Shown here: positions 1-64,000 of the stretch, piece by piece | How positions within the stretch are numbered: the first letter of the stretch is position 1 | Layout of the letters: each line of letters begins with the position of its first letter | Assembly: GCA_963727455.1 (NCBI GenBank) | Contig: CAVSGG010000008.1 | Span: 256,001-320,000, forward strand | Length of the DNA: 64,000 nt | Source of the DNA: Candidatus Krumholzibacteriota bacterium | GTDB lineage: Bacteria > Krumholzibacteriota > Krumholzibacteriia > JAJRXK01 | Reading direction: 5' to 3' | Translations under genes and position numbers: made by a program | The notes under the pieces: generated by a model | Told to the model about the DNA's origin: nothing | The model's input: the letters and a program-made list of their open reading frames with translations, nothing else | Databases searched by the model: none

Positions 1-1293
1 CGTCTTCGCCCACGACCTCACCAGGGGATCGTCCGCCCCCTCCTCGTCGCGCAGCCGCAAGAGCCGTCGAAACACAAAGATATGGAAGAGGATCAGAAAG
101 ATGAGGCCGGGGAGCCCGTACTCGGCACCCGTCTGTACCAGGATGTTGTGAGCCTGACGGGGCTTGCTCCTATCGTAGAAGCGATACTGGGAGACGTAGT
201 TCGCCGGCCCGACGCCGAGAAACGGGTTGCCGAGCATCATCTTGGTGCCAGCTCGCCACGAATGTAGTCGTCCCTCCGCGCTGGCTTCGCCCTCGTAGTG
301 CACGATGGTATCGGCCCGTCCCTTGAGGGTTTGGGGCGCAGCCACCACGTAGAAGCCCGCCAGGAGAATTACCCCTCCGATCAACGCGGGAACGCGGTGG
401 CGACTTTGCCAGGCGATCATCCCGAACGCGGCGGCGATGCCCAAGAGTCCTCCGCGGCTCGCGGTAAGAAAGACACAGAGCACGGCCAGTGGAATCATTC
501 CAAGTGCCGGCAACTTCCAAAACTTCGATTGGATGCGCTCCGAAAGATACCAGTAGAACGGAATGGCCAAGAGCAGATGCATCGCGAAGAAGTTGCGGTC
601 CTTCAGCGTTGCTGACGAGCTACCGGGCCCGTCCAGCATGTAGACGCCGTGCACGTACTTTTGCATGAGAGCCCAGAAGGTGAGGTAAGCAAAGGAGAGC
701 GTAACCAGCCAGATGCTCACCTTGAACCAGGATCGTTGGTTCATGAACGCGGCAAAGCTGCCGGCAAAGAGAAGCATCTTGGTAATGTCGATGAGGCGTT
801 CATAGTTGCCCCCGTGGGTGAAAGCGGAGAGAGCCACCACCAGGTTGAAGCCTAGCATCACCAGCAGAATTCGATCCTTGGGTGGAGAGCCGCGGCGGGA
901 CATCGATACCCTGACCAGGGCGGCAACCAGGGTAAAAACCGCGAGTCCCAAGGAAATACGGAGCTTCTCGAAACCCCACAGGACTTCGTGCGGCCGGGCG
1001 AAGGCCATGATGTAGTAAGCCCAGAAACCGATCTGGGGTTTGATGAAAATCACGATCCCCAAACCAAGCACCATGACGGCGCCGAGTGCGTACCGCGTGT
1101 TGTCGTGCAGAAGCAAATAGGAACTGATCAGGGAAAAGACGATGACGAGCAGTCCCACCAGGACGGAGCGCCACTTTACGAAGTAGCGACTCAGAACTTC
1201 CGTCTCGAGAGGATGTCTCTCCAGGGCTTCGTGGTGATTTCGGCGCGGACGGGGTTCCCTTTTCCCTTCATCGGCTTCACGCTGATCCGCCAT
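1..1293 (-). CDS. O-antigen ligase / O-glycosylation ligase family membrane protein (3' end runs off the window)
   Basis: Not in the ORF track; translated by hand from ATG 1293 (GAGGT RBS): MADQRE...many TM helices...DRNFFA...TASRGGLLG...SAEGRLHSWRAG..M...NPFLGVGPANY...AHNILVQTGAEYGLPG. These are Wzy_C/WaaL motifs. The frame is open to position 1. Confidence 0.85.
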   Translation of the reverse strand, partial: MADQREADEGKREPRPRRNHHEALERHPLETEVLSRYFVKWRSVLVGLLVIVFSLISSYLLLHDNTRYALGAVMVLGLGIVIFIKPQIGFWAYYIMAFARPHEVLWGFEKLRISLGLAVFTLVAALVRVSMSRRGSPPKDRILLVMLGFNLVVALSAFTHGGNYERLIDITKMLLFAGSFAAFMNQRSWFKVSIWLVTLSFAYLTFWALMQKYVHGVYMLDGPGSSSATLKDRNFFAMHLLLAIPFYWYLSERIQSKFWKLPALGMIPLAVLCVFLTASRGGLLGIAAAFGMIAWQSRHRVPALIGGVILLAGFYVVAAPQTLKGRADTIVHYEGEASAEGRLHSWRAGTKMMLGNPFLGVGPANYVSQYRFYDRSKPRQAHNILVQTGAEYGLPGLIFLILFHIFVFRRLLRLRDEEGADDPLVRSWAKT

Positions 1294-1600
1294 GCCCACC
1301 TCTGAAGAATCGCAGGCCCACCGCCCGTGCTTGCCCTGAGACCGCGCGCAGTGGCGGTCCGAACCAAGGAAGAGCTCTCGAAGCACAGGAAGCGGAACGA
1401 GGAAGAAGTCCAGAAGACCAGCGGGAAGTATGCCATCCCCGCCATCTTCGGCACAAGAATCGGCTTGGGGCGTTGAGCAGCGATTTCGCGTGGAGTCTGG
1501 ATCTTGCTTCGGAACTGGCCTAGTGTGCTGCAAACTCGCATCCTGAGTCACGACAAGTTCACCGGCTCCAGCCGCGGATCCCGTCCGCTCGGAAGGAAAG

Positions 1601-2737
1601 ATGCCCAAGATCGTCGTCCTCCACCTCATCTCCCCCACCGGCTACTACGGGGCGGAACGCTGGGTCGTCGCGCAAATGCGGCATCTGGATCCAGCGCGGG
1701 TGGAAGCACACATCGCGGTCACGCGCGAGGGAGACGACCAGAGCCCGGAGATTCTGGCTCGGGCCAGCGATCTGGGGCTCTCGACCCACGAGATCAGACT
1801 CGCGCACCGCTTCGATCCACGCGCGGCCAGCTCGGTTGCCAAGCTTGCGTGCGCGCTCGATGCCCGCGTATTGCATGGACACGGTTACAAGTCGGATCTC
1901 TTGGCAGTGCTCGCGCGCCGACGCGCCGAGGCGTCTGTCCTATCTACTCCGCATGGCTTCGAGAAAGCCCTCAGCCCCAAGATGCGAATCTATCTCGCGG
2001 CAGGTCGTTGGGCTCTCCAGCGCGCGGACGTGGTAGCCCCGCTCTCCAGTGAGCTCGAACACATCCTCCTGGAAATGGGTGTTTCGCGCAGTCGCATTCG
2101 GCTCGTCGAGAATGGGGTGGATTTGAGCGAGATCGAAGCAGAGCTGGCTCACCCTCCCCAGAAAGAGAAGGATCCACGGCATCGCGCTTCAGAACGCGTA
2201 CTGGTGTATGTGGGGCGGCTCACCCCGCTCAAGAATCTCGATGCGATGATCCGTGCCTTCGCATTGCTCTGCGAGAGACGTCAGGGAGTGCGGCTGGTTC
2301 TGGTCGGAGAGGGACCCGAGAAGGCGGCGCTGCTCGAGCAGGCGAAGCGCGGTGCCGCACGTGGCTGTGTCGAGTTCTTGGGATATCGCGAGGATCGGCT
2401 GAGCTTGCTGCGGCACTGTGAGATATTCAGCATGAGTTCGATCACCGAGGGGATCCCCCGCTCGATGATGGAGGCTATGGCCATGGGGTTGCCGGCCGTG
2501 GCCTTCGACATTCCCGGGGTGAACAAGCTCCTGCGCAGCGGCGAGACGGGCATCGCCGTACAGCTCGGCGACTGCGAAGCCATGGCGAGTGCCTGGGAGC
2601 GCCTACTCGACGACGAGGAATCGAGACTTTGCATGGGCGAGGCGGCCCGGCGACATATCGTCGAACACTATTCCGCGCAGAGGATGGCCAGAGAATACGA
2701 GGAGCTCTACTTCGAGCTGGCGGCCCGCGCCAACTGA
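1601..2737 (+). CDS. GT4 family glycosyltransferase
   Basis: YGAERWV, HGHGYK, VGRLTPLKN and EGIPRSMMEAMAMGLP (EX7E) GT-B motifs. Confidence 0.9.
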   Translation: MPKIVVLHLISPTGYYGAERWVVAQMRHLDPARVEAHIAVTREGDDQSPEILARASDLGLSTHEIRLAHRFDPRAASSVAKLACALDARVLHGHGYKSDLLAVLARRRAEASVLSTPHGFEKALSPKMRIYLAAGRWALQRADVVAPLSSELEHILLEMGVSRSRIRLVENGVDLSEIEAELAHPPQKEKDPRHRASERVLVYVGRLTPLKNLDAMIRAFALLCERRQGVRLVLVGEGPEKAALLEQAKRGAARGCVEFLGYREDRLSLLRHCEIFSMSSITEGIPRSMMEAMAMGLPAVAFDIPGVNKLLRSGETGIAVQLGDCEAMASAWERLLDDEESRLCMGEAARRHIVEHYSAQRMAREYEELYFELAARAN

Positions 2738-3915
2738 TCGCTCATCTGCCGGACCCGGCTGGCGAAGCGATCCCAGCTGAAGCCCTCGGCCCAGCGACGG
2801 CTTTCCCGGCCCATGCGGCTTCGCAGTTCGTCGTCCCCGGCGAGCCGCCGCAGAGCGCCGGAGAGAGCAGCAACGTCCTCGGTGTCGACCAGAATTCCGT
2901 TCACACCATCGTTCACCGCATCGGGTACGCCACCGGTGGTCCCGCCCACTACCGGCAATCCGGATGCGGCGGCTTCCAGAAATACGATTCCGAAACCCTC
3001 CATGTCGTCACTGCTGAGCCGACGGTTCGCAAGCACGAAGAGATCGCACTGGCGATACAGCCCGGGAAGATCCTCCTCAGGAACGTAGCCCAGGAACCTC
3101 ACGACCTCGTCCAGTCCTAGCTCGCTCGATAGCTTTCGCAGCTCGGGTTCCTTTCCCCCCGTTCCCGCGATCCAATAGCGGAGCTGAGGAAATTCTCGCT
3201 TGAGTGGAACCAGAGCCCGCAGCACCTGCTCGTGCCCCTTTCGCGGCCAGAGCCGGCCCACGCTCAAAATCCGGATCTCTCCATCCGGCGGACGCATTTC
3301 TGCCCGAAAGCGCGTGAGTTCGACTCCGGGATGGATCACCGCTATCAGCTCAGGATCCACTCCCAGCTCGACGAGCAGTTGGCGGCTGTTGTTCGAGTTC
3401 GCCACGATCCCGGCCGCGGCGTTGTAGAGCCTCGGCATCAAGCGTCGTTTCCATTTGTAGTGCCGCTGGATGGCCACCTCCTCACCGTGGACATAGACCA
3501 AGTACGGCACCTTGAAGAGTTTCTTGTAGATCCAAGCCACAACCGCCTCAGGCAGTACGTGCCCACAGTGGAGAATCTCTGGCTGGAAAGAAAATCGCAG
3601 GCGGAGGGCGGCAAAAGTCATGCGCAGGTACAGCAGAAGGGACTCGGGCCTGAGAAACTCGTAGCGCTTCAAACTGACACGGGTCGTCGGCAGGGACGAT
3701 GCGGGACCCTCCCTCCCCACACCACGCTCGTAGTTTCCGGTAAGGACGTGGACCGTCCCTTCGGGATAGCGGCTGCAGGCGTTGACGAAGAGATTCACCG
3801 AGCCGCCCACGTGGGGAAGAAACCACTCGGTCACCAGCAGCACCCTTCGCGCAGCAGTGTCCTCTCTTCTTTCCTTTTCCTGTGTGTCGAGAGTCACGCT
3901 CGCTTCGGGGCTCAC
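2707..3915 (-). CDS. GT4 family glycosyltransferase (PimB-like)
   Basis: FLPHVGG, VHGEE, VGRLWPRKGH and EGFGIVFLEAAASGLPVVGG motifs. Confidence 0.9.
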   Translation of the reverse strand: MSPEASVTLDTQEKERREDTAARRVLLVTEWFLPHVGGSVNLFVNACSRYPEGTVHVLTGNYERGVGREGPASSLPTTRVSLKRYEFLRPESLLLYLRMTFAALRLRFSFQPEILHCGHVLPEAVVAWIYKKLFKVPYLVYVHGEEVAIQRHYKWKRRLMPRLYNAAAGIVANSNNSRQLLVELGVDPELIAVIHPGVELTRFRAEMRPPDGEIRILSVGRLWPRKGHEQVLRALVPLKREFPQLRYWIAGTGGKEPELRKLSSELGLDEVVRFLGYVPEEDLPGLYRQCDLFVLANRRLSSDDMEGFGIVFLEAAASGLPVVGGTTGGVPDAVNDGVNGILVDTEDVAALSGALRRLAGDDELRSRMGRESRRWAEGFSWDRFASRVRQMSDQLARAASSK

Positions 3916-4529
3916 GTTTCCTCCCTCTGATCCTGTGCGGTGCCGCCGCCGCGTTCGGCGAGCACACGAGCCGGATTGCCGCCGACAATGGCCCGATTCC
4001 CCACCGGCTTGATCACCACGCTCCCTGCAGCGACCACGCAGCCCTCACCCACGTCGGCCATTACGATCGCTCCGTTCCCCAACCAACTGCCGCGGCCCAC
4101 GCGCACCAGCTCGTAGCGGCCCCCCTGTTCTCGGATGGGCACATCCTCCTGCTGATACGCGTGTTGATTCTTTCCCGAAAGCACATGGACGTTGGAACCC
4201 AAGAGCACGTCGTCTTCCAGATGGGCCAGACCAATGTTACAAAAGGCCCCCAGGTAGACTCTGCGACCCAGGCGGGCTCCGGGCCGGCTGAAGATCGTAC
4301 CGTAAGAGATGCAGACGTCACTGGCGCACTCGTCCAGGAGTCTCTGGTAGAGGGAGCGGCGGCAATACGAGCCGAGCGGTCCCCACCAGGTGGAGGCCCA
4401 CTGAGAAACCCAGGCGAAAACCTGAACCCGGTCAGCTCCCATTGCATAAAGAGCACGGGTGAGGAGCACGACCGGCGCGGTGAGCAGAAAGGCCAGGGAA
4501 TCGCCGACTCGTTTCAGGGTAGCTTTCAC
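3912..4529 (-). CDS. Hexapeptide-repeat (left-handed beta-helix) sugar O-acyltransferase
   Basis: LGRRVYLGAFC / LEDDVLLGSNV / VGRGSWLGNGAIVMADVGEGCVVAAGSVV...VGGNPARV repeats. Start moved to GTG 4529. Confidence 0.85.
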   Translation of the reverse strand: MKATLKRVGDSLAFLLTAPVVLLTRALYAMGADRVQVFAWVSQWASTWWGPLGSYCRRSLYQRLLDECASDVCISYGTIFSRPGARLGRRVYLGAFCNIGLAHLEDDVLLGSNVHVLSGKNQHAYQQEDVPIREQGGRYELVRVGRGSWLGNGAIVMADVGEGCVVAAGSVVIKPVGNRAIVGGNPARVLAERGGGTAQDQREET

Positions 4530-4911
4530 GGCGCGCGCTTCTGAAAGAGGTTCCCGCAAGCAAACACGAAACGGCAACAGGCAAGGCCCGTTCCAGGGTG
4601 GCCTCGCAGCGAGAATCATCGCAAACAAAGGCCACTTCCAGTACTGATTCTCCTGTATCGGAGACCGTGGCCTTCTGGCGAGGAGACTAAAGGGCGTACG
4701 CCGCCGCGGCAAGTCCACTCGCGCGGCATTTCGATTTGGGTTTCGCGGCTCGAATGGGCCCTGGATCGGTGCTTTCAAGCCTACGCCCTCCCAAGGAGTG
4801 CTCTCTTTGCCATCCCGAGACTTGGCGAAAGAGGGCAACGGTCGTTAGACTCACGCCAGCCCGTGGCCAAACGGCAATCCTCCATTCTTCCACTGCAGAA
4901 AAGGAACCATC

Positions 4912-5724
4912 GTGAGCGAATTCTCTCCCGACCTTCAGGATCGTTGGGCCCTCATCCTCGGGGTCAGCAGCGGATTCGGAGCAGCCACCGCGCGCATCCT
5001 CTCCTCGAGGGGCATGCACATCTTCGGTGTCCATCTCGATCGGCGGGCCACTCTCCATCTGGTCGACCAGGTCAAGGAGGACATCCTGGCCAACGATCGC
5101 GAAGCGTGGCTGGTGAACATGAACGCGGCCGACGAAGAAGAGCGAAACAAGGCGCTGGACGACTTCGTGGCGTACCAGGGTGACAAGGCGATCGGCAGCA
5201 TCAAGGTCTTCTTGCACTCCTTGGCATTCGGCACCCTGAAGCCCTTCGTGAACGAAGAGGGACAAGCTCAGCTCAGTCAGAGAAATGTCGAAATGACCGT
5301 CGATGTCATGGCCCATTCCCTAGTCTACTGGGCGCAGGGGCTGGTCGAGCGCAAGCTGATGGGACAGGGCGGCAGCATCTTCGCCATGACTTCCAGCGGA
5401 AGCACGCGGGTCATCCCCACCTACGGCGCGGTCTCCGCGGCGAAGTCGTCCCTGGAATCGCACATCCGGCAATTGGCTTTCGAGTTGGCACCGTTTGGCA
5501 TCCGCGCCAATACTCTCCGAGCCGGGGTAACGGACACTCCCGCGCTACGCAAGATTCCCGGGCACGAAGTGCTCTTGGAGGAGGCCAGGCGCCGCAACCC
5601 CACTGGGAGACTCACCACCCCCGAGGACGTCGCCAAGGCGCTGTGTGCCCTTGCGGGGGACAATTGCGGTTTCGTGAGCGGCAACATCATCGGAGTCGAC
5701 GGCGGCGAGGAGGTGGTCGGCTGA
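4912..5724 (+). CDS. SDR oxidoreductase, enoyl-ACP/CoA reductase (FabL-like)
   Basis: LILGVSSGFG Rossmann motif, YGAVSAAK (YX6K), GVTDTPAL. Confidence 0.8.
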   Translation: MSEFSPDLQDRWALILGVSSGFGAATARILSSRGMHIFGVHLDRRATLHLVDQVKEDILANDREAWLVNMNAADEEERNKALDDFVAYQGDKAIGSIKVFLHSLAFGTLKPFVNEEGQAQLSQRNVEMTVDVMAHSLVYWAQGLVERKLMGQGGSIFAMTSSGSTRVIPTYGAVSAAKSSLESHIRQLAFELAPFGIRANTLRAGVTDTPALRKIPGHEVLLEEARRRNPTGRLTTPEDVAKALCALAGDNCGFVSGNIIGVDGGEEVVG

Positions 5725-5725
5725 C

Positions 5726-7198
5726 ATGAGCGGAGATCCCATCGAACATCTGGAGCGCTTTCGCCCCGGACTTCCCTTCATCAACGGCGAGTACGTTCCG
5801 CCGCGTGAGGAATCGCTCTTCCCCTCCATCAACCCCGCCACTGGCAAGATCCAGTGTGAAATCGTCGCCGCTGGCGCCCCCGAGCTCGAGGTCGCAGTGC
5901 ACGCAGCGCGCAAAGCCTTCGACGAGGGACCCTGGCCGCAAATGGCGCCGGCCGAGCGTGGCAAGGTACTCCTGAAGCTGGCCGATCTTCTGGAACAGAA
6001 TGTCGCGGAGATGGCCGCGCTGGAATCTCTGGACACCGGCAAGACCCTCTTCGATTCGGGCAAGATCGAAATCCCCTTTGCCGCCAAACTCTACCGCTAC
6101 TTCGGAGGTTGGGCCGACAAACTCGGCGGCGAGACACTCCCCACCGCCAGCGACTTCGTCTATACCCTCAGACATCCGGTCGGAGTCGTGGGAATGATCA
6201 CGCCCTGGAATTTCCCCTTCCTCTTGGCTTCCTGGAAGATGGCACCCGCGCTCGCTGCGGGATGCACCATGATCCTCAAACCGGCCCAGATCTCTTCTCT
6301 CACTGCACTCCGTTTCGGCGAAATCTGCAACGAAGCCGGAGTGCCGGCGGGAGTGGTGAACATCTTGCCCGGACGAGGCAGCGTGCTCGGTCAGGGATTG
6401 GTTCAGCACGAAGGGGTGGACAAGATCGCGTTCACCGGATCCACGCAAGTCGGAAGAGGAATCATCTCGGCCGCCAGCGCCACCATCAAACGAGTCAGCG
6501 TCGAACTGGGCGGAAAGTCGCCCAACGTGGTGTTCGCGGATGCCGACCAGAAGGCCGCCCTGCGCGGCGCGCTCACTGGCATCTTCTACAACAAGGGGGA
6601 AGTGTGCGCGGCGGGGAGCCGACTCCTGGTTCAACGCAGTATCTACGACGAGTTCGTCGAGCAGCTGGCCGCGAAGGCACAACAGTTGACGGTGGGAGAT
6701 CCCTTCGACAAGAACACACGAATGGGCCCCGTCGTGAGTGAAGATCAGATGCGCGGGGTCCTGGAGTACATCGCATCGGGGAAAGAGCAAGGGGCAAAGC
6801 TCCTCGCGGGCGGTGAACGAGTCCTGCAGGACAGTGGCGGTTACTTCGTTCAGCCCACCGTCTTCAAGAACGTGACGAGCGCCATGCGGATCGCCAGAGA
6901 AGAGATCTTCGGCCCGGTCCTGGCCTGCATTCCTTTCGAAGACGAGGACGAGGCGCTGCGAATCGCGAACGACAGCATCTACGGTCTGGCTTCCGCGGTT
7001 TGGACCAAAGACGTGGGACGCGCCCATCGCTTCGCACGGCGCCTTCGGGCAGGCACGGTATGGATCAACACCTACAACCTCTACGACCCGGGTGCGCCGT
7101 TCGGAGGATTCAAGCAGAGCGGATTCGGTAGGGAACTCGGCCGCGAGGGACTCTCGGCATACACCGAGAGTAAGACCGTCTGGACCCACCTCGACTGA
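5726..7198 (+). CDS. NAD-dependent aldehyde dehydrogenase
   Basis: ITPWNFP, FTGS, ELGGKSP, GEVCAAGSR (catalytic Cys), EEIFGPV, PFGGFKQSG. Confidence 0.95.
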   Translation: MSGDPIEHLERFRPGLPFINGEYVPPREESLFPSINPATGKIQCEIVAAGAPELEVAVHAARKAFDEGPWPQMAPAERGKVLLKLADLLEQNVAEMAALESLDTGKTLFDSGKIEIPFAAKLYRYFGGWADKLGGETLPTASDFVYTLRHPVGVVGMITPWNFPFLLASWKMAPALAAGCTMILKPAQISSLTALRFGEICNEAGVPAGVVNILPGRGSVLGQGLVQHEGVDKIAFTGSTQVGRGIISAASATIKRVSVELGGKSPNVVFADADQKAALRGALTGIFYNKGEVCAAGSRLLVQRSIYDEFVEQLAAKAQQLTVGDPFDKNTRMGPVVSEDQMRGVLEYIASGKEQGAKLLAGGERVLQDSGGYFVQPTVFKNVTSAMRIAREEIFGPVLACIPFEDEDEALRIANDSIYGLASAVWTKDVGRAHRFARRLRAGTVWINTYNLYDPGAPFGGFKQSGFGRELGREGLSAYTESKTVWTHLD

Positions 7199-7211
7199 AG
7201 CGGAGAGCGTC

Positions 7212-8024
7212 ATGGCAATGCAGTTCGAGACCATCCTCTACGAGCAGGAGAACGCGATCGCCTGGATCACGCTCAACCGCCCATCGCAGTTGAACGCCTT
7301 CTCGGGCAACATGCGTGAGGAACTGTTACACGCGTTGCTCGACGCGCAAGAGGACGCAAAGGTCGCAACCATCGTGATCACCGGGGCGGGAAGAGCCTTC
7401 TGCGCGGGCGGGGACGTGAAGCACATGGCTCGTCTCAAGTCCGAGCAAGCGGGTTTCGAAAAGCTGCGTCCCCTGCTCGATCAAGGACGCCGAGTGGTCA
7501 CGGTGATTCACGAATGTCCCAAGCCGGTCATCGCCATGGTCAACGGAGTGGCGGCCGGAGCTGGATGCAATCTGGCGCTGGCGTGCGACCTGCGGGTCGC
7601 GGGGGAGCGCGCCATCTTCACCCAGAGTTTCATCAAGGTGGGCCTGCATCCCGACTGGGGTGGAAGCTACTTTTTGCCCAGGCTCATCGGCCAGGGGCGA
7701 GCCCTGGAGATGATGCTCACCGGCAAGAAAGTGGAAGCCGAAGAAGCACTCGAGATCGGATTGGTGCACCAGGTAGTTCCATCCTCTCACCTTAAGGAGG
7801 CCACCCAGCGGATGGCCAAGCGCCTCGCGGCAGCACCTGCCACGGCGGCCCGCCTCATCAAGATGGCCGTCCACGGGAGTCTGGATAATGACTTGGTGGG
7901 GATGCTGGAGTTCGAGTGTGAGGCCCAGCGTCAATGCTGGGAATCGTCTGAATCCAGCGAGAGAATCGCGGCCTTCGACAAGAAGCGCCGTCCTGCCTTC
8001 GAGCAAAAGTTCCGTAACGGCTGA
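7212..8024 (+). CDS. Crotonase family protein, PaaG-like enoyl-CoA isomerase
   Basis: TLNRP, AFCAGGD, GVAAGAGCNLALACD (no first catalytic Glu), GLHPDWGG (Asp as in PaaG). Confidence 0.8.
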   Translation: MAMQFETILYEQENAIAWITLNRPSQLNAFSGNMREELLHALLDAQEDAKVATIVITGAGRAFCAGGDVKHMARLKSEQAGFEKLRPLLDQGRRVVTVIHECPKPVIAMVNGVAAGAGCNLALACDLRVAGERAIFTQSFIKVGLHPDWGGSYFLPRLIGQGRALEMMLTGKKVEAEEALEIGLVHQVVPSSHLKEATQRMAKRLAAAPATAARLIKMAVHGSLDNDLVGMLEFECEAQRQCWESSESSERIAAFDKKRRPAFEQKFRNG

Positions 8025-8055
8025 ATCGCACACCGCGCGTTTTGCCTGGTAGGTC

Positions 8056-8083
8056 GGGCAGGACCAGCGGGCCCTGCCCCTTT
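8056..8083 (+). terminator. GC hairpin between convergent crotonase genes, possible weak terminator
   Basis: GGGCAGG (8056-8062) pairs with CCTGCCC (8073-8079), followed by CTTT. Confidence 0.3.
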
Positions 8084-8099
8084 GAATCGCGCGCCGCCT

Positions 8100-8891
8100 C
8101 TACTTTCCGCTGAAGTGGGCCACCCGTTTCTGAACGTAGGCCTCGATTCCCTCCTTGGCGTCGGAACTCTGGAAGAGCTGTTGCTGCAGCTCGCGTTCAA
8201 TCGCCAGGGCCTCACTGAATGGCACCTCCGGACCGCTCTGGCAGCAGCGTTTGATCCTCCCCACCGCCTTGCTCGCCTTGTTCGGCGGACAGAACTGCTT
8301 CGCGTAGGCCATGAGGTCGTCCCAGAAAGTGTCCTTGTCGAAGATGTCGGTGATGATTCCGAGTTCCTTCGCTTCGTCAAACTCCATGGTCCTACCGGTC
8401 ACCATCAGCTCCAGCGCCCTGTGCTTTCCGATGAGGCGCGTCAGGCGCTGAGTTCCCCCCGTCCCGGGAAGGACACCCAGTCCCACTTCGGGAAGTCCGA
8501 TCTTCCCGCCGTTCTTCTTTGCAATCCGCATGTCACAGGCCATGGCGATCTCGAGTCCGCCACCAACGGTGTGCCCATTCAGCGCGGCGATGACCAGCTT
8601 GGGAGTGTGCTCCAAGCGGTTCAGCATCTCGTTCGCGTGCAGGCAGAAGTAATATTTGAAGGTGGGATCCACCTGATTGAGCATGTTGATGTCGGCACCG
8701 GCGGAGAAGAACTTCTCGCCGTCTCCGCGGATCACGATGACGTGAATGTCGTTGTCCATCCGAGCATCAAGAATACAGTCGTCGAACTGACGGTTCATCT
8801 CGTAGGTATAGGTGTTGGCGGGCGGATCAGACAAAGCGATGACAGCGACGCCGCCGTCCTTCTCGTACTTGACCAGAGTTCGGTCGCTCAT
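8100..8891 (-). CDS. Enoyl-CoA hydratase (crotonase family)
   Basis: FFSAGADI, GGGLEIAMACD and LPEVGLGVLPGTGG; both catalytic Glu present. Confidence 0.9.
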   Translation of the reverse strand: MSDRTLVKYEKDGGVAVIALSDPPANTYTYEMNRQFDDCILDARMDNDIHVIVIRGDGEKFFSAGADINMLNQVDPTFKYYFCLHANEMLNRLEHTPKLVIAALNGHTVGGGLEIAMACDMRIAKKNGGKIGLPEVGLGVLPGTGGTQRLTRLIGKHRALELMVTGRTMEFDEAKELGIITDIFDKDTFWDDLMAYAKQFCPPNKASKAVGRIKRCCQSGPEVPFSEALAIERELQQQLFQSSDAKEGIEAYVQKRVAHFSGK

Positions 8892-9090
8892 TCAGCTCAC
8901 CTCGGAAACGATGGAAAGGGCCGCGTTTGCGTCCGGCAGGTGCCGAAAAACGCCGCGAAAGGTAGCAGGCAGTGTAATCACAGCTTCGAAGGACAACAAG
9001 AGGGCGTCCCGCCCCGCTTGAGGAATAGCCACGAGTAGGCTACCCTACTTTTTCTCCCCAAGCCTTATTCTCACAGGAGGTTGCCGCCCC

Positions 9091-9957
9091 ATGGCAAACG
9101 AGACTCAGCACATGGTGGTCGCCGGGAGCGGCACCATGGGTTCGGGCATCGCCCAGGTGGCCGCGGCCGCTGGCTTTTCCGCGACCCTCTACGACATCGA
9201 CCAGGGGCAACTCGAGCGCGCGCTCACGAACATCGCCGACGGCCTCGAGCGGGCCGTCGCGCGCGGGAAAGTAGATGCCTCGGCAAGAGACGCCACGCTC
9301 GGGCGATTGATAACGACGACCGATCTCTCCTCTGCCTGCAAGGACGCAGAGGTGTTCGTAGAGGCCATCCCCGAACGCATCGAACTGAAGCTCGAGCTCT
9401 TCGGAAAGATCGAGGAGCACCTGCCCTCCCGCGCGCTCATTGCCACCAATACTTCGGCGCTCTCGGTGACCGAACTTGCCGGCGCATTGCGAAATCCGGA
9501 TCGTTGCATCGGACTCCACTTTTTCAATCCGGTGCATCGCATGAAATTGGTCGAAGTCGTGCGTGGCCTGCAGACAAGCGACGAGACCAATGCGCTCGCG
9601 CTGGAATTCTGTCGCGCCATCGACAAGGAAACCGTGGAAGTGAACGAGGCGCCCGGTTTTGTCACCACCCGCGTCAATGCTCTCATAGGAAACGAGGCCT
9701 TCCGTATGCTCCAGGAAGGCGTGGCCACCGCTCGCGACATCGACAAGGCCCTCAAGCTCGGACTCAACCACCCGATGGGGCCCTTCGAGTTGGTGGATCT
9801 CGTGGGCTTGGATACACGCCTGTCCATTCTGCGCTTTTTACACGAGGCGCTGGGGGAACGCTTCCGCCCCACCTATCTGCAGGAGCAATACGTCAAGTCG
9901 GGACGCCTGGGGAAAAAGACCGGCCGCGGGGTCTACGATTATAGTGGAGGAGATTGA
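9091..9957 (+). CDS. 3-hydroxyacyl-CoA (3-hydroxybutyryl-CoA-type) dehydrogenase
   Basis: GSGTMGSGIA, EAIPE, TNTSAL, GLHFFNP, NHPMGPFEL, GRLGKKTGRG; strong RBS CAGGAGG. Confidence 0.93.
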   Translation: MANETQHMVVAGSGTMGSGIAQVAAAAGFSATLYDIDQGQLERALTNIADGLERAVARGKVDASARDATLGRLITTTDLSSACKDAEVFVEAIPERIELKLELFGKIEEHLPSRALIATNTSALSVTELAGALRNPDRCIGLHFFNPVHRMKLVEVVRGLQTSDETNALALEFCRAIDKETVEVNEAPGFVTTRVNALIGNEAFRMLQEGVATARDIDKALKLGLNHPMGPFELVDLVGLDTRLSILRFLHEALGERFRPTYLQEQYVKSGRLGKKTGRGVYDYSGGD

Positions 9958-9961
9958 GCCC

Positions 9962-10834
9962 ATGTCGCAGACGGCTTGGCTCGTGGACGGCACTGCCTAC
10001 GTCTTCCGTTCATACTATTCGATGCGCCCCATCTCGGCTCCCGACGGCACACCGGTAAACGCGGTGTTCGGACTGGGCATGACCTTGCAACGCTTTCTGC
10101 ACGACGAGAGCCCGAGTCATCTCGCGGTGATCTTCGATGCGGGGCGCACGACCTTCCGCAATGAGATCTACCCCGAGTACAAAGCGAACCGCGGGGAACC
10201 GCCCGAGGAACTCGCGCTTCAGTTCGACCTGTGTCCCGCGCTCACCAAGGCCATGGGAATCGCCACCTTCCTAAAGAAGGGCTTCGAGGCGGATGACTTG
10301 CTCGCCAGCATGGCCGCTCGGCTCGTGAAGCGAGGGTTCGAAGTGAGAGTCGTCACCGGAGACAAGGACCTCTCGCAAATCCTCGGGCCCGGACTGAGGA
10401 TCTACGACCTGGCAAAGGGCAGGCACTTCGGTGCCGAGGAAGTCCCGAGCCTGCTGGGGGTTCGCTCCGACCAGGTAGTCGACCTTCTGGCACTGATGGG
10501 TGACAGCAGCGACAATATTCCCGGAGTCCCCGGCGTCGGTAAGAAGAGCGCCATCGCACTCCTCGCCGCCTTCGCGGATCTGGACGCGATCTACGAGAAC
10601 CTCGAGGCAATCGAGTCCCTCCAACTCCGCGGGGCCAAAAGCCTGCGCAAGAAGCTGGAGGCCGGCCGCGAAAGCGCCTACCTCAGCCGAAACCTGGTGA
10701 GGCTGCGCCAGGACATACCCTTGAACTTTGAACCTGCAAATCTGCGTTACGTCGGGGCGGAAAGAGAAGCGCTCGACGAGTTCGCCGAGCGCTGGGGCTT
10801 ACGCCGCGTAGCGGCGCGTGTGCCACGCCGATGA
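9962..10834 (+). CDS. Stand-alone 5'-3' exonuclease / flap endonuclease (PolA N-terminal domain, ExoIX-like)
   Basis: LVDG, YKANR, EADD, TGDKDL, LMGDSSDNIPGVPGVGKK (H3TH). Confidence 0.92.
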   Translation: MSQTAWLVDGTAYVFRSYYSMRPISAPDGTPVNAVFGLGMTLQRFLHDESPSHLAVIFDAGRTTFRNEIYPEYKANRGEPPEELALQFDLCPALTKAMGIATFLKKGFEADDLLASMAARLVKRGFEVRVVTGDKDLSQILGPGLRIYDLAKGRHFGAEEVPSLLGVRSDQVVDLLALMGDSSDNIPGVPGVGKKSAIALLAAFADLDAIYENLEAIESLQLRGAKSLRKKLEAGRESAYLSRNLVRLRQDIPLNFEPANLRYVGAEREALDEFAERWGLRRVAARVPRR

Positions 10835-10846
10835 GTTAGGAGCGAT

Positions 10847-11113
10847 CTAGAACACCTCGTCGTCGATCGCAGCCAGAAGTCGCTTTGCCTCTTCGAGCTG
10901 CTCCGATGGGACCCGGACCCGTAGTTCACCGGAACCGAGCGCTGCGGCATCGCGAACTGCGCGTTCGAGGACTTCCGTGGTGTATCGGATACCCGCCCAC
11001 TGCAACTTCGACTCGCAGAGCATCACCAAATCCGAGCGGCGCGTCTCCAGCAAGGGAACTGTGGGGCTTTGTCCCGCGTGCCGAGTCACCGGTGGCGTCA
11101 CGAAATCAACCAT
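10847..11113 (-). CDS. Small hypothetical protein, DUF2007-like
   Basis: GAGGAGG RBS before ATG 11113; 'SKLQWAGI...LRVRVPSEQLEEAKRLL' pattern. Confidence 0.55.
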   Translation of the reverse strand: MVDFVTPPVTRHAGQSPTVPLLETRRSDLVMLCESKLQWAGIRYTTEVLERAVRDAAALGSGELRVRVPSEQLEEAKRLLAAIDDEVF

Positions 11114-11394
11114 GCCGGCCTCCTCGTTTCTGCTTCGCGGCGGGAAAAGTACCGGCACGGGGTGTCGATCTGAGGTGCGAGGCAGAGCGGGCTTCCCGCC
11201 AATCGCGAGCGCAAAGAAAGTGGAACTCTCTTCCGCCAGCGATCATTTACAGGCTACTATAGGATTCGACTTTTCACCACGAGGGATCGCTGAAAAATCT
11301 GGGGACAAAATCAGTCTGTGAGTGAACGAGCTGACGGGCAATCCCGCAGAGAGGAGCCCTGTCGGCTGAGCCGGAGCAACGGGGGCCGGCAAGC

Positions 11395-11739
11395 TCACCG
11401 GGTCTCTACCTCGAGCGAATCCGTCGAGACGATCGTGAGCACTTTGACATCCGCCATGGCGGGGGTGAAGTAGCCGGCTTCAGCCCGACTGAGGCGGCCA
11501 TTGCCGAAGTTTACGGCGAGCTTGAGTTGCCCGTCCTGCTTGAGCTTGAGGGGTACGCGCAGGTCCTCCCCGGCCCGCAGTCCGGGGAAATCCTGATACG
11601 AGCCCATCACCTCCGCCTGCAGTCCTTTCACCGCGACCCCTGAGCGATTGTGAATCTCGAGCGAGGGCGGCGGGCTCGTCACCGCCACCATGAGCAAGGC
11701 CACGAAAGAAAGCAACAGGATGCCGATGATGATGCGCAT
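11395..11739 (-). CDS. Hypothetical membrane-anchored/secreted small beta-domain protein
   Basis: N-terminal hydrophobic helix MRIIIGILLLSFVALLMVAV followed by 'LEIHNRSG..V'. Confidence 0.6.
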   Translation of the reverse strand: MRIIIGILLLSFVALLMVAVTSPPPSLEIHNRSGVAVKGLQAEVMGSYQDFPGLRAGEDLRVPLKLKQDGQLKLAVNFGNGRLSRAEAGYFTPAMADVKVLTIVSTDSLEVETR

Positions 11740-12021
11740 GTTTCGCCACTGAGGGTGAGGATACGAAAGGCTCCCCCGCATGGTTGCCACTGGAGGGAGC
11801 GGTCGTCACCTGAACGAAACCAGGGGTTTGCAGGAATCGGACCGCTTATTCCCCCCGCTCTAGGTGGAGTCCGAGAATGTCTGCGAATTCCCCTGAGGGC
11901 TTTGCTCTTGCCAGCTCGCGGCCTCTGACCTACCCTAGCAAACCGTATATTTTGCAATCCCATTGGCTCGCGGGGGATTCAAGTCCTTCCCTGGGCTCTT
12001 CGACCAAGGACCTGTCAAAGC

Positions 12022-13173
12022 ATGAGATACGTCCTCTTCGGCGCCGGGCAGCAAGGCCGCGCCATTGCCTTCGACCTACTCCGCGATCCCGAATCGGAAA
12101 TCGTGATCGTCGACAGCAACCCCGAGCAGCTCGACGAAGTCTGCTCGTGGCTGGACGACCCCCGGGTCGAGCCGGAGCCCATCGACGCCGAGAATCGGGA
12201 AGAATGCCGCGTCGTCATGGAAGACATGGACGTGGCGATCAACGCCCTGCCCTATCGCTTCAATTTGCTGCTCACCGAAGACGCCATCGAGATGAAAAAG
12301 CACCTGGTCGATCTGGGCGGAAACAACTCCGTGGTCGAACAGCAGCTGGAGCTGGACTCCGCGGCCAAGGAGGCGGGAATCGTGGTGATTCCCGATTGCG
12401 GGCTCGCACCGGGTTTGGCGGTGCTTCTGGCGGCCGACGCTTGCGCGCGTCTCACGCGGGTCGACAGTCTCAACATCAGAGTGGGCGGGCTTCCGCAGAA
12501 AGCGCAGGGCGATTTCGGGTACATGCTCACCTTCAACGTGGAGGGTCTGCTCAACGAATACAGCGAGCCTTGCTTGGTGATGCGCGGGGGCGAGTTGCTC
12601 AGTGTCGAGCCCCTCACGGAGATCGAACCCATCCGCTTCGGTGAGCCCTTCTCCGAGCTGGAGTGTTTCAATACCTCGGGTGGACTCTCCACTCTCCCCC
12701 GTACCTTGGGCCACAAGGTCAACAACATGGATTACAAGACCATCCGTTACCCCGGCCACGGGGAGCAGATGAGAAGGTTCTACGAGGAAGGCATGTTTTC
12801 GCGGGAGCCCAAGGAGTCCGAGGACGGTAGCACCTTCATTCCCCGCGAGCAGCTGGCGGAACTCATCCGCGAGCAGTGCAGCTATCAGGAAGCCGACGTC
12901 GTCCTGCTCCGCGTGAGTGCCGAGGGAATGAAGAACAACATCCCTCTGGTCGTGAAGACGCAGATCGTGGATCGCTTCGACCGCGAGAACGGAATCACCG
13001 CGATGATGCGGATGACCGCCTACCCGACCGCGATCATAGCCTCGATGATCGCCAAGGGGCAGGTCGAGGCACGAGGTGTGGTCCCTCTGGAACGCAGCGT
13101 TCCCGCGGAGATCTTTCGCGCCGAATTGGCCCACCGTGACATTCAATTGGAGGAGATGGTCAAGGCCCTCTAG
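12022..13173 (+). CDS. Saccharopine dehydrogenase / lysine 6-dehydrogenase family protein
   Basis: FGAGQQG, NALPY, DLGGN, DCGLAPG, VGGLP, FNTSGG, YKTIRYPGH, AMMRMTAYP. Confidence 0.88.
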   Translation: MRYVLFGAGQQGRAIAFDLLRDPESEIVIVDSNPEQLDEVCSWLDDPRVEPEPIDAENREECRVVMEDMDVAINALPYRFNLLLTEDAIEMKKHLVDLGGNNSVVEQQLELDSAAKEAGIVVIPDCGLAPGLAVLLAADACARLTRVDSLNIRVGGLPQKAQGDFGYMLTFNVEGLLNEYSEPCLVMRGGELLSVEPLTEIEPIRFGEPFSELECFNTSGGLSTLPRTLGHKVNNMDYKTIRYPGHGEQMRRFYEEGMFSREPKESEDGSTFIPREQLAELIREQCSYQEADVVLLRVSAEGMKNNIPLVVKTQIVDRFDRENGITAMMRMTAYPTAIIASMIAKGQVEARGVVPLERSVPAEIFRAELAHRDIQLEEMVKAL

Positions 13174-13184
13174 AAAGGAAGCCC

Positions 13185-14939
13185 ATGGAAGGGCAGCACA
13201 CCCCGCTCTACAAGCTCTCGATCGTCGACATTGCCGCCCGCCATCTCGAGGTACAGATCAGCCTGGATGGACCTTTCGACCGGCGCTTGAGGCTGTGGAT
13301 GCCAGCCTGGGTGCCCGGCTCCTACCTCCTCCGCGAGTACGCCGGTCACGTCATTCGTCTCGATGCCTTCAACGGCGAGTCGCCGCTCGCCTGCCAAAAA
13401 ACGGACAAATCGAGTTGGGAGGTAGACACCAAGGGAGCGAGTTCCCTACGTGTGGTCTACCGCGTTTTCGCGCCGGAGCTTACGGTGCGCACCAATGACA
13501 TCACCGACCAACATGCGTTCGTCAATCCCGCCGGCACCTTCTTGGCGATCGAGGGTTTGGAAGAACGGCCGGCTCGGCTCGAGGTGATATGTCCCAAGGG
13601 TTGGTCGGTCCATACCGCGCTTCCCGGCGACGGAAAGAACGTCTTCGAGGTGGCCGACTTCGACACTCTAGTGGACAGCCCTCTGGAGATGGGAACGATG
13701 CCGGTGCAGGAATTCACCGTGGCTGGGGTGAAGCACCAGTTGGTGATCGAGGGAGAGGGTAACTACGATCTGGGTGCGATGCTGAAGGACATGGCGGCGA
13801 TCGTGGCGGAGGAGTCAAAGATCTTCGGCGGACTCCCTCCCGACCTGAAACGCTATCTCTTCATCCTTCTTCTCACCGAGAACGGGATGGGCGGGCTCGA
13901 GCATTGCATGAGCACCGCCCTTGCCTGGCCCAGGCTGGGATTTCGGCCCGAAATCGAATATCACCGCTTTCTCACGCTCATCGCGCACGAGTATTTCCAC
14001 ATCTGGAACGTCAAACGAATCCGGCCCGAGCTCTTCTTGAATTACGACTACCGTCGGGAGACCCACACGCGTCTCCTGTGGGCTTTCGAAGGTGTCACCA
14101 ATTACTACGACGAACTCGTTCCCATGCGGGCAGGTGTATACGGCGTGAAACGCTACCTGGAGTTCACGGCGGAGAACATTCGCGCGGAATGGGCGCGTCC
14201 CGGCAATCAGGTGCAGTCCGTATCCGACTCCTCCTTCGACACCTGGATCAAACTCTACCGGCCCAGCATCGATGGACAGAACTCTCAGGTGAGCTACTAC
14301 CAGCGAGGCATGTTGGTGGCCTTGCTCCTCGATCTGGAACTGCGGCGACGGAGCGGAGACGAAAAGAGCTTGGATCACGTCATGCGCTATCTCTGGTCCA
14401 AGGTCTACGCGGCCGGAGAAGGTGTGGCCGAAGGGAGCTATCACGAAATCGTCAAGGCGGCCACGGGAATCGACGTAAAGGAACTCCTCGACGAGTACAT
14501 CGAGGGTACAAAGAAGCTGGATTACGAGGAAGCCCTGGCGCACGTCGGCCTGAAGATCGAGAAGAAGCCACTGGAAGGCGAGGAAGTCGAGTCGGCCTGG
14601 CTCGGAGCCAGCGTACAAGTCAAGGAGGGGCGAAGCGTGCTCTCGAGCGTGCTCCGCGGAGGCTCCGCACATGCCGCTGGACTCATGGCGGAAGACGTGA
14701 TCGTCGCCTTGAACGATCTGGAAGTCACGAGCGATCTGGAGAAGCGTCTGAAGCTGTACCGTCCTCAGGAGACGGTTCGGTGGCACGCCTTCCGGCACGG
14801 ACGTCTCGTTCATGGTACGATGAAATTTCTCGAAAACCCCTATCCCCCGATGCGTCTGGTGGCGGTCGAGAACCGTACCGAGGCCCAGAGGAAGAGCTTC
14901 CTCGCCTGGGCAGGTAGAGAGTACGAGCCGAAGAGCTGA
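13185..14939 (+). CDS. M61 glycyl aminopeptidase with PDZ domain
   Basis: MPAWVPGSY, GGLEH, AHEYFHIWNVKRIRP (HExxH), LWAFEGVTNYY, C-terminal PDZ (AAGLMAEDVIVALND). Confidence 0.93.
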   Translation: MEGQHTPLYKLSIVDIAARHLEVQISLDGPFDRRLRLWMPAWVPGSYLLREYAGHVIRLDAFNGESPLACQKTDKSSWEVDTKGASSLRVVYRVFAPELTVRTNDITDQHAFVNPAGTFLAIEGLEERPARLEVICPKGWSVHTALPGDGKNVFEVADFDTLVDSPLEMGTMPVQEFTVAGVKHQLVIEGEGNYDLGAMLKDMAAIVAEESKIFGGLPPDLKRYLFILLLTENGMGGLEHCMSTALAWPRLGFRPEIEYHRFLTLIAHEYFHIWNVKRIRPELFLNYDYRRETHTRLLWAFEGVTNYYDELVPMRAGVYGVKRYLEFTAENIRAEWARPGNQVQSVSDSSFDTWIKLYRPSIDGQNSQVSYYQRGMLVALLLDLELRRRSGDEKSLDHVMRYLWSKVYAAGEGVAEGSYHEIVKAATGIDVKELLDEYIEGTKKLDYEEALAHVGLKIEKKPLEGEEVESAWLGASVQVKEGRSVLSSVLRGGSAHAAGLMAEDVIVALNDLEVTSDLEKRLKLYRPQETVRWHAFRHGRLVHGTMKFLENPYPPMRLVAVENRTEAQRKSFLAWAGREYEPKS

Positions 14940-14983
14940 AAGCTAGGCGTTTCCCCTCGATCGAAGCCCAAGAGGCGGAGTCG

Positions 14984-17088
14984 ATGGCCTCTGTAAACCC
15001 CCGAGATAGAATCCTACAGGAATTTCCTCCCGAGGAGACCGGGGTCTGGCGAGAGTCTGCCGTCGCGCTCTTGGGCGAGAAGGCCTTCGAGGAGTTGCTG
15101 CGGAGAACGACTGTCGAAGGTATCCCGCTTCTACCCATCTATCGCAGCGAAGATCTCAGGGACATTCCCTACCGAAATTCCCCGCCGGGTTTTGCTCCCT
15201 TCGTCCGAGGCAACCAGTCGTACCGGGAGCAGGGCTGGTGGATTGCCCAGGAATTCGGCGAACACGACCCTCTCAGCACTCGTGACGCCGCAACCCTTCA
15301 GGCCCTGCGAGAAAGGGAGATCCTCAACCTATCTCTCAGTCTCGCCTCGCGCCGCGGTAACTCCTCCCTTTCGGTGGACGAGCTGGATACCATCCTGGAA
15401 GGGGCTGAAATCGTCTCGACCCCGGTCTTCCTCGATGCCGGAGCGTTGAGCCTTCAGCCCCTGGCTGTGCTTGGTGCCTACTGGGAACGCTACGGGCTGA
15501 AGCCGGACCAATGGCAAGGCGCCATCGCGTCCGATCCCCTCGGTGCAGCTGCCCGCGACGGAGAGCTTCCGCATTCCCTCTCGCGAAGTTTCGATGAACT
15601 GGCGGCGACCACTCTCTGGTGCGCAAAACACGCTCCCCAGCTGGGAACACTCTGGTGCCACGGAGAGGTCTGGCACGATGGAGGTGCGGACGCTGCCCAG
15701 GAACTCGGTTATTGCATGGCGACGGTGGTCGCGAGTCTGCGAGAGCTGGAGGCTCGCGGAGTAGAAGTCTCCACTGCGGCTGCTCATCTTCGTCTGAGTC
15801 TCGCGCTTGGGCCCAACTTCTTCAGCGAGATCGCGAAGCTGCGCGCGTCCCGGCTGCTGCTCTTCCGAGTGCTACAGAGCTGTGGAGTCACCCCAGAGAA
15901 CTGTCACGCGCCCCTGCACGCGAGGAGTTCGCGACGCTCCATGACGCGCGATGAGGCCCATCTGAACCTCTTGCGAACGACCACCGAGGCGTTCAGCGCT
16001 GCCGTTGGCGGCGCAGACAGCATTCATGTCGATGCGTTCGACGCGAGTCTCATGCGAGAGTCACAGCTCTCGCGCCGTCTCGCTCGGAACCTGCAGTACA
16101 TCCTCCAGGACGAAGCCCTCATTGGCGCGGTGATGGATCCCGGCGGTGGATCCTACTACCTCGAGCGAATGACGACCGAACTTGCATGCAGGTCCTGGGA
16201 GTTTCTTCAGGCGATTGAGGCCCAAGGAGGAATGGAGTGCGCCCTCAGACAGGGGACGGTGCAGGAGACGATCGCCGCCACCGCGAAGGAGAACGCAAGA
16301 CGGGCGGATTTGGGCCGGCTCGTGCGGATTGGAATCAACAAGTACCCCGCCGAGAGTTCCGCACCCGGGCTGGCCGCCTCCGCGGAGCAAGGCTCTGAAC
16401 GCAAGCTCCGGGGAGCGGACGCGGTCACCCAGCGGGATCCTCAGCGGATTCGTGCGGCTGAAACGGCTCTGGCGAAAGCGGCCCTGACCGACGGCTCTTT
16501 CTTGAAAGCGGCCGATGCGGAGAAACTCGCCGCAGCCGCGCTGGCAGCCGCGGCGGCACGTTTGAATTTCAGCGAGCTTTCGATCGTTCTCAGCCGCAGC
16601 GAAAGGGCCGACAATTTCTCAGTCGAGTCGATTCCGCTGCGACGCGAAGCTGCTCCCTTCGAGGAATTCCGGGAGAGAGTCGAGAGAGCGCGCGCTGGCG
16701 GCGTGGCGTTGCGGGTCTTTCCGGTGGACTTGGGACCGGCCGCGACGCGCCCCCCCCGATTGAAGTTTGCCAGCTCATTCTTCCGGGTGGGAGGTTTCGA
16801 GTTGATCTCCACCTCGGCCGACGCGGAGGACACCGAGCAACTGCGAGCCGCGGAGAAACGCGGCGGGGGGATCCTACTTATCCTGGGCCTTGACGAGACG
16901 AACTTGAAGAGCGCAGAGAACTTGGCTAGAAAGTGGAAAACGCGCGCCGAAAACCTCGTGGTGGTAGAGCTCGCGAACCCACGACTCAAAGAGCATCTCG
17001 CCGGAGCAGATGTCGACTTGTTCCTCGATCGCGAGAGCCCAATTCTGGCATCGCTCGAACCCCTCGCGGCTCGACTGGGGGTCAGCGC

Positions 17089-17092
<4 letters not shown>
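14984..17092 (+). CDS. mutA: Methylmalonyl-CoA mutase small (beta) subunit
   Basis: [61 protein letters not shown]; lacks the DxHxxG B12 motif; ATGA overlap with the large subunit. Confidence 0.88.
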
Positions 17093-19247
<2,155 letters not shown>

Positions 19248-19251
<4 letters not shown>

Positions 19252-20258
19252 GCTCGCCGCGCGAGATTCTCGCCGCCCAGGACTACGTCGAGGGTGTGCT
19301 TTCCGGAGATCGCAGCCTTCTGGGCCGCGCAATCACCCTCATCGAGTCCAACGCTGAGCAGCATCAGGAACGCGCGCAGGAGGTGCTGGCGGCGCTTCTG
19401 CCGGCGGCGGGAAAGTCCGTCCGAATGGGCATCAGCGGTCTACCGGGCTCCGGCAAGAGCACGCTCGTGGAAACTCTGGGCCACAAGCTCACGAGCGAAG
19501 GCCATCGGCTGGCGGTCCTGGCGGTCGATCCCTCCAGCAGCCTTAGCAAGGGCAGCATCTTGGGTGACAAGACCCGGATGGAGAATCTGGCCAGAGACCC
19601 GAGTGCGTTCATCCGGCCCAGCCCCAGTGGCGGTACGCTCGGGGGAGTTGCGCGCAAGACACGGGAAACCATGGTTCTCTTCGAAGCAGCGGGCTACGAC
19701 GTTTTGATCGTGGAAACGGTGGGGGTGGGACAGAGCGAGATCAGTGTGCGTGGGATGGTAGATTTCTTCCTGCTCGTTCTCATCGCGGGCGCGGGAGATG
19801 AGCTGCAGGGAATCAAACGCGGCATCATTGAAATCGCCGACGGAATTCTCATCAACAAGGCGGATGGTGAAAACCGCGAAGCCGCAGAAGAAGCTCGCGC
19901 GAGTTACGAGCGGGCACTCCAGTTCCTGTCTCCCGCCACCGCGGGGTGGACGACTCCGGTAAGAAGTTGTTCAGCGCTCCATGGAGAGGGAATCGTGGAA
20001 ACCTGGCAGATGGTCGAAGAATTCACGGCGCGGGCTCGACAGAACGGCGTATTCGACCAGAGGCGCAAACGGCAATCCCTCGATTGGTTGCACAAGATGG
20101 TCGAGGAGCGTCTGCATAACGCCTTCTACCACGACGAGGCAGTTCGAAGTATGCTCGATGAGGTCGAGCAGGAGGTCCTGGGTGATCGCATGCCGGTGAC
20201 GCAGGCTGCCTGGAAACTACTCGAAGCCTGGGACATGAACTCCAAGGAGCCCGGCTGA
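19248..20258 (+). CDS. meaB: Methylmalonyl-CoA mutase-associated GTPase
   Basis: [44 protein letters not shown]. Confidence 0.95.
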
Positions 20259-20318
20259 GGCACTTCAGAACTTGGGAGGCGGCGAGGTGCCGTCCCCGTT
20301 CGAAACGAAGCGAGAACC

Positions 20319-20666
20319 ATGTTGGCAATCCAAATTCTGATTCTCCTGTTCTGTCTCTTCGCGCTCATCACCATCTGGCGACGACAGAGCCAGGGCAAGA
20401 TGGCTCGCCTGCCAGCCGCACTCTGGAGCGTCTTTTGGATCGCGGTGGGAATCGTGGTGCTCCGGCCGGAATTCACCACTCTGCTGGCGCATCTTCTAGG
20501 AGTCGGACGCGGCGTCGATCTCGTCACCTATCTGGCCCTGCTCGCGGTATTCTACCTGCTTTTGCGCCTATTCACCCGTCTGGAGGAACTGGAAAGGGAC
20601 ATCACGAAGCTGGTACGCGAGATCGCGCTCGAGCGGGCCCGGCTGAAGGATGAGTCAAAACCCTAA
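20319..20666 (+). CDS. DUF2304 family small membrane protein
   Basis: Three TM helices, 'LLGVGRGVDLVTY' and 'ERDITKLVREIAL'. Confidence 0.85.
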   Translation: MLAIQILILLFCLFALITIWRRQSQGKMARLPAALWSVFWIAVGIVVLRPEFTTLLAHLLGVGRGVDLVTYLALLAVFYLLLRLFTRLEELERDITKLVREIALERARLKDESKP

Positions 20667-22453
20667 ATCCGCTTGCATGCCCGGTTCAGCCAGCGCTGGT
20701 CCTTCTCCCCGAGCTTCTTGCCCAGCTTTTTCTTCACCCACGCGTGGTAGTCGTTGATCCAACGGCGCTCAGCCTGAGAAAGCAGCTTGGTCTCGATCAG
20801 ATTCGTATCCAGCGGACAGCAAGTCAGATCCTCGAAGCGGTACCAAGTCTCTTCGGCTCGGGAGAGTTCCTCATCCTTGCGTACCAGCACGAGGTTCTCG
20901 ATGCGAATGCCGAAGGCACCGGGCTCGTAGTAGCCCGGTTCGTTGGAAAGGACGTTGCCCTCTTCCAATGCGACGCCGGTGCATCGAGTGGGGCTGATAG
21001 CCTGTGGACCCTCATGCACGTTCAAGTATGCCCCAACCCCGTGTCCGGTTCCGTGGTTGTAATCGAAACCGTCCTCCCACAAGAACATCCGGGCGAGAGT
21101 ATCCAAGCGCATCCCCCGGACGCCACGCGGAAAGCGAGCTCGCGCGAGTGCAATATGACCTTGTAGCACTCGGGTGTACCGGCGACGCTGCTCGCGAGTC
21201 GCGCTTCCTCCCAACAGCCAGGTGCGCGTGATATCGGTGGTTCCATCCAGGTACTGCCCCCCCGAATCGATCAGATAAATGCCCTTGGGCTTCAGCTGGA
21301 CGTTGCTCTCCTCGTCCGCGGAGTAGTGGATGACCGCCCCGTGTGCGGCGTATGCGCTGATCGATTCGAAGGAAAGGCCGCGGAAATGCCTCCCGCGCGC
21401 GCGGAAGCCCTCGAGTTTGGCCGCGGCGCTCAGCTCGGTGATCCCGCCGCTCTTCAGGTTCTCAAAGAGCCAGCTCAAGAACCTCACCATGGCGACTCCA
21501 TCACGGACGTGCGCGGCCCGCATGCCTTTGATTTCCACTGCATTCTTGGCGGATTTCATCCGGAGCACCGGCGAGGGCTCGCTATGCAAACGCGCGCCCG
21601 CCAGCAGGTCTACCACCCAGGAATTCGCGGTAGCGCCGTCGACCCACACGCGGGCCTTTCTCCGCGATAGTGTCTTCAGCGCGCTTGCGATGGTCTGATA
21701 GCCGCGCACGCGTACTGATCGGCCGAGATGCCTGCGCACCGCGGGAGTGACCTTCTTGAGGTCCACGAAGAGAGTGGCGTCCTTCAAAGTCACGAGCGCG
21801 TAGGAAATGACCACGGGATTGTACTGAACGTCTCTCCCGCGAATGTTGAAAGTCCAGGCGATCGCATCCAAGGTGGTCAAGAGATGCGCCTCGACCCCGC
21901 GTTCTTTCATGTCCTTTCGGATGCGCCGCAGCTTGCTCGCAGAGGACTCTCCCGTGAAGGCCTTGGCCAGAGGAACGATGGGATCGCCGGGCATTCCCGG
22001 TCGATCACTCCAAACGGTATCGACGAGGTTTTCCGGCACCGGTTTGAGCCTCGCGCCGGTTTTCTCGAGTTGCTGCTTCAGCGCTTCGGCCCTGAGCAGA
22101 CTGAGAGTACGCGGATCGGCCCCCAGCTTGTCGCCCTTACCCAACTCGCGTCTCAAGAACTCAGCGATGGAGGGCACCCCAGGGTTGCCTGCTCGATAGA
22201 GCTTGATGCCGCTCCCCTTCAGCTGCTGCGCAGCCTGCAGGAAGTAGCGCCCGTCGGTCCATAGTCCCGCCTTGTTTGGGAGAACCAACAGATCACCGGC
22301 GCTTCCGGTGAATCCGCTCATGTAGGCTCGCCTTCGAAAGCACTCGGGCAGGTATTCGCTGTCATGAGCGTCCGTGCTCGGCACGAGATAGGCGCTGAGA
22401 CCTTTCTTTTGCATGAGCTGACGCAGCTTGGAGAGTTTTTCGCGAGTCTTCAT
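20663..22453 (-). CDS. Xaa-Pro aminopeptidase (aminopeptidase P, M24B)
   Basis: DAHDSEY, GFTGSAG, TDGRY, DSGGQYLDGTTDITRT, HGTGHGVG, SNEPGYY, GIRIEN. Confidence 0.95.
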   Translation of the reverse strand: MKTREKLSKLRQLMQKKGLSAYLVPSTDAHDSEYLPECFRRRAYMSGFTGSAGDLLVLPNKAGLWTDGRYFLQAAQQLKGSGIKLYRAGNPGVPSIAEFLRRELGKGDKLGADPRTLSLLRAEALKQQLEKTGARLKPVPENLVDTVWSDRPGMPGDPIVPLAKAFTGESSASKLRRIRKDMKERGVEAHLLTTLDAIAWTFNIRGRDVQYNPVVISYALVTLKDATLFVDLKKVTPAVRRHLGRSVRVRGYQTIASALKTLSRRKARVWVDGATANSWVVDLLAGARLHSEPSPVLRMKSAKNAVEIKGMRAAHVRDGVAMVRFLSWLFENLKSGGITELSAAAKLEGFRARGRHFRGLSFESISAYAAHGAVIHYSADEESNVQLKPKGIYLIDSGGQYLDGTTDITRTWLLGGSATREQRRRYTRVLQGHIALARARFPRGVRGMRLDTLARMFLWEDGFDYNHGTGHGVGAYLNVHEGPQAISPTRCTGVALEEGNVLSNEPGYYEPGAFGIRIENLVLVRKDEELSRAEETWYRFEDLTCCPLDTNLIETKLLSQAERRWINDYHAWVKKKLGKKLGEKDQRWLNRACKRI

Positions 22454-22462
22454 CTCACTCCT

Positions 22463-23923
22463 TCAGGCGGATACTTTGCCCTCGGCGACGAGTTTCTTCA
22501 GGATCGACTGAATGCTCAACGCAGCATAATCGCGCATTTCGACGGGGATGTCATCGTACACTTCCGCCACCAATTGCGAAAGCTCGCGCGTGCCTCTTCG
22601 TACGCAGTCCAGGATCGCCCGCTCGCGCTCTTCACGGTGGGCATACTGGGCCGTGAGCAATTGAACTCCCCAGTTGCTCGCGGGCCCGTGCGCGGGAAAG
22701 ACCATACGAACCGGAAGCTGTATCAAACGGCGAAGCGAGGCCATGTATTGAATCATGTCCCCGTCATCGGGATGCACCAGAATGCTCGAGAGCGTCGAAA
22801 CCATGTCGCCAGCGATGAGGCTGCCGTACTCCCTTTCGAAATAACACAGGTGACCCGCAGCGTGACCGGGAGTGAAGTGACACTCGAGTTCCCAGTCGCT
22901 CTTGGCGGCCGGTGTCACCCCCAAAGGCAATCGCTGCGCGTGCTCGAGCGTGCGATCGATTGCTATCCTTCCCTCGAGTAGTTTCTCGGTCGTCGCGTGG
23001 GCCCACACTTCAAGTCCGCGAGTCTTCTGCAGGTGCTCTACCGCACCCACGTGATCGGGATGATGGTGCGTGAGCAGAATTGCCCGCAGTCGCACCCCGT
23101 CCTCGATGGCGTCGTCGAGCGCCTCGTCCAGCCGAGCCTGAACCTCTTGGTGAGGCGAGGCCGGATCGACGAGATAGGCTGGATTGCGCCCCACCAGATA
23201 GGCGTTGGTGTGCGTGGCCGGAGGAAGGGTGGGCGTGCGCAAAGGAAGCAGTTGAACGGCTGGATTGAAGAAGATGGGATGAATCTTGCCGCGAGCAAAT
23301 CCCGCGCTGAGAGCTTCCAGTTCGTCCTGTACCCCCTCCCAACCGTGAGAGTGAAGCAGGCGCAAGATCAATACGATCGGCGGAGCGAGTAGCACTTCCC
23401 CCTTTTGCCACAGCGCAAGCCAGGCGCCCGCTTCCTCCCATCTTCCCTCGACCAACTCTCCCGGCCAAATCTCGGGCTCTTGGTCTTTTAGCTCCAAGCG
23501 AAAGAAGAGGGTGTCGAAGCGCACTGGATAGAAGGGGGGCGTAAGAAGCCGCGCCACCGGGCTGAAACGCGAGCTCGGGATCCGCCCTCCATTCTCGCGC
23601 AGCCCACGATAGTAGCGCTGAGACTCCTTCAGACTCTCTCGCCGCAGCGCCTCTCCATCTGCAGAGCGTGGATCGCTTGCGTCCACCCCCACTTCCTCCA
23701 ACATCTCCCTGGCCGCGCAGCCCAAGAAGGGCGCCAATTCCGAGTTCCCGCCATGGAGCAAATCGCCGCCCTGGTGGTCGCTCTTGCTCACGCTGCCGCC
23801 GGGAAAGGCCCAATAGCCACCCAAAAAACGCAGGCTCGGATTGCGCAGCACGAGATAGACCCTCGCATCACCCTTGCGGTGCAGAAGAATGCTGGCGGCC
23901 TGCCGAATGCGTTCAGAAACCAT
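22463..23923 (-). CDS. Nudix hydrolase (NUDT19-like) fused to an MBL-fold hydrolase (LACTB2-like) with a C-terminal winged helix
   Basis: FPGG...AAREMLEEVG and TPP...RFDT.FF; then TPTLPPATHTN, THHHPDH, TPGHAAGH, GDM, PAHG. Confidence 0.88.
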   Translation of the reverse strand: MVSERIRQAASILLHRKGDARVYLVLRNPSLRFLGGYWAFPGGSVSKSDHQGGDLLHGGNSELAPFLGCAAREMLEEVGVDASDPRSADGEALRRESLKESQRYYRGLRENGGRIPSSRFSPVARLLTPPFYPVRFDTLFFRLELKDQEPEIWPGELVEGRWEEAGAWLALWQKGEVLLAPPIVLILRLLHSHGWEGVQDELEALSAGFARGKIHPIFFNPAVQLLPLRTPTLPPATHTNAYLVGRNPAYLVDPASPHQEVQARLDEALDDAIEDGVRLRAILLTHHHPDHVGAVEHLQKTRGLEVWAHATTEKLLEGRIAIDRTLEHAQRLPLGVTPAAKSDWELECHFTPGHAAGHLCYFEREYGSLIAGDMVSTLSSILVHPDDGDMIQYMASLRRLIQLPVRMVFPAHGPASNWGVQLLTAQYAHREERERAILDCVRRGTRELSQLVAEVYDDIPVEMRDYAALSIQSILKKLVAEGKVSA

Positions 23924-23965
23924 GGGTACCCAGGAACGAGGGAACGAAGGGGGAAACTGTCGCCA

Positions 23966-25186
23966 TCAGCGAAGCAGAGTCAGCGAAAAGCCATCTGCGC
24001 TGCGGAAATCTTGGAAGCGAAGTTGATAGACCCCGCTCGACACCGGACGGCCAGAGAAGTCCCGACCGTCCCAGTGCAAGAGATACTCGTCTTCTGCTAC
24101 CCCCGAAATCCGGAAGGTCTTCACCAGGCGTCCGCGCAGGTTGAAAATACTCAGCTCGAACGCGACACCATGATGCGGTGCGAGGAGGATTGCCCCTCCC
24201 GCTTGAAAAGGCTGTGGTCGCACTCCCAGGATACGCGCACTGTCCTTTCTGCTGGCCGGGGCCGCCGTCGGCGTTTCGAGCATGGCATAGATGGGGAAAC
24301 CCTCCATGTCGCTCGTATCGAGTTTCATGAGCTTGGCCAAGGTGGCGCCCAGATCGGACTGATCGCTCGTGGTGTCGATCTGTACTCCACTGCGGATGCC
24401 GACTCCTGCGGCAGCCAGAATGAGGTGCTGACATCCCTCGCAGCCGTCACCGTGATTCTGAAATCCATCGTGGGGCTCGTTCGGGCGATTGTCGTGACGT
24501 CCGTGATCGGCGGTTACTACGAGCGCACTTTGGCCCGCGAATTCCGGATCGTCCTGTAGGAAGTCCCAGAGCACTCCCACCAGGGAGTCTGCGCGCGAGA
24601 TCGCCGTGAGATATCCCTCCCAATCCGCGCCGTGGGCTATCAAGTCGACCTCTGGCAGGTTCACCGCCATGAAGCGCGGGTGGTAAAGAGCTAGCACGCC
24701 AAGAACCGTTTCCATGGTGGGGATGTCCGCCCCCATTCCCACGCTATCTCTGGCCGCGTATGCGATTCCACCTTCTGGATCGTCGCTGTAGGCGAGAACA
24801 TCCAGCTTCGACTTGCCCGCTACCACCCAAACGCTGCTCGCGGGCTGTCCGCTGCTCTTCCGGTAGCGTTCGAAGAGGGTGAGATCATGTGGCGGCTCGC
24901 TGCCGTCGTTCGCGAGAAACTGATGACGTCCGGTGAGCGTGGTCGCGTGCCCGGATACGGTGAGGGTGTATCCGTCGTTGCGGAAGTCAGTGAGGATACA
25001 GCCGGCGGGGCGCAGATCGTTCCAGATGCGCGGGATACGTTCCGGCTGGGCGAAACTCTCCGAGTAACGGGGTCCATCGAGGAATACCACCACGACGTGA
25101 TCCGGCGCAGCTTGGGCCATTGCCGTGACGGCGCTGCCAGGGCCGCAAAGAATGAGGATCACGATCGCCAACAAACGACGGCACAC
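23966..25186 (-). CDS. Secreted alkaline-phosphatase-superfamily protein with a C-terminal FlgD-Ig sorting domain
   Basis: Signal peptide; VVFLDGPR, T.SGH.T..TG, DLIAH, TADHG; C-terminus IFNLRGRLV...WDGRD.SG..VSSGVY. Confidence 0.8.
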   Translation of the reverse strand: MCRRLLAIVILILCGPGSAVTAMAQAAPDHVVVVFLDGPRYSESFAQPERIPRIWNDLRPAGCILTDFRNDGYTLTVSGHATTLTGRHQFLANDGSEPPHDLTLFERYRKSSGQPASSVWVVAGKSKLDVLAYSDDPEGGIAYAARDSVGMGADIPTMETVLGVLALYHPRFMAVNLPEVDLIAHGADWEGYLTAISRADSLVGVLWDFLQDDPEFAGQSALVVTADHGRHDNRPNEPHDGFQNHGDGCEGCQHLILAAAGVGIRSGVQIDTTSDQSDLGATLAKLMKLDTSDMEGFPIYAMLETPTAAPASRKDSARILGVRPQPFQAGGAILLAPHHGVAFELSIFNLRGRLVKTFRISGVAEDEYLLHWDGRDFSGRPVSSGVYQLRFQDFRSADGFSLTLLR

Positions 25187-25329
25187 CTTTCAACCTCCCA
25201 AAAGAACACGAACAGCTTAAAGGAAGCTTGTCCCCTCTGCCTAGCTGGGTTTTACTCAGTCGGACTTCGATCGCATCGCGAAGCGGCTGCACGAAGCGCA
25301 AGGCTCGCTCCTCATCTTGCGAGGCAAGC

Positions 25330-25776
25330 ATGTTTTTAACCCGCAGAATCGGCCTCCCGCTCTACTTCCTCCTGCTGCTCCTCTTGGCACTGGGCCTGAA
25401 TCTCGTACGGGGATTCGATCTCGCGCGGCGCCACCAAGCTCAACTCGCTCCACGGAGCGTCAACACGGTGCTCGACCTTCGCTCGGGGGTCGATTCCACG
25501 ATCACAGTCGACTCCGAGCAGAAGTATCTCCTGGTCATACTGCCCGAAGCGAGGAAAGCCCCGCTCGCTCTCCGCGAGATTCTTCCGGGCCGAACCCTAT
25601 TGCGTTGGCAAGAGAAGCTCGAAGGCAAGGGGAATTGGCTGGTAGTTCCCTTGACGGGGCTTTCAAAGGGTGCATTCGGCTTGTGCTGGTCCACTACTGA
25701 AAGAACCAAATCGGTGCAACTCGAGGAGCAACTCGATACCGAGCAGGAATGGCTGGGACGTTTCACGCTCGAATGA
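25330..25776 (+). CDS. Hypothetical membrane-anchored protein
   Basis: GAGG upstream of ATG 25330; N-terminal TM LYFLLLLLLALGL; fills the gap between two minus-strand genes. Confidence 0.5.
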   Translation: MFLTRRIGLPLYFLLLLLLALGLNLVRGFDLARRHQAQLAPRSVNTVLDLRSGVDSTITVDSEQKYLLVILPEARKAPLALREILPGRTLLRWQEKLEGKGNWLVVPLTGLSKGAFGLCWSTTERTKSVQLEEQLDTEQEWLGRFTLE

Positions 25777-25804
25777 TCCTTCGGCGCCGCTCCATCTCCC
25801 CAGT

Positions 25805-28800
25805 CTATTTCAGCAGAACCAAAGGGCGCGTGGAAACGACCCCCGTCGCCTTCAGTCTCAGATGGTAGACCCCACTGGCGAGTTGCTGCCCGCGGGAATC
25901 CCTGCCATCCCAGTCCACGGTGTGATCCCCGGCAGCAAGCTTCCCCGCGAGGAGAGAGCGCACCATCCGGCCCCGCGTATCGAAAATGCGCAGGTCGATG
26001 ACTCCGGCCCGGGCGAGTACGAATCGAATTCTCGTGCTGGGGTTGAAGGGATTCGGCTCATTCTCCAAGAGCCGGGTAGAAGCGGCCAAGGGCGGGGCGG
26101 CGACCGCGGTCTGGGAGCAAGCCGCCCCAAATGCTCCCATCAACCCACAAGCGGGGACATCCAGGAGCGGAGACTCTTGCGAGAGATGGTAGTCGCCTGC
26201 GTCGGGATCGCAGAAATAGGGCGGCTCGGCCAAGTTGCCGTCCATTCCGCGCGGATCGTCGACGCCGAGAAACGATTCCATGCTGGCGAAAAGAGCATAA
26301 AAGTCGTTGCAGGTGATTGCTGGAGGCGGCGCGCCCGCTTCCACTTCGATTGCCGACTCGGAGATCCGGCTGAATATGTTCGATTCGATCGTGGCGGAGT
26401 CCGCTGTCGCTTGAACGAACACGGCGCGTGGCACATCCACCACGGTGCAGTTCCGCAGGAGAAGCCCCCCCTGTGCCAGTCGCACCGCCCGGGCCACCTT
26501 GGTGAGGAGCGCTCCTTCGAGCGCCGCGTCTCCGCCCTGAACCAGTACCGCGGTTCCCTGCGACTGAAACGAAATGTCCATCGCCCGCAGGAAGCCGGCC
26601 TCCAGCCGAAGCCCGCGGCTTCCCCCTTGCACATCCACACCCCGCACCACCGCGCTGTCGGACGGAGTCCAGCCCGTGAGCGGGCCGGCATAGATCCCGG
26701 TCCCCAGGGCCGGCACCTGGATCACGCTCTCCTCGCTTCCCATCCCGACTAGCGAACGGCCGGGGGGCAGGGCCACGTTCACCGGACGCAGAGACCCGTC
26801 GAGCAGGAGTTCAACGGTGCCCGAGTACGAGCCCGCGGCGAGACGAAGGGTATCTCCCAACGCGCTCTCCGCCACGGCGGCAGCGATGGACTGCAGAGGG
26901 CGCTCCTTTAGACCACAGCCAAAATCGTCGCTTCCTTCGTTACTCACCCAGATGCTATTGCCCCGCTTCGTGCCAAAGAAGACATCGTCCAGAATCCAAC
27001 CTATACTCTCTACTGAAGCATCGCTGATCCGACGGAAGCGAATGCGGGCTCGCTCTCCCGCGTAGGCCGAGAGATCCAGACTCTCGTGGATCCAATCCCC
27101 TGGTTGCAAGGTGACGTCCGACCAATCCGCACCATCCTGTCCGGTATGATCGCTCCCCAGATAGCGCGCGATCTCCTGCCAGTGCCCACCGTCGTCCAGG
27201 CTCAACTCCACCGCAGCAAAATCGCCATCCAGCGCGAGTTGCGCTGCGTGCGTGAAATTTAGGACGCTCTCGCTGGTCAGATCCACCGGATCTATGAGTT
27301 CCGCCACCGCGGTGTCGTTGGGAGCATAGGTGGTCAGAGGATTTGCGTGATCCAGCAGAGCCTTCGTGCCACTGAAATTCTGGTCGATTATGGTGAATCC
27401 CTTCAGAGCGAAGAGCGTGGAATCGCCAGGCTCGAATCCTGTTTGCACGGCACTCGGCGTGCTTCCGACGTAGACGCTTGCGCTCCGGGAGGGACCGGCC
27501 ACGTCGGCAAACCAAGGGACTACGCTGAGAAGATGGTGGCCGGAAGGAACCGAGGTGTTCAGGGACTGGGTGGTATCGGGAACGGTGACCAGGGGCGCGG
27601 CATCGAGCGTGATCTGCAGCGAATCGTAGACTCCGTCGTTGGTCCAGCTGAGCTGCACTGGGTCGAGTTCGACACTCTGAAGGAGCGCTTGGGCGTGCAA
27701 GTTTTGCACGGCGCGCACGACCACCGCACCCCAGGGAATCCAGGCCCCCCAGCTCACTGCGGTAGCTATGTGTACCGATGGAAGTTCCTGTAGTCGAAAA
27801 ACCCGCTCTTCCGCCGTCACCGCAGTATGCTGCAGCAGCGTCGAACCCTGGGCGCCGATGATGGTGTCAGCCTGTTGTACGAAGGTTCCCAGCGTGTCCA
27901 GCTCAGTCACCCGGCTCAGAGGCGCCTCTCGCTCCGCCGCGGCAAGCACGTAGCAGAGATCGTCCACAGCAAGACTCAGCCGCAGATGATCCGTATCGCC
28001 ACGAGGCCTGAGACTGTGCAGCTTCAGAAACGAGGCATTCGGCGCGCGCGGAGTCGCCTCTCGCTGCGCGAAATCCGCCGCGGTGTCGGTGTCCGTGGCC
28101 AAGCTGTCGCGGCCCAGGGTGCTCCCGAAGCTGGGGGTCTGTAGAGTCCCGGTGAAGGAGAGACCGCTCGGCACCGGCTCTAAGCTGCTCTGGCTGCCAT
28201 CCCAGCGCACGAAGTCGAGCGGCGTCGCAGCGGCATTCAGCAGAGTGCAGGCTCCGTCCGCTCCTTCCTTCCACGGAATGCTCCAGCCGGGAAAGAAGAG
28301 ATCGAAGCCGGTGTCGTTGGCGGCGGAACCGCCCTCGTGCAACACCACGCTTCTTCCCGGGCCCAGCTGAAAGCCGCTGGGAATCGCAGCCACCCTCTCG
28401 CTGCCCGTGCTGAAGTCGTTGCGATGGGCAATCACGGTGTAGCCCCCTAGCGAGACTGTGCTCTCTCCTGCATTGGTGATTTCCACCCAGTCCGAATCAC
28501 CCAGGAATAGCTCACCGATCACTACGCCGGCTCCCGCCAGAGGTTCGGGCTGCACCCAGGCCGCATCCAGAGGCAGCTGCTGCCAGTCGTCGTCCGGCTC
28601 GAGAGCGTCGTCGAACAGCGCGGTTCTGCCCTGTGTCACCGCGATTTGAAAGAGCGCGGGATCCTCCGCGTAATCGCTGCGCCAAGCCTCGTGGAAGTCC
28701 TCGTAGCTGATGGCTTCAGAACCGGGTAGAGCGGGGAGATCGACGCTGAGCACGTGGAAAAACCGCGCGGCGCCGTCCACTGCCGCGTCCTGGCGCAGAT

Positions 28801-30244
28801 CGTCATCTCCCGGGCTGCCATCGGGAGTATTCGTGTCATCGACCAGATCCCACAGCATCGCGGCAACGTTGCTCACCGACCGCTGGCCGCGTACGGCGGC
28901 ACTGTCACCGTAACTCAGCTCGCGCGTCTCCAGATCGAAACCGTCCTGTGCCGCTCCCGGGAAGCCGAGTGGCGGAGGAAAGGTCAGATCGATGTACGTG
29001 CTGACTTCGTCGTCGGCGGGATTCCCATCGTCGTCCAGTCGCGTCAGGGCGCGATGCTGGCGCACCAAAGAGCCGAAGACGATGGCGGCCCCGTCACCGA
29101 AAGCACTCAGCGGATCGCGATCGAGATCCAGGCCGGTGAAGCCCAGGGAGAGGTCGCTTCTCCCGTAGGTCTCGAGGAACCAGCGTCCCACCTGGGCCAA
29201 GAGCACACTGTCCGACCAGGAGTCATCGTCTCCACCGCCGGGGCTGGCGATGCGAAAGACCCCATCCTGGTAGCTGCTCGAAATTTGAGTCGAAGCGGGC
29301 GCCCAGATGGCCGGGGGCATTTGTGCCGGCGCCGCACCGAGCCAAGCCGGCTCCTGGAGGAGTTCGACCGCATCCAGGAGGCAGTCCAGAAGATTGAAGG
29401 CGCCGAGAGTGTCATTGCTGGCGTTGTCGCTCAAAAGCAAGCTCTGAAGATCGAGCGACACCCCTGGACCCAAGCTGGTGATCTGGACGACCTCGCGAAC
29501 TAGAGGCTGCGCTTGACTCAGATCTCCCCCGGGGCCCGCTTGGTCCAGGACGCGCGCGTCCACTCCCGTCAAGCCCTCCACTTCGCTAAGAATTCGGATC
29601 TTTACGTCGGTCGGCGCGAGTGGCTCGAAACTGAGCAGAAAACTCCCGTCGGAGCCACTGGCAGTCGATGCCAGGAGAGAATCGTCGCCGGCTCGGGTGA
29701 GTTCGACGCGGAGGTGACGGAGCGGCAGAGTTCGCGTGGCGCCCGTGTATCCAGCGAGATCGAAAATCCGGTCGCGATAGAGCAGTTTGCCGCTGATGGT
29801 GCTCGCGGACGCAAGTAGCTGCTGCACACTCGCATCCTCCGCGTCGAGAGGCACCTTTCGATCCCTCGGCGCTTGCAGCAAGCTCTCGGCGTCCACGATG
29901 CGCTCTGGAAGCGTCGCCTTGGGCCGCGCGCGCCAGAGACTGACACGACGCACTTCGCCCTCCTCGCTCTTACGGCTTCCTCGCATCTCCACCGCCAAGG
30001 CCCGCGGAGGGACGATCAGAGGCAAGCGAGCAAGGAGTTGCTGGGGAGCTGGGAGGGGCTGCGGGACGTCCTGCGCCCCGAGCGGGATCCACGAACTCCA
30101 GCGCGAAGCCGTCAAAATCCGGGCGCTCCAGAGCTCCTCGCTGGCCAGGGCGGGAGCTGCCACCAGCAAGAGAGAGAGCGAGAGGAGGAGAATACCCCTC
30201 GGCACGCTCGAAAGGCGCAGGAAGACCGAATGGCGAGAATGCAT
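25805..30244 (-). CDS. Large secreted multidomain protein: degenerate zincin-like domain, lamin-tail domain, jelly-roll, beta-helix, FlgD-Ig C-terminal domain
   Basis: Signal peptide ending LLLVAAPALA (start approximate; the ORF extension to 30790 is antisense to ccmE); LTD 'VVIGEL..DWVEITN..VSLGGY'; 'LDLSAYAG..RIRFR..GWILDDV'; 'VSNEGSD..RPLQSI..AV..GDTLRLAAGSY'; PNPFNPSTRIRF...WDGRDSRG. Confidence 0.85.
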   Translation of the reverse strand: MHSRHSVFLRLSSVPRGILLLSLSLLLVAAPALASEELWSARILTASRWSSWIPLGAQDVPQPLPAPQQLLARLPLIVPPRALAVEMRGSRKSEEGEVRRVSLWRARPKATLPERIVDAESLLQAPRDRKVPLDAEDASVQQLLASASTISGKLLYRDRIFDLAGYTGATRTLPLRHLRVELTRAGDDSLLASTASGSDGSFLLSFEPLAPTDVKIRILSEVEGLTGVDARVLDQAGPGGDLSQAQPLVREVVQITSLGPGVSLDLQSLLLSDNASNDTLGAFNLLDCLLDAVELLQEPAWLGAAPAQMPPAIWAPASTQISSSYQDGVFRIASPGGGDDDSWSDSVLLAQVGRWFLETYGRSDLSLGFTGLDLDRDPLSAFGDGAAIVFGSLVRQHRALTRLDDDGNPADDEVSTYIDLTFPPPLGFPGAAQDGFDLETRELSYGDSAAVRGQRSVSNVAAMLWDLVDDTNTPDGSPGDDDLRQDAAVDGAARFFHVLSVDLPALPGSEAISYEDFHEAWRSDYAEDPALFQIAVTQGRTALFDDALEPDDDWQQLPLDAAWVQPEPLAGAGVVIGELFLGDSDWVEITNAGESTVSLGGYTVIAHRNDFSTGSERVAAIPSGFQLGPGRSVVLHEGGSAANDTGFDLFFPGWSIPWKEGADGACTLLNAAATPLDFVRWDGSQSSLEPVPSGLSFTGTLQTPSFGSTLGRDSLATDTDTAADFAQREATPRAPNASFLKLHSLRPRGDTDHLRLSLAVDDLCYVLAAAEREAPLSRVTELDTLGTFVQQADTIIGAQGSTLLQHTAVTAEERVFRLQELPSVHIATAVSWGAWIPWGAVVVRAVQNLHAQALLQSVELDPVQLSWTNDGVYDSLQITLDAAPLVTVPDTTQSLNTSVPSGHHLLSVVPWFADVAGPSRSASVYVGSTPSAVQTGFEPGDSTLFALKGFTIIDQNFSGTKALLDHANPLTTYAPNDTAVAELIDPVDLTSESVLNFTHAAQLALDGDFAAVELSLDDGGHWQEIARYLGSDHTGQDGADWSDVTLQPGDWIHESLDLSAYAGERARIRFRRISDASVESIGWILDDVFFGTKRGNSIWVSNEGSDDFGCGLKERPLQSIAAAVAESALGDTLRLAAGSYSGTVELLLDGSLRPVNVALPPGRSLVGMGSEESVIQVPALGTGIYAGPLTGWTPSDSAVVRGVDVQGGSRGLRLEAGFLRAMDISFQSQGTAVLVQGGDAALEGALLTKVARAVRLAQGGLLLRNCTVVDVPRAVFVQATADSATIESNIFSRISESAIEVEAGAPPPAITCNDFYALFASMESFLGVDDPRGMDGNLAEPPYFCDPDAGDYHLSQESPLLDVPACGLMGAFGAACSQTAVAAPPLAASTRLLENEPNPFNPSTRIRFVLARAGVIDLRIFDTRGRMVRSLLAGKLAAGDHTVDWDGRDSRGQQLASGVYHLRLKATGVVSTRPLVLLK

Positions 30245-30472
30245 GAAATGATGCCGATTGCTGGAGAAGATCTTATCCTGACTCCGATTGTAGACGCTTC
30301 GCCGTCGCCTTCGCAAGCGGCACAGCCCCCTGGCCGACGCGGGCGAAATCGGCCTTCGGCCAAGTAGCCGCATTTTGGCCAAGAAGCCGTTGGAAAGGTC
30401 TCTTGGCCCGCCTATATTGGCGCTGGATTCCCCCGCCTCTTTCGGCACGTCCCGAAAGGAGGACCTTCGATC

Positions 30473-30892
30473 ATGAAGTTCCGTTTCCTCATCGGAATCT
30501 GCCTCATCGTGGCAGCTGTGACCTATCTCTCCATCCAGGGCTTCCAGAAGGGCAAGCGCTACTATCACACCTGTGATGAGGTCGCCGAAATGGGCAGCAA
30601 GGCCGTGGGCCACCCGATCAAGATCGCCGGAGTGGTGAAGGCCGGCTCGATTCGCCGTGATGGCGATGTCCTGAACTTCACCCTCGAGTACGAGGGCGCG
30701 CACTATCCGGTGCAATACGTAGGCTCCGATCCCGTTCCCGACACCTTCAAAGACGGCGTCCAAGCGGTGGTAGATGGAACCTTGAACCAAGAGGGCGTCT
30801 TCGTTGGCGAGAAGATCCAGGCCAAGTGCGCTTCGAAGTACGAGGCCGACTACGGCCCGGATGCGGGCAAGCCCACCGGCAACAGCGCCTAA
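30473..30892 (+). CDS. ccmE: Heme chaperone CcmE, CxxxY (System I*) type
   Basis: N-terminal TM, G.VK.GSI, PDTFKDG.Q.VVDG, QAKCASKY; RBS AAGGAGG. Confidence 0.93.
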   Translation: MKFRFLIGICLIVAAVTYLSIQGFQKGKRYYHTCDEVAEMGSKAVGHPIKIAGVVKAGSIRRDGDVLNFTLEYEGAHYPVQYVGSDPVPDTFKDGVQAVVDGTLNQEGVFVGEKIQAKCASKYEADYGPDAGKPTGNSA

Positions 30893-30942
30893 GATCTTGA
30901 ACTACCGGGATTCCCCAATTCACCGCATGGAGCCACCTTCTC

Positions 30943-32931
30943 ATGATTGCTGACATCGGGAATGTAGCCTTGATGGCTGCTCTGGCATTTGCGGTCTACG
31001 CACTGCTGAGTTCGATTCTGGGCTCGCTGCGAGACAATGCAAGACTCACCGAAAGCGGTCAACGTGCGGTGGGTGTGGTATTCGCCATGGTGAGTCTGGC
31101 CATGGTGATGCTCATCACCCTGCTCGTGACCGACAAGTTCCACTTCGCCTACGTCGCGAGCGAAAGCAACCGCGATCTGCCTCTCTTCTACAAGGTCGGT
31201 TCGCTCTGGGCGGGGCAAAATGGTTCGCTTCTGCTCTGGACTTGGTGCGTGAGCGCGTACTCGGTGGCGGCGGTCCTCACCCAGAAAGACCGTCACAACC
31301 GGCTCCTTCCCATCGCGACCGCGGTCATGATGGGCACGGCGGTGTTCTTTCTCTGCCTAAACAACTTCGCGAGCAATCCCTTCCGGCAGCTCTTCGCGGT
31401 CTCGCAGTCCACCGGAGCCACCAGAGCCTGGGCCCCGGCCGACGGAAATGGACTCAATCCGCTGCTCCAGAACTACTGGATGGTGATCCACCCCCCGATT
31501 CTCTACATCGGCTACACCGGCTTCGTGGTTCCCTTCGCGTTCTGCGTGGCAGCTCTCTTCACGCGACAGCTCGGGAGCGCCTGGGTGCGCACCATCCGGC
31601 GCTGGACGCTCTTCACCTGGCTCTTTTTGGGCGTGGGAATCGTCATGGGCGCCAAGTGGGCCTACATGGAGCTGGGATGGGGCGGTTACTGGGGATGGGA
31701 TCCGGTGGAAAACGCCTCGCTCATGCCCTGGCTGGCCGGAACCGCGTTCTTGCACTCAGTCATCCTGCAGGAAAAGCGCGGAATGCTGAAGGTCTGGAAC
31801 GTCTCGTTGATCTCCGTGACCTATCTCTTGGTGATTTTGGGCACCTTTCTCACCCGAAGTGGCGTGGTCAGCAGCGTCCACTCCTTCGCGCGTTCGAACA
31901 TCGGAGTTCCTTTCGCGATCTTCATTCTCTGCGTAACGGCCGGCACGGCGGCGCTGATACTTTCGCGCCTGCCCTTTTTGAAGAGCGAGAACAAGCTCGA
32001 CAGCATGGTGAGCCGGGAGAGCGGCTTTCTGTTCAACAATCTCATCCTCCTGGCGGCTACCTTCAGCGTGCTCTTCGGAACGATCTTTCCCATTCTGAGC
32101 GAACTCTTCACCGGCACCAACGTCACCGTGGGACCGTCCTACTTCAATTTCATCGAAGTGCCGATCGGTCTCTTGCTGCTCTTTCTCATCGGCGCGGGGC
32201 CTCTCCTCGCCTACCGCAGGACGAGTGGGAAAAGCCTGCGCAAAAATTTCACGATGCCCGTGGTGCTGGGCGTGGTTTCCGCCCCCGTCTTCTTTCTCTT
32301 GGGAGTGCGCGGATTCTGGCCCATGCTCTCGCTGGTGCTCTGTACCTTCGTGACGCTGACCATCGTGCAGGAGTTCCACAAGGGCGTGAGCGCGCGACAG
32401 AAGACGATTCACGAGAATTATTTCACGGCCCTGCTCAATCTCACCCGGCGCAACAATCGCCGCTATGGCGGCTACATCGTTCACTTCGCCATGGTGCTGG
32501 TGTTCTTGGGGGCCACCGGTTCGGCCTTCGTGAAGGAGGGCCAGGGCGTGATCGGCGAGGGGGAGAGCTTCAAAGTCGGCAACTATGACATCCACCTGAA
32601 CGAGATCCGAGAATCGGAAGCCAACCCCAACTACTGGTCCGGCATTCTCGCCATGGACGTCACGCGGGGTGGAAATCAGGTGGCAAAGGTGTTCCCCGAG
32701 AAACGCTTCTATTATGCGAGCGAACAGCCCACCAGCGAGGTAGCGATCCACCAGTCGACGCGAGAGGATCTCTACCTCGTGTTCGCGGGCCTCAATGAGG
32801 ACCAGACCAAGGCCATCGTGCAGGCCTACGTCAACCCGCTGGTGATGTGGCTGTGGACGGGCGCCATCATCATGGTGCTGGGCACTTTGATTTGCCTCTT
32901 GCCACCTCTGAAGGGACGGTCCGCGGCATGA
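30943..32931 (+). CDS. ccmF: Cytochrome c heme lyase CcmF
   Basis: WAGQNGSLLLW, GLNPLLQ, IHPP, WGGYWGWDPVENAS (WWD), SVHSFA. Confidence 0.96.
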   Translation: MIADIGNVALMAALAFAVYALLSSILGSLRDNARLTESGQRAVGVVFAMVSLAMVMLITLLVTDKFHFAYVASESNRDLPLFYKVGSLWAGQNGSLLLWTWCVSAYSVAAVLTQKDRHNRLLPIATAVMMGTAVFFLCLNNFASNPFRQLFAVSQSTGATRAWAPADGNGLNPLLQNYWMVIHPPILYIGYTGFVVPFAFCVAALFTRQLGSAWVRTIRRWTLFTWLFLGVGIVMGAKWAYMELGWGGYWGWDPVENASLMPWLAGTAFLHSVILQEKRGMLKVWNVSLISVTYLLVILGTFLTRSGVVSSVHSFARSNIGVPFAIFILCVTAGTAALILSRLPFLKSENKLDSMVSRESGFLFNNLILLAATFSVLFGTIFPILSELFTGTNVTVGPSYFNFIEVPIGLLLLFLIGAGPLLAYRRTSGKSLRKNFTMPVVLGVVSAPVFFLLGVRGFWPMLSLVLCTFVTLTIVQEFHKGVSARQKTIHENYFTALLNLTRRNNRRYGGYIVHFAMVLVFLGATGSAFVKEGQGVIGEGESFKVGNYDIHLNEIRESEANPNYWSGILAMDVTRGGNQVAKVFPEKRFYYASEQPTSEVAIHQSTREDLYLVFAGLNEDQTKAIVQAYVNPLVMWLWTGAIIMVLGTLICLLPPLKGRSAA

Positions 32932-33347
32932 CGGAGCTTCTGCTGGTCCTCCTCGCGGCAGTGTCTGTCGCCTTCTGCTTCCGTCCCTTCATGCGGGGAG
33001 ATCTCCATCAGTTGGCGATGAGCCAGAACGATACGCCCATCGGGAGATTGAACCAGCGCAAGGAGACCTTGCTGCAGAACATCGCCGATCTCGATTTCGA
33101 GTACAACATGGGCAAGCTCTCCGATGAGGACTATGAGACCCTGCGCGGAAATTTGAAGCGGCAGGCGATGGAGACTCTCGAGCAAATTGATCTCTTGCGC
33201 GAAAGCAATTCCATGATCGCGCCGAAGGACGCGCCAAAGCCCAGGGCAGTACCTAGCGCGTCGTTCTGCTCGCAGTGTGGAGCGTCGCTGGGTTCAAAGG
33301 ACCGTTTCTGCCCCGCTTGCGGTGCCAGAGTGTCCGGACTTCGATAA
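32928..33347 (+). CDS. Membrane-anchored CcmI-N-like coiled-coil protein with a C-terminal zinc ribbon
   Basis: TM; 'IADLDFEYNMGKLSDEDY'; CSQC-x10-CPAC; ATGA overlap with ccmF. Confidence 0.75.
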   Translation: MTELLLVLLAAVSVAFCFRPFMRGDLHQLAMSQNDTPIGRLNQRKETLLQNIADLDFEYNMGKLSDEDYETLRGNLKRQAMETLEQIDLLRESNSMIAPKDAPKPRAVPSASFCSQCGASLGSKDRFCPACGARVSGLR

Positions 33348-33360
33348 AAAGGACATAGGT

Positions 33361-34296
33361 GTGAGTTTCCCCAAGCTCGTTCTCATCCTCTTCGCATTCT
33401 GCCTCTTGTCGACATCCACGCAGACCGCGGTAGCAGGCGACGTCCAGATCTCCTTCTATCGCGCGACACTGCAGCGTGACGGTGAGCAACTGGTGGTGAA
33501 AGAAGCCTACTCCTTCACCAATTCCTCGGATCGAGAACTTACCCCCGCGGGTGGGGAGTTACGCTTCGAGTTGCCCTACGAGATCGTGGGCCAGGTAGCC
33601 GCGGTCGTGAGTTCCGAAGCGGGACGCCGTCAATTGGATCTGCCTCCCTCCAGTGAGGATCCGTCCGTCCGCCTCCTCACGACGAAGCTAGCTCCCGGGC
33701 GTACCTCGGTGACCCTCAGCTATTCTGCGCAATACCCGGGTAAGCTGGACTTCAGTCCGAGCTTTCCCTATCCGGTGGCCTCTCTGAGCATCTTCGTTCA
33801 GCCCATGGACATGCTGGTGGAGGGAAACGGAGCCAAACGGGAGAACGGTTCGGTCATGGCGGGGTTCGCCACCTACACCCTTCCCCCACTCTCTCAGAAG
33901 GCCCAGATTCACCTGGCAGTGAGCGGGGGCAGCGCCACTCCACCTCCCACGGCGGAGGCTCCTCCCTCGGTCAAGCCTCCCACCGAAGAGGAGAAGTGGA
34001 AGGTGATGATCAAGCCGAATCGATTCGGCGAGGCCCATGCGCGTATTTTGATCTTTCTTGCCTTCGGCGCGATTCTGGGTCTGGGTTTGCTCTACGCGAT
34101 CTCTTCGGACGACGACCATGGAGGCGAGAAGAGCGCGACCTCGAAACGTCAGGGGGAACTCCTGCGTCTCGAGGATCGCTACATCAGCGGCAATCTGAGC
34201 CGCGAGGATTTTGTTCAGCAACGAGAACGCCTGATCCAGCGCCGTTCCCACAAGACCAAGGGTTCCAAAGGACGCAAGCCGGTGGGAAAGGCCTGA
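33361..34296 (+). CDS. Hypothetical ccm-associated periplasmic protein with a C-terminal TM and SHOCT-like helix
   Basis: GTG start with AAGGA RBS; signal peptide; beta-rich domain; TM; 'LEDRYISGNLSREDF'. Confidence 0.7.
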   Translation: MSFPKLVLILFAFCLLSTSTQTAVAGDVQISFYRATLQRDGEQLVVKEAYSFTNSSDRELTPAGGELRFELPYEIVGQVAAVVSSEAGRRQLDLPPSSEDPSVRLLTTKLAPGRTSVTLSYSAQYPGKLDFSPSFPYPVASLSIFVQPMDMLVEGNGAKRENGSVMAGFATYTLPPLSQKAQIHLAVSGGSATPPPTAEAPPSVKPPTEEEKWKVMIKPNRFGEAHARILIFLAFGAILGLGLLYAISSDDDHGGEKSATSKRQGELLRLEDRYISGNLSREDFVQQRERLIQRRSHKTKGSKGRKPVGKA

Positions 34297-34297
34297 G

Positions 34298-35011
34298 GTG
34301 AACTTCGTCCTGCAAGCGCGCGGTTTGTCCCGACGCTACGGGCGTTCCTGGGCTCTCCAGAAGGTCGATCTGGATCTTTCCTCCGGGGAGTCCGTGGCCC
34401 TTCTGGGCGCGAACGGCGCGGGAAAATCGACACTGCTCACGCTCTTAGCCACACTGCACCGGCCCACGGAAGGCCAGCTCAGCATCTTCGAACTCGATCC
34501 TCGCAAACACTCCGAGAGGATTCGGCGCCGTATCGGCTACGTTGCCCACGCGACTCTGCTCGACGACGCACTGAGCGCGAGAGAAAATCTACTCTACTAT
34601 GGCGCGCTCTTCGGCTTGGCACAAATCGGGTCCCTCGCCGACGAAGCCTTGGCAGAAGTCGAGCTGGATCACCGGGCCCACGACCGGGTGGGAGGATTCA
34701 GCCGCGGTATGCGACAAAGGCTCAGCTTGGCCCGAGCTCTCCTGCACGACCCCGATCTGCTCATCCTCGACGAGCCCTTCACCGGTCTCGATGCGGCCGG
34801 TTGCCGCGATTTGGCGGAACGTCTGCGTCAGGAAAAACAAAAAGGACGGGCAATCATTCTCGCCACGCACCAGCTCGAGCGCGTCTTGAGCTGGAGCGAT
34901 CGCGCGCTCATCCTGCATCGCGGGCGCAAAGTGGAGGAATCCGAGGCCACGCGGCATGACGCAGCTGGATGGGCCGTTCACCTCTCGGAAATCGCAGAAG
35001 CGCGAGCATGA
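34298..35011 (+). CDS. ccmA: Heme exporter ATP-binding subunit CcmA
   Basis: GANGAGKST, FSRGMRQR, LDEPFTGLD, ATH; ccm context. Confidence 0.9.
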   Translation: MNFVLQARGLSRRYGRSWALQKVDLDLSSGESVALLGANGAGKSTLLTLLATLHRPTEGQLSIFELDPRKHSERIRRRIGYVAHATLLDDALSARENLLYYGALFGLAQIGSLADEALAEVELDHRAHDRVGGFSRGMRQRLSLARALLHDPDLLILDEPFTGLDAAGCRDLAERLRQEKQKGRAIILATHQLERVLSWSDRALILHRGRKVEESEATRHDAAGWAVHLSEIAEARA

Positions 35012-35688
35012 GAGTGTTCTTGGAAGTGACCGGCGCGGTATTTCGCCGCGACCTCTCGGCCGAGTGGCGCCAGAAGGACGTACTGACTACCGTCATCATG
35101 TTCGGGCTCTTAACCGTGGTGACTTTCGTCTTCGCGTTCGATCCGGCGCGCCACGCGCGCGAAGACGTGGTGCCCGGTTGTCTTTGGACCGCCTACCTCT
35201 TCGCGGGAATGCTGGGTTTGGGTCGCAGCGCCGCGCGCGACTCACAGGACGGAGGAACGATCGGACTTCTTTTGAGCCCGGCCGACCGCGGCGCCGTCTA
35301 TTTGGGCAAGTTCCTTTCCCACACCCTGTTCATGGCTGCGGGCGAAGCGGTGGTCCTGCTCTTCTCGGTGGTGTGGTTCGATCTGGATCAACGCCATCTC
35401 ACGCCCTGGTTCTTCCTCGTCCTGCTTTTGGGAACACTGGGCTTCGTGGCGGTCGGGACCGTGTTCGCGGTGGTATCGCAAAAAAGTCGCTTGCGAGAGG
35501 TGATGCTTCCGGTCTTGCTTCTTCCAATCCTTGCCCCCATGGTCATGGCGGCGGTGGAAGCAACCACCATCATCCTGACTCCCGGCGGGAACGAGGGCCT
35601 GAGCGAATGGCTTAGGCTCCTCGGCGGCTTCGACTTCATTTTCGTCGTCGCGGGCTTTCTGCTGTACGGCTTCGTTTTGGAGGAATGA
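35008..35688 (+). CDS. ccmB: Heme exporter permease CcmB
   Basis: RRDL.AEWR, VPGCLW, VYLGK, REVMLPVLLLPI. Confidence 0.9.
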   Translation: MRVFLEVTGAVFRRDLSAEWRQKDVLTTVIMFGLLTVVTFVFAFDPARHAREDVVPGCLWTAYLFAGMLGLGRSAARDSQDGGTIGLLLSPADRGAVYLGKFLSHTLFMAAGEAVVLLFSVVWFDLDQRHLTPWFFLVLLLGTLGFVAVGTVFAVVSQKSRLREVMLPVLLLPILAPMVMAAVEATTIILTPGGNEGLSEWLRLLGGFDFIFVVAGFLLYGFVLEE

Positions 35689-35689
35689 G

Positions 35690-36370
35690 ATGCGCGCGAT
35701 CGATCGAGTACTCCTGGTGTTGAATGCCATCGCCATGACGACTCTGTGCTACCTGGTCTTTCTCTACATTCCGCTGGAGAAGACCCAGGGTTACGTGCAG
35801 AAAATCTTCTTCATCCACGTGCCCTGTGCCTGGGTGGGATTCTTGGCGTTTACCATCACCGCGATCATGGGGGGCCGCTATCTCGCAACGCGCAATCCCG
35901 ACCATGACCGCTGGGCCGCCGCCTCGGCCGAAGTCGGGCTGATGTTCACCACTCTGGTCCTCATCACCGGCCCCATGTGGGCCAGACCGGTCTGGGGAAT
36001 CTGGTGGACCTGGGATGTCAGACTCACCAGCACTCTGGTGCTCTGGTTGATCTACCTCGCCTACCTCATACTCCGGCAGACCGTATCGGAACGCGATCGC
36101 CGCAGCGTTCTCGCCTCGGTGACCGGAATCATCGGTTGGCTTGGAGTGCCCATCGTCTATTTGGCGAATCGCGTGAAGGCGAGTCAGCATCCCGCGCCCG
36201 TCATCGGAGGCGGCGCAAAGAGTGGACTTGCTCCCATTTTTCTCCTCACCTTGCTGGTGGGAGTGGCGACTCTCACCATCTTCTACATCATCCTGTTGCG
36301 GGCGCGTGTTCGCGGAATTCAGCTGGAAGATGAAATCGAAGAACTCGTGATCGCCGGAGGTTTGGACTGA
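35690..36370 (+). CDS. ccmC: Heme exporter / WWD protein CcmC
   Basis: IFFIHVP, TGPMWARPVWGIWWTWDVRLT, QHP. Confidence 0.93.
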   Translation: MRAIDRVLLVLNAIAMTTLCYLVFLYIPLEKTQGYVQKIFFIHVPCAWVGFLAFTITAIMGGRYLATRNPDHDRWAAASAEVGLMFTTLVLITGPMWARPVWGIWWTWDVRLTSTLVLWLIYLAYLILRQTVSERDRRSVLASVTGIIGWLGVPIVYLANRVKASQHPAPVIGGGAKSGLAPIFLLTLLVGVATLTIFYIILLRARVRGIQLEDEIEELVIAGGLD

Positions 36371-36513
36371 TGCCGCACAATTTCTGGTGGGTGTTTTCCG
36401 CCTACAGCATCGTATGGCTCGCCGTCATTCTGTTTTTGGCCAGGCTCTTCGGCCGGCAGCGCAACTGTGAGCGTCAGTTGGACGCACTCAAGAAAGAGCG
36501 CGGGTCCCACTAG
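36370..36513 (+). CDS. ccmD: CcmD family small membrane protein (47 aa, absent from the ORF track)
   Basis: TGATG overlap with ccmC, GGAGG RBS; MPHNFWWVFSAYSIVWLAVILFLARLFGRQRNCERQLDALKKERGSH. Confidence 0.85.
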   Translation: MPHNFWWVFSAYSIVWLAVILFLARLFGRQRNCERQLDALKKERGSH

Positions 36514-36791
36514 TACTTGACGGTGATCGGCTCTTTGTCGACGACGAGTTGACAACCGAGGCGGGCCAGTGTGCCGTCCTCGCCGATTTCCGCCAGAGTG
36601 TCGGCCTCGACGAAACCGGGCGCTTCGAGACTCTCCAGGCCACTCACCACGCGCAGTACGCAGGTGCCGCAGGTGCCGGCACGGCAGCCAAAGGGCAGGC
36701 CACTTCCCGCCCGCTGCGCAGCGAGCTGGACGGTGGATCCGGCTTCGACCTCCACCGAGATATCATCATTGACGAATGTGACCTGAGGCAT
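36510..36791 (-). CDS. [2Fe-2S] ferredoxin
   Basis: PFGCRAGTCGTC...RLGCQ. Confidence 0.9.
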   Translation of the reverse strand: MPQVTFVNDDISVEVEAGSTVQLAAQRAGSGLPFGCRAGTCGTCVLRVVSGLESLEAPGFVEADTLAEIGEDGTLARLGCQLVVDKEPITVKY

Positions 36792-37000
36792 GGTCCGGCT
36801 CCGTTTCCACCGGGAAGCGAGTTTTCGAGCGTTTCGCGCGAGTAAGCGGCCAGCCTAGCGGAAGCGCGCCGAGGCGGCAAGAATGACCCATTCTTGCCAG
36901 CCCTGAGGCGCTCTGCTAGCTTGGCCGAGCGCAATCCTACCGGTTGATCGCACGAAATCTCCGTTTTGCACGATTCGTACCCAAAGCTCGGCGGACCACC

Positions 37001-37837
37001 ATGCACTTGACCCTCGGACATAGCCCCGATCCCGACGACGCCTTCATGTTCTGGGCCCTCGCCCACGACAAGATCCCCACTGGCGAGTACACATTCGAGC
37101 ACATTCTACAGGACATTCAGACCCTGAATGAGCGCGCGATGCGAGGCGAGCTGCACATCACCGCCATCTCCATTCACGCCTATGCCTACGTCTTGGATAA
37201 ATACGCGCTCCTGCCTACTGGAAGCAGCATGGGGGACGACTATGGCCCCATGGTGGTGACGCGCAAGGACAGCGGGCTTACCCTGTCCGATCTCAAGGGG
37301 ACCAAGATCGCGATCCCAGGCACGATGACCACCGCATATCTGGCGTTGCGCTTGATTCTCGATTCGGACTTCGACTACGAGCTCGTCCCCTTCGACGAGA
37401 TCATTCCGCGCGTCGCCGACGGTAGCTTCGAGGCCGGCCTCATCATTCACGAGGGTCAACTGAGCTATCCCAACCAGGGACTGAAACTGCTCATCGACAC
37501 CGGAAAGTGGTGGAAGCAGGAGACGGGTCTTCCTCTGCCCCTGGGTGGCAACGCCATCCGCAAGGACCTGGGCGAAGAGCGAATGCGCGAGATCAATCGC
37601 GTACTGCTGCGCAGCATCCGGCACGGGCTCGAGCATCGCAAAGAAGCCCTGGACTACGCAATGCAGTACGCGCGCGACATGGAACTGGATTCGGCCGACG
37701 AGTTCGTGGGCATGTACGTCAACGACTACACTCTCGATTACGGTGAGAAAGGCCGTGAGGCCGTGCGCCTCCTGCTCGATCGCGGAGCGGAAGCGGGAAT
37801 ACTCCCCAAGGTGGACAAACTCCAATTCGTGAGCTGA
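37001..37837 (+). CDS. mqnD: 1,4-dihydroxy-6-naphthoate synthase (futalosine menaquinone pathway)
   Basis: GHSPDPDDAFMF, PGTMTTAYL, GLIIHEG, LPLPLG, MYVN. Confidence 0.9.
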   Translation: MHLTLGHSPDPDDAFMFWALAHDKIPTGEYTFEHILQDIQTLNERAMRGELHITAISIHAYAYVLDKYALLPTGSSMGDDYGPMVVTRKDSGLTLSDLKGTKIAIPGTMTTAYLALRLILDSDFDYELVPFDEIIPRVADGSFEAGLIIHEGQLSYPNQGLKLLIDTGKWWKQETGLPLPLGGNAIRKDLGEERMREINRVLLRSIRHGLEHRKEALDYAMQYARDMELDSADEFVGMYVNDYTLDYGEKGREAVRLLLDRGAEAGILPKVDKLQFVS

Positions 37838-37843
37838 ACGGGC

Positions 37844-38812
37844 ATGTCCTTCCACTTCTTTTCGAGCGGTGAACTGGCGCGTTGCGAATGCTGCCCGAGG
37901 AACTGTCGTGTCGACCGGACCCAGGGCGAACGAGGCGTGTGCGGGATTGGAGCGTCAACGCAGGTAGCCCACCACGGCTTGCACTTCGGCGAAGAACCGC
38001 CGATCTCGGGACGACGGGGCTCGGGCGCAGTCTTCTTCAGCGGCTGCAACCTCCACTGTGTCTTCTGTCAGAACCATCAAATCAGTCAAGCTTCGCTCGC
38101 GAAGAGGTCGCGCTCTTACTCGAACGAGGAGCTGGCCGAGCTCATGCTCGAGCTAGAATCCGAGGGGGCGCACAACCTCAATCTCGTCTCTCCCTCACAC
38201 GTCATTTTTCAGATTGCAGATGCAATAGAAATTGCGCGCGATCGAGGACTGCGCATTCCCATCGTGTACAACAGCGGGGGCTACGACTCCGTCGCGGCAT
38301 TGCGGCGAATCGCCGGGCTCATCGAGATCTATCTTCCGGACTTGAAGTACGCGAGTTCGACATTGGCGAAGGCGTTCTCCAAGGCGCCAGACTACCCTCG
38401 AGTGGCCAGAGCCGCGATTGGCGAGATGTTCGCGCAGGTGGGTGGGCTTCGTTGCGACCGTGAGGGGATCGCGCGCAGCGGACTCTTGGTCCGCCATTTG
38501 GTGCTACCCGGTCAGCTCGAGAATTCCAAACGTTGCCTGCGTTTTCTCGCCGAGCTCTCCTCTGAGATCCCTCTGAGCATCATGTCGCAGTACACCCCAC
38601 GGGAGGGTGCGGACTCCAGTTTGGGCCTGGAGCGCGGCGTGAGCGCGGCGGAATACGAGGAGATCACCGAGACCGCACTCGAGCTGGGGCTGACGAATGC
38701 CTTCGTTCAGGAGCTTTCGTCCCAGGGGAACTACCTGCCAGATTTCGAACGCAAGAATCCCTTCGGGCCCAAGACCGGTTCAGAAGTAAAAGTAGAGCCC
38801 ACCTTGGGGTAG
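37844..38812 (+). CDS. PflX-like radical SAM protein
   Basis: CECCPRNCRVDR..G.C, HFGEEPPISG, CNLHCVFCQN (CxxxCxxC), YLPDLKY, VRHLVLPG. Confidence 0.9.
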   Translation: MSFHFFSSGELARCECCPRNCRVDRTQGERGVCGIGASTQVAHHGLHFGEEPPISGRRGSGAVFFSGCNLHCVFCQNHQISQASLAKRSRSYSNEELAELMLELESEGAHNLNLVSPSHVIFQIADAIEIARDRGLRIPIVYNSGGYDSVAALRRIAGLIEIYLPDLKYASSTLAKAFSKAPDYPRVARAAIGEMFAQVGGLRCDREGIARSGLLVRHLVLPGQLENSKRCLRFLAELSSEIPLSIMSQYTPREGADSSLGLERGVSAAEYEEITETALELGLTNAFVQELSSQGNYLPDFERKNPFGPKTGSEVKVEPTLG

Positions 38813-39289
38813 CGGCAGAATGTCGTCGTGAGAGCGGCGGTAAACAAAGCCCAGGTCCGCTTTCAAGGCCAAACGCGGCATCAACAGGTACTCGACGCCG
38901 ACCCCGATGGAGGCGTTCCAGTGCTGGTCTCCCTCCGCCCCACCCTCTCCATCGTGAATGATGGCCAGGGCCGGTCCCGCGTAGAGCCGAACTCTTCCTT
39001 CCTGACGCAGAACGAGATGCAGCTCGGCACCCAAATTCCAGTCCGTGCTCTTGTCCTTGCGCCAGATACCTCCAGTCACCGACATCATGGTCTGCGGAAG
39101 AAACGGCCAGCGCACCGACAGCCCGCTGCCGGTGGCCCAACCGGCCTGGAGGCCGATGGCCGCGATGTAGGGATCGCCGGCCTGATTCCAATCATAGTAG
39201 CTCTGCGCCCGCGCCGGCGTTATCGCCAGCAGAAGCCAGAGGCTTCCTGCGAGCAGCGCCTTGCCGCCCTTGCCAAACCGATCACTCAT
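38780..39289 (-). CDS. Small outer-membrane beta-barrel protein
   Basis: Signal peptide ending ARA-Q, alternating amphipathic strands, C-terminal GLYFYF. Confidence 0.75.
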   Translation of the reverse strand: MSDRFGKGGKALLAGSLWLLLAITPARAQSYYDWNQAGDPYIAAIGLQAGWATGSGLSVRWPFLPQTMMSVTGGIWRKDKSTDWNLGAELHLVLRQEGRVRLYAGPALAIIHDGEGGAEGDQHWNASIGVGVEYLLMPRLALKADLGFVYRRSHDDILPLPQGGLYFYF

Positions 39290-39353
39290 GGAACGACTCC
39301 TGAACTCGCGTGTGGGTCGAAGGTCTTCGCATCTCTTTGACCCTAGGGGCAGG

Positions 39354-40325
39354 CTACCCGCGAGTCCCGTGTTCATCAACGAGGAATAAGCCGCGCGGAA
39401 CCGGCAGATCCGCGATGAGCGCTTGCTCTGGGACCGGGCCCGAGAGCGGGATTCGCCAGAGCTCACCGTCATCGGTGGTTGCCCATACCACGTCTTCATG
39501 CACCAACAGAGCCCGAATCACTCCGTGGAAGGGACCGGCCAGGGGTCGTCCCACCGTGGCGTCGCCGGCGAAATGCCAGAGGCTCATCCGGGATCCATCA
39601 GGACCGCGCCATGTTGCCGGTGGCCCCGGAGCGGCGGCGACCACGATGCCCTGCCGAGAGCCACTGGAACGCGCCAGTAAGGCCGCGAAAGCCGCGCGCG
39701 GGGGCAGGCTGAGGCGGTTGAGCTCGCCCGAAGCGGGGTCGAGAGTCCACACGCCGAGGCCGCTGGCCATGTAGAGCAAGGGTGGTGCGAAGAGGAGATC
39801 CCGCTGGTCTCGGGGAAGCTCTTGAGCGCGGTGAGTGCACCACTGTCCATCGCGGAAACAACACAACCCCCCCACGCTGATGCTCGCCCAAACCGTATCG
39901 CGATCGGCCCACAGCCCGCTCACGCGCGGCTCGTAGGGCGCTTCCAGACCCTGCCAGCGCTGGCTCGCGGCAAGTTCGGAGGGGAAAGCCAACACCCGCC
40001 AGCTCTCGTCCTGCCGCCAGCGCCAGACTTGTGGGGGACAGGTCCCTAGATAGAGACTCCCGTCCTGTGCCATGAACGCGCACTGTGGCTCGCTCTCGTC
40101 CAGCTCGAGTGGAGGGCCTTCCCTGAAGGCGCGCGCGTCGACGTCCCAAACGAGTAGCCTCCCGTCGGCACAGAGCGCCGCCAAATGTGCTGAGCTGCCG
40201 GCGAGGGCCACGACCGCATGCGCGGGAACGTCCACCGAGAGTTGTTCGCGCGAACTGGGGAGTGGAACGTCTAGTGGAACCTTCCACAGTCCTCGTTCGC
40301 TGGCCACCAAGAGAATATGGCTCAT
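39354..40325 (-). CDS. Hypothetical beta-propeller-like protein
   Basis: Repeated blades 'LLVASERGLW', 'LYLGTCPPQVW', 'LYMASGLGVW', 'VWATTDDGELW'. Confidence 0.6.
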   Translation of the reverse strand: MSHILLVASERGLWKVPLDVPLPSSREQLSVDVPAHAVVALAGSSAHLAALCADGRLLVWDVDARAFREGPPLELDESEPQCAFMAQDGSLYLGTCPPQVWRWRQDESWRVLAFPSELAASQRWQGLEAPYEPRVSGLWADRDTVWASISVGGLCCFRDGQWCTHRAQELPRDQRDLLFAPPLLYMASGLGVWTLDPASGELNRLSLPPRAAFAALLARSSGSRQGIVVAAAPGPPATWRGPDGSRMSLWHFAGDATVGRPLAGPFHGVIRALLVHEDVVWATTDDGELWRIPLSGPVPEQALIADLPVPRGLFLVDEHGTRG

Positions 40326-40463
40326 CTTGAACTCTCTGGGGACAAGAGGTGCGCAGACGGGTTGTCGCGAGAGATCGCAGTTTAGCAGGAAGAAGCTGCT
40401 TTGAACACCGAACGCGCTCCTGGAGTTGCGAACTCTCACTTCCCAGCTTCCGTGTCATTGCCT

Positions 40464-40952
40464 ATGATCCTACCCACTCGATCCAGCCGCGCGACGATTG
40501 GAGCACTCTTGGGAAAGCACAAACTTCTCACCATTGGATGGCGGGAGTACGTTGCTCTGCCCGAATGGAATCTGTTCAAGATCCGAGCGAAGATCGATAC
40601 CGGCGCGAGGTCTTGCGCTCTCGACGTACACCATCTTGAGTGCTTGGAGGGGGACCTCGTGCACTTCGAGATCGCGCTCTCGAGAAAAGACCGCACTCGG
40701 GTCCGTCGAGTCGAGGAGATGATCAGCCGTAGGAGCGTCGTGAAGTCCAGTCTGGGAGACACCCACGAGCGAATTTTCGTCAAGACTCCGCTGATTTTGG
40801 CCGGGGTCCGACAAATCGTCGAGGTGGGTCTCATTTCCCGGGAAGAGATGCGTTCGCGGATGCTCATTGGCAGGAATGCACTCCTGGACCGTTACTTGGT
40901 CGATCCCAGCGTGCGTTTTCTCTGGCCTCCAGAGTCGCGCCCCGACAGCTGA
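40464..40952 (+). CDS. RimB-like retropepsin-type protease (RimK-associated, often annotated 'ATP-dependent zinc protease')
   Basis: IGWREYVALP, AKIDTGARS.AL, VKSS.G...R, MLIGR..L; start uncertain (40401-40464). Confidence 0.88.
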   Translation: MILPTRSSRATIGALLGKHKLLTIGWREYVALPEWNLFKIRAKIDTGARSCALDVHHLECLEGDLVHFEIALSRKDRTRVRRVEEMISRRSVVKSSLGDTHERIFVKTPLILAGVRQIVEVGLISREEMRSRMLIGRNALLDRYLVDPSVRFLWPPESRPDS

Positions 40953-40981
40953 GAGAAGTTCCCCGAGTCGAAACGACGAAG

Positions 40982-42172
40982 ATGAAGATTGCCATCCTGA
41001 CTCGCAACGCGCGCGGTTACTCCGTACGAAGATTGCGGCATGCGGCCGTGGAGCGAGGACACAGGGTCCGCGCCTACGACACCTTGAAGTTTGCGCTCCA
41101 CGTCGAATCCCGTGAGCCCGATCTCCTTTACAACCAGCGCGCGATCGAGAACTGTGACGTGGTGATTCCACGCATTGGCTCCTCGATCACTCCCTTCGGC
41201 ACCGCAGTCGTGCGGCAGTTCGAGCAAATGGGGGTCAGCTGTCTCAACACCTCGACCGCCATCAGCGTTTCCCGCGACAAGTTGCGTAGTCTTCAGGTAC
41301 TGAGCCGCCATGAGATCGGCATGCCGGAGTCGGCTTTCGTTCGCCGCAAGGAGGACGTACTGCCGGCCATTCGCGGCGTCGGAGGAGCGCCCGTGATCAT
41401 CAAGCTGCTCGAGGGTTCTCAGGGAATCGGGGTGATCCTGGCCGACAAAGAGCAGATCGCGGCGGCGATCATCGAGACCCTGCAGAGCGCGATGCAGAGC
41501 GTGCTCATTCAGAAGTTCGTATCCGAGAGCAAGGGAAAGGACATCCGCGCGCTCGTGGTGGGAGGACGCGTGGTGGCCGCAATGCGTCGCCGGGCAGCCG
41601 GCCAGGAGTTTCGCAGCAACGTGCATCGCGGAGGACGCACCGAGCCGGTGGAACTGGACGAAGAGTATCAACGAACCGCGGTGAAAGCGGCCCAGATCAT
41701 GGGCTTGCGCCTGGCCGGCGTGGACATCCTCGAGAGCGAAGAAGGTCCCCAGGTGATGGAGGTCAATTCCTCTCCTGGGCTCGAAGGAATTGAGAAGGCC
41801 ACCGGGGTGGATGTCGCGGGAGCGATCATCGAACACCTCGAGGAGCTTCTGCTCTTCCCGGAAATCGACCTACGGCAACGCCTCACCCTGAAGAGCGGAT
41901 ATGGCGTCGCGGAATTCCAGGTGAATCGGAATTCGAGCCTGTGCAATACGACCATCGCAGAGTCGGGACTGAGAGATCGCGATGTGCTCGTCCTGAGCGT
42001 ACAGAGGGCCGGTATCAGCTTTCCCGCGCCGCACGGCGGCCATGAGATTCGTCCCGGGGACACTCTGGTGTGCTACGGCAAGATCCTCACCCTGAAATCG
42101 CTCATCCCGGCAAGGAAGCCGCGGAGACGCAAAAAGAAACGGAATTCGAGTTCTGGTGGAGGGCGCGGATGA
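40982..42172 (+). CDS. rimK: RimK-family alpha-L-glutamate ligase (ATP-grasp) with a C-terminal RCK_C/TrkA-C domain
   Basis: IPRIG.SIT..G.AV.RQFE, SRDKLRS.Q.L, LEGSQG.GV, EFRSNVHRGG, EVNSSPGLEGIE; extension 'SSLCNTTIAESGLR..DVLVLSVQR...IRPGD.LVCYG'. Confidence 0.92.
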   Translation: MKIAILTRNARGYSVRRLRHAAVERGHRVRAYDTLKFALHVESREPDLLYNQRAIENCDVVIPRIGSSITPFGTAVVRQFEQMGVSCLNTSTAISVSRDKLRSLQVLSRHEIGMPESAFVRRKEDVLPAIRGVGGAPVIIKLLEGSQGIGVILADKEQIAAAIIETLQSAMQSVLIQKFVSESKGKDIRALVVGGRVVAAMRRRAAGQEFRSNVHRGGRTEPVELDEEYQRTAVKAAQIMGLRLAGVDILESEEGPQVMEVNSSPGLEGIEKATGVDVAGAIIEHLEELLLFPEIDLRQRLTLKSGYGVAEFQVNRNSSLCNTTIAESGLRDRDVLVLSVQRAGISFPAPHGGHEIRPGDTLVCYGKILTLKSLIPARKPRRRKKKRNSSSGGGRG

Positions 42173-43236
42173 AGAAGAGCACGCCCGCATTCCGCCTGGG
42201 AGGGATCAGGGTGCCACGTGGCGAATCGCGTGACATTCGTCTCGAGCTGAGCCGAAGCTACACCGGCGATGCGATCAGCCTACCGGTGCACGTGCTGCGG
42301 GGCAGAACAAAAGGACCGACCGTCTTCGTGACCGCAGCGATCCACGGCGACGAGATCAACGGCACGGGAATTCTGCACGAGATTCTCTTTGATACTCCCC
42401 TGAAGCTCATTGCTGGGACCTTGATCCTGGTCCCGGTCGTCAACGTCTTCGGTTTCGAGACGCAGGATCGCTACATGCCCGATCGTCGCGATCTCAATCG
42501 TTTCTTCCCGGGTGATCCTACCGGAAGTCTGACAAGACGCATCGCGCACACCCTCTTCTCGCAGATCGTCGCGCAGAGCAATTTCGGGATCGATCTGCAC
42601 ACTGCGGCCACCGGACGCACCAACTTTCCCAACGTACGAGGCGATCTGCGCGACAAGGAGGTCCGTCGTCTGGCGCGCTCCTTCGGTTGCGAACTCATGG
42701 TGCACGGCCGTGGCCCCGAGGGCTCTTTGCGCCGGGAAGCGGTCAGGGCGGGTTGTCCGACGATTCTCTTGGAGGCCGGTGAACCCTGCAAGATCGAGCG
42801 TGGAGTGCAGGAAACCGGGGTGCGGGGGATTCTGAACGTCCTCTCCGAGCTGCAGATGATCGACAGGAAACCGGTCCGCCCCCCCTATCAGGTCAAGATC
42901 GAACGCTCTGTATGGCTGCGAGCGGAAGCAGCGGGAATCCTGCGCTTCCACGTGAGTCCGGGCGAACTGATCGAAGCGGGCCAGGCCATCGCAACCAACG
43001 TGAGCGTGTTCGGCGAGACGCAAAACACCCTGCTCACACCTGTCGACGGAATTGTTCTGGGGATGACAACCCTTCCCGCGGTGAAGCCGGGCGAACCGGT
43101 ATGTCATTTGGCGATACCCTCGCGCTCGTTGAAGGGAGTGCGTCGGGCTCTGGAGCGTACCAGGGCCACCGAGTTCGAGACCGTCACACCGGGGCAACTC
43201 TCTTCGCGGTCGATTTTTGAGCCGCGCGAGGACTGA
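42169..43236 (+). CDS. Succinylglutamate desuccinylase/aspartoacylase (M14-like) family hydrolase
   Basis: AAIHGDEING, DRRDLNRFFPG, DLHT, LLEAGE, C-terminal biotinyl-lipoyl-like domain. Confidence 0.9.
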   Translation: MKKSTPAFRLGGIRVPRGESRDIRLELSRSYTGDAISLPVHVLRGRTKGPTVFVTAAIHGDEINGTGILHEILFDTPLKLIAGTLILVPVVNVFGFETQDRYMPDRRDLNRFFPGDPTGSLTRRIAHTLFSQIVAQSNFGIDLHTAATGRTNFPNVRGDLRDKEVRRLARSFGCELMVHGRGPEGSLRREAVRAGCPTILLEAGEPCKIERGVQETGVRGILNVLSELQMIDRKPVRPPYQVKIERSVWLRAEAAGILRFHVSPGELIEAGQAIATNVSVFGETQNTLLTPVDGIVLGMTTLPAVKPGEPVCHLAIPSRSLKGVRRALERTRATEFETVTPGQLSSRSIFEPRED

Positions 43237-43240
43237 CACG

Positions 43241-44074
43241 ATGAGTTCTACACACATCCACCGCTGGACGCACCGGGCCGAGGATACCCAGAGCCCACCC
43301 GAGACCGATTCGCCCAGCATCGTGCTGAGGTATCGTGGACGACCCGGCGCCGACGGGAAGTGCGAGGACGCCGCACTCGTGCTCGAACTCGGGCCCCACT
43401 CCTACCTGCTGGCCGTGGCGGACGGAATGGGAAGCGGAGCCAGAGCAGACGATGCCTCGGCCGCGATCGTCGAGTGCCTGGCCAAGCGCGCCAGTTCGCT
43501 CGTGGACGAGAGCACGTCCCGTCTGGAGATCCTCAATGCCATCGAAGAGGCCAGCGAGCAAATCCGCGGTTGGGGCGTGGGTGCTGCCACGACCGTCGTC
43601 ATCGCCCGGGTCGATGGCGAGGCCTATCGCACCTACCACGTGGGAGACTCGGAAGCTCTGGTCACTGGACAGCGCGGGAAGTTGAAGTGGCAGACCGTTT
43701 CGCACTCGCCAGTCGGCTATGCGCAGGCTTCCGGACTCCTCGACGCGCACGACGCCATGGTGCACGAGGAGCGCCATCTGGTGAACAGCATGCTCGGCAT
43801 GGAGGGGATGCGCGTGGACGTGGGAGAGCGGCGCCACTTCGCCGCGCGCGATACCTTGGTGCTGGGAAGCGACGGCCTCTTCGACAACCTGGAAGTGTCG
43901 GAGATCGTGGAGCTCATCCGGCGCGGTCCTCTGAAGAGAGCGGCCGACTCGCTGCTCACCAGCAGTCTTCAACGTATGAACCGCCCCGAGGCGGAGGGTC
44001 CGGGCAAACCGGACGATATCGCATTCATTCTCTATCGCCCGAAGCTCACGCCCTCTGGGAGCCAGACAAAATGA
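43241..44074 (+). CDS. PP2C/PPM family Ser/Thr protein phosphatase
   Basis: CED, AVADGMG, HVGDS, GSDGLFD, KPDD. Confidence 0.9.
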   Translation: MSSTHIHRWTHRAEDTQSPPETDSPSIVLRYRGRPGADGKCEDAALVLELGPHSYLLAVADGMGSGARADDASAAIVECLAKRASSLVDESTSRLEILNAIEEASEQIRGWGVGAATTVVIARVDGEAYRTYHVGDSEALVTGQRGKLKWQTVSHSPVGYAQASGLLDAHDAMVHEERHLVNSMLGMEGMRVDVGERRHFAARDTLVLGSDGLFDNLEVSEIVELIRRGPLKRAADSLLTSSLQRMNRPEAEGPGKPDDIAFILYRPKLTPSGSQTK

Positions 44075-44805
44075 GTAGAGCACGCATCCAGAGTTTCAAC
44101 CTAAATCCCGGGCGTAAGATCGGGCGCAGCTACGAAGTCGAACAGCGGCTCGGGGGCGGTAGCGAGGGAGAAGTCTACCGCATCCGCGAACGCAGCACCG
44201 GAATCCTGCGTGCCGCCAAGTTGTTTTTCCCCCACCCCGATCCCAAGGGTACGATGCCCGCGCGTCGGGCACAGAAGTTGGAAGCGCTGCGCGACTGCCC
44301 GATCGTGATGCAATACTACCATACCGAGCACGTGAAGATCGGACAGCTTTGGACCACGGTGATGATCAGTGCGTACTCGCCGGGACAGCCGCTTCAGGAG
44401 TGGGTCGACCGTCACCGCGGCAAGCGCCTGCGTCCTTTCATCGCACTGATCATTCTGCACCGTCTGGCTCTGGGCTTGGAAGACGTCCACGACCGCGGTG
44501 AGTACCACGCCGACGTCCACACCGGAAACATCCTCATCAGCCAGGTCGGGGTGGATTTCCAATTGAAGCTCATCGATTTCTTCGATTGGGGCCGGCCGAG
44601 CCGCGCCAAGCAGGAGAACGACATTTTGCAGGCGGTACGCGTGCTCTACGACATGATTGGGGGGCCAAAGGGCTATCGGGAGAGCCCCAAGGACATCCGC
44701 GAGGTGTGCTGCGGGCTACGGCACGACCTCATCCTGAGCCGTTATCCGACCATGGCGGCTCTGCGCTATCACCTGGAGAGCTTCGAACCCACGATTCTGC
44801 CCTGA
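44071..44805 (+). CDS. Minimal atypical Hanks-type Ser/Thr protein kinase
   Basis: LGGGSEGEVY, AAKLF, YHADVHTGNILI, LIDF; ATGA overlap with the PP2C gene. Confidence 0.8.
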   Translation: MSRARIQSFNLNPGRKIGRSYEVEQRLGGGSEGEVYRIRERSTGILRAAKLFFPHPDPKGTMPARRAQKLEALRDCPIVMQYYHTEHVKIGQLWTTVMISAYSPGQPLQEWVDRHRGKRLRPFIALIILHRLALGLEDVHDRGEYHADVHTGNILISQVGVDFQLKLIDFFDWGRPSRAKQENDILQAVRVLYDMIGGPKGYRESPKDIREVCCGLRHDLILSRYPTMAALRYHLESFEPTILP

Positions 44806-44880
44806 ATGGGCCCGAGGGGACCGCGGCCAGAGCCCCAAGGACAGGACCGAAATCCTGCGGAAAAACCACTGCCACCGAGC

Positions 44881-44914
44881 AAGAAAAAGGGGGAAGGCGT
44901 TTGCCTTCCCCCTT
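44881..44914 (-). terminator. Rho-independent terminator downstream of the multiheme cytochrome gene (possibly bidirectional)
   Basis: Perfect 12-bp stem AAGGGGGAAGGC (44887-44898) / GCCTTCCCCCTT (44903-44914), 4-nt loop, followed by a U-tract on the minus strand. Confidence 0.85.
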
Positions 44915-44948
44915 CCTCATCGGAACACCATGGGTCCGAAGCGAAGCT

Positions 44949-45986
44949 CTACTGCGCTTCCGCGAGCCGGCCGTTCACGTAGTTCTGCGTGGCTGTCAGC
45001 ACCGCGCGCGCATAGGTCGTATTGTGAACGCTCAACGAGCTGTCATCCAGCAGGAGCAGGTAGTTCCACACCGCTCCCCGAGCGTTTTCATCAGTGCCCA
45101 CTCCACTGGGAACGACCTGTGAGTGACTCGAGTTCAGCCAGCCCAGGGTCTCCAGGTCGTTGGCGAGAGCTTCGAGATCGGCCGCGAATGCGTTTTGCGT
45201 GTTCCTGACCAGAGCGGTCATGTCCGCCAGCTCGCCATGACACAGGATGCAGCCCTGATTGTTGATATGTTCGCCACCGTGAAAATCGTAGCTCATCCAC
45301 CAGGAGTGGCCGCCCGCCATTCCTTCTTCCGGAGGCGCAGCCATGTGACAGGTGATGCAGCCGTCGGGATTCCCGGTATTGTGCGCATGCAGGGCAGAAT
45401 AGGTCTGTCCGTTGAAGGAGTAGGCCCCGTTGCCGGTCAGCATGTTGGCCTGCGGTCCGTGGTGCGGTCCCCAATAGGGGGAGCCGATCGGATCAGGCGA
45501 GTCGAGAGCCGGTTCGGGAGCGCGCGCCTGGTGGCACATCGCACAGAGGTTGCTGTTGCCCCGGTCGTAGGCGCCGGCGCCCCCCATCTCCAGGTCGGTC
45601 GGGCCCGAGCTACGGAGAGCGAAGTCACCGTTGGTGTGAGGAGCGTGACAGGCGAAGCAGCCGATGTTGGAGGACTCCTCCAGATCGACGGTGGCACCGT
45701 CGTTGGCCACCCGGTACTGGAAGCCCTCGGTGGTGTGGCAACCCGAACAGGGGGCGCCACGGCGCACGTCGGTATCTCCCGTCGCGTGCTGGCTGGTCTC
45801 ATACTCGTTCTGGATGGCAACGATATAGTTCTGCATCTGGTAGTCGTCCGTATGACAGGCGGAAAGACAGGTGGCGGTTCCGGCGGGACCCGCGGGACCC
45901 TGTTCCCCCTGATCTCCCGTGCACCCGGCGAACGCGAGCAGTGTCATCGCCCCGATCAACAGCAAGACGGGGTTCAAGCGCTTCAT
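44949..45986 (-). CDS. Multiheme cytochrome c lipoprotein (5 CxxCH plus 1 CxxxCH)
   Basis: Lipobox-like FAGC; G-X-Y linker GDQGEQGPAGPAG; CLSACH, CSGCH, CFACH, CAMCH, CITCH, CILCH. Confidence 0.9.
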   Translation of the reverse strand: MKRLNPVLLLIGAMTLLAFAGCTGDQGEQGPAGPAGTATCLSACHTDDYQMQNYIVAIQNEYETSQHATGDTDVRRGAPCSGCHTTEGFQYRVANDGATVDLEESSNIGCFACHAPHTNGDFALRSSGPTDLEMGGAGAYDRGNSNLCAMCHQARAPEPALDSPDPIGSPYWGPHHGPQANMLTGNGAYSFNGQTYSALHAHNTGNPDGCITCHMAAPPEEGMAGGHSWWMSYDFHGGEHINNQGCILCHGELADMTALVRNTQNAFAADLEALANDLETLGWLNSSHSQVVPSGVGTDENARGAVWNYLLLLDDSSLSVHNTTYARAVLTATQNYVNGRLAEAQ

Positions 45987-46197
45987 GGCATCATCCTCTC
46001 AAGTTCGATTCCCGAAGAAACACGGTGGAGGTGCCTCCAGCGGACCCGTCGACCACCGCACATGGCTTGGCCAGCCGTGCCAAATTTGGGCGCCCACAAA
46101 AGAGGAGTCAAGGACTTCGTAAACCTGTATTCGTGTTGGGCTTTCAAATCTTCAAAGATCGCACGCGCACGGTGGGGAGCGATCGCCGGGGCGAGCC

Positions 46198-46728
46198 TCA
46201 GACGAGTCGCTTCCAGTAGACCTCTTTCGCGTCACCGGGACCGTAGAATTCCGGGTAGCTGGCAAGGTGCTGAAAGCCGCAGGCGAGATAGAAGCGACGG
46301 GTGGGCTCATACTGCGGCCTCCCCGAGGTCTCGATGTAGATTTGCCGGCCATTTTTGCGCTTAATTTTCGCCTCGAGCTCCCGCAGCAGCCAGCGCCCGA
46401 TCCCCGAGGAGCGGTGCCCCTGGTCCACCGCGATCCAGTAGAGGTCGTAGCTTCCCTCGGTACAGGCGATCTCCCCGTAGCAGCAGTAGGCGCAAGTCAG
46501 GGGCTCTTCCGGCGAGGAGCCCGCGGATTCGACGAAGAGAAACTCATATCCGCTCGCCGCCCCCCGCCTGCGCCGTTCGCTCACCAGCTCTACCGCGACG
46601 GCGAGCTCCTGTGAGCTGAAAAAGCCGCTGGACCGCACGATCCTGGCTACCGTGTCCTCATCCTGCGGCCAGAGCCTGTCGCGAAGAAAGAGCCCGGTAG
46701 GGACGCCAGGCTCACGCTCTGCTTGCAT
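46198..46728 (-). CDS. GNAT family N-acetyltransferase
   Basis: YDLYWIAVD..HRSSGIGR.LL, IETSG...YEPTRRFY...GF. Confidence 0.88.
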   Translation of the reverse strand: MQAEREPGVPTGLFLRDRLWPQDEDTVARIVRSSGFFSSQELAVAVELVSERRRRGAASGYEFLFVESAGSSPEEPLTCAYCCYGEIACTEGSYDLYWIAVDQGHRSSGIGRWLLRELEAKIKRKNGRQIYIETSGRPQYEPTRRFYLACGFQHLASYPEFYGPGDAKEVYWKRLV

Positions 46729-48499
46729 CGTGTCCCTCTCCTCTAGCCTTGCTCGGCGAGTTCGACTCTTCCATCCCCTCCACGATCCCCTCGAAGAACG
46801 CGCGCGCGTTCGTGCCGAGATTGCGTGTCCGGTAGCCCCCCTCCTGCACCACGACGGTGCGCAGTCTGGCTGCACCGATCCGCCGTCCGTTCGCCCGAAA
46901 GTCTGCCGGGCTCAAGGACCAGGTCCCGGTGGGATCGCCCTTGGCCGTGTCCAAGCCAAGGGCTACCACCAGAAATTGCGGTGCAAATTCTTCGATCTTG
47001 CGCAGAGCCTTGCTCAGGACGGCGCCGTGGCGTTTTCCGTCAACTTTCTCGGGCAAGGGAAGATTCCAGTTGAAGCCTTCGCCCTGCTCCACCCCGTTCT
47101 CCTCGGCGAAACCGGAAAAGTAAGGATAGGCGAAGCTGGGATGACCGTGAACGGACACGGTCAGGACATCCGGACGATCATAGAAAATCGTCTGCTGACC
47201 GTTCCCGTGGTGATAATCGATGTCGAGGATTGCTACCCGCCCGTGGGCGCAAAGAAAATTCGCGGCAATCGCATTGTTGTTGAAGTAACAGAATCCGCCA
47301 AAGGCCGCGCGCTCCGCATGGTGACCCGGAGGGCGCACCAGGGCGTAGGCCAGCCGCTCGCCGTGCAGGACCGCTTCCGCCGCGGTCAGCGCGCAATCCA
47401 CGGCCGAGAGCGCGGCGACCAATGCGTTCGAGTTGAGCGGAGTAAAGGTGTCCATGCAATAGTATCCGGCCCGCACGGAGAGCTCCTTGGGAGCTCGCGC
47501 CTGGTTGCGCAGGGGAAAGACGTAGGGATAGACCGACTTCCCTTCGGGCAAACCCCGGCAGACTCTCTTGAAGAACTCGAAATAACTACGGTCGTGCACA
47601 GCCAGGATGTGTGATTCCGCAAAGTGCCGCGGTTTCACCTCACGAAACAGACCGCTCTGATCGAGGTCCTTTCGGATCGCCCGGATGCGTACCGGAGCCT
47701 CGACATATCCACGATCTTTGACGTGGTGAATCTCGTGACGGGCGTTCGCCACCAATACGATCGGAGCGGAGGCTGTCTTGCCCTGCGGGTTCTCGCGTGC
47801 TTTCGGCGCACGATAGCGTTTGGGTCTCAACTGCACGGGGTCGTCGACGAAGGAGGCCACGACTTCGTCCACGTAGCTCGACCCGAAGGCGTGACGATAG
47901 CGGTTTTGAAGGATCGCCCGGACGATCTTTCGCGTCGCGGCGCGGCGCAGGGGTTTGCCTGTCCCGAGGTCGTCGAAGACGAGGTAGGGCATTCCCTTCT
48001 GGTCCTCGCGCGGAGCCAGCTCGTATTTGGTATTGACGATGGGTCGAGCCCCATACCGCTCGTAGAAACGCAGGCGCGCCACGTTCTGCGCGTACTCTTC
48101 CTCGCTCGCGCATTCCTCGCGCTCGTCGGGAAGACACTCGAAGAAGACTCCCAGCGCGTCGAGGGAGCGCGCTTCTTCTCGAACTCGCTCGTACAGGGCT
48201 CCACCAACGCCGGAACCTCGCTTCTGTGGATCGGTCGCGATGTAGTCGAGGTAGACGAAGCGTTCGGCCCGGTCGTGGAGCACCATCGCGAAGCCCCGCA
48301 CCGCCCCACGCGCGTTGTCGGCAACGAAGAGATGGCTGCGGAATCGGAATTCGACGGGATCGTTCAGGCGCCGCGGCAAATCCGCGACTTCGCTTTCGCT
48401 GAGACCGGGAAAACGCTCTCGCAGGATCTCCTGCACACGCTGGATCTCCTGCCGATCGAAGGGCAGAGAATCGTCGAAGATGCGTCGAATGCGGAACAT
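46712..48499 (-). CDS. GNAT-like domain fused to a Zn-dependent HDAC / acetylpolyamine amidohydrolase
   Basis: N-terminal 'YLDYIATDPQKRGSGVGGALY...RLRFYERYG'; C-terminal RPPGHHA, GGFCYFNN, DIDYHHGNG, LGLDT.KGD, QEGGY. Confidence 0.9.
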   Translation of the reverse strand: MFRIRRIFDDSLPFDRQEIQRVQEILRERFPGLSESEVADLPRRLNDPVEFRFRSHLFVADNARGAVRGFAMVLHDRAERFVYLDYIATDPQKRGSGVGGALYERVREEARSLDALGVFFECLPDEREECASEEEYAQNVARLRFYERYGARPIVNTKYELAPREDQKGMPYLVFDDLGTGKPLRRAATRKIVRAILQNRYRHAFGSSYVDEVVASFVDDPVQLRPKRYRAPKARENPQGKTASAPIVLVANARHEIHHVKDRGYVEAPVRIRAIRKDLDQSGLFREVKPRHFAESHILAVHDRSYFEFFKRVCRGLPEGKSVYPYVFPLRNQARAPKELSVRAGYYCMDTFTPLNSNALVAALSAVDCALTAAEAVLHGERLAYALVRPPGHHAERAAFGGFCYFNNNAIAANFLCAHGRVAILDIDYHHGNGQQTIFYDRPDVLTVSVHGHPSFAYPYFSGFAEENGVEQGEGFNWNLPLPEKVDGKRHGAVLSKALRKIEEFAPQFLVVALGLDTAKGDPTGTWSLSPADFRANGRRIGAARLRTVVVQEGGYRTRNLGTNARAFFEGIVEGMEESNSPSKARGEGHDASRA

Positions 48500-48503
48500 G
48501 ACC

Positions 48504-49526
48504 TCATGCCCGGTTCAAGAGCAGCCCTTTCGGGTTCCTTCCCGCCCGTGCCGCGAGAAGAACTTGGGTGATGACCTCCGAGCGCGAGAGGCCAGCATGC
48601 TCGGCCGCGGCCATGAAGCCGGCATCAGCGGAGAGACACGGATTCGGATTCACTTCGAGGATCCACTCCTGGCCCCCGCTGTCCACACGAAAATCCACCC
48701 GAGCGTAGCCGCGCAATCCGAAGAGCCTCCAGCATGCGCGCGCCTCCTCGGCGAGGCGGTCCAGCAGATCCTGGTCGCCCGCTCCCTCGGCGAACTTACG
48801 TACGGTGTGCCGGTAGTCGAAGGAAGTCTCGTCCCACTTCGCGGCGTAGCCCACGAGCTTGCGCTTGCCCGCCGGATAGTCGACGAAGCACATCTCGGCG
48901 ATGGGAAGGACGTCGGGTTGCCCGCTCTCCCCTTCTAGCATTGCGAGATTGAACTCACGCCCCTCGACCCAAGCCTCGGCGAAGGCCTCGCCGCCCAGAC
49001 TCGAGCGGCGCTGAAGAATCTGCTCGTGGAGCTCCTGCGGTGAGGTGGCCAGGATGACCGAGGAATCGTCGAGTCCGAGTGAGGCATCCTCCCAGACGGA
49101 CTTGACGATGTACTCCGCGGGCCAGACCACTGGTCCCTCGATCTTTCCGCCCTCGCTCATCCAAGCGGGAGTCGGTAATCCACTGGCCTTGAGCAGACGC
49201 TTGGTCCACACCTTGTCGCTGCACAGCACGATGGCGCCGCTGGGGGAACCGGTGTATCCGACGTCCAGCCGGTCCAGAAGCGCGGGCACCAAATGGATGA
49301 GACGGCCTTCGCCGTCGAGCGACTCCACCAGGTTGAAGATGAGGTCACAGCCCTCATCTTGCAGCTTCCCTTCGAAGTCCTGCAGAGGAAGGCCAGCCCC
49401 CAAACTGGACACGCGGTGACCGAGCGCGCTCAGGATCGCCGCGATCTCCTCGACCTGCACCATTCCGTCGCGTTCATCCGGACGGCCGGTGAGGGCCCTC
49501 TGGTCGTGGGCCAGCACGATTTTCAC
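48504..49526 (-). CDS. D-Ala-D-Ala-ligase-like ATP-grasp amide ligase (copy 2)
   Basis: FNLVES, YTGS, DKVWTK, IVKS.WEDAS.G, EGREF, GYARVDFR, EVNPNPCL. Confidence 0.88.
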   Translation of the reverse strand: MKIVLAHDQRALTGRPDERDGMVQVEEIAAILSALGHRVSSLGAGLPLQDFEGKLQDEGCDLIFNLVESLDGEGRLIHLVPALLDRLDVGYTGSPSGAIVLCSDKVWTKRLLKASGLPTPAWMSEGGKIEGPVVWPAEYIVKSVWEDASLGLDDSSVILATSPQELHEQILQRRSSLGGEAFAEAWVEGREFNLAMLEGESGQPDVLPIAEMCFVDYPAGKRKLVGYAAKWDETSFDYRHTVRKFAEGAGDQDLLDRLAEEARACWRLFGLRGYARVDFRVDSGGQEWILEVNPNPCLSADAGFMAAAEHAGLSRSEVITQVLLAARAGRNPKGLLLNRA

Positions 49527-50533
49527 GACGCTACGCCCTCTTGCAGCGCGAAATTTCCCTCTGGGATCCGCTTCGCGCCGGAGGCCACGATCCCCGCGAT
49601 CAGATCCCGGTAAGACATGCCCACTGCGGTACAGGTCATCGGCAGATCCGAATGAGAGGGGTGCATCCCGGGAAGCGGATTTACTTCCATTACATAAAGC
49701 TGCCCGTTCTCGTCTTCGCGAAAATCCACACGACCCGCGTCCCTACAGCCCAGGGTGCGCCAGGTGGCGAGCGCCAGCTCCGCACAGCGAGCGGCCGCTG
49801 CGCGGTCGGTCAGAAAGTAATGGACCAAGCTCTCGCATTCCTCCTTGTTTCGATAGGTATAGGCATTGGCATCGGCCATCTCGTCATAGCCCAGTTCCAG
49901 CGTCCCGATCACCACAGCCTCCTCCCCCGTGCCGAGGATGCTCGTGGTGAACTCCCTGCCTGCGAGGTAGGGTTCGACGAGCGCAGGTTGTCGATACTCC
50001 TTCAGGATGGACAGGCATCGCCGCTCCAACTCGAGGGGCTCGTCGATCTTCGAGTTTGCGTCGATTCCCTTGGCGGTTCCCTCGGCCACCGGCTTCACGA
50101 ACACGGGGAAGGGGAAATCCACTCGCGCGAGGTCCCGCGCGGACTCCACGACGACGAAATCCGTGGTCGCGATGCCCGCGCTGCGCAGCACGTGCTTCGT
50201 CATCCCCTTGTGCAGAGTCAAAGCGCACACCAGGGGATCGGAGAAGGTGTAGGCGATTCCGTAGGCCTCCAGCAGCGCGGGCACCTGGGATTCCCGACCC
50301 ACGCCCCAGAGTCCCTCACTGATGTTGAAGACCAGATCCCAACGGTCGCCGTCTGCGAGCCGCCGGGTAAGAGCTTGCACGTGTCCGATGCGATCCACCT
50401 CGTGACCGAGCGCCACGAGCTCCTGCTCGATGAAATCGATGGTCCCTTCGCGATCGAACTCCGCTGTTTCGCTCTCGCTATAACCCATCGCGAGATACTC
50501 CTCGCGCAGGTCGAAGGTCATGCCAATCTTCAT
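49523..50533 (-). CDS. D-Ala-D-Ala-ligase-like ATP-grasp amide ligase (copy 1)
   Basis: FNISEG..G.GRESQVPALLE, FVKPVAEGT.KGI, LAGREFT, RDAGRVDFR, EVNPLPG; ATG 50533 overlaps the kamA stop. Confidence 0.88.
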   Translation of the reverse strand: MKIGMTFDLREEYLAMGYSESETAEFDREGTIDFIEQELVALGHEVDRIGHVQALTRRLADGDRWDLVFNISEGLWGVGRESQVPALLEAYGIAYTFSDPLVCALTLHKGMTKHVLRSAGIATTDFVVVESARDLARVDFPFPVFVKPVAEGTAKGIDANSKIDEPLELERRCLSILKEYRQPALVEPYLAGREFTTSILGTGEEAVVIGTLELGYDEMADANAYTYRNKEECESLVHYFLTDRAAAARCAELALATWRTLGCRDAGRVDFREDENGQLYVMEVNPLPGMHPSHSDLPMTCTAVGMSYRDLIAGIVASGAKRIPEGNFALQEGVAS

Positions 50534-51879
50534 GAGGCCTCCTGCTTCCGCCCGCGACCTCCGCGGTTCGGACTGGTCACGGGGTCGGGATAGCGGTAGA
50601 TGTTCCCCTCGAAATTCCTGAGCAGAACGTCGTTTCCATCCCGGCCCACCACCGATTGCGAGAGCAATGGGATTTTCCCTCCCCCACCAGGGGCATCGAC
50701 CACGTAGGTGGGGACAGCGTAGCCTGTGGTGTGCCCGCGCAGGCCATCGATGATCTCCAAGCCCTTCTCGATGGGAGTGCGCAGATGACTCGATCCGGAG
50801 ATGGGATCGCACTGATAGATGTAGTACGGCCGGACTCGCGCGCGTAGCTCGGCGTGCTTCAGGGCTCTCATCGTCTCCACGTCGTCGTTCACCCCACGCG
50901 TGAGCACGGTCTGGCTCCCCACCGGAATCCCCGCGTCGGCCAGACGCTCGCAAGCCTGCACCACCTCCGGGGTGAACTCAACCGGGTGCATGGTGTGAAC
51001 GCTCAGCCAGAAGGGGTGGTGGCGCTTGAGCATGGCGACCAGTTCCGGGGTAATTCGCTGCGGAAGAACCAGCGGGATCTTGGTGCCGATGCGCAGAAAC
51101 TCCACGTGCTTGATGGCTCTCAGGCGGGAGAGAAGCCAATCCAGCCTCTCGTCGGTCATGGTGAGCGGGTCACCTCCTGAGATCAGAACGTCCCTGATCT
51201 CCGGGTGCTGGGCGATGTAGTTGATCGCGACCTCGTACTGCGCGTACGAAGCGTGGAATTCGGTAGAGTGCCCCACCATGCGCGCCCGCGTGCAATAGCG
51301 GCAGTAGGTCGCGCAGAAGTTGGTCACCAGGAACAGGACGCGATCGGGGTAGCGGTGGATCAGACCAGGGACCACCGCATCCGTTTCCTCGCCAAGAGGA
51401 TCGTCCGCTTCTCCCGGGGTACGCAGAAGCTCGCCCCGCACCGGAATCATCGTCCTCCGGATGGGGTCCTTGGCGTTCTGTGCATCCATGAGAGAAGCGT
51501 AGTACGGGGTGATGCCCAGAGGCAGTCGTCCGCCGATGCGCTCGATGGTGGCGCGCTCACTGCGGCTGAGGGTGAAGATGCGCTCGAGCTGGGCGAGATT
51601 GCGGATCCTCGAGTGCAGCTGCCAACGCCAGCTGTTCCAATCCTCCAGACTGGCCTCAGGGAAGTACAGACGGCGGAACTCGTCGCTCCGCTCGCTGACA
51701 GAGTACAACGCCCCAGTCTCGGACACGAGAAGGTCCGAGGCGGCGGGATCGCAGTGTTGTGGTTGGGAGAGGTGATCGGGCGCCGGCTCAGCCTCAGCGG
51801 CTTGCCGGTTCCGGTGAGCCAAGGGGGATAAACCAGGCGCCGGAGGTTCCGAGTCGAGACTCGGACTGATCTTGTTCAT
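50530..51879 (-). CDS. kamA: KamA family radical SAM enzyme, lysine 2,3-aminomutase type
   Basis: WNSWRWQ, TPYY, HRYPDRVLFL, CATYCRYC, SGGDPL, YIYQCD, VVDAPGGGGK (PLP Lys). Confidence 0.92.
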   Translation of the reverse strand: MNKISPSLDSEPPAPGLSPLAHRNRQAAEAEPAPDHLSQPQHCDPAASDLLVSETGALYSVSERSDEFRRLYFPEASLEDWNSWRWQLHSRIRNLAQLERIFTLSRSERATIERIGGRLPLGITPYYASLMDAQNAKDPIRRTMIPVRGELLRTPGEADDPLGEETDAVVPGLIHRYPDRVLFLVTNFCATYCRYCTRARMVGHSTEFHASYAQYEVAINYIAQHPEIRDVLISGGDPLTMTDERLDWLLSRLRAIKHVEFLRIGTKIPLVLPQRITPELVAMLKRHHPFWLSVHTMHPVEFTPEVVQACERLADAGIPVGSQTVLTRGVNDDVETMRALKHAELRARVRPYYIYQCDPISGSSHLRTPIEKGLEIIDGLRGHTTGYAVPTYVVDAPGGGGKIPLLSQSVVGRDGNDVLLRNFEGNIYRYPDPVTSPNRGGRGRKQEAS

Positions 51880-52071
51880 TAACGTCCTTTACCCACCAGG
51901 TGGGCGGCTGGAGCATGAGCCCGTTATACAAAACGCCCCCCCATGGACACGACGGGAGAGCGAGGATCACGAGACTGGGTCCAACAGCACAATAAAGAGG
52001 TCTTTTTTGGGCGAACGTCAAGGCCCAGTGTGGCTTTTGGAACAACTTTTTTCGGAGCCCGAGACCGCGCC

Positions 52072-52437
52072 TCAGTCAAGGCTGTCCGACTTGGCCTCCG
52101 CAGCCTGAGCGCCAAGACGGCGGATCTGTACCACGACCGAGTCCAGCTCGGTGTCGGTGATTCCGGGAATCCCCTGCATGCGGCCCTTGCCGTAGCGGGC
52201 GATACGACGGATCCGCTCATCGCTGTTGTAGCGTTGGAAGACGGGATCCCGCAGGTCGATGTCCTCCTTGGCCATCTTGCTCGCGGTGGTGGATGAGCCA
52301 TCGATCTCGTGGCAGCGAGCGCAGCGGTAGGCGTAGACTCCGGCCGGGCTTGGATCCTCCGGCTTCCGGGCGCACGCCGGCAAGAACAGCAGAAGAAGCA
52401 ATGAAGTCAGCAGGGTTCCCGTGCGAAGCGCTCTCAT
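52072..52437 (-). CDS. Monoheme cytochrome c lipoprotein
   Basis: Lipobox LPAC; CARCH; distal Met in GKGRM. Confidence 0.82.
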   Translation of the reverse strand: MRALRTGTLLTSLLLLLFLPACARKPEDPSPAGVYAYRCARCHEIDGSSTTASKMAKEDIDLRDPVFQRYNSDERIRRIARYGKGRMQGIPGITDTELDSVVVQIRRLGAQAAEAKSDSLD

Positions 52438-52441
52438 GGAC

Positions 52442-53881
52442 TCAGCCCGCCGTGATGCGCCTGAGTTGGAGGAGGTTCGTGGCACCCGGGATCTGCATGG
52501 TCCCTCCCAAAACGACCACGGCTTCGCCCTCCTGTACCAAGCCAGCCTCCAGCAGTAGACGATCACCTTCCTGCAGCAGTGAATCGGTATTGTGAGCGAA
52601 GGAGGATTCGTAGGGTGCGACTCCGTGCAACAGAGCCATCTGCCGGCAGACCCGCGGGTCGGGACAGAATGCAATGATCGGTACTTTCGGCCTGAGCTTA
52701 CTCACGACTCGTGCGGTCCTGCCGCTCAGAGTGTAAGCCACGATCAGGCGAACCCCGGTTTCCTTCGCCAGATGCCGCGCCGACCAAGCCATCGCACGCA
52801 CGGCCGGACTGAAGCGGGTCGGATGTTCAGGGTTCTTCTCGGTGTCGGCGTAAAATTCCGAGCGCTCAGCCTCGATCGCGATGCGGTTCATCATCTCGAT
52901 GGCCTCGACCGGATACTCGCCCGTCGCGGTCTCCGCTGACAGCATCACGGCGTCACTACCATCGAAAATCGCGTTCGCGACGTCGCTGGCTTCGGCGCGG
53001 GTCGGGCGGAAGCTGTGAACCATGCTTTCCAGCATCTGGGTCGCTGTAATGACGGTGACGCCACGCAGATTGGCGGCACGGATGAGCTCCTTCTGCAATC
53101 GGGGAACGCTCTCGGGAGCAAGCTCCACCCCCAGGTCGCCTCGAGCCACCATGATCGCGTCGCTCACCTGGAGGATCGCCTCGATTTCCGCCACCGCCTG
53201 CGGCTTTTCGATCTTGGCGATGATGCCCGGGCCACCCCCCAAAGATTCGATCTCCTCACGCAACTGCCGGATGTCCTCCGCCTGTCGCACGAACGAGAGA
53301 GCCACGTAATCGACGCCAGCTTCCATGCCGCAGGCGAGGTCCCTGCGATCATGCTCGCCCATGGCAGGTACATTCAAGGCGCGACCGGGAACGTTAATTC
53401 CCTTGTGCGGTAGCAGTCGTCCGCCGTGCACGACGCGCACCGAGAGCTCGCTGGCCGACTGCTTTTTCTGAACCTTCAGTTCGATGAGTCCGTCATCCAA
53501 CAGGATTGTGTCGCCCAGCTCGAGATCCTCCGCCAGGCCAGAGTAGGTGCAGGAGATCCGCGTCGCATCGCCCACGATCTTCTCCGTCGTGAGCACCAAC
53601 TCGGCACCATTTTCGAGCTGGACACCCGAAGCTTCCGCCAGGTCGCCCACGCGCAGTTTGGGGCCTTGCAGATCCAGCATGATCGCCAGCTGGCGGTGCC
53701 GTTCCGCCCCCACCCTTCGCACCGTCTCGACCGCGCGCTTCAGGAACTCGTGGTCGCCATGGCTGGCATTGATGCGCGCGACGTCGAGACCGGCGTCGAT
53801 GAGACGCCCCACCACGGCGGCCTCGATGCTGGATGGCCCCAGGGTGGCGACGATGCGCGTGGATCGAAGTGGTAATTGCAT
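52442..53881 (-). CDS. pyk: Pyruvate kinase
   Basis: TRIVATLGP, RINASHG, DLQGPKLR, AKIEKP, MVARGDLGVE, TQMLESM, TRAEASDVANA. Confidence 0.97.
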   Translation of the reverse strand: MQLPLRSTRIVATLGPSSIEAAVVGRLIDAGLDVARINASHGDHEFLKRAVETVRRVGAERHRQLAIMLDLQGPKLRVGDLAEASGVQLENGAELVLTTEKIVGDATRISCTYSGLAEDLELGDTILLDDGLIELKVQKKQSASELSVRVVHGGRLLPHKGINVPGRALNVPAMGEHDRRDLACGMEAGVDYVALSFVRQAEDIRQLREEIESLGGGPGIIAKIEKPQAVAEIEAILQVSDAIMVARGDLGVELAPESVPRLQKELIRAANLRGVTVITATQMLESMVHSFRPTRAEASDVANAIFDGSDAVMLSAETATGEYPVEAIEMMNRIAIEAERSEFYADTEKNPEHPTRFSPAVRAMAWSARHLAKETGVRLIVAYTLSGRTARVVSKLRPKVPIIAFCPDPRVCRQMALLHGVAPYESSFAHNTDSLLQEGDRLLLEAGLVQEGEAVVVLGGTMQIPGATNLLQLRRITAG

Positions 53882-53952
53882 CCCATTCCTCTCGCTGAGC
53901 CGTGCCAAGGCGAGGAATTCGCAGAATAGCAAGCCACGGGGAAAAGGGCCAG

Positions 53953-55785
53953 TCAGCGCGGCTTCTCTTTCGCGGCTCCCTCGGGCTGGGTCCTCATCTT
54001 GAGAAAGGGTTTCGTGCGCACCGCCAGCGCCAGCAGCAAATCGCGTTTGGAAATGCTCCCCAGAAGGACGCTCCCGGTCTCGTCATCCACCACGGGCAGG
54101 CGCTCTCCGTCGTGCTCGGAGAAGACCCGCAATGCGTCGCTCAGCGAGGCGCCTGCGCGAATGAGAGGAAACTCGCGATGCAAAATGTCGCGGGCAATGA
54201 CCACGTCGGCCAGACCGCGCAGGGTGAGATATTGTTTGATGTCGTGCAGAGGAATGACCCCCTGGAAGAGGCCGCCATCATCTACGACATACAGGTACTT
54301 GTTGTTGTTCGTGAGGAAGCTCTGCGCGATCTCTCGAAAGCGCGCGGTCTCGCGCACGGCCAAAGGATCGCCCCTCATGAGATCCTGAACCTGCAACTTC
54401 GAAAGCTGCTTGCCGTACAGTGCGGCCCCTTTGCGCTCCAGAGCCTCGCTGTAAATGGGTACCGGCTCCACGCTACGGGAGACGTAGTAGGAGATCACGC
54501 ATGCGAGCATGAGGGGCAGCATGAGCTGATAGTCGAGAGTCAGTTCGAAGATCATGATGATGGCCATGATGGGCGCGTGGGTCGTGCCGGCCAGAAACGC
54601 GCCCATGCCGAGGAGGGCGAAGCCGCTGGGACTCAGTAGTGGATTGGGCCAGAACAAACTCAAGGTGTGCCCGAAGAGATAGCCCAAACACGCCCCGACG
54701 AAGAGAGTCGGCGTGAAGACACCACCCACGGCCCCGGACCCGAAAGTCGCTGCGGTGGCGGCCACCTTGAAGACGAGGATGAGAATCAGGGTGCGCCACA
54801 TCCATTGCCCACCCAGGATGGCGCTCACCGTGCTGTAGCCGTTCCCGCAGACCTGCGGATAGAACACGGCAAGTCCGCCAACTACCGCTCCTCCCAGGCC
54901 CAGCTTCAAGAAGAGCGGAATTCGCATGCGAGTGAAGAGCCGTTCACTATTGCGCAGGGTGCGCAGGAACCAGGGCGCAGCGAAACCTGCCACGACTCCC
55001 AGGGCCATGGTGGGCAGAATCTCCCACACTGAATTCAGGACAAAGGGAGGGATTTCGTAGAGAGGAGCTGCGCCCATGAGCTTGCGGACGGTGAGCGTGG
55101 CCACGACCGAAGAAAAGACCAGCGGTCCGAAGCTCTCCATCGCCACCGAACCCAGGACGATCTCCGCGATGAAGAGAGCGCCCGCGATCGGCGCATTGTA
55201 GGCGGAGGCGATTCCGGCCGCCCCTCCGCAGGCGCTGATGAGCCGGCGCCTCGGTGTAGACCAGTGTCGAAATCGTCCCACCAAGGAGGCGATCATGGCC
55301 GAGAGCTGGACCATCGGACCCTCTCGGCCGATCGATCCCCCACCCGCGATCGAGAACAGAGCCGAAGCCGATTTCACGAGGCTCGAACGCACGGCCACCA
55401 GACCGTTGCCCACCACGATGGCTTCCATGTAGTCGGTGGAATGACGGCTGCGCGCGAGGCGGCTTCCCCAGTAGAGAATGGCGCCCGCCGCCAGCCCCCC
55501 CACGGTGGGAGTCAAGGCACGCTGCCACGGAGGGAGGTGGATGAAACTCTCGACCACCCCGCCGGATTGGCCGGTCAAGAAGAGGTGGACCGCGTAGCTC
55601 AAGCGCCGGAAGAGCACTGAAGCGACGGCGCCCAGAAGTCCCACCACGCCGGCCCAAAAGAGCGTTTCGTGCAGCTCGCTGGGGCGGATGGTCTCCGCCA
55701 TCCACAGCCGAAGCCTGAGCAATCCCAGGAGACGGGGAGGGCTCCCTGCGTCCGTGGATTCGTTGCGGTCCTTCATCTCCGCCAT
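53953..55785 (-). CDS. clcB: ClcB-like CLC chloride channel/transporter with a CBS pair
   Basis: STDYME, GGSIGREGP, AYNAPIAG, GGVFTP, IYSE; two C-terminal CBS domains; start approximate. Confidence 0.9.
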   Translation of the reverse strand: MAEMKDRNESTDAGSPPRLLGLLRLRLWMAETIRPSELHETLFWAGVVGLLGAVASVLFRRLSYAVHLFLTGQSGGVVESFIHLPPWQRALTPTVGGLAAGAILYWGSRLARSRHSTDYMEAIVVGNGLVAVRSSLVKSASALFSIAGGGSIGREGPMVQLSAMIASLVGRFRHWSTPRRRLISACGGAAGIASAYNAPIAGALFIAEIVLGSVAMESFGPLVFSSVVATLTVRKLMGAAPLYEIPPFVLNSVWEILPTMALGVVAGFAAPWFLRTLRNSERLFTRMRIPLFLKLGLGGAVVGGLAVFYPQVCGNGYSTVSAILGGQWMWRTLILILVFKVAATAATFGSGAVGGVFTPTLFVGACLGYLFGHTLSLFWPNPLLSPSGFALLGMGAFLAGTTHAPIMAIIMIFELTLDYQLMLPLMLACVISYYVSRSVEPVPIYSEALERKGAALYGKQLSKLQVQDLMRGDPLAVRETARFREIAQSFLTNNNKYLYVVDDGGLFQGVIPLHDIKQYLTLRGLADVVIARDILHREFPLIRAGASLSDALRVFSEHDGERLPVVDDETGSVLLGSISKRDLLLALAVRTKPFLKMRTQPEGAAKEKPR

Positions 55786-55897
55786 CTTGGTCAACCACTG
55801 GGAGGGAACGAGACTCTCTGGCCTGATCCGGAGAGTGGCAAGAGCGGTTCGCCCGTGGCAATCATTTTTTGTCGATTGTGTCCAAGACGCGGGGAGC

Positions 55898-56758
55898 TCA
55901 GCCGAAACGGCCCGTAATGTAGTCCTCCGTGCGCTTGATCGAGGGCTTGGTGAACATCTTCGGAGTTTCGTCCATTTCGATAAGCCTGCCCTCGTAGAAG
56001 AAGGCCGTGGTATCGGACACGCGCGAGGCCTGCTGCATGTTGTGTGTGACGATGATGATGGTGTAGCGCTGCTGCAGTTCGAGGATCAACTCCTCGACTC
56101 GGGCGGTGGAACGCGGATCGAGAGCCGAACACGGCTCATCCATGAGTATGACCTCCGGATTCACCGCGATACAGCGCGCGATACACAGACGTTGTTGTTG
56201 CCCCCCCGAGAGACTGATGGCTGGCGAGTGCAAGCGGTCCTTGACCTCGTCCCACAAGGCGGACATCCGCAGCGCGGACTCCGTGCGCTCTCTGAGCAGG
56301 GATTGATCCCGCATGCCGTTCAACCTCAGACCCACCGTGACGTTGTCCGCGATGGACATGGTGGGAAAGGGATTCGATTTCTGGAAGACCATTCCCACCC
56401 GCCGGCGCACCATGACCGCTTCGACCTCGGGCGCGTAGATATTCTCCCCGAACAAGCGAATTTCACCGCTCACCCGCGCGTGGGGCACCAGTTCATGCAT
56501 ACGATTGAGGGCGCGCAAGAATGTGGACTTCCCGCATCCGCTGGGGCCGATGATCGCCGTGACGGAACGCTCGGGAATGTCCAGGGAGATGTCCTTCACC
56601 GCTTGATTGGAACCAAAATAGACCGAGAGATTGCGCACGTTTACCGCGGCGGGATGTGGCGCCTCTTTTGGACGCCGAATTCCGAGGCCTCTAGCCATGG
56701 TATTCAAGGGCAAGGGTTCCACTGCCAGTTTCTTTGCTGCGTTGTCCGTAGGTTCCAT
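55898..56758 (-). CDS. pstB: Phosphate ABC transporter ATPase
   Basis: [38 protein letters not shown]. Confidence 0.96.
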
Positions 56759-56764
56759 GGTGAC

Positions 56765-57625
56765 TCAGAGGGGTTTTTGGCTGAGGCGATCACGCGTCAA
56801 CACCCGAACGCCGATATTGATCATGAACACGAACAGGAGCAGGACTAAAGCGCCTGCCCAAGCCTGCCGATGCCAATCGTCGTAAGGCGAGATGGCATAC
56901 GAGAAGATCTGTAGGGGCATGGCCGCGATGGGATCCGTCAGCTTGTGCGTCCAGAACTGATTTCCGAAGGCAGTGAACAGCAGAGGAGCGGTCTCTCCCG
57001 CGATGCGCGCCAGTGCCAAGAGCGCTCCGGTCACGATTCCCTTGAGCGCGGTTCGCGCCACGATTCGGACCGTGACACGCCAAGGTGCGATCCCCAGCGC
57101 GAGTGCTGCCTCCCGGTATCCATTCGGTACCAGCTGCAGCACTTCCTCGGTGGTTCGCATGATCAAGGGGATCATCATCAGACCCAACACGATCCCACCG
57201 GCCAAGGTGGAGAAACCCTTCATCGGCACCACCACGATGGCCCACACCACCATTCCCCACACGATGGAGGGTACTCCGTTGATGACGTCGGCCGCAAAAC
57301 GAATCCACCAATTCGCGCGGGAAGTGCCGTATTCGGACAGATAGATCCCGCCCAGGATTCCTACCGGCGCTCCCAGGAGCGAGGCCAGAGTGATGAGGAT
57401 TCCGGTGCCGACCATGGCGTTCGCCATGCCCCCGCCGGGCTCTCCGACCGGCTTGGGTAATTGGGTGAAAAAATCCCAATTGATGGCGCCCACTCCTTCT
57501 CTGAGGAGATGATAGAAGACCAGCATCAGGGGAGTGATCACCAGAAGCGCGCACAAAAATGCCATGCCCCGCATGAGGGCATTCATGAAATTGCGCCGCC
57601 GATGATGCACCTTATCCCACATCAT
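56765..57625 (-). CDS. pstA: Phosphate ABC transporter permease PstA
   Basis: GVPSIVWG, REAALALG, ARIAGETAPLLFT. Confidence 0.95.
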   Translation of the reverse strand: MMWDKVHHRRRNFMNALMRGMAFLCALLVITPLMLVFYHLLREGVGAINWDFFTQLPKPVGEPGGGMANAMVGTGILITLASLLGAPVGILGGIYLSEYGTSRANWWIRFAADVINGVPSIVWGMVVWAIVVVPMKGFSTLAGGIVLGLMMIPLIMRTTEEVLQLVPNGYREAALALGIAPWRVTVRIVARTALKGIVTGALLALARIAGETAPLLFTAFGNQFWTHKLTDPIAAMPLQIFSYAISPYDDWHRQAWAGALVLLLFVFMINIGVRVLTRDRLSQKPL

Positions 57626-58593
57626 TGTCTGTGCTTCACTCCCGGTCCGCCCAAAACCTTGAGTAGAATCTGCGCGAGGATGTTGGTCAGGACCGTCACG
57701 CCCAAGAGCACCAGTCCCAGCTCGAAGAGCGAGCCCAAGTAGAGCGAGGTCGTCGCCTCCGTAAATTCGTTCGCGATGACGCTGGCCAGAGTGTAGCCGG
57801 GGGCCAAGAGCGAGGCCGTAATCTCCGGGCGGTTTCCGATGACCATCGTCACCGCCATGGTCTCTCCCAGTGCGCGTCCCAGGCCCAGAATCACTGCGCC
57901 GAAGAGACCTTTCTTCGCGAAACTCAGCACCGCGATCCGCGTGACCTCCCAGTGGGTCGCGCCCAGGGCATAGGCCGCTTCACGTTGCAGACCGGGAACC
58001 GAGCGCAGGATCTCCCTCGAGACGGAAGTGATGATGGGGATGATCATGATGGCCACGATGATCCCTCCGGCCAACATGCTGATCCCGTAGATCGGCCCCT
58101 GAAAGAGCGGCAGAAAGCCGAGAGTGTCGCGTAGAAATGGAAACACGTGGACTCGTAGCCAGGGCACCATCACGAAGATGCCCCAGAGGCCCAGAATGAC
58201 GCTGGGGATGGCGGCGAGCAGCTCGATCAGCATCGTCAGGGGCTGGCGCAGCCAGAGCGGCGCCATCTCGGTGAGAAAGACGGCGGTCGCGATGCTGAGC
58301 GGAACCGCGATGAGCAGGGCGATGGCGGAAGACACGAGGGTCCCGAAGATGAAGGGCAAGGCCCCGAAGTTCTCGGCTACCGGATCCCAAGTAGGTGAGA
58401 CCAGAAAGCCCCATCCAAACTTGCGCAGCGCCAAACCCGCGCCGTTGGCCAGTTCATAGCCGATCAACCCGATCAACACGAACACGGAAAGTGCCATGAG
58501 CAGAGTGAGCCACATAAAGGCGCGGTCGCCAAAATGGCGACCGCCCTTCAAGGCTCTGGCCGGCAGAGGCGCGTGTGTGGTCGTGTCGCTCAA
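57622..58593 (-). CDS. pstC: Phosphate ABC transporter permease PstC
   Basis: ELLAAIPSV, REAAYALGAT, GRALGETMAV, IANEF. Confidence 0.95.
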   Translation of the reverse strand: MSDTTTHAPLPARALKGGRHFGDRAFMWLTLLMALSVFVLIGLIGYELANGAGLALRKFGWGFLVSPTWDPVAENFGALPFIFGTLVSSAIALLIAVPLSIATAVFLTEMAPLWLRQPLTMLIELLAAIPSVILGLWGIFVMVPWLRVHVFPFLRDTLGFLPLFQGPIYGISMLAGGIIVAIMIIPIITSVSREILRSVPGLQREAAYALGATHWEVTRIAVLSFAKKGLFGAVILGLGRALGETMAVTMVIGNRPEITASLLAPGYTLASVIANEFTEATTSLYLGSLFELGLVLLGVTVLTNILAQILLKVLGGPGVKHRQ

Positions 58594-59603
58594 AACTGAA
58601 TGGTTTCGATGCGCTTCAGTACTCGCTCCTGCAAGTTCTTCGGCAGGGGTGCGTAATCGAGCGACTTGGCCATGGTCTCACCCTCGGTCTCGGCCCACTT
58701 CAAGAACTCGACCAGCTTCTTGCCCTTGGTCGGGTCCTTCTGCTGCTGGTACACCAACAGCCAGGTGCAACCGGCGATCGGGTAGGCCGTTTCGCCGGAA
58801 GGATTGACCATCGAGAAGCGGAAATCTTCGGGAATCTCGGCGGTCGCAAAGGCCTGGGTGACCGACTCCAGGGTGGGCGTGATGTAGTTCCCCGCCGCGT
58901 TCTTCAGTTGGGCGAACGCGAGCTTGTTTTGCGTGGCGTAGGCCAACTCCACATAGCCGACGGCGCCGGGCAGCTGCTTGATCTGTCCGGAGACCCCCTC
59001 GTTCCCCTTTCCTCCCAGACCGGTCGGCCAGTTCACCGAGGTGTTCTTGCCCACTTTCTTTGCCCATTCCTCGCTCACCGAGGAGAGATAATCGGTGAAG
59101 ATGTAGCTGGTGCCGCTGCCGTCACTGCGGTGCACCACGATGACGTCCATCTTCGGCAGTTTCAGCTCGGGATTCTGCTCCGCGATCCTGGGATCGTTCC
59201 ACTTGGCGATCTTCCCCATGAAGAGATCCACCACGGTGGGGCCGTCGAGCTTGAGCGTCGGGTTGCCCGGGAGGTTGTAGCTCAGAACGACCGCTCCGCC
59301 GACGGTGGGGATGTGCAGCAGCTTGCCCGGGGCCTTGGCCAGGTTTTCGTCACTCATGGGACCGTCCGAGGCGCCGAAGTCGACGGTCTCGGCCAGGATT
59401 TGCTTCTGCCCGCCACCCGAACCGATGGACTGGTAGTTGAAGCGAACTGAAGGATCTACCTTCGCGTACTCGTGAAACCACTTGGCATAGAGCGGGTAGG
59501 GAAACGTCGCCCCCGCTCCGTTGATGAGCATTTGCGCGTTCGCGCCGTCGTTCATGCCTACCAGGCAGATGGCGCAGAGCGCCAAGAGCAAGGCCTTCTT
59601 CAT
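58590..59603 (-). CDS. pstS: Phosphate ABC transporter substrate-binding protein PstS
   Basis: GAGATFPYP, YQSIGSGGG, DFGASD, HRSDGSGT, YPI. Confidence 0.97.
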   Translation of the reverse strand: MKKALLLALCAICLVGMNDGANAQMLINGAGATFPYPLYAKWFHEYAKVDPSVRFNYQSIGSGGGQKQILAETVDFGASDGPMSDENLAKAPGKLLHIPTVGGAVVLSYNLPGNPTLKLDGPTVVDLFMGKIAKWNDPRIAEQNPELKLPKMDVIVVHRSDGSGTSYIFTDYLSSVSEEWAKKVGKNTSVNWPTGLGGKGNEGVSGQIKQLPGAVGYVELAYATQNKLAFAQLKNAAGNYITPTLESVTQAFATAEIPEDFRFSMVNPSGETAYPIAGCTWLLVYQQQKDPTKGKKLVEFLKWAETEGETMAKSLDYAPLPKNLQERVLKRIETIQF

Positions 59604-59700
59604 CAGATTCTCTCCCTTGGGTTAGCGGCTAGGGGGCCAATGACTTCTTCGCGTGATCGGTCGAACATGCTTCATATAAGCAGGGAAGAGAGTGGCTGGT

Positions 59701-59729
59701 GTGAGGAAATTGTGAGGATTCGATGAAGG
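59701..59729 (-). promoter_or_regulatory. Putative Pho box (three direct-repeat units with 11-bp period) upstream of pstS
   Basis: Minus strand reads CCTTCAT-CGAA-TCCTCAC-AATT-TCCTCAC, resembling the CTGTCAT-N4 consensus; TATATG lies about 22 nt downstream. Confidence 0.65.
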
Positions 59730-59823
59730 CGCAGCGCTGAGTCGAGGAGCGGCGGGGCACCGCCCCCCAGGACCCAAAGCGAACGGCGCGATTGGAGCGC
59801 TTTTGCGCCCCTTCGACGGCGAA

Positions 59824-61347
59824 TCAGGATCGTGAAGGCAGCAGCGATCCCATCTCGACTTCGGGGTAGAGTTCGCCGAAAGACTTGATCTCCCTGCTGC
59901 CGATCCGCTTGTAGACGCGGCTGCGGCCCAGCTGCTCCAGATCGTCGACGCCGGCGGCCGCCACCAGATCCAGGAACTCGTTCACCACCGCGTGGTGGTA
60001 GTTCTTCACCCGAACCCACTTGTCTTGCACTACGAGCCCGCGTCGCAGATGCGGGTCGTTGGTGGCCACACCGCTGGGACAGCGGTTGGTATGGCACTTG
60101 AGAGCCTGGATACACCCGAGCGCCAGCATCATTCCCCGGGCCGCGTTGCAGACATCCGCCCCCAGACACATCGCGCGGAAGAGATCGAAGGCGGTGAGGA
60201 TCTTGGTCGCCACGATGACCCTGATGTCCTTCTTCAAATCGTAGCCGCGCAGGAGATCGCACACACAAATCAGGCCTTCCTCTAGCGGCATCCCCACGTA
60301 GTTGGAGAAGTCGATGGGCGCAGCGCCGGTGCCGCCCTCCGCCCCATCCACGGTGATGAAGTCGGGTTTGATTCCGCTGGCGATCATTTCCTCGCAGATC
60401 TCACGAAACTCGGCGCGGCTTCCCACGCAGAGTTTGAAGCCCACTGGCTTCCCTTGCCCCGCCTCGCGCAGCCGTCCCACGAACTCGAGCAGCCCGCGAG
60501 CATCGCGAAACGCCGTGTGCCCCGGGGGACTGATGACGATGGTGTGCGGCTGTACACCGCGAATTTCGGCAATCTCGCGATTGTTCTTGGCGGCCGGGAG
60601 CACGCCGCCGTGTCCGGGTTTGGCCCCCTGGGAGAGCTTGATCTCGATCATTTTCACTTCGGGACGCGCCGCCTGCTCGCGAAAACGGTCCAGCGAGAAG
60701 CTGCCGTCCGGGTTGCGGCAGCCGAAATAGCCGGTGCCGATTTCGTACACCAAATCGCCGCCCTGCAGATGATAGGGAGAGATCCCTCCCTCCCCGGTAT
60801 CGTGGAAGAACTGTCCTTCCCGAGCTGCCAGATTGAGCGCGGTGACGGCATTGGAGCTCAGGGCGCCGAAACTCATGGCGGAGATGTTGAACACGCTGGC
60901 GGAATAGGGCTTCTCGCAGTCTGGTCCGCCAATTTTGACCCGGGGCGCCTCGCTCATGCGCGCAGAGGGATAGATCGAGTGGTGCATCCACTCGTAACCC
61001 GAACGGTAGACATCGAGCTCGGTGCCGAAGGGGTGATTCTGCTGCACCCGCTTGGCCCGCTCGTAGACGTAGGCGCGGTGGTTGCGGTCGATGGGACGCC
61101 CGTCGGTCCCGTCCTCCACGAAGTACTGATGCAACTCGGGGCCGATTGACTCCAGCAGGTAGCGAAAATGTCCGAGGAAGGGGAAATTGCGCAGTATGGT
61201 GTGCTTTTCCTGGAAGACGTCGTACAGACCGATCAAGATGGCGGGGCCCAGGAGTATCAGACTGTAGAGGATCGGCGGCCACAGGAAGGCAAGCCCCGCC
61301 ACAGACGCCAGTACGGCCAGGCTTCCGAGCAGGAACGGGATCTTCAT
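59824..61347 (-). CDS. Stand-alone FMN-binding glutamate synthase family protein with an N-terminal TM region
   Basis: ISAMSFGALS, DTGEGG, EIKLSQGAKPGHGG, DGAEGGTGAAP, CIQALKCHTNRCP. Confidence 0.92.
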   Translation of the reverse strand: MKIPFLLGSLAVLASVAGLAFLWPPILYSLILLGPAILIGLYDVFQEKHTILRNFPFLGHFRYLLESIGPELHQYFVEDGTDGRPIDRNHRAYVYERAKRVQQNHPFGTELDVYRSGYEWMHHSIYPSARMSEAPRVKIGGPDCEKPYSASVFNISAMSFGALSSNAVTALNLAAREGQFFHDTGEGGISPYHLQGGDLVYEIGTGYFGCRNPDGSFSLDRFREQAARPEVKMIEIKLSQGAKPGHGGVLPAAKNNREIAEIRGVQPHTIVISPPGHTAFRDARGLLEFVGRLREAGQGKPVGFKLCVGSRAEFREICEEMIASGIKPDFITVDGAEGGTGAAPIDFSNYVGMPLEEGLICVCDLLRGYDLKKDIRVIVATKILTAFDLFRAMCLGADVCNAARGMMLALGCIQALKCHTNRCPSGVATNDPHLRRGLVVQDKWVRVKNYHHAVVNEFLDLVAAAGVDDLEQLGRSRVYKRIGSREIKSFGELYPEVEMGSLLPSRS

Positions 61348-61473
61348 GAGCTCAACTCCTCAGAACTTCGTCGAGACAAGCGTCGCTTCGAGTCGGGGCC
61401 GGGCATCGTGGGGACGAGGGTACGCGCCTATGGGAATCCCTAGGCTCGCGGATCAGGATAGGGGAACTTCTCG

Positions 61474-62280
61474 ATGAAAACACCTCATGAGTCTACTCGA
61501 GTTCGCCTCGAGGGTTTGCTTCTCGACCTGGACGGGGTGTGCTGGGTCGCAGAAGCCGCGATCGAAGGCGCTGCCCTGGTGATCGAAGAGCTCAAGGCTT
61601 CAGGCCTTCCGCTGCGCTTCGTCACCAATACCACCAGGCGCTCGCGGCACGCGCTGGCAGAGAAGGCGCGGCGTCTCGACCTGCCGATCGAAGCGGAGCA
61701 GATCCTCACCGCTCCGCAAGCCGCGCTGGCCTGGCTGCGCGCGCGGGGGCTCCCCCGCTGCCGGTTGCTGGTGGATCCCTGCCTCTTGGAGGAGCTCTCC
61801 GAGCTGCCGCGCGACGATACCCACCCGGAGATCATTCTGCTGGGCGACCGTGAGGAGGAATGGAGCGAGGAACTGCTGCAGTCGCTCTTCGACCAGCTCA
61901 TGGCGGGTGCGGAGCTGGTGGCGCTGCACAAGGGGCGCTACTGGCAGACCGCGGACCGCCTGCGTTTGGATCTCGGGGTATACGTGGCGGGACTCGAGTA
62001 TGCCACCGGCAAGAGCGCGCACGTGATGGGCAAGCCCTCCTGCGAGTTCTTCGCGCAGGCTGCCGCGGCCCTGCAACTCACCGGAACCTCGCTCGAGCGC
62101 ATCGCCATGGTGGGAGATGACGTGCTCAGCGACGTGGGTGGCGCGCAGGACTGTGGGCTGCGCGGGGTGCTGGTGCGCACCGGAAAGTACCGCGCGGACG
62201 CGGTGGCGCGCAGTGGAGTGAAGCCCGACTTCGTGCTCGATTCGATCGCCGATGTGCCCGGATTGCTCGGGCTCGGCTGA
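61474..62280 (+). CDS. HAD subfamily IIA hydrolase (LHPP/HDHD2-like)
   Basis: LLDLDGV, VTNTT, GKPS..FF, MVGDDV.SDV.GA, VRTGKY. Confidence 0.9.
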   Translation: MKTPHESTRVRLEGLLLDLDGVCWVAEAAIEGAALVIEELKASGLPLRFVTNTTRRSRHALAEKARRLDLPIEAEQILTAPQAALAWLRARGLPRCRLLVDPCLLEELSELPRDDTHPEIILLGDREEEWSEELLQSLFDQLMAGAELVALHKGRYWQTADRLRLDLGVYVAGLEYATGKSAHVMGKPSCEFFAQAAAALQLTGTSLERIAMVGDDVLSDVGGAQDCGLRGVLVRTGKYRADAVARSGVKPDFVLDSIADVPGLLGLG

Positions 62281-62286
62281 GCGAGG

Positions 62287-64000
62287 CTACTTTACCAGCA
62301 CCGCAGCGCGAGTTTGGGTCCCGCCGGCCGTCGACAGCAACACCCGGTACACCCCGCTGGCGAGTCTCGCGCCGTTCTCATCCCTGCCGTCCCAGCGCAG
62401 TTCGTGTGGCCCCGCCGTGAGCTGGCCCTCGAAGAGGCGCTTCAGCATCCGCCCGCGCGCGTCGTAGATCTCCACCTCGACATGTCCCGCTTGCGCCAGT
62501 TCGAAGGAAACCGTGGTGCGCGGATTGAAGGGATTCGGGTGCAGCGGATGCAGCAGCGTGACCCGCTTTGCCGGCGCCGAGGTCGCAACGCAGCTGCCGC
62601 GCGGGATTCCCCGGCCCGTCTCATCGAAGGCGCGCACGGAGCTCAGCGCGTACGCTTCCTCCCCACTGCTCACGAAGAAGCCGGGGTCGATGTGCACGGT
62701 TCCCGTGCTGGCCGCCGCCCACGCGATGTGCAAGAGGCCTGGCTCCTTCAGTGACCAACTGAGCTTTCCGTGATCCGCGCTCACGAAGGCCACGTCCTGG
62801 TGGGTAGGATCGAAACTGAGTTCCAGCTCGGCCCCGGCCGCGCCCTCGATCACGATCGAATCGTAGTCGTCCAGAGGATCCGGGTACGCGCAGGCCTCGG
62901 TTCCGGTCGCGCCCGCAGTGAGGCCCGCGATCATGCGGTTGAAGAGCACTCCATCGCCGGCATCGGCTTCCCCGTTCTCGTTCAGATCGGCCCGGCAATG
63001 CGTCATGTCGTCGGCCTCAAGGCTGCCGCTGGCCAGCGCCAGGGCCGCATCGCGGTCGATCTCATCGACGACATCGTCGTCGTAGACGTCTCCCTTTTCG
63101 CAGCCGATGCGGATCCAGGCGGGGCCTTCCCTGGCAAGCAAGGTGCCGTCCCAACCCCAATCACCTGAATTTACCCATTGCGCCGCGAAGTCGGTCTCGG
63201 GAGAAAAAGCGGCCGGGGAGTCTCCCAGACGATAGTCCACCTCGAAAATGCGAGTGTCGTTGTGGATTCCCTGTCCCCCCCCGACAAGCACTTCGAGGTG
63301 GCCTGGTTCATCTTGCACGACGCTCAGCTGCATGCCATTCGCCTCGGCTTGCGGACTGAGACGGACGGATTCCACCGTCGCCAGACTGCTGTCCCAGTCC
63401 AGGTACGCGCGGACGGAGTCATACGGAGTGCAATACTGGACAAACTGGGGGACCTGTACACAGTACTCCGCGTCGAAATCGTTCAGTTTGTCGCGTGCGA
63501 TCCCGAAGGTCTTGCGATCTGTGCTGCAGCTTTCGCCCCACAGGTGCAGAGAGAAGGGAACGGTCAACAACTCCCCTGGATCGGCGCCATGATCGGTCGC
63601 CATCAGGGCGTACTCTTGCCAGCCCATGAGGATGACACAGTAGAAATCGTCAGTTCGTTGGGCCCTTTGGCGATCGTAGGGCAGGTTCCAGGCCGCTGGA
63701 AGTAGCGGAGCATCGTCACAGCTCTGGGTCTGCACGTAGTCGCCGTCGTAAGGGAGCAGGACCAAATCGTCATAGAACCCGAGATCTGGCGACAAATCCG
63801 CGAAGAAAACGGTCATCAAAAGCACCGGCTTGTCGCTCTGCAGGCAGCCCTCCGTATTCAGGAGATCGAAATACCCCTCCTCGGCTCTTCCACCACTGCT
63901 CATCGAACCCCTGCGCATACTGAGATCTCGGTCGAAGAGCGCGTCAAGTTCCGGCCGGTGGGTATTCCCCACCATAGAACCCATCCAGATTCTCGACGCG
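62287..64000 (-). CDS. Secreted protein with cohesin-like and dockerin-like modules and a FlgD-Ig C-terminal domain (5' end beyond the window)
   Basis: Frame open to the window edge; GDVYDDDVVDEID...ADLNENGEADAGD duplicated Ca-binding loops; PNPFNPRTTVSF...WDGRDENG.RLASGVY. Confidence 0.8.
   Translation of the reverse strand, partial: ASRIWMGSMVGNTHRPELDALFDRDLSMRRGSMSSGGRAEEGYFDLLNTEGCLQSDKPVLLMTVFFADLSPDLGFYDDLVLLPYDGDYVQTQSCDDAPLLPAAWNLPYDRQRAQRTDDFYCVILMGWQEYALMATDHGADPGELLTVPFSLHLWGESCSTDRKTFGIARDKLNDFDAEYCVQVPQFVQYCTPYDSVRAYLDWDSSLATVESVRLSPQAEANGMQLSVVQDEPGHLEVLVGGGQGIHNDTRIFEVDYRLGDSPAAFSPETDFAAQWVNSGDWGWDGTLLAREGPAWIRIGCEKGDVYDDDVVDEIDRDAALALASGSLEADDMTHCRADLNENGEADAGDGVLFNRMIAGLTAGATGTEACAYPDPLDDYDSIVIEGAAGAELELSFDPTHQDVAFVSADHGKLSWSLKEPGLLHIAWAAASTGTVHIDPGFFVSSGEEAYALSSVRAFDETGRGIPRGSCVATSAPAKRVTLLHPLHPNPFNPRTTVSFELAQAGHVEVEIYDARGRMLKRLFEGQLTAGPHELRWDGRDENGARLASGVYRVLLSTAGGTQTRAAVLVK

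Follow-up and report, generated by a model that had tools for sequence, protein, structure and literature searches.

To our knowledge, β-lysine occurs in only a few settings, namely lysine fermentation, the modification of EF-P, one osmolyte and some antibiotics. Several described systems resemble parts of the gene cluster analysed here. In the AblAB system (Nε-acetyl-β-lysine) the gene for a lysine 2,3-aminomutase precedes that for a GNAT acetyltransferase in the same operon, as it does here. The differences are that the present KamA scores below the AblA cut-off, that the GNATs do not match AblB, and that the present cluster has in addition two ATP-grasp ligases and, optionally, a deacetylase. 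The N-acetylated dipeptide solute N-acetylglutaminylglutamine amide is made by Ngg and AsnO, of which Ngg unites GNAT and ATP-grasp peptide ligase in one protein. The likeness is one of logic: a GNAT and an ATP-grasp enzyme act together, and in some organisms ligase 2 of the present cluster is fused to the small GNAT. In contrast to Ngg, the ligases here belong to a Ddl-like branch of the ATP-grasp family, the fusion runs ligase then GNAT, a dedicated aminomutase would supply a β-amino acid, and there is no amidotransferase. In pyrrolysine synthesis the radical-SAM enzyme PylB rearranges lysine, and the ATP-grasp ligase PylC couples the product of this step to a further amine, the same order of reactions that we propose below. 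However, PylB rearranges the carbon skeleton and is not an aminomutase of the KamA type, there is no PylD-like gene here, and PylC was not among the solved relatives of the ligases at E 1e-5 or better.

Two further likenesses concern single proteins. The ligases share the ATP-grasp branch and the catalytic R/D/E/N residues of the Ddl/Van ligases, which are their nearest solved structures, but they fall far below the cut-offs, are without the N-terminal substrate-binding motif, and in ligase 1 have acidic residues at the Y216 and L282 positions. The deacetylase domain matches structures of acetylpolyamine amidohydrolases (APAH), but here it carries an N-terminal GNAT fusion, in some organisms a C-terminal GNAT as well, and is found in a β-lysine cluster and not in a polyamine context. 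A literature search found no published description of the cluster and no characterised product, in agreement with the initial annotation of this DNA, which knew of none.

Organisation of the locus

The cluster lies on the minus strand at positions 46198-51879 of the window (the whole stretch of DNA analysed, 64,000 nucleotides). As read from the minus-strand sequence and the list of open reading frames, it consists of five tightly packed genes in the order kamA, ligase 1, ligase 2, GNAT-HDAC and small GNAT:

51880..52071, minus strand: region 5' of kamA, 192 nt, with a terminator-like hairpin at 51962-51934; possible promoter and leader
51879..50530, minus strand: kamA, 449 aa, ATG start; radical-SAM/PLP lysine 2,3-aminomutase family
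50533..49523, minus strand: ATP-grasp ligase 1, 336 aa, ATG start; predicted to be Ddl-like, not a Ddl
49526..48504, minus strand: ATP-grasp ligase 2, 340 aa, GTG start; the partner most tightly linked to kamA
48499..46712, minus strand: GNAT-HDAC, 595 aa; a GNAT joined to a deacetylase with the HDAC fold, of the acetylpolyamine amidohydrolase type; accessory
46728..46198, minus strand: small GNAT acetyltransferase-fold protein, 176 aa, ATG start

The coupling of the five genes described in the initial annotation is borne out. The kamA/ligase 1 junction is an ATGA, formed by the overlapping TGA stop of kamA (50532-50530) and ATG start of ligase 1 (50533-50531), and the ligase 1/ligase 2 junction is a GTGA, formed in the same way by the TGA stop of ligase 1 (49525-49523) and the GTG start of ligase 2 (49526-49524). 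A gap of 4 nt (48503-48500) separates ligase 2 from GNAT-HDAC, which in turn overlaps the small GNAT by 17 nt. For the small GNAT we take the ATG at 46728 as the start, since alignments with homologues in related loci (L003, L010) begin at the first residue of that form; the longest open frame would have its GTG start at 46875.

The same bin contains a second copy of the cluster, on contig C9. Between the two copies all five genes show purifying selection, with dN/dS of 0.08-0.17. The 192-nt region upstream of kamA hardly differs between the window, the C9 copy and locus L003, despite the divergence of the surrounding coding DNA. It matches nothing in Rfam at E 1 or better, has a fold z-score of -0.5, and among the 201 genomes of the phylum that were searched it is confined to its own genus.

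Predicted functions of the five proteins

Profile searches agree with the domain assignments originally made for all five proteins. KamA has LAM_C and Radical_SAM domains, and scores 350 bits against the KamA family model TIGR00238, above the cut-off of 199. The best-scoring NCBIfam model is the AblA equivalog TIGR03820, at 472 bits and below its cut-off of 525; the glutamate and arginine aminomutase equivalogs are further below theirs, and the EpmB equivalog model gives 247 bits and does not reach its cut-off of 369. The clostridial enzyme 2A5H is matched at E 4e-129. In this alignment CATYCRYC falls on the CxxxCxxC of 2A5H, and the Asp residues in YQCD and VVDAP fall on D293 and D330, which we take to hold the ε-amine of lysine; K337, presumably the PLP-binding lysine, is also aligned. 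The equivalents of D293, D330 and K337 and the three cluster Cys are invariant in 62/62 cluster KamAs. It had been proposed initially that KamA retains both lysine-binding Asp residues and that its substrate is lysine and not glutamate; the residue alignment, the invariance and the AblA match all support this. The prediction that KamA turns L-lysine into (3S)-β-lysine is well supported from sequence.

The public annotation of both ligases is D-alanine--D-alanine ligase. The Dala_Dala_lig_C domain is matched at 102 bits by ligase 1 and at 55 bits by ligase 2, and against the best Ddl model (NF002378, cut-off 243) they score 159 and 96.5 bits respectively, with the remaining Ddl and Van models lower still. 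The two are 31% identical to each other with their catalytic R/D/E/N positions aligned, and these positions are invariant in the family alignments of both, as are many acidic residues. Residues R255, D257, E270 and N272 of the E. coli enzyme DdlB are conserved in ligase 1, and the positions of ligase 1 aligned by eye to DdlB Y216 and L282 are acidic, the latter being an invariant Asp. The N-terminal GGxSxE, which we take to be the Ddl motif that binds the first D-Ala, is absent by eye from the N-termini of both ligases, and is present in a separate Ddl encoded on contig C7 of the same genome. With scores so far short of the Ddl cut-offs, both are predicted to be Ddl-like enzymes and not Ddl.

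GNAT-HDAC combines a GNAT domain with a Hist_deacetyl domain (PF00850, 252 bits, positions 2-296 of 298), in which we recognise what are presumably the HDAC metal-binding and catalytic motifs. The best solved relatives of the deacetylase domain are acetylpolyamine amidohydrolases (9gkz, 2e-69; 6phr, 3e-66), and its matches to APAH structures (E 2e-69 to 1e-59) cover almost the full length. The genomic context suggests that its substrate is an acetylated β-lysine derivative instead of an N-acetylated polyamine. The presence of an acetyltransferase and a deacetylase on one polypeptide is seemingly futile unless they act at different positions. The GNAT domain matches a model for streptothricin acetyltransferase very weakly (E 0.0097, 16 bits, against a cut-off of 360). 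The small GNAT contains Acetyltransf_7 and Acetyltransf_1 domains, and its best solved relative is 2r7h (1.4e-35), labelled 'putative D-alanine N-acetyltransferase'. Neither GNAT matches AblB (TIGR03827) at E 0.01 or better.

The partner genes of the known β-lysine systems were searched for in the whole bin, which is 88.9% complete. There was no match anywhere in it to AblB (TIGR03827) or to BKACE/Kce, and no EpmA (GenX) above the cut-off, the best being 245 bits against 287 in a 535-aa open frame. The statement in the initial annotation that the known aminomutase partners are missing thus holds for AblB and BKACE/Kce, and for EpmA at its cut-off; KamD (PF09043) also had no match in the bin, but does not count, because the control search matched in no named genome either. 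Within the cluster itself there are no genes for an aminotransferase, a CoA-transferase, BKACE/Kce or KamDE.

Conservation and distribution

The neighbourhood was surveyed in the best 80 of 592 relatives of ligase 2, with ligase 2 as the anchor. These have at least 42% identity and are therefore close relatives only, and the denominators are the loci with room on the relevant side (66 upstream, 63 downstream, 55 on both sides). Among them kamA lies upstream of ligase 2 in 62/66 loci, ligase 1 is present in 59/66 and the small GNAT in 55/63, so that the genes do co-occur in other genomes, as had been expected, and are linked beyond chance. GNAT-HDAC is found in only 21/63 loci and missing from 42/63, and all five genes are present together in 18/55. 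Identity across related loci is 45-60% for most genes. Spirochaete-type loci have no ligase 1 and the order kamA, ligase 2, GNAT, while a Bacteroidales locus (L073) has the same genes in another order. Because GNAT-HDAC is so often missing, and ligase 1 is missing from the Spirochaete-type loci, the conserved core is kamA and ligase 2, which ligase 1 and the small GNAT usually accompany, whereas the deacetylase is accessory. This modifies the initial annotation in two respects. Its ligase pair is present in most loci, but not in the Spirochaete type, and its reversible acetylation of the amines is not a core step but would be an optional addition.

There are also natural fusions: ligase 2 joined to the small GNAT, in that domain order (P0031), and GNAT-HDAC joined to a C-terminal small GNAT in 750-aa forms (P0224). 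No further neighbour is conserved in the 80 loci, the next commonest family being a response regulator with GGDEF (10 loci), and no exporter, precursor peptide or carrier protein is recurrent across them.

The anchor ligase is found in at least 592 species-level genomes. From the record titles, the carriers fall under about ten phylum-level labels, and many are bins from peat, groundwater, lakes and wastewater. The cluster occurs in 56/201 genomes of the phylum sample and in 2/5 of its own genus, a patchy distribution that fits an accessory trait.

A possible pathway and the alternatives to it

On the basis of these observations, we propose that the operon may be a self-contained pathway to a small N-acetylated β-lysine peptide or amide, a proposal that we regard as evenly balanced between right and wrong. 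In such a pathway KamA would convert L-lysine to (3S)-β-lysine. Judging from family chemistry, ligase 2 would then form an amide bond involving β-lysine via an acyl-phosphate, and ligase 1 would add a second amide bond in most lineages; since no further neighbour gene is conserved, the other ligase substrates are presumably common cell metabolites. The small GNAT would N-acetylate one amine of the substrate or product, and probably works closely with ligase 2, as the fusion between them in some organisms suggests. This acetylation is maybe not obligatory, given that kamA and both ligases occur with no GNAT nearby in 5/55 loci with room on both sides. Where it is present, GNAT-HDAC may carry out a further acetylation and, as a zinc-dependent enzyme, may deacetylate an N-acetylated aminoalkyl chain, which could deprotect the product, recycle it or re-tune its charge. 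The product is most likely a cytoplasmic N-acetylated β-lysine di- or tripeptide or a β-lysyl amide. A stress role like that of a compatible solute is the leading idea for its function, and is a guess; the carrier habitats given in the record titles do not favour a function confined to high-salt conditions.

Other products can be imagined from the same enzymes. ATP-grasp enzymes of the RimK and D-aspartate ligase types modify proteins and peptidoglycan precursors, and EF-P is the sole β-lysine protein modification that we know of. With these precedents, and with no second small-molecule supply gene in the cluster, the ligases might attach β-lysine to a macromolecule (a protein side chain or terminus, or a cell-envelope precursor) as a new modification whose charge is tuned by acetylation. 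We consider this unlikely: no candidate target gene is conserved beside the cluster in the 80 loci, the deacetylase is nearer to the small-molecule acetylpolyamine amidohydrolases than to protein deacetylases, and a modification of the envelope or of a translation factor would not usually be so patchy within genera. Alternatively, the ligases could build an oligomer, or a nitrogen store resembling cyanophycin, from β-lysine by itself or together with another amino acid, with acetylation capping or neutralising the chain. Cyanophycin synthetase and RimK are ATP-grasp polymerases, streptothricins contain β-lysine oligomers, and the many invariant acidic residues of both ligase families are consistent with a cationic substrate. 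However, two distinct ligases side by side across phyla fit two defined steps better than chain growth, and no depolymerase or cyanophycinase-like gene recurs in the 80 loci, making polymerisation distinctly unlikely.

Streptothricin resistance proceeds by acetylation of a β-lysine amine, and the product might likewise be a secreted bioactive cationic peptide that is acetylated for self-protection and activated by the deacetylase. Secondary metabolism is similarly patchy in its distribution, and the GNAT domain of GNAT-HDAC does match the streptothricin acetyltransferase model, though far below its 360-bit cut-off. The want of a recurrent exporter in the 80 loci argues against this, as does the cluster itself, which in being small, uniform, spread over about ten phylum-level labels and 45-60% identical in most genes looks more like primary or stress metabolism than like an antibiotic gene cluster; a secreted peptide is improbable. 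In the Bacillus subtilis kamA-yodP-yodQ type operon β-lysine is acetylated and later deacetylated, and such breakdown or detoxification of lysine or β-lysine would share an aminomutase, an acetyltransferase and a deacetylase with the present cluster. A catabolic route of this kind is very improbable here. It has no place for two ATP-consuming ligases, none of the catabolic genes sought was found in the cluster nor BKACE in the bin, and the deacetylase is missing from 42 of the 63 loci with room for it. It is hardly credible that the genes are adjacent by accident, with the ligases being ordinary cell-wall D-Ala-D-Ala ligases and the GNATs unrelated housekeeping enzymes, as the public annotation and the label of 2r7h might imply: ligase scores well short of the 243-bit cut-off, the absence from both ligases of the motif seen in the C7 Ddl, and the linkage to kamA in almost all loci with room speak against it.

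Returning to the N-acetylated β-lysine peptide or amide, it is possible, though we hold it only tentatively, that such compounds make up an undescribed class of cytoplasmic metabolites common in anaerobes of about ten phyla, in which acetylation and deacetylation could switch the charge between that of a neutral protective solute and that of a polyamine-like cation. The cluster is widespread among poorly studied anaerobes, and would add a further setting to the few in which β-lysine is known. The gene set is compact and self-contained, and therefore the product should be findable directly by expressing four or five genes. Once it is found, two branches of ATP-grasp ligases that are now annotated as cell-wall ligases would gain a function and a corrected annotation.

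The five-gene cluster and its enzymes

Five open reading frames were found on the minus strand, at positions exactly matching those of the initial annotation. The junctions described there (ATGA and GTGA overlaps, a 4-nt gap and a 17-nt overlap) were confirmed on the minus-strand sequence, and Pfam and NCBIfam agree with its domain calls for all five proteins.

Open reading frames of the cluster (minus-strand reading), with domains from Pfam and NCBIfam, or from Pfam for the two ligases
51879..50530, minus strand: kamA (LAM_C and Radical_SAM)
50533..49523, minus strand: ligase 1 (Ddl C-terminal ATP-grasp domain only)
49526..48504, minus strand: ligase 2 (Ddl C-terminal ATP-grasp domain only)
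48499..46712, minus strand: GNAT-deacetylase, protein 4 (GNAT, then a full-length HDAC-fold domain)
46728..46198, minus strand: small GNAT, protein 5 (short GNAT)

The kamA protein scores above the KamA family model of NCBIfam (350 bits, cut-off 199). Its top equivalog is AblA, at 472 bits and thus under the cut-off of 525, while the glutamate and arginine aminomutase models give 425 and 396 bits, with cut-offs of 650 and 600. The protein aligns to clostridial lysine 2,3-aminomutase (2A5H; E 4e-129) with few gaps across residues 72-435, placing YQCD on D293, VVDAP on D330, GGGGK on K337 and CATYCRYC on the cluster motif of the structure. The six positions concerned (equivalents of D293, D330 and K337, and the three Cys of the motif) are invariant in all 62 KamA sequences compared (61 related loci and the window). 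The D293/D330 pair, which the initial annotation had already recognised in KamA, is presumed to bind the lysine side-chain amine and to be replaced in glutamate 2,3-aminomutase. On the basis of the aligned Asp pair and the invariant positions, lysine is the likely substrate, a close basic analogue being a further possibility. In one Spirochaetota bin (locus L063, 8835-9931) the kamA match falls into three adjoining pieces (residues 76-225, 227-251 and 252-443), suggesting that this copy has frameshifts or was misassembled.

The two ligases are 31% identical to each other, and their closest solved relatives are the Ddl and Van ligases (E 1e-28 to 1e-22). Ligase 1 keeps the equivalents of R255, D257, E270 and N272 of E. 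coli DdlB; these R/D/E/N catalytic positions align between the two ligases, and are invariant in family alignments of 25 ligase-1 and 23 ligase-2 sequences. Inspection by eye shows that the N-terminal GGxSxE motif, which the Ddl of this genome (contig C7) does have, is missing from both, and that in ligase 1 the Y216 position of DdlB is occupied by Glu and the L282 position by an invariant Asp. Acidic residues are invariant at many positions of both family alignments, and this would be in keeping with a cationic substrate. From their sequences, ligases 1 and 2 are predicted to be non-Ddl ATP-grasp ligases with intact catalytic positions.

Further ligases of this genome deserve mention. When translated on to the next stop, the frame of the true Ddl on C7 (from about 906) enters cysteinyl-tRNA synthetase-like sequence, which may reflect genuine read-through, a fusion or an artefact of assembly. 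On the minus strand of contig C9 (474437-476571; L087, 4438-6572) lies a third Ddl-like ATP-grasp paralogue, with 28% identity to ligase 2. At its start this gene shares 4 nt with the end of another that weakly matches Peptidase_Mx (putative zinc metallopeptidase); the two form another candidate ligase system. Within the window, 3 kb from the cluster on the plus strand (40982-43236), a fusion of a RimK-type ATP-grasp ligase and TrkA_C overlaps the start of a gene of the succinylglutamate desuccinylase/aspartoacylase family, in what looks like a second, unrelated pair of ligase and hydrolase.

Among solved structures, the deacetylase domain of protein 4 is closest to acetylpolyamine amidohydrolases (9gkz, 2e-69; 6phr, 3e-66; 3q9b, 1e-59), with histone-deacetylase-like amidohydrolases far behind (5e-35); HDAC6 chains also score highly, these being two-domain chains that each match in two stretches. 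The usual HDAC motifs GHHA, DxDxHHGNG, GLD and EGGY can be seen in the translation. The domain is therefore predicted to be intact and of the small-molecule type. Clusters of this kind encode one or two GNAT domains, with the acetyl-CoA loop visible in the sequence. The small GNAT matched one structural-genomics entry (2r7h, 1.4e-35), and gave no match to the AblB model of NCBIfam. Natural fusions tie it to each of two partners, ligase 2 and the GNAT-deacetylase, as two related proteins demonstrate. The 548-residue P0031 consists of a ligase 2 (53% identity, residues 1-324) followed by a small GNAT (51%, residues 380-534), and lacks the protein 4 GNAT. Many of the best 120 relatives of protein 4 are 750-residue forms with an additional GNAT domain, which in P0224 (residues 592-750) is 43% identical to the small GNAT.

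Conservation across bacteria

With ligase 2 as the query, 5198 of the 8000 candidate proteins scored reached E 1e-10 or better, a set that probably includes true Ddl enzymes. An alignment of 23 of them served to search prokaryote genomes, one for each species, giving at least 596 pattern matches, of which at least 592 were confirmed as ligase-2 relatives. The best 80 were taken with 10 kb flanks and searched by tblastn for the five proteins of the window cluster (at least 50 bits and E 1e-6 or better), each interval being assigned to its best query. The census thus covers the closest relatives of ligase 2, at 42-73% identity, and its counts refer to loci with at least 2600 nt on the relevant side of that gene.

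The initial annotation had made co-occurrence of these genes in other genomes a condition of its reading, and co-occurrence is borne out. Upstream of ligase 2, kamA is present in 62/66 loci and ligase 1 in 59/66; downstream, the small GNAT is present in 55/63 and the GNAT-deacetylase in 21/63. Where there is room on both sides (55 loci), the commonest arrangement is kamA, ligase 1 and GNAT (24), followed by all five genes (18), kamA and ligase 1 only (5), kamA and GNAT without ligase 1 (4; three Spirochaete bins and one unclassified bacterium) and other combinations (4). The genes lie on one strand throughout and their order is nearly always constant; in one Bacteroidales bin (L073) the GNAT-deacetylase has been relocated to directly after kamA.

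Judging from record titles, the best 80 loci fall under some ten phylum-level labels: Krumholzibacteriota, Planctomycetota, Thermodesulfobacteriota/Desulfobacterota (including Syntrophales), Fibrobacterota, Acidobacteriota, Spirochaetota, Verrucomicrobiota (including Kiritimatiellia), Bacteroidota, Neomarinimicrobiota and, for one locus, Pseudomonadota. Bins of Desulfosarcina, Desulfococcus, Syntrophus and Fibrobacter are among the named relatives. The nearest named record is a Krumholzibacteriota bin (L003). Of 201 genomes sampled from this phylum, 56 have ligase 2 (at E 1e-60 or better), as do 34 of the 125 of good quality and 17 of 80 genera. Some genera have it in every member (8/8, 15/15), and the organism's own genus in 2/5 genomes, its own bin included. 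Such a distribution is that of an accessory trait.

Genomic setting

Contig C9 of the same bin carries a second complete copy of the cluster, with 84-93% protein identity to the copy in the window (C8:256001-320000). A paralogue can be rejected: C9:12-228961 and C8:260690-498684 run collinear over about 229 kb at about 85% (82-88%) nucleotide identity, which shows that the bin is a mix of two related populations and that the second cluster is an orthologue from a co-binned relative. The same applies to other apparent gene duplications in the bin. The dN/dS values between the two copies are 0.079 (kamA), 0.105 (ligase 1), 0.124 (ligase 2), 0.077 (GNAT-deacetylase) and 0.169 (small GNAT). The sequencing runs listed as containing this DNA are DNA runs labelled wetland, four of them with a share of at least 0.33, together with small shares; no RNA run is among those listed.

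The 192 nt upstream of kamA (51880-52071, minus strand) differ hardly at all between the window, the C9 copy and L003, although the DNA flanking them has diverged. About 55 nt ahead of the start codon they include a hairpin resembling a terminator (51962-51934), with a U-run after it. A riboswitch was considered but set aside: the region has no Rfam match at E 1 or better, and it folds no better than shuffled sequences (z -0.5). It was found in its own genus only, both by nhmmer (80 loci and the genome) and by a search of the DNA of the 201 phylum genomes, which gave three matches, one of them a 27-nt match of chance size. The element may be a leader or attenuator specific to this lineage. A 121-residue ORF (52072-52437, minus strand), seen in translation, separates kamA from pyruvate kinase; it has one CxxCH haem motif and a signal of the lipoprotein kind (LPAC).

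The 1123 ORFs of the best 80 loci and the window were clustered, and no conserved gene beyond the five was found. A cluster of ORFs from 32 loci was discarded, having no Pfam match and probably representing antisense shadow ORFs. Among genuine families besides the five, the largest is a GGDEF-bearing response regulator (10 loci). Four of the 80 loci (e.g. L028, 8504-9025) have a small gene with a CxxCxxCC domain (putative zinc- or iron-chelating) inserted after kamA and before ligase 1.

Possible product of the cluster

We hypothesise that beta-lysine is the dedicated building block of the cluster. Ligase 2 and the small GNAT would convert it to an N-acetylated beta-lysine amide, ligase 1 would add a second amide bond in most lineages, and the GNAT-deacetylase, where present, would provide further acetylation and a removal step. 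Since nothing else is encoded in the cluster, the partner substrates would have to be common metabolites.

No exporter, carrier or precursor gene is conserved among the clustered neighbours of the best 80 loci and the window, in keeping with the initial annotation, which saw no exporter or precursor peptide. This favours a cytoplasmic small molecule. Several other roles were weighed: a secreted bioactive compound is very unlikely, a polymer, which two ligases might build, quite unlikely, and modification of a macromolecule unlikely. The known partners of lysine 2,3-aminomutase had been described as missing from the cluster. This can be extended to the bin (88.9% complete, 6.7% contaminated) for BKACE/Kce and AblB, which were not found, and for EpmA, which had no match over the cut-off. 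It cannot be extended to KamD, which gave no match, but whose control was silent in every named genome, so that the search carries no weight. BKACE/Kce and KamD belong to lysine fermentation, and a catabolic role for the cluster is highly improbable. That the ligases are ordinary Ddl is scarcely credible: both fail Ddl membership, with 159 (ligase 1) and 96.5 bits (ligase 2) against the top NCBIfam Ddl model, whose cut-off is 243. A role in defence was rejected, PADLOC matching none of the five proteins.

The cluster resembles an extended version of the AblAB osmolyte pathway, of which it is not a member, AblB being missing. N-acetylglutaminylglutamine amide synthesis pairs a GNAT with an ATP-grasp enzyme, a similar logic in a system to which the cluster likewise does not belong. 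In the PylB/PylC system, lysine is rearranged by a radical-SAM enzyme and then ligated by an ATP-grasp enzyme. The cluster echoes this order but is not a member, PylC not being among the solved relatives of the ligases.

Taken together, the sequences give roughly an even chance that the cluster makes a cytoplasmic small molecule of the N-acetylated beta-lysine amide type. A compatible-solute-like role is the leading sub-hypothesis, although a tentative one overall, and the number of carriers that come from anoxic habitats without salt (from record titles only) speaks against it. The initial annotation pointed to similar gene strings in other bacteria but to no characterised product, and full-text literature searches likewise found no description of the cluster; earlier comparative genomics of amidoligases may contain a prediction. 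The enzyme families are all known ones, and it is their combination, and the product of that combination, that would be new.
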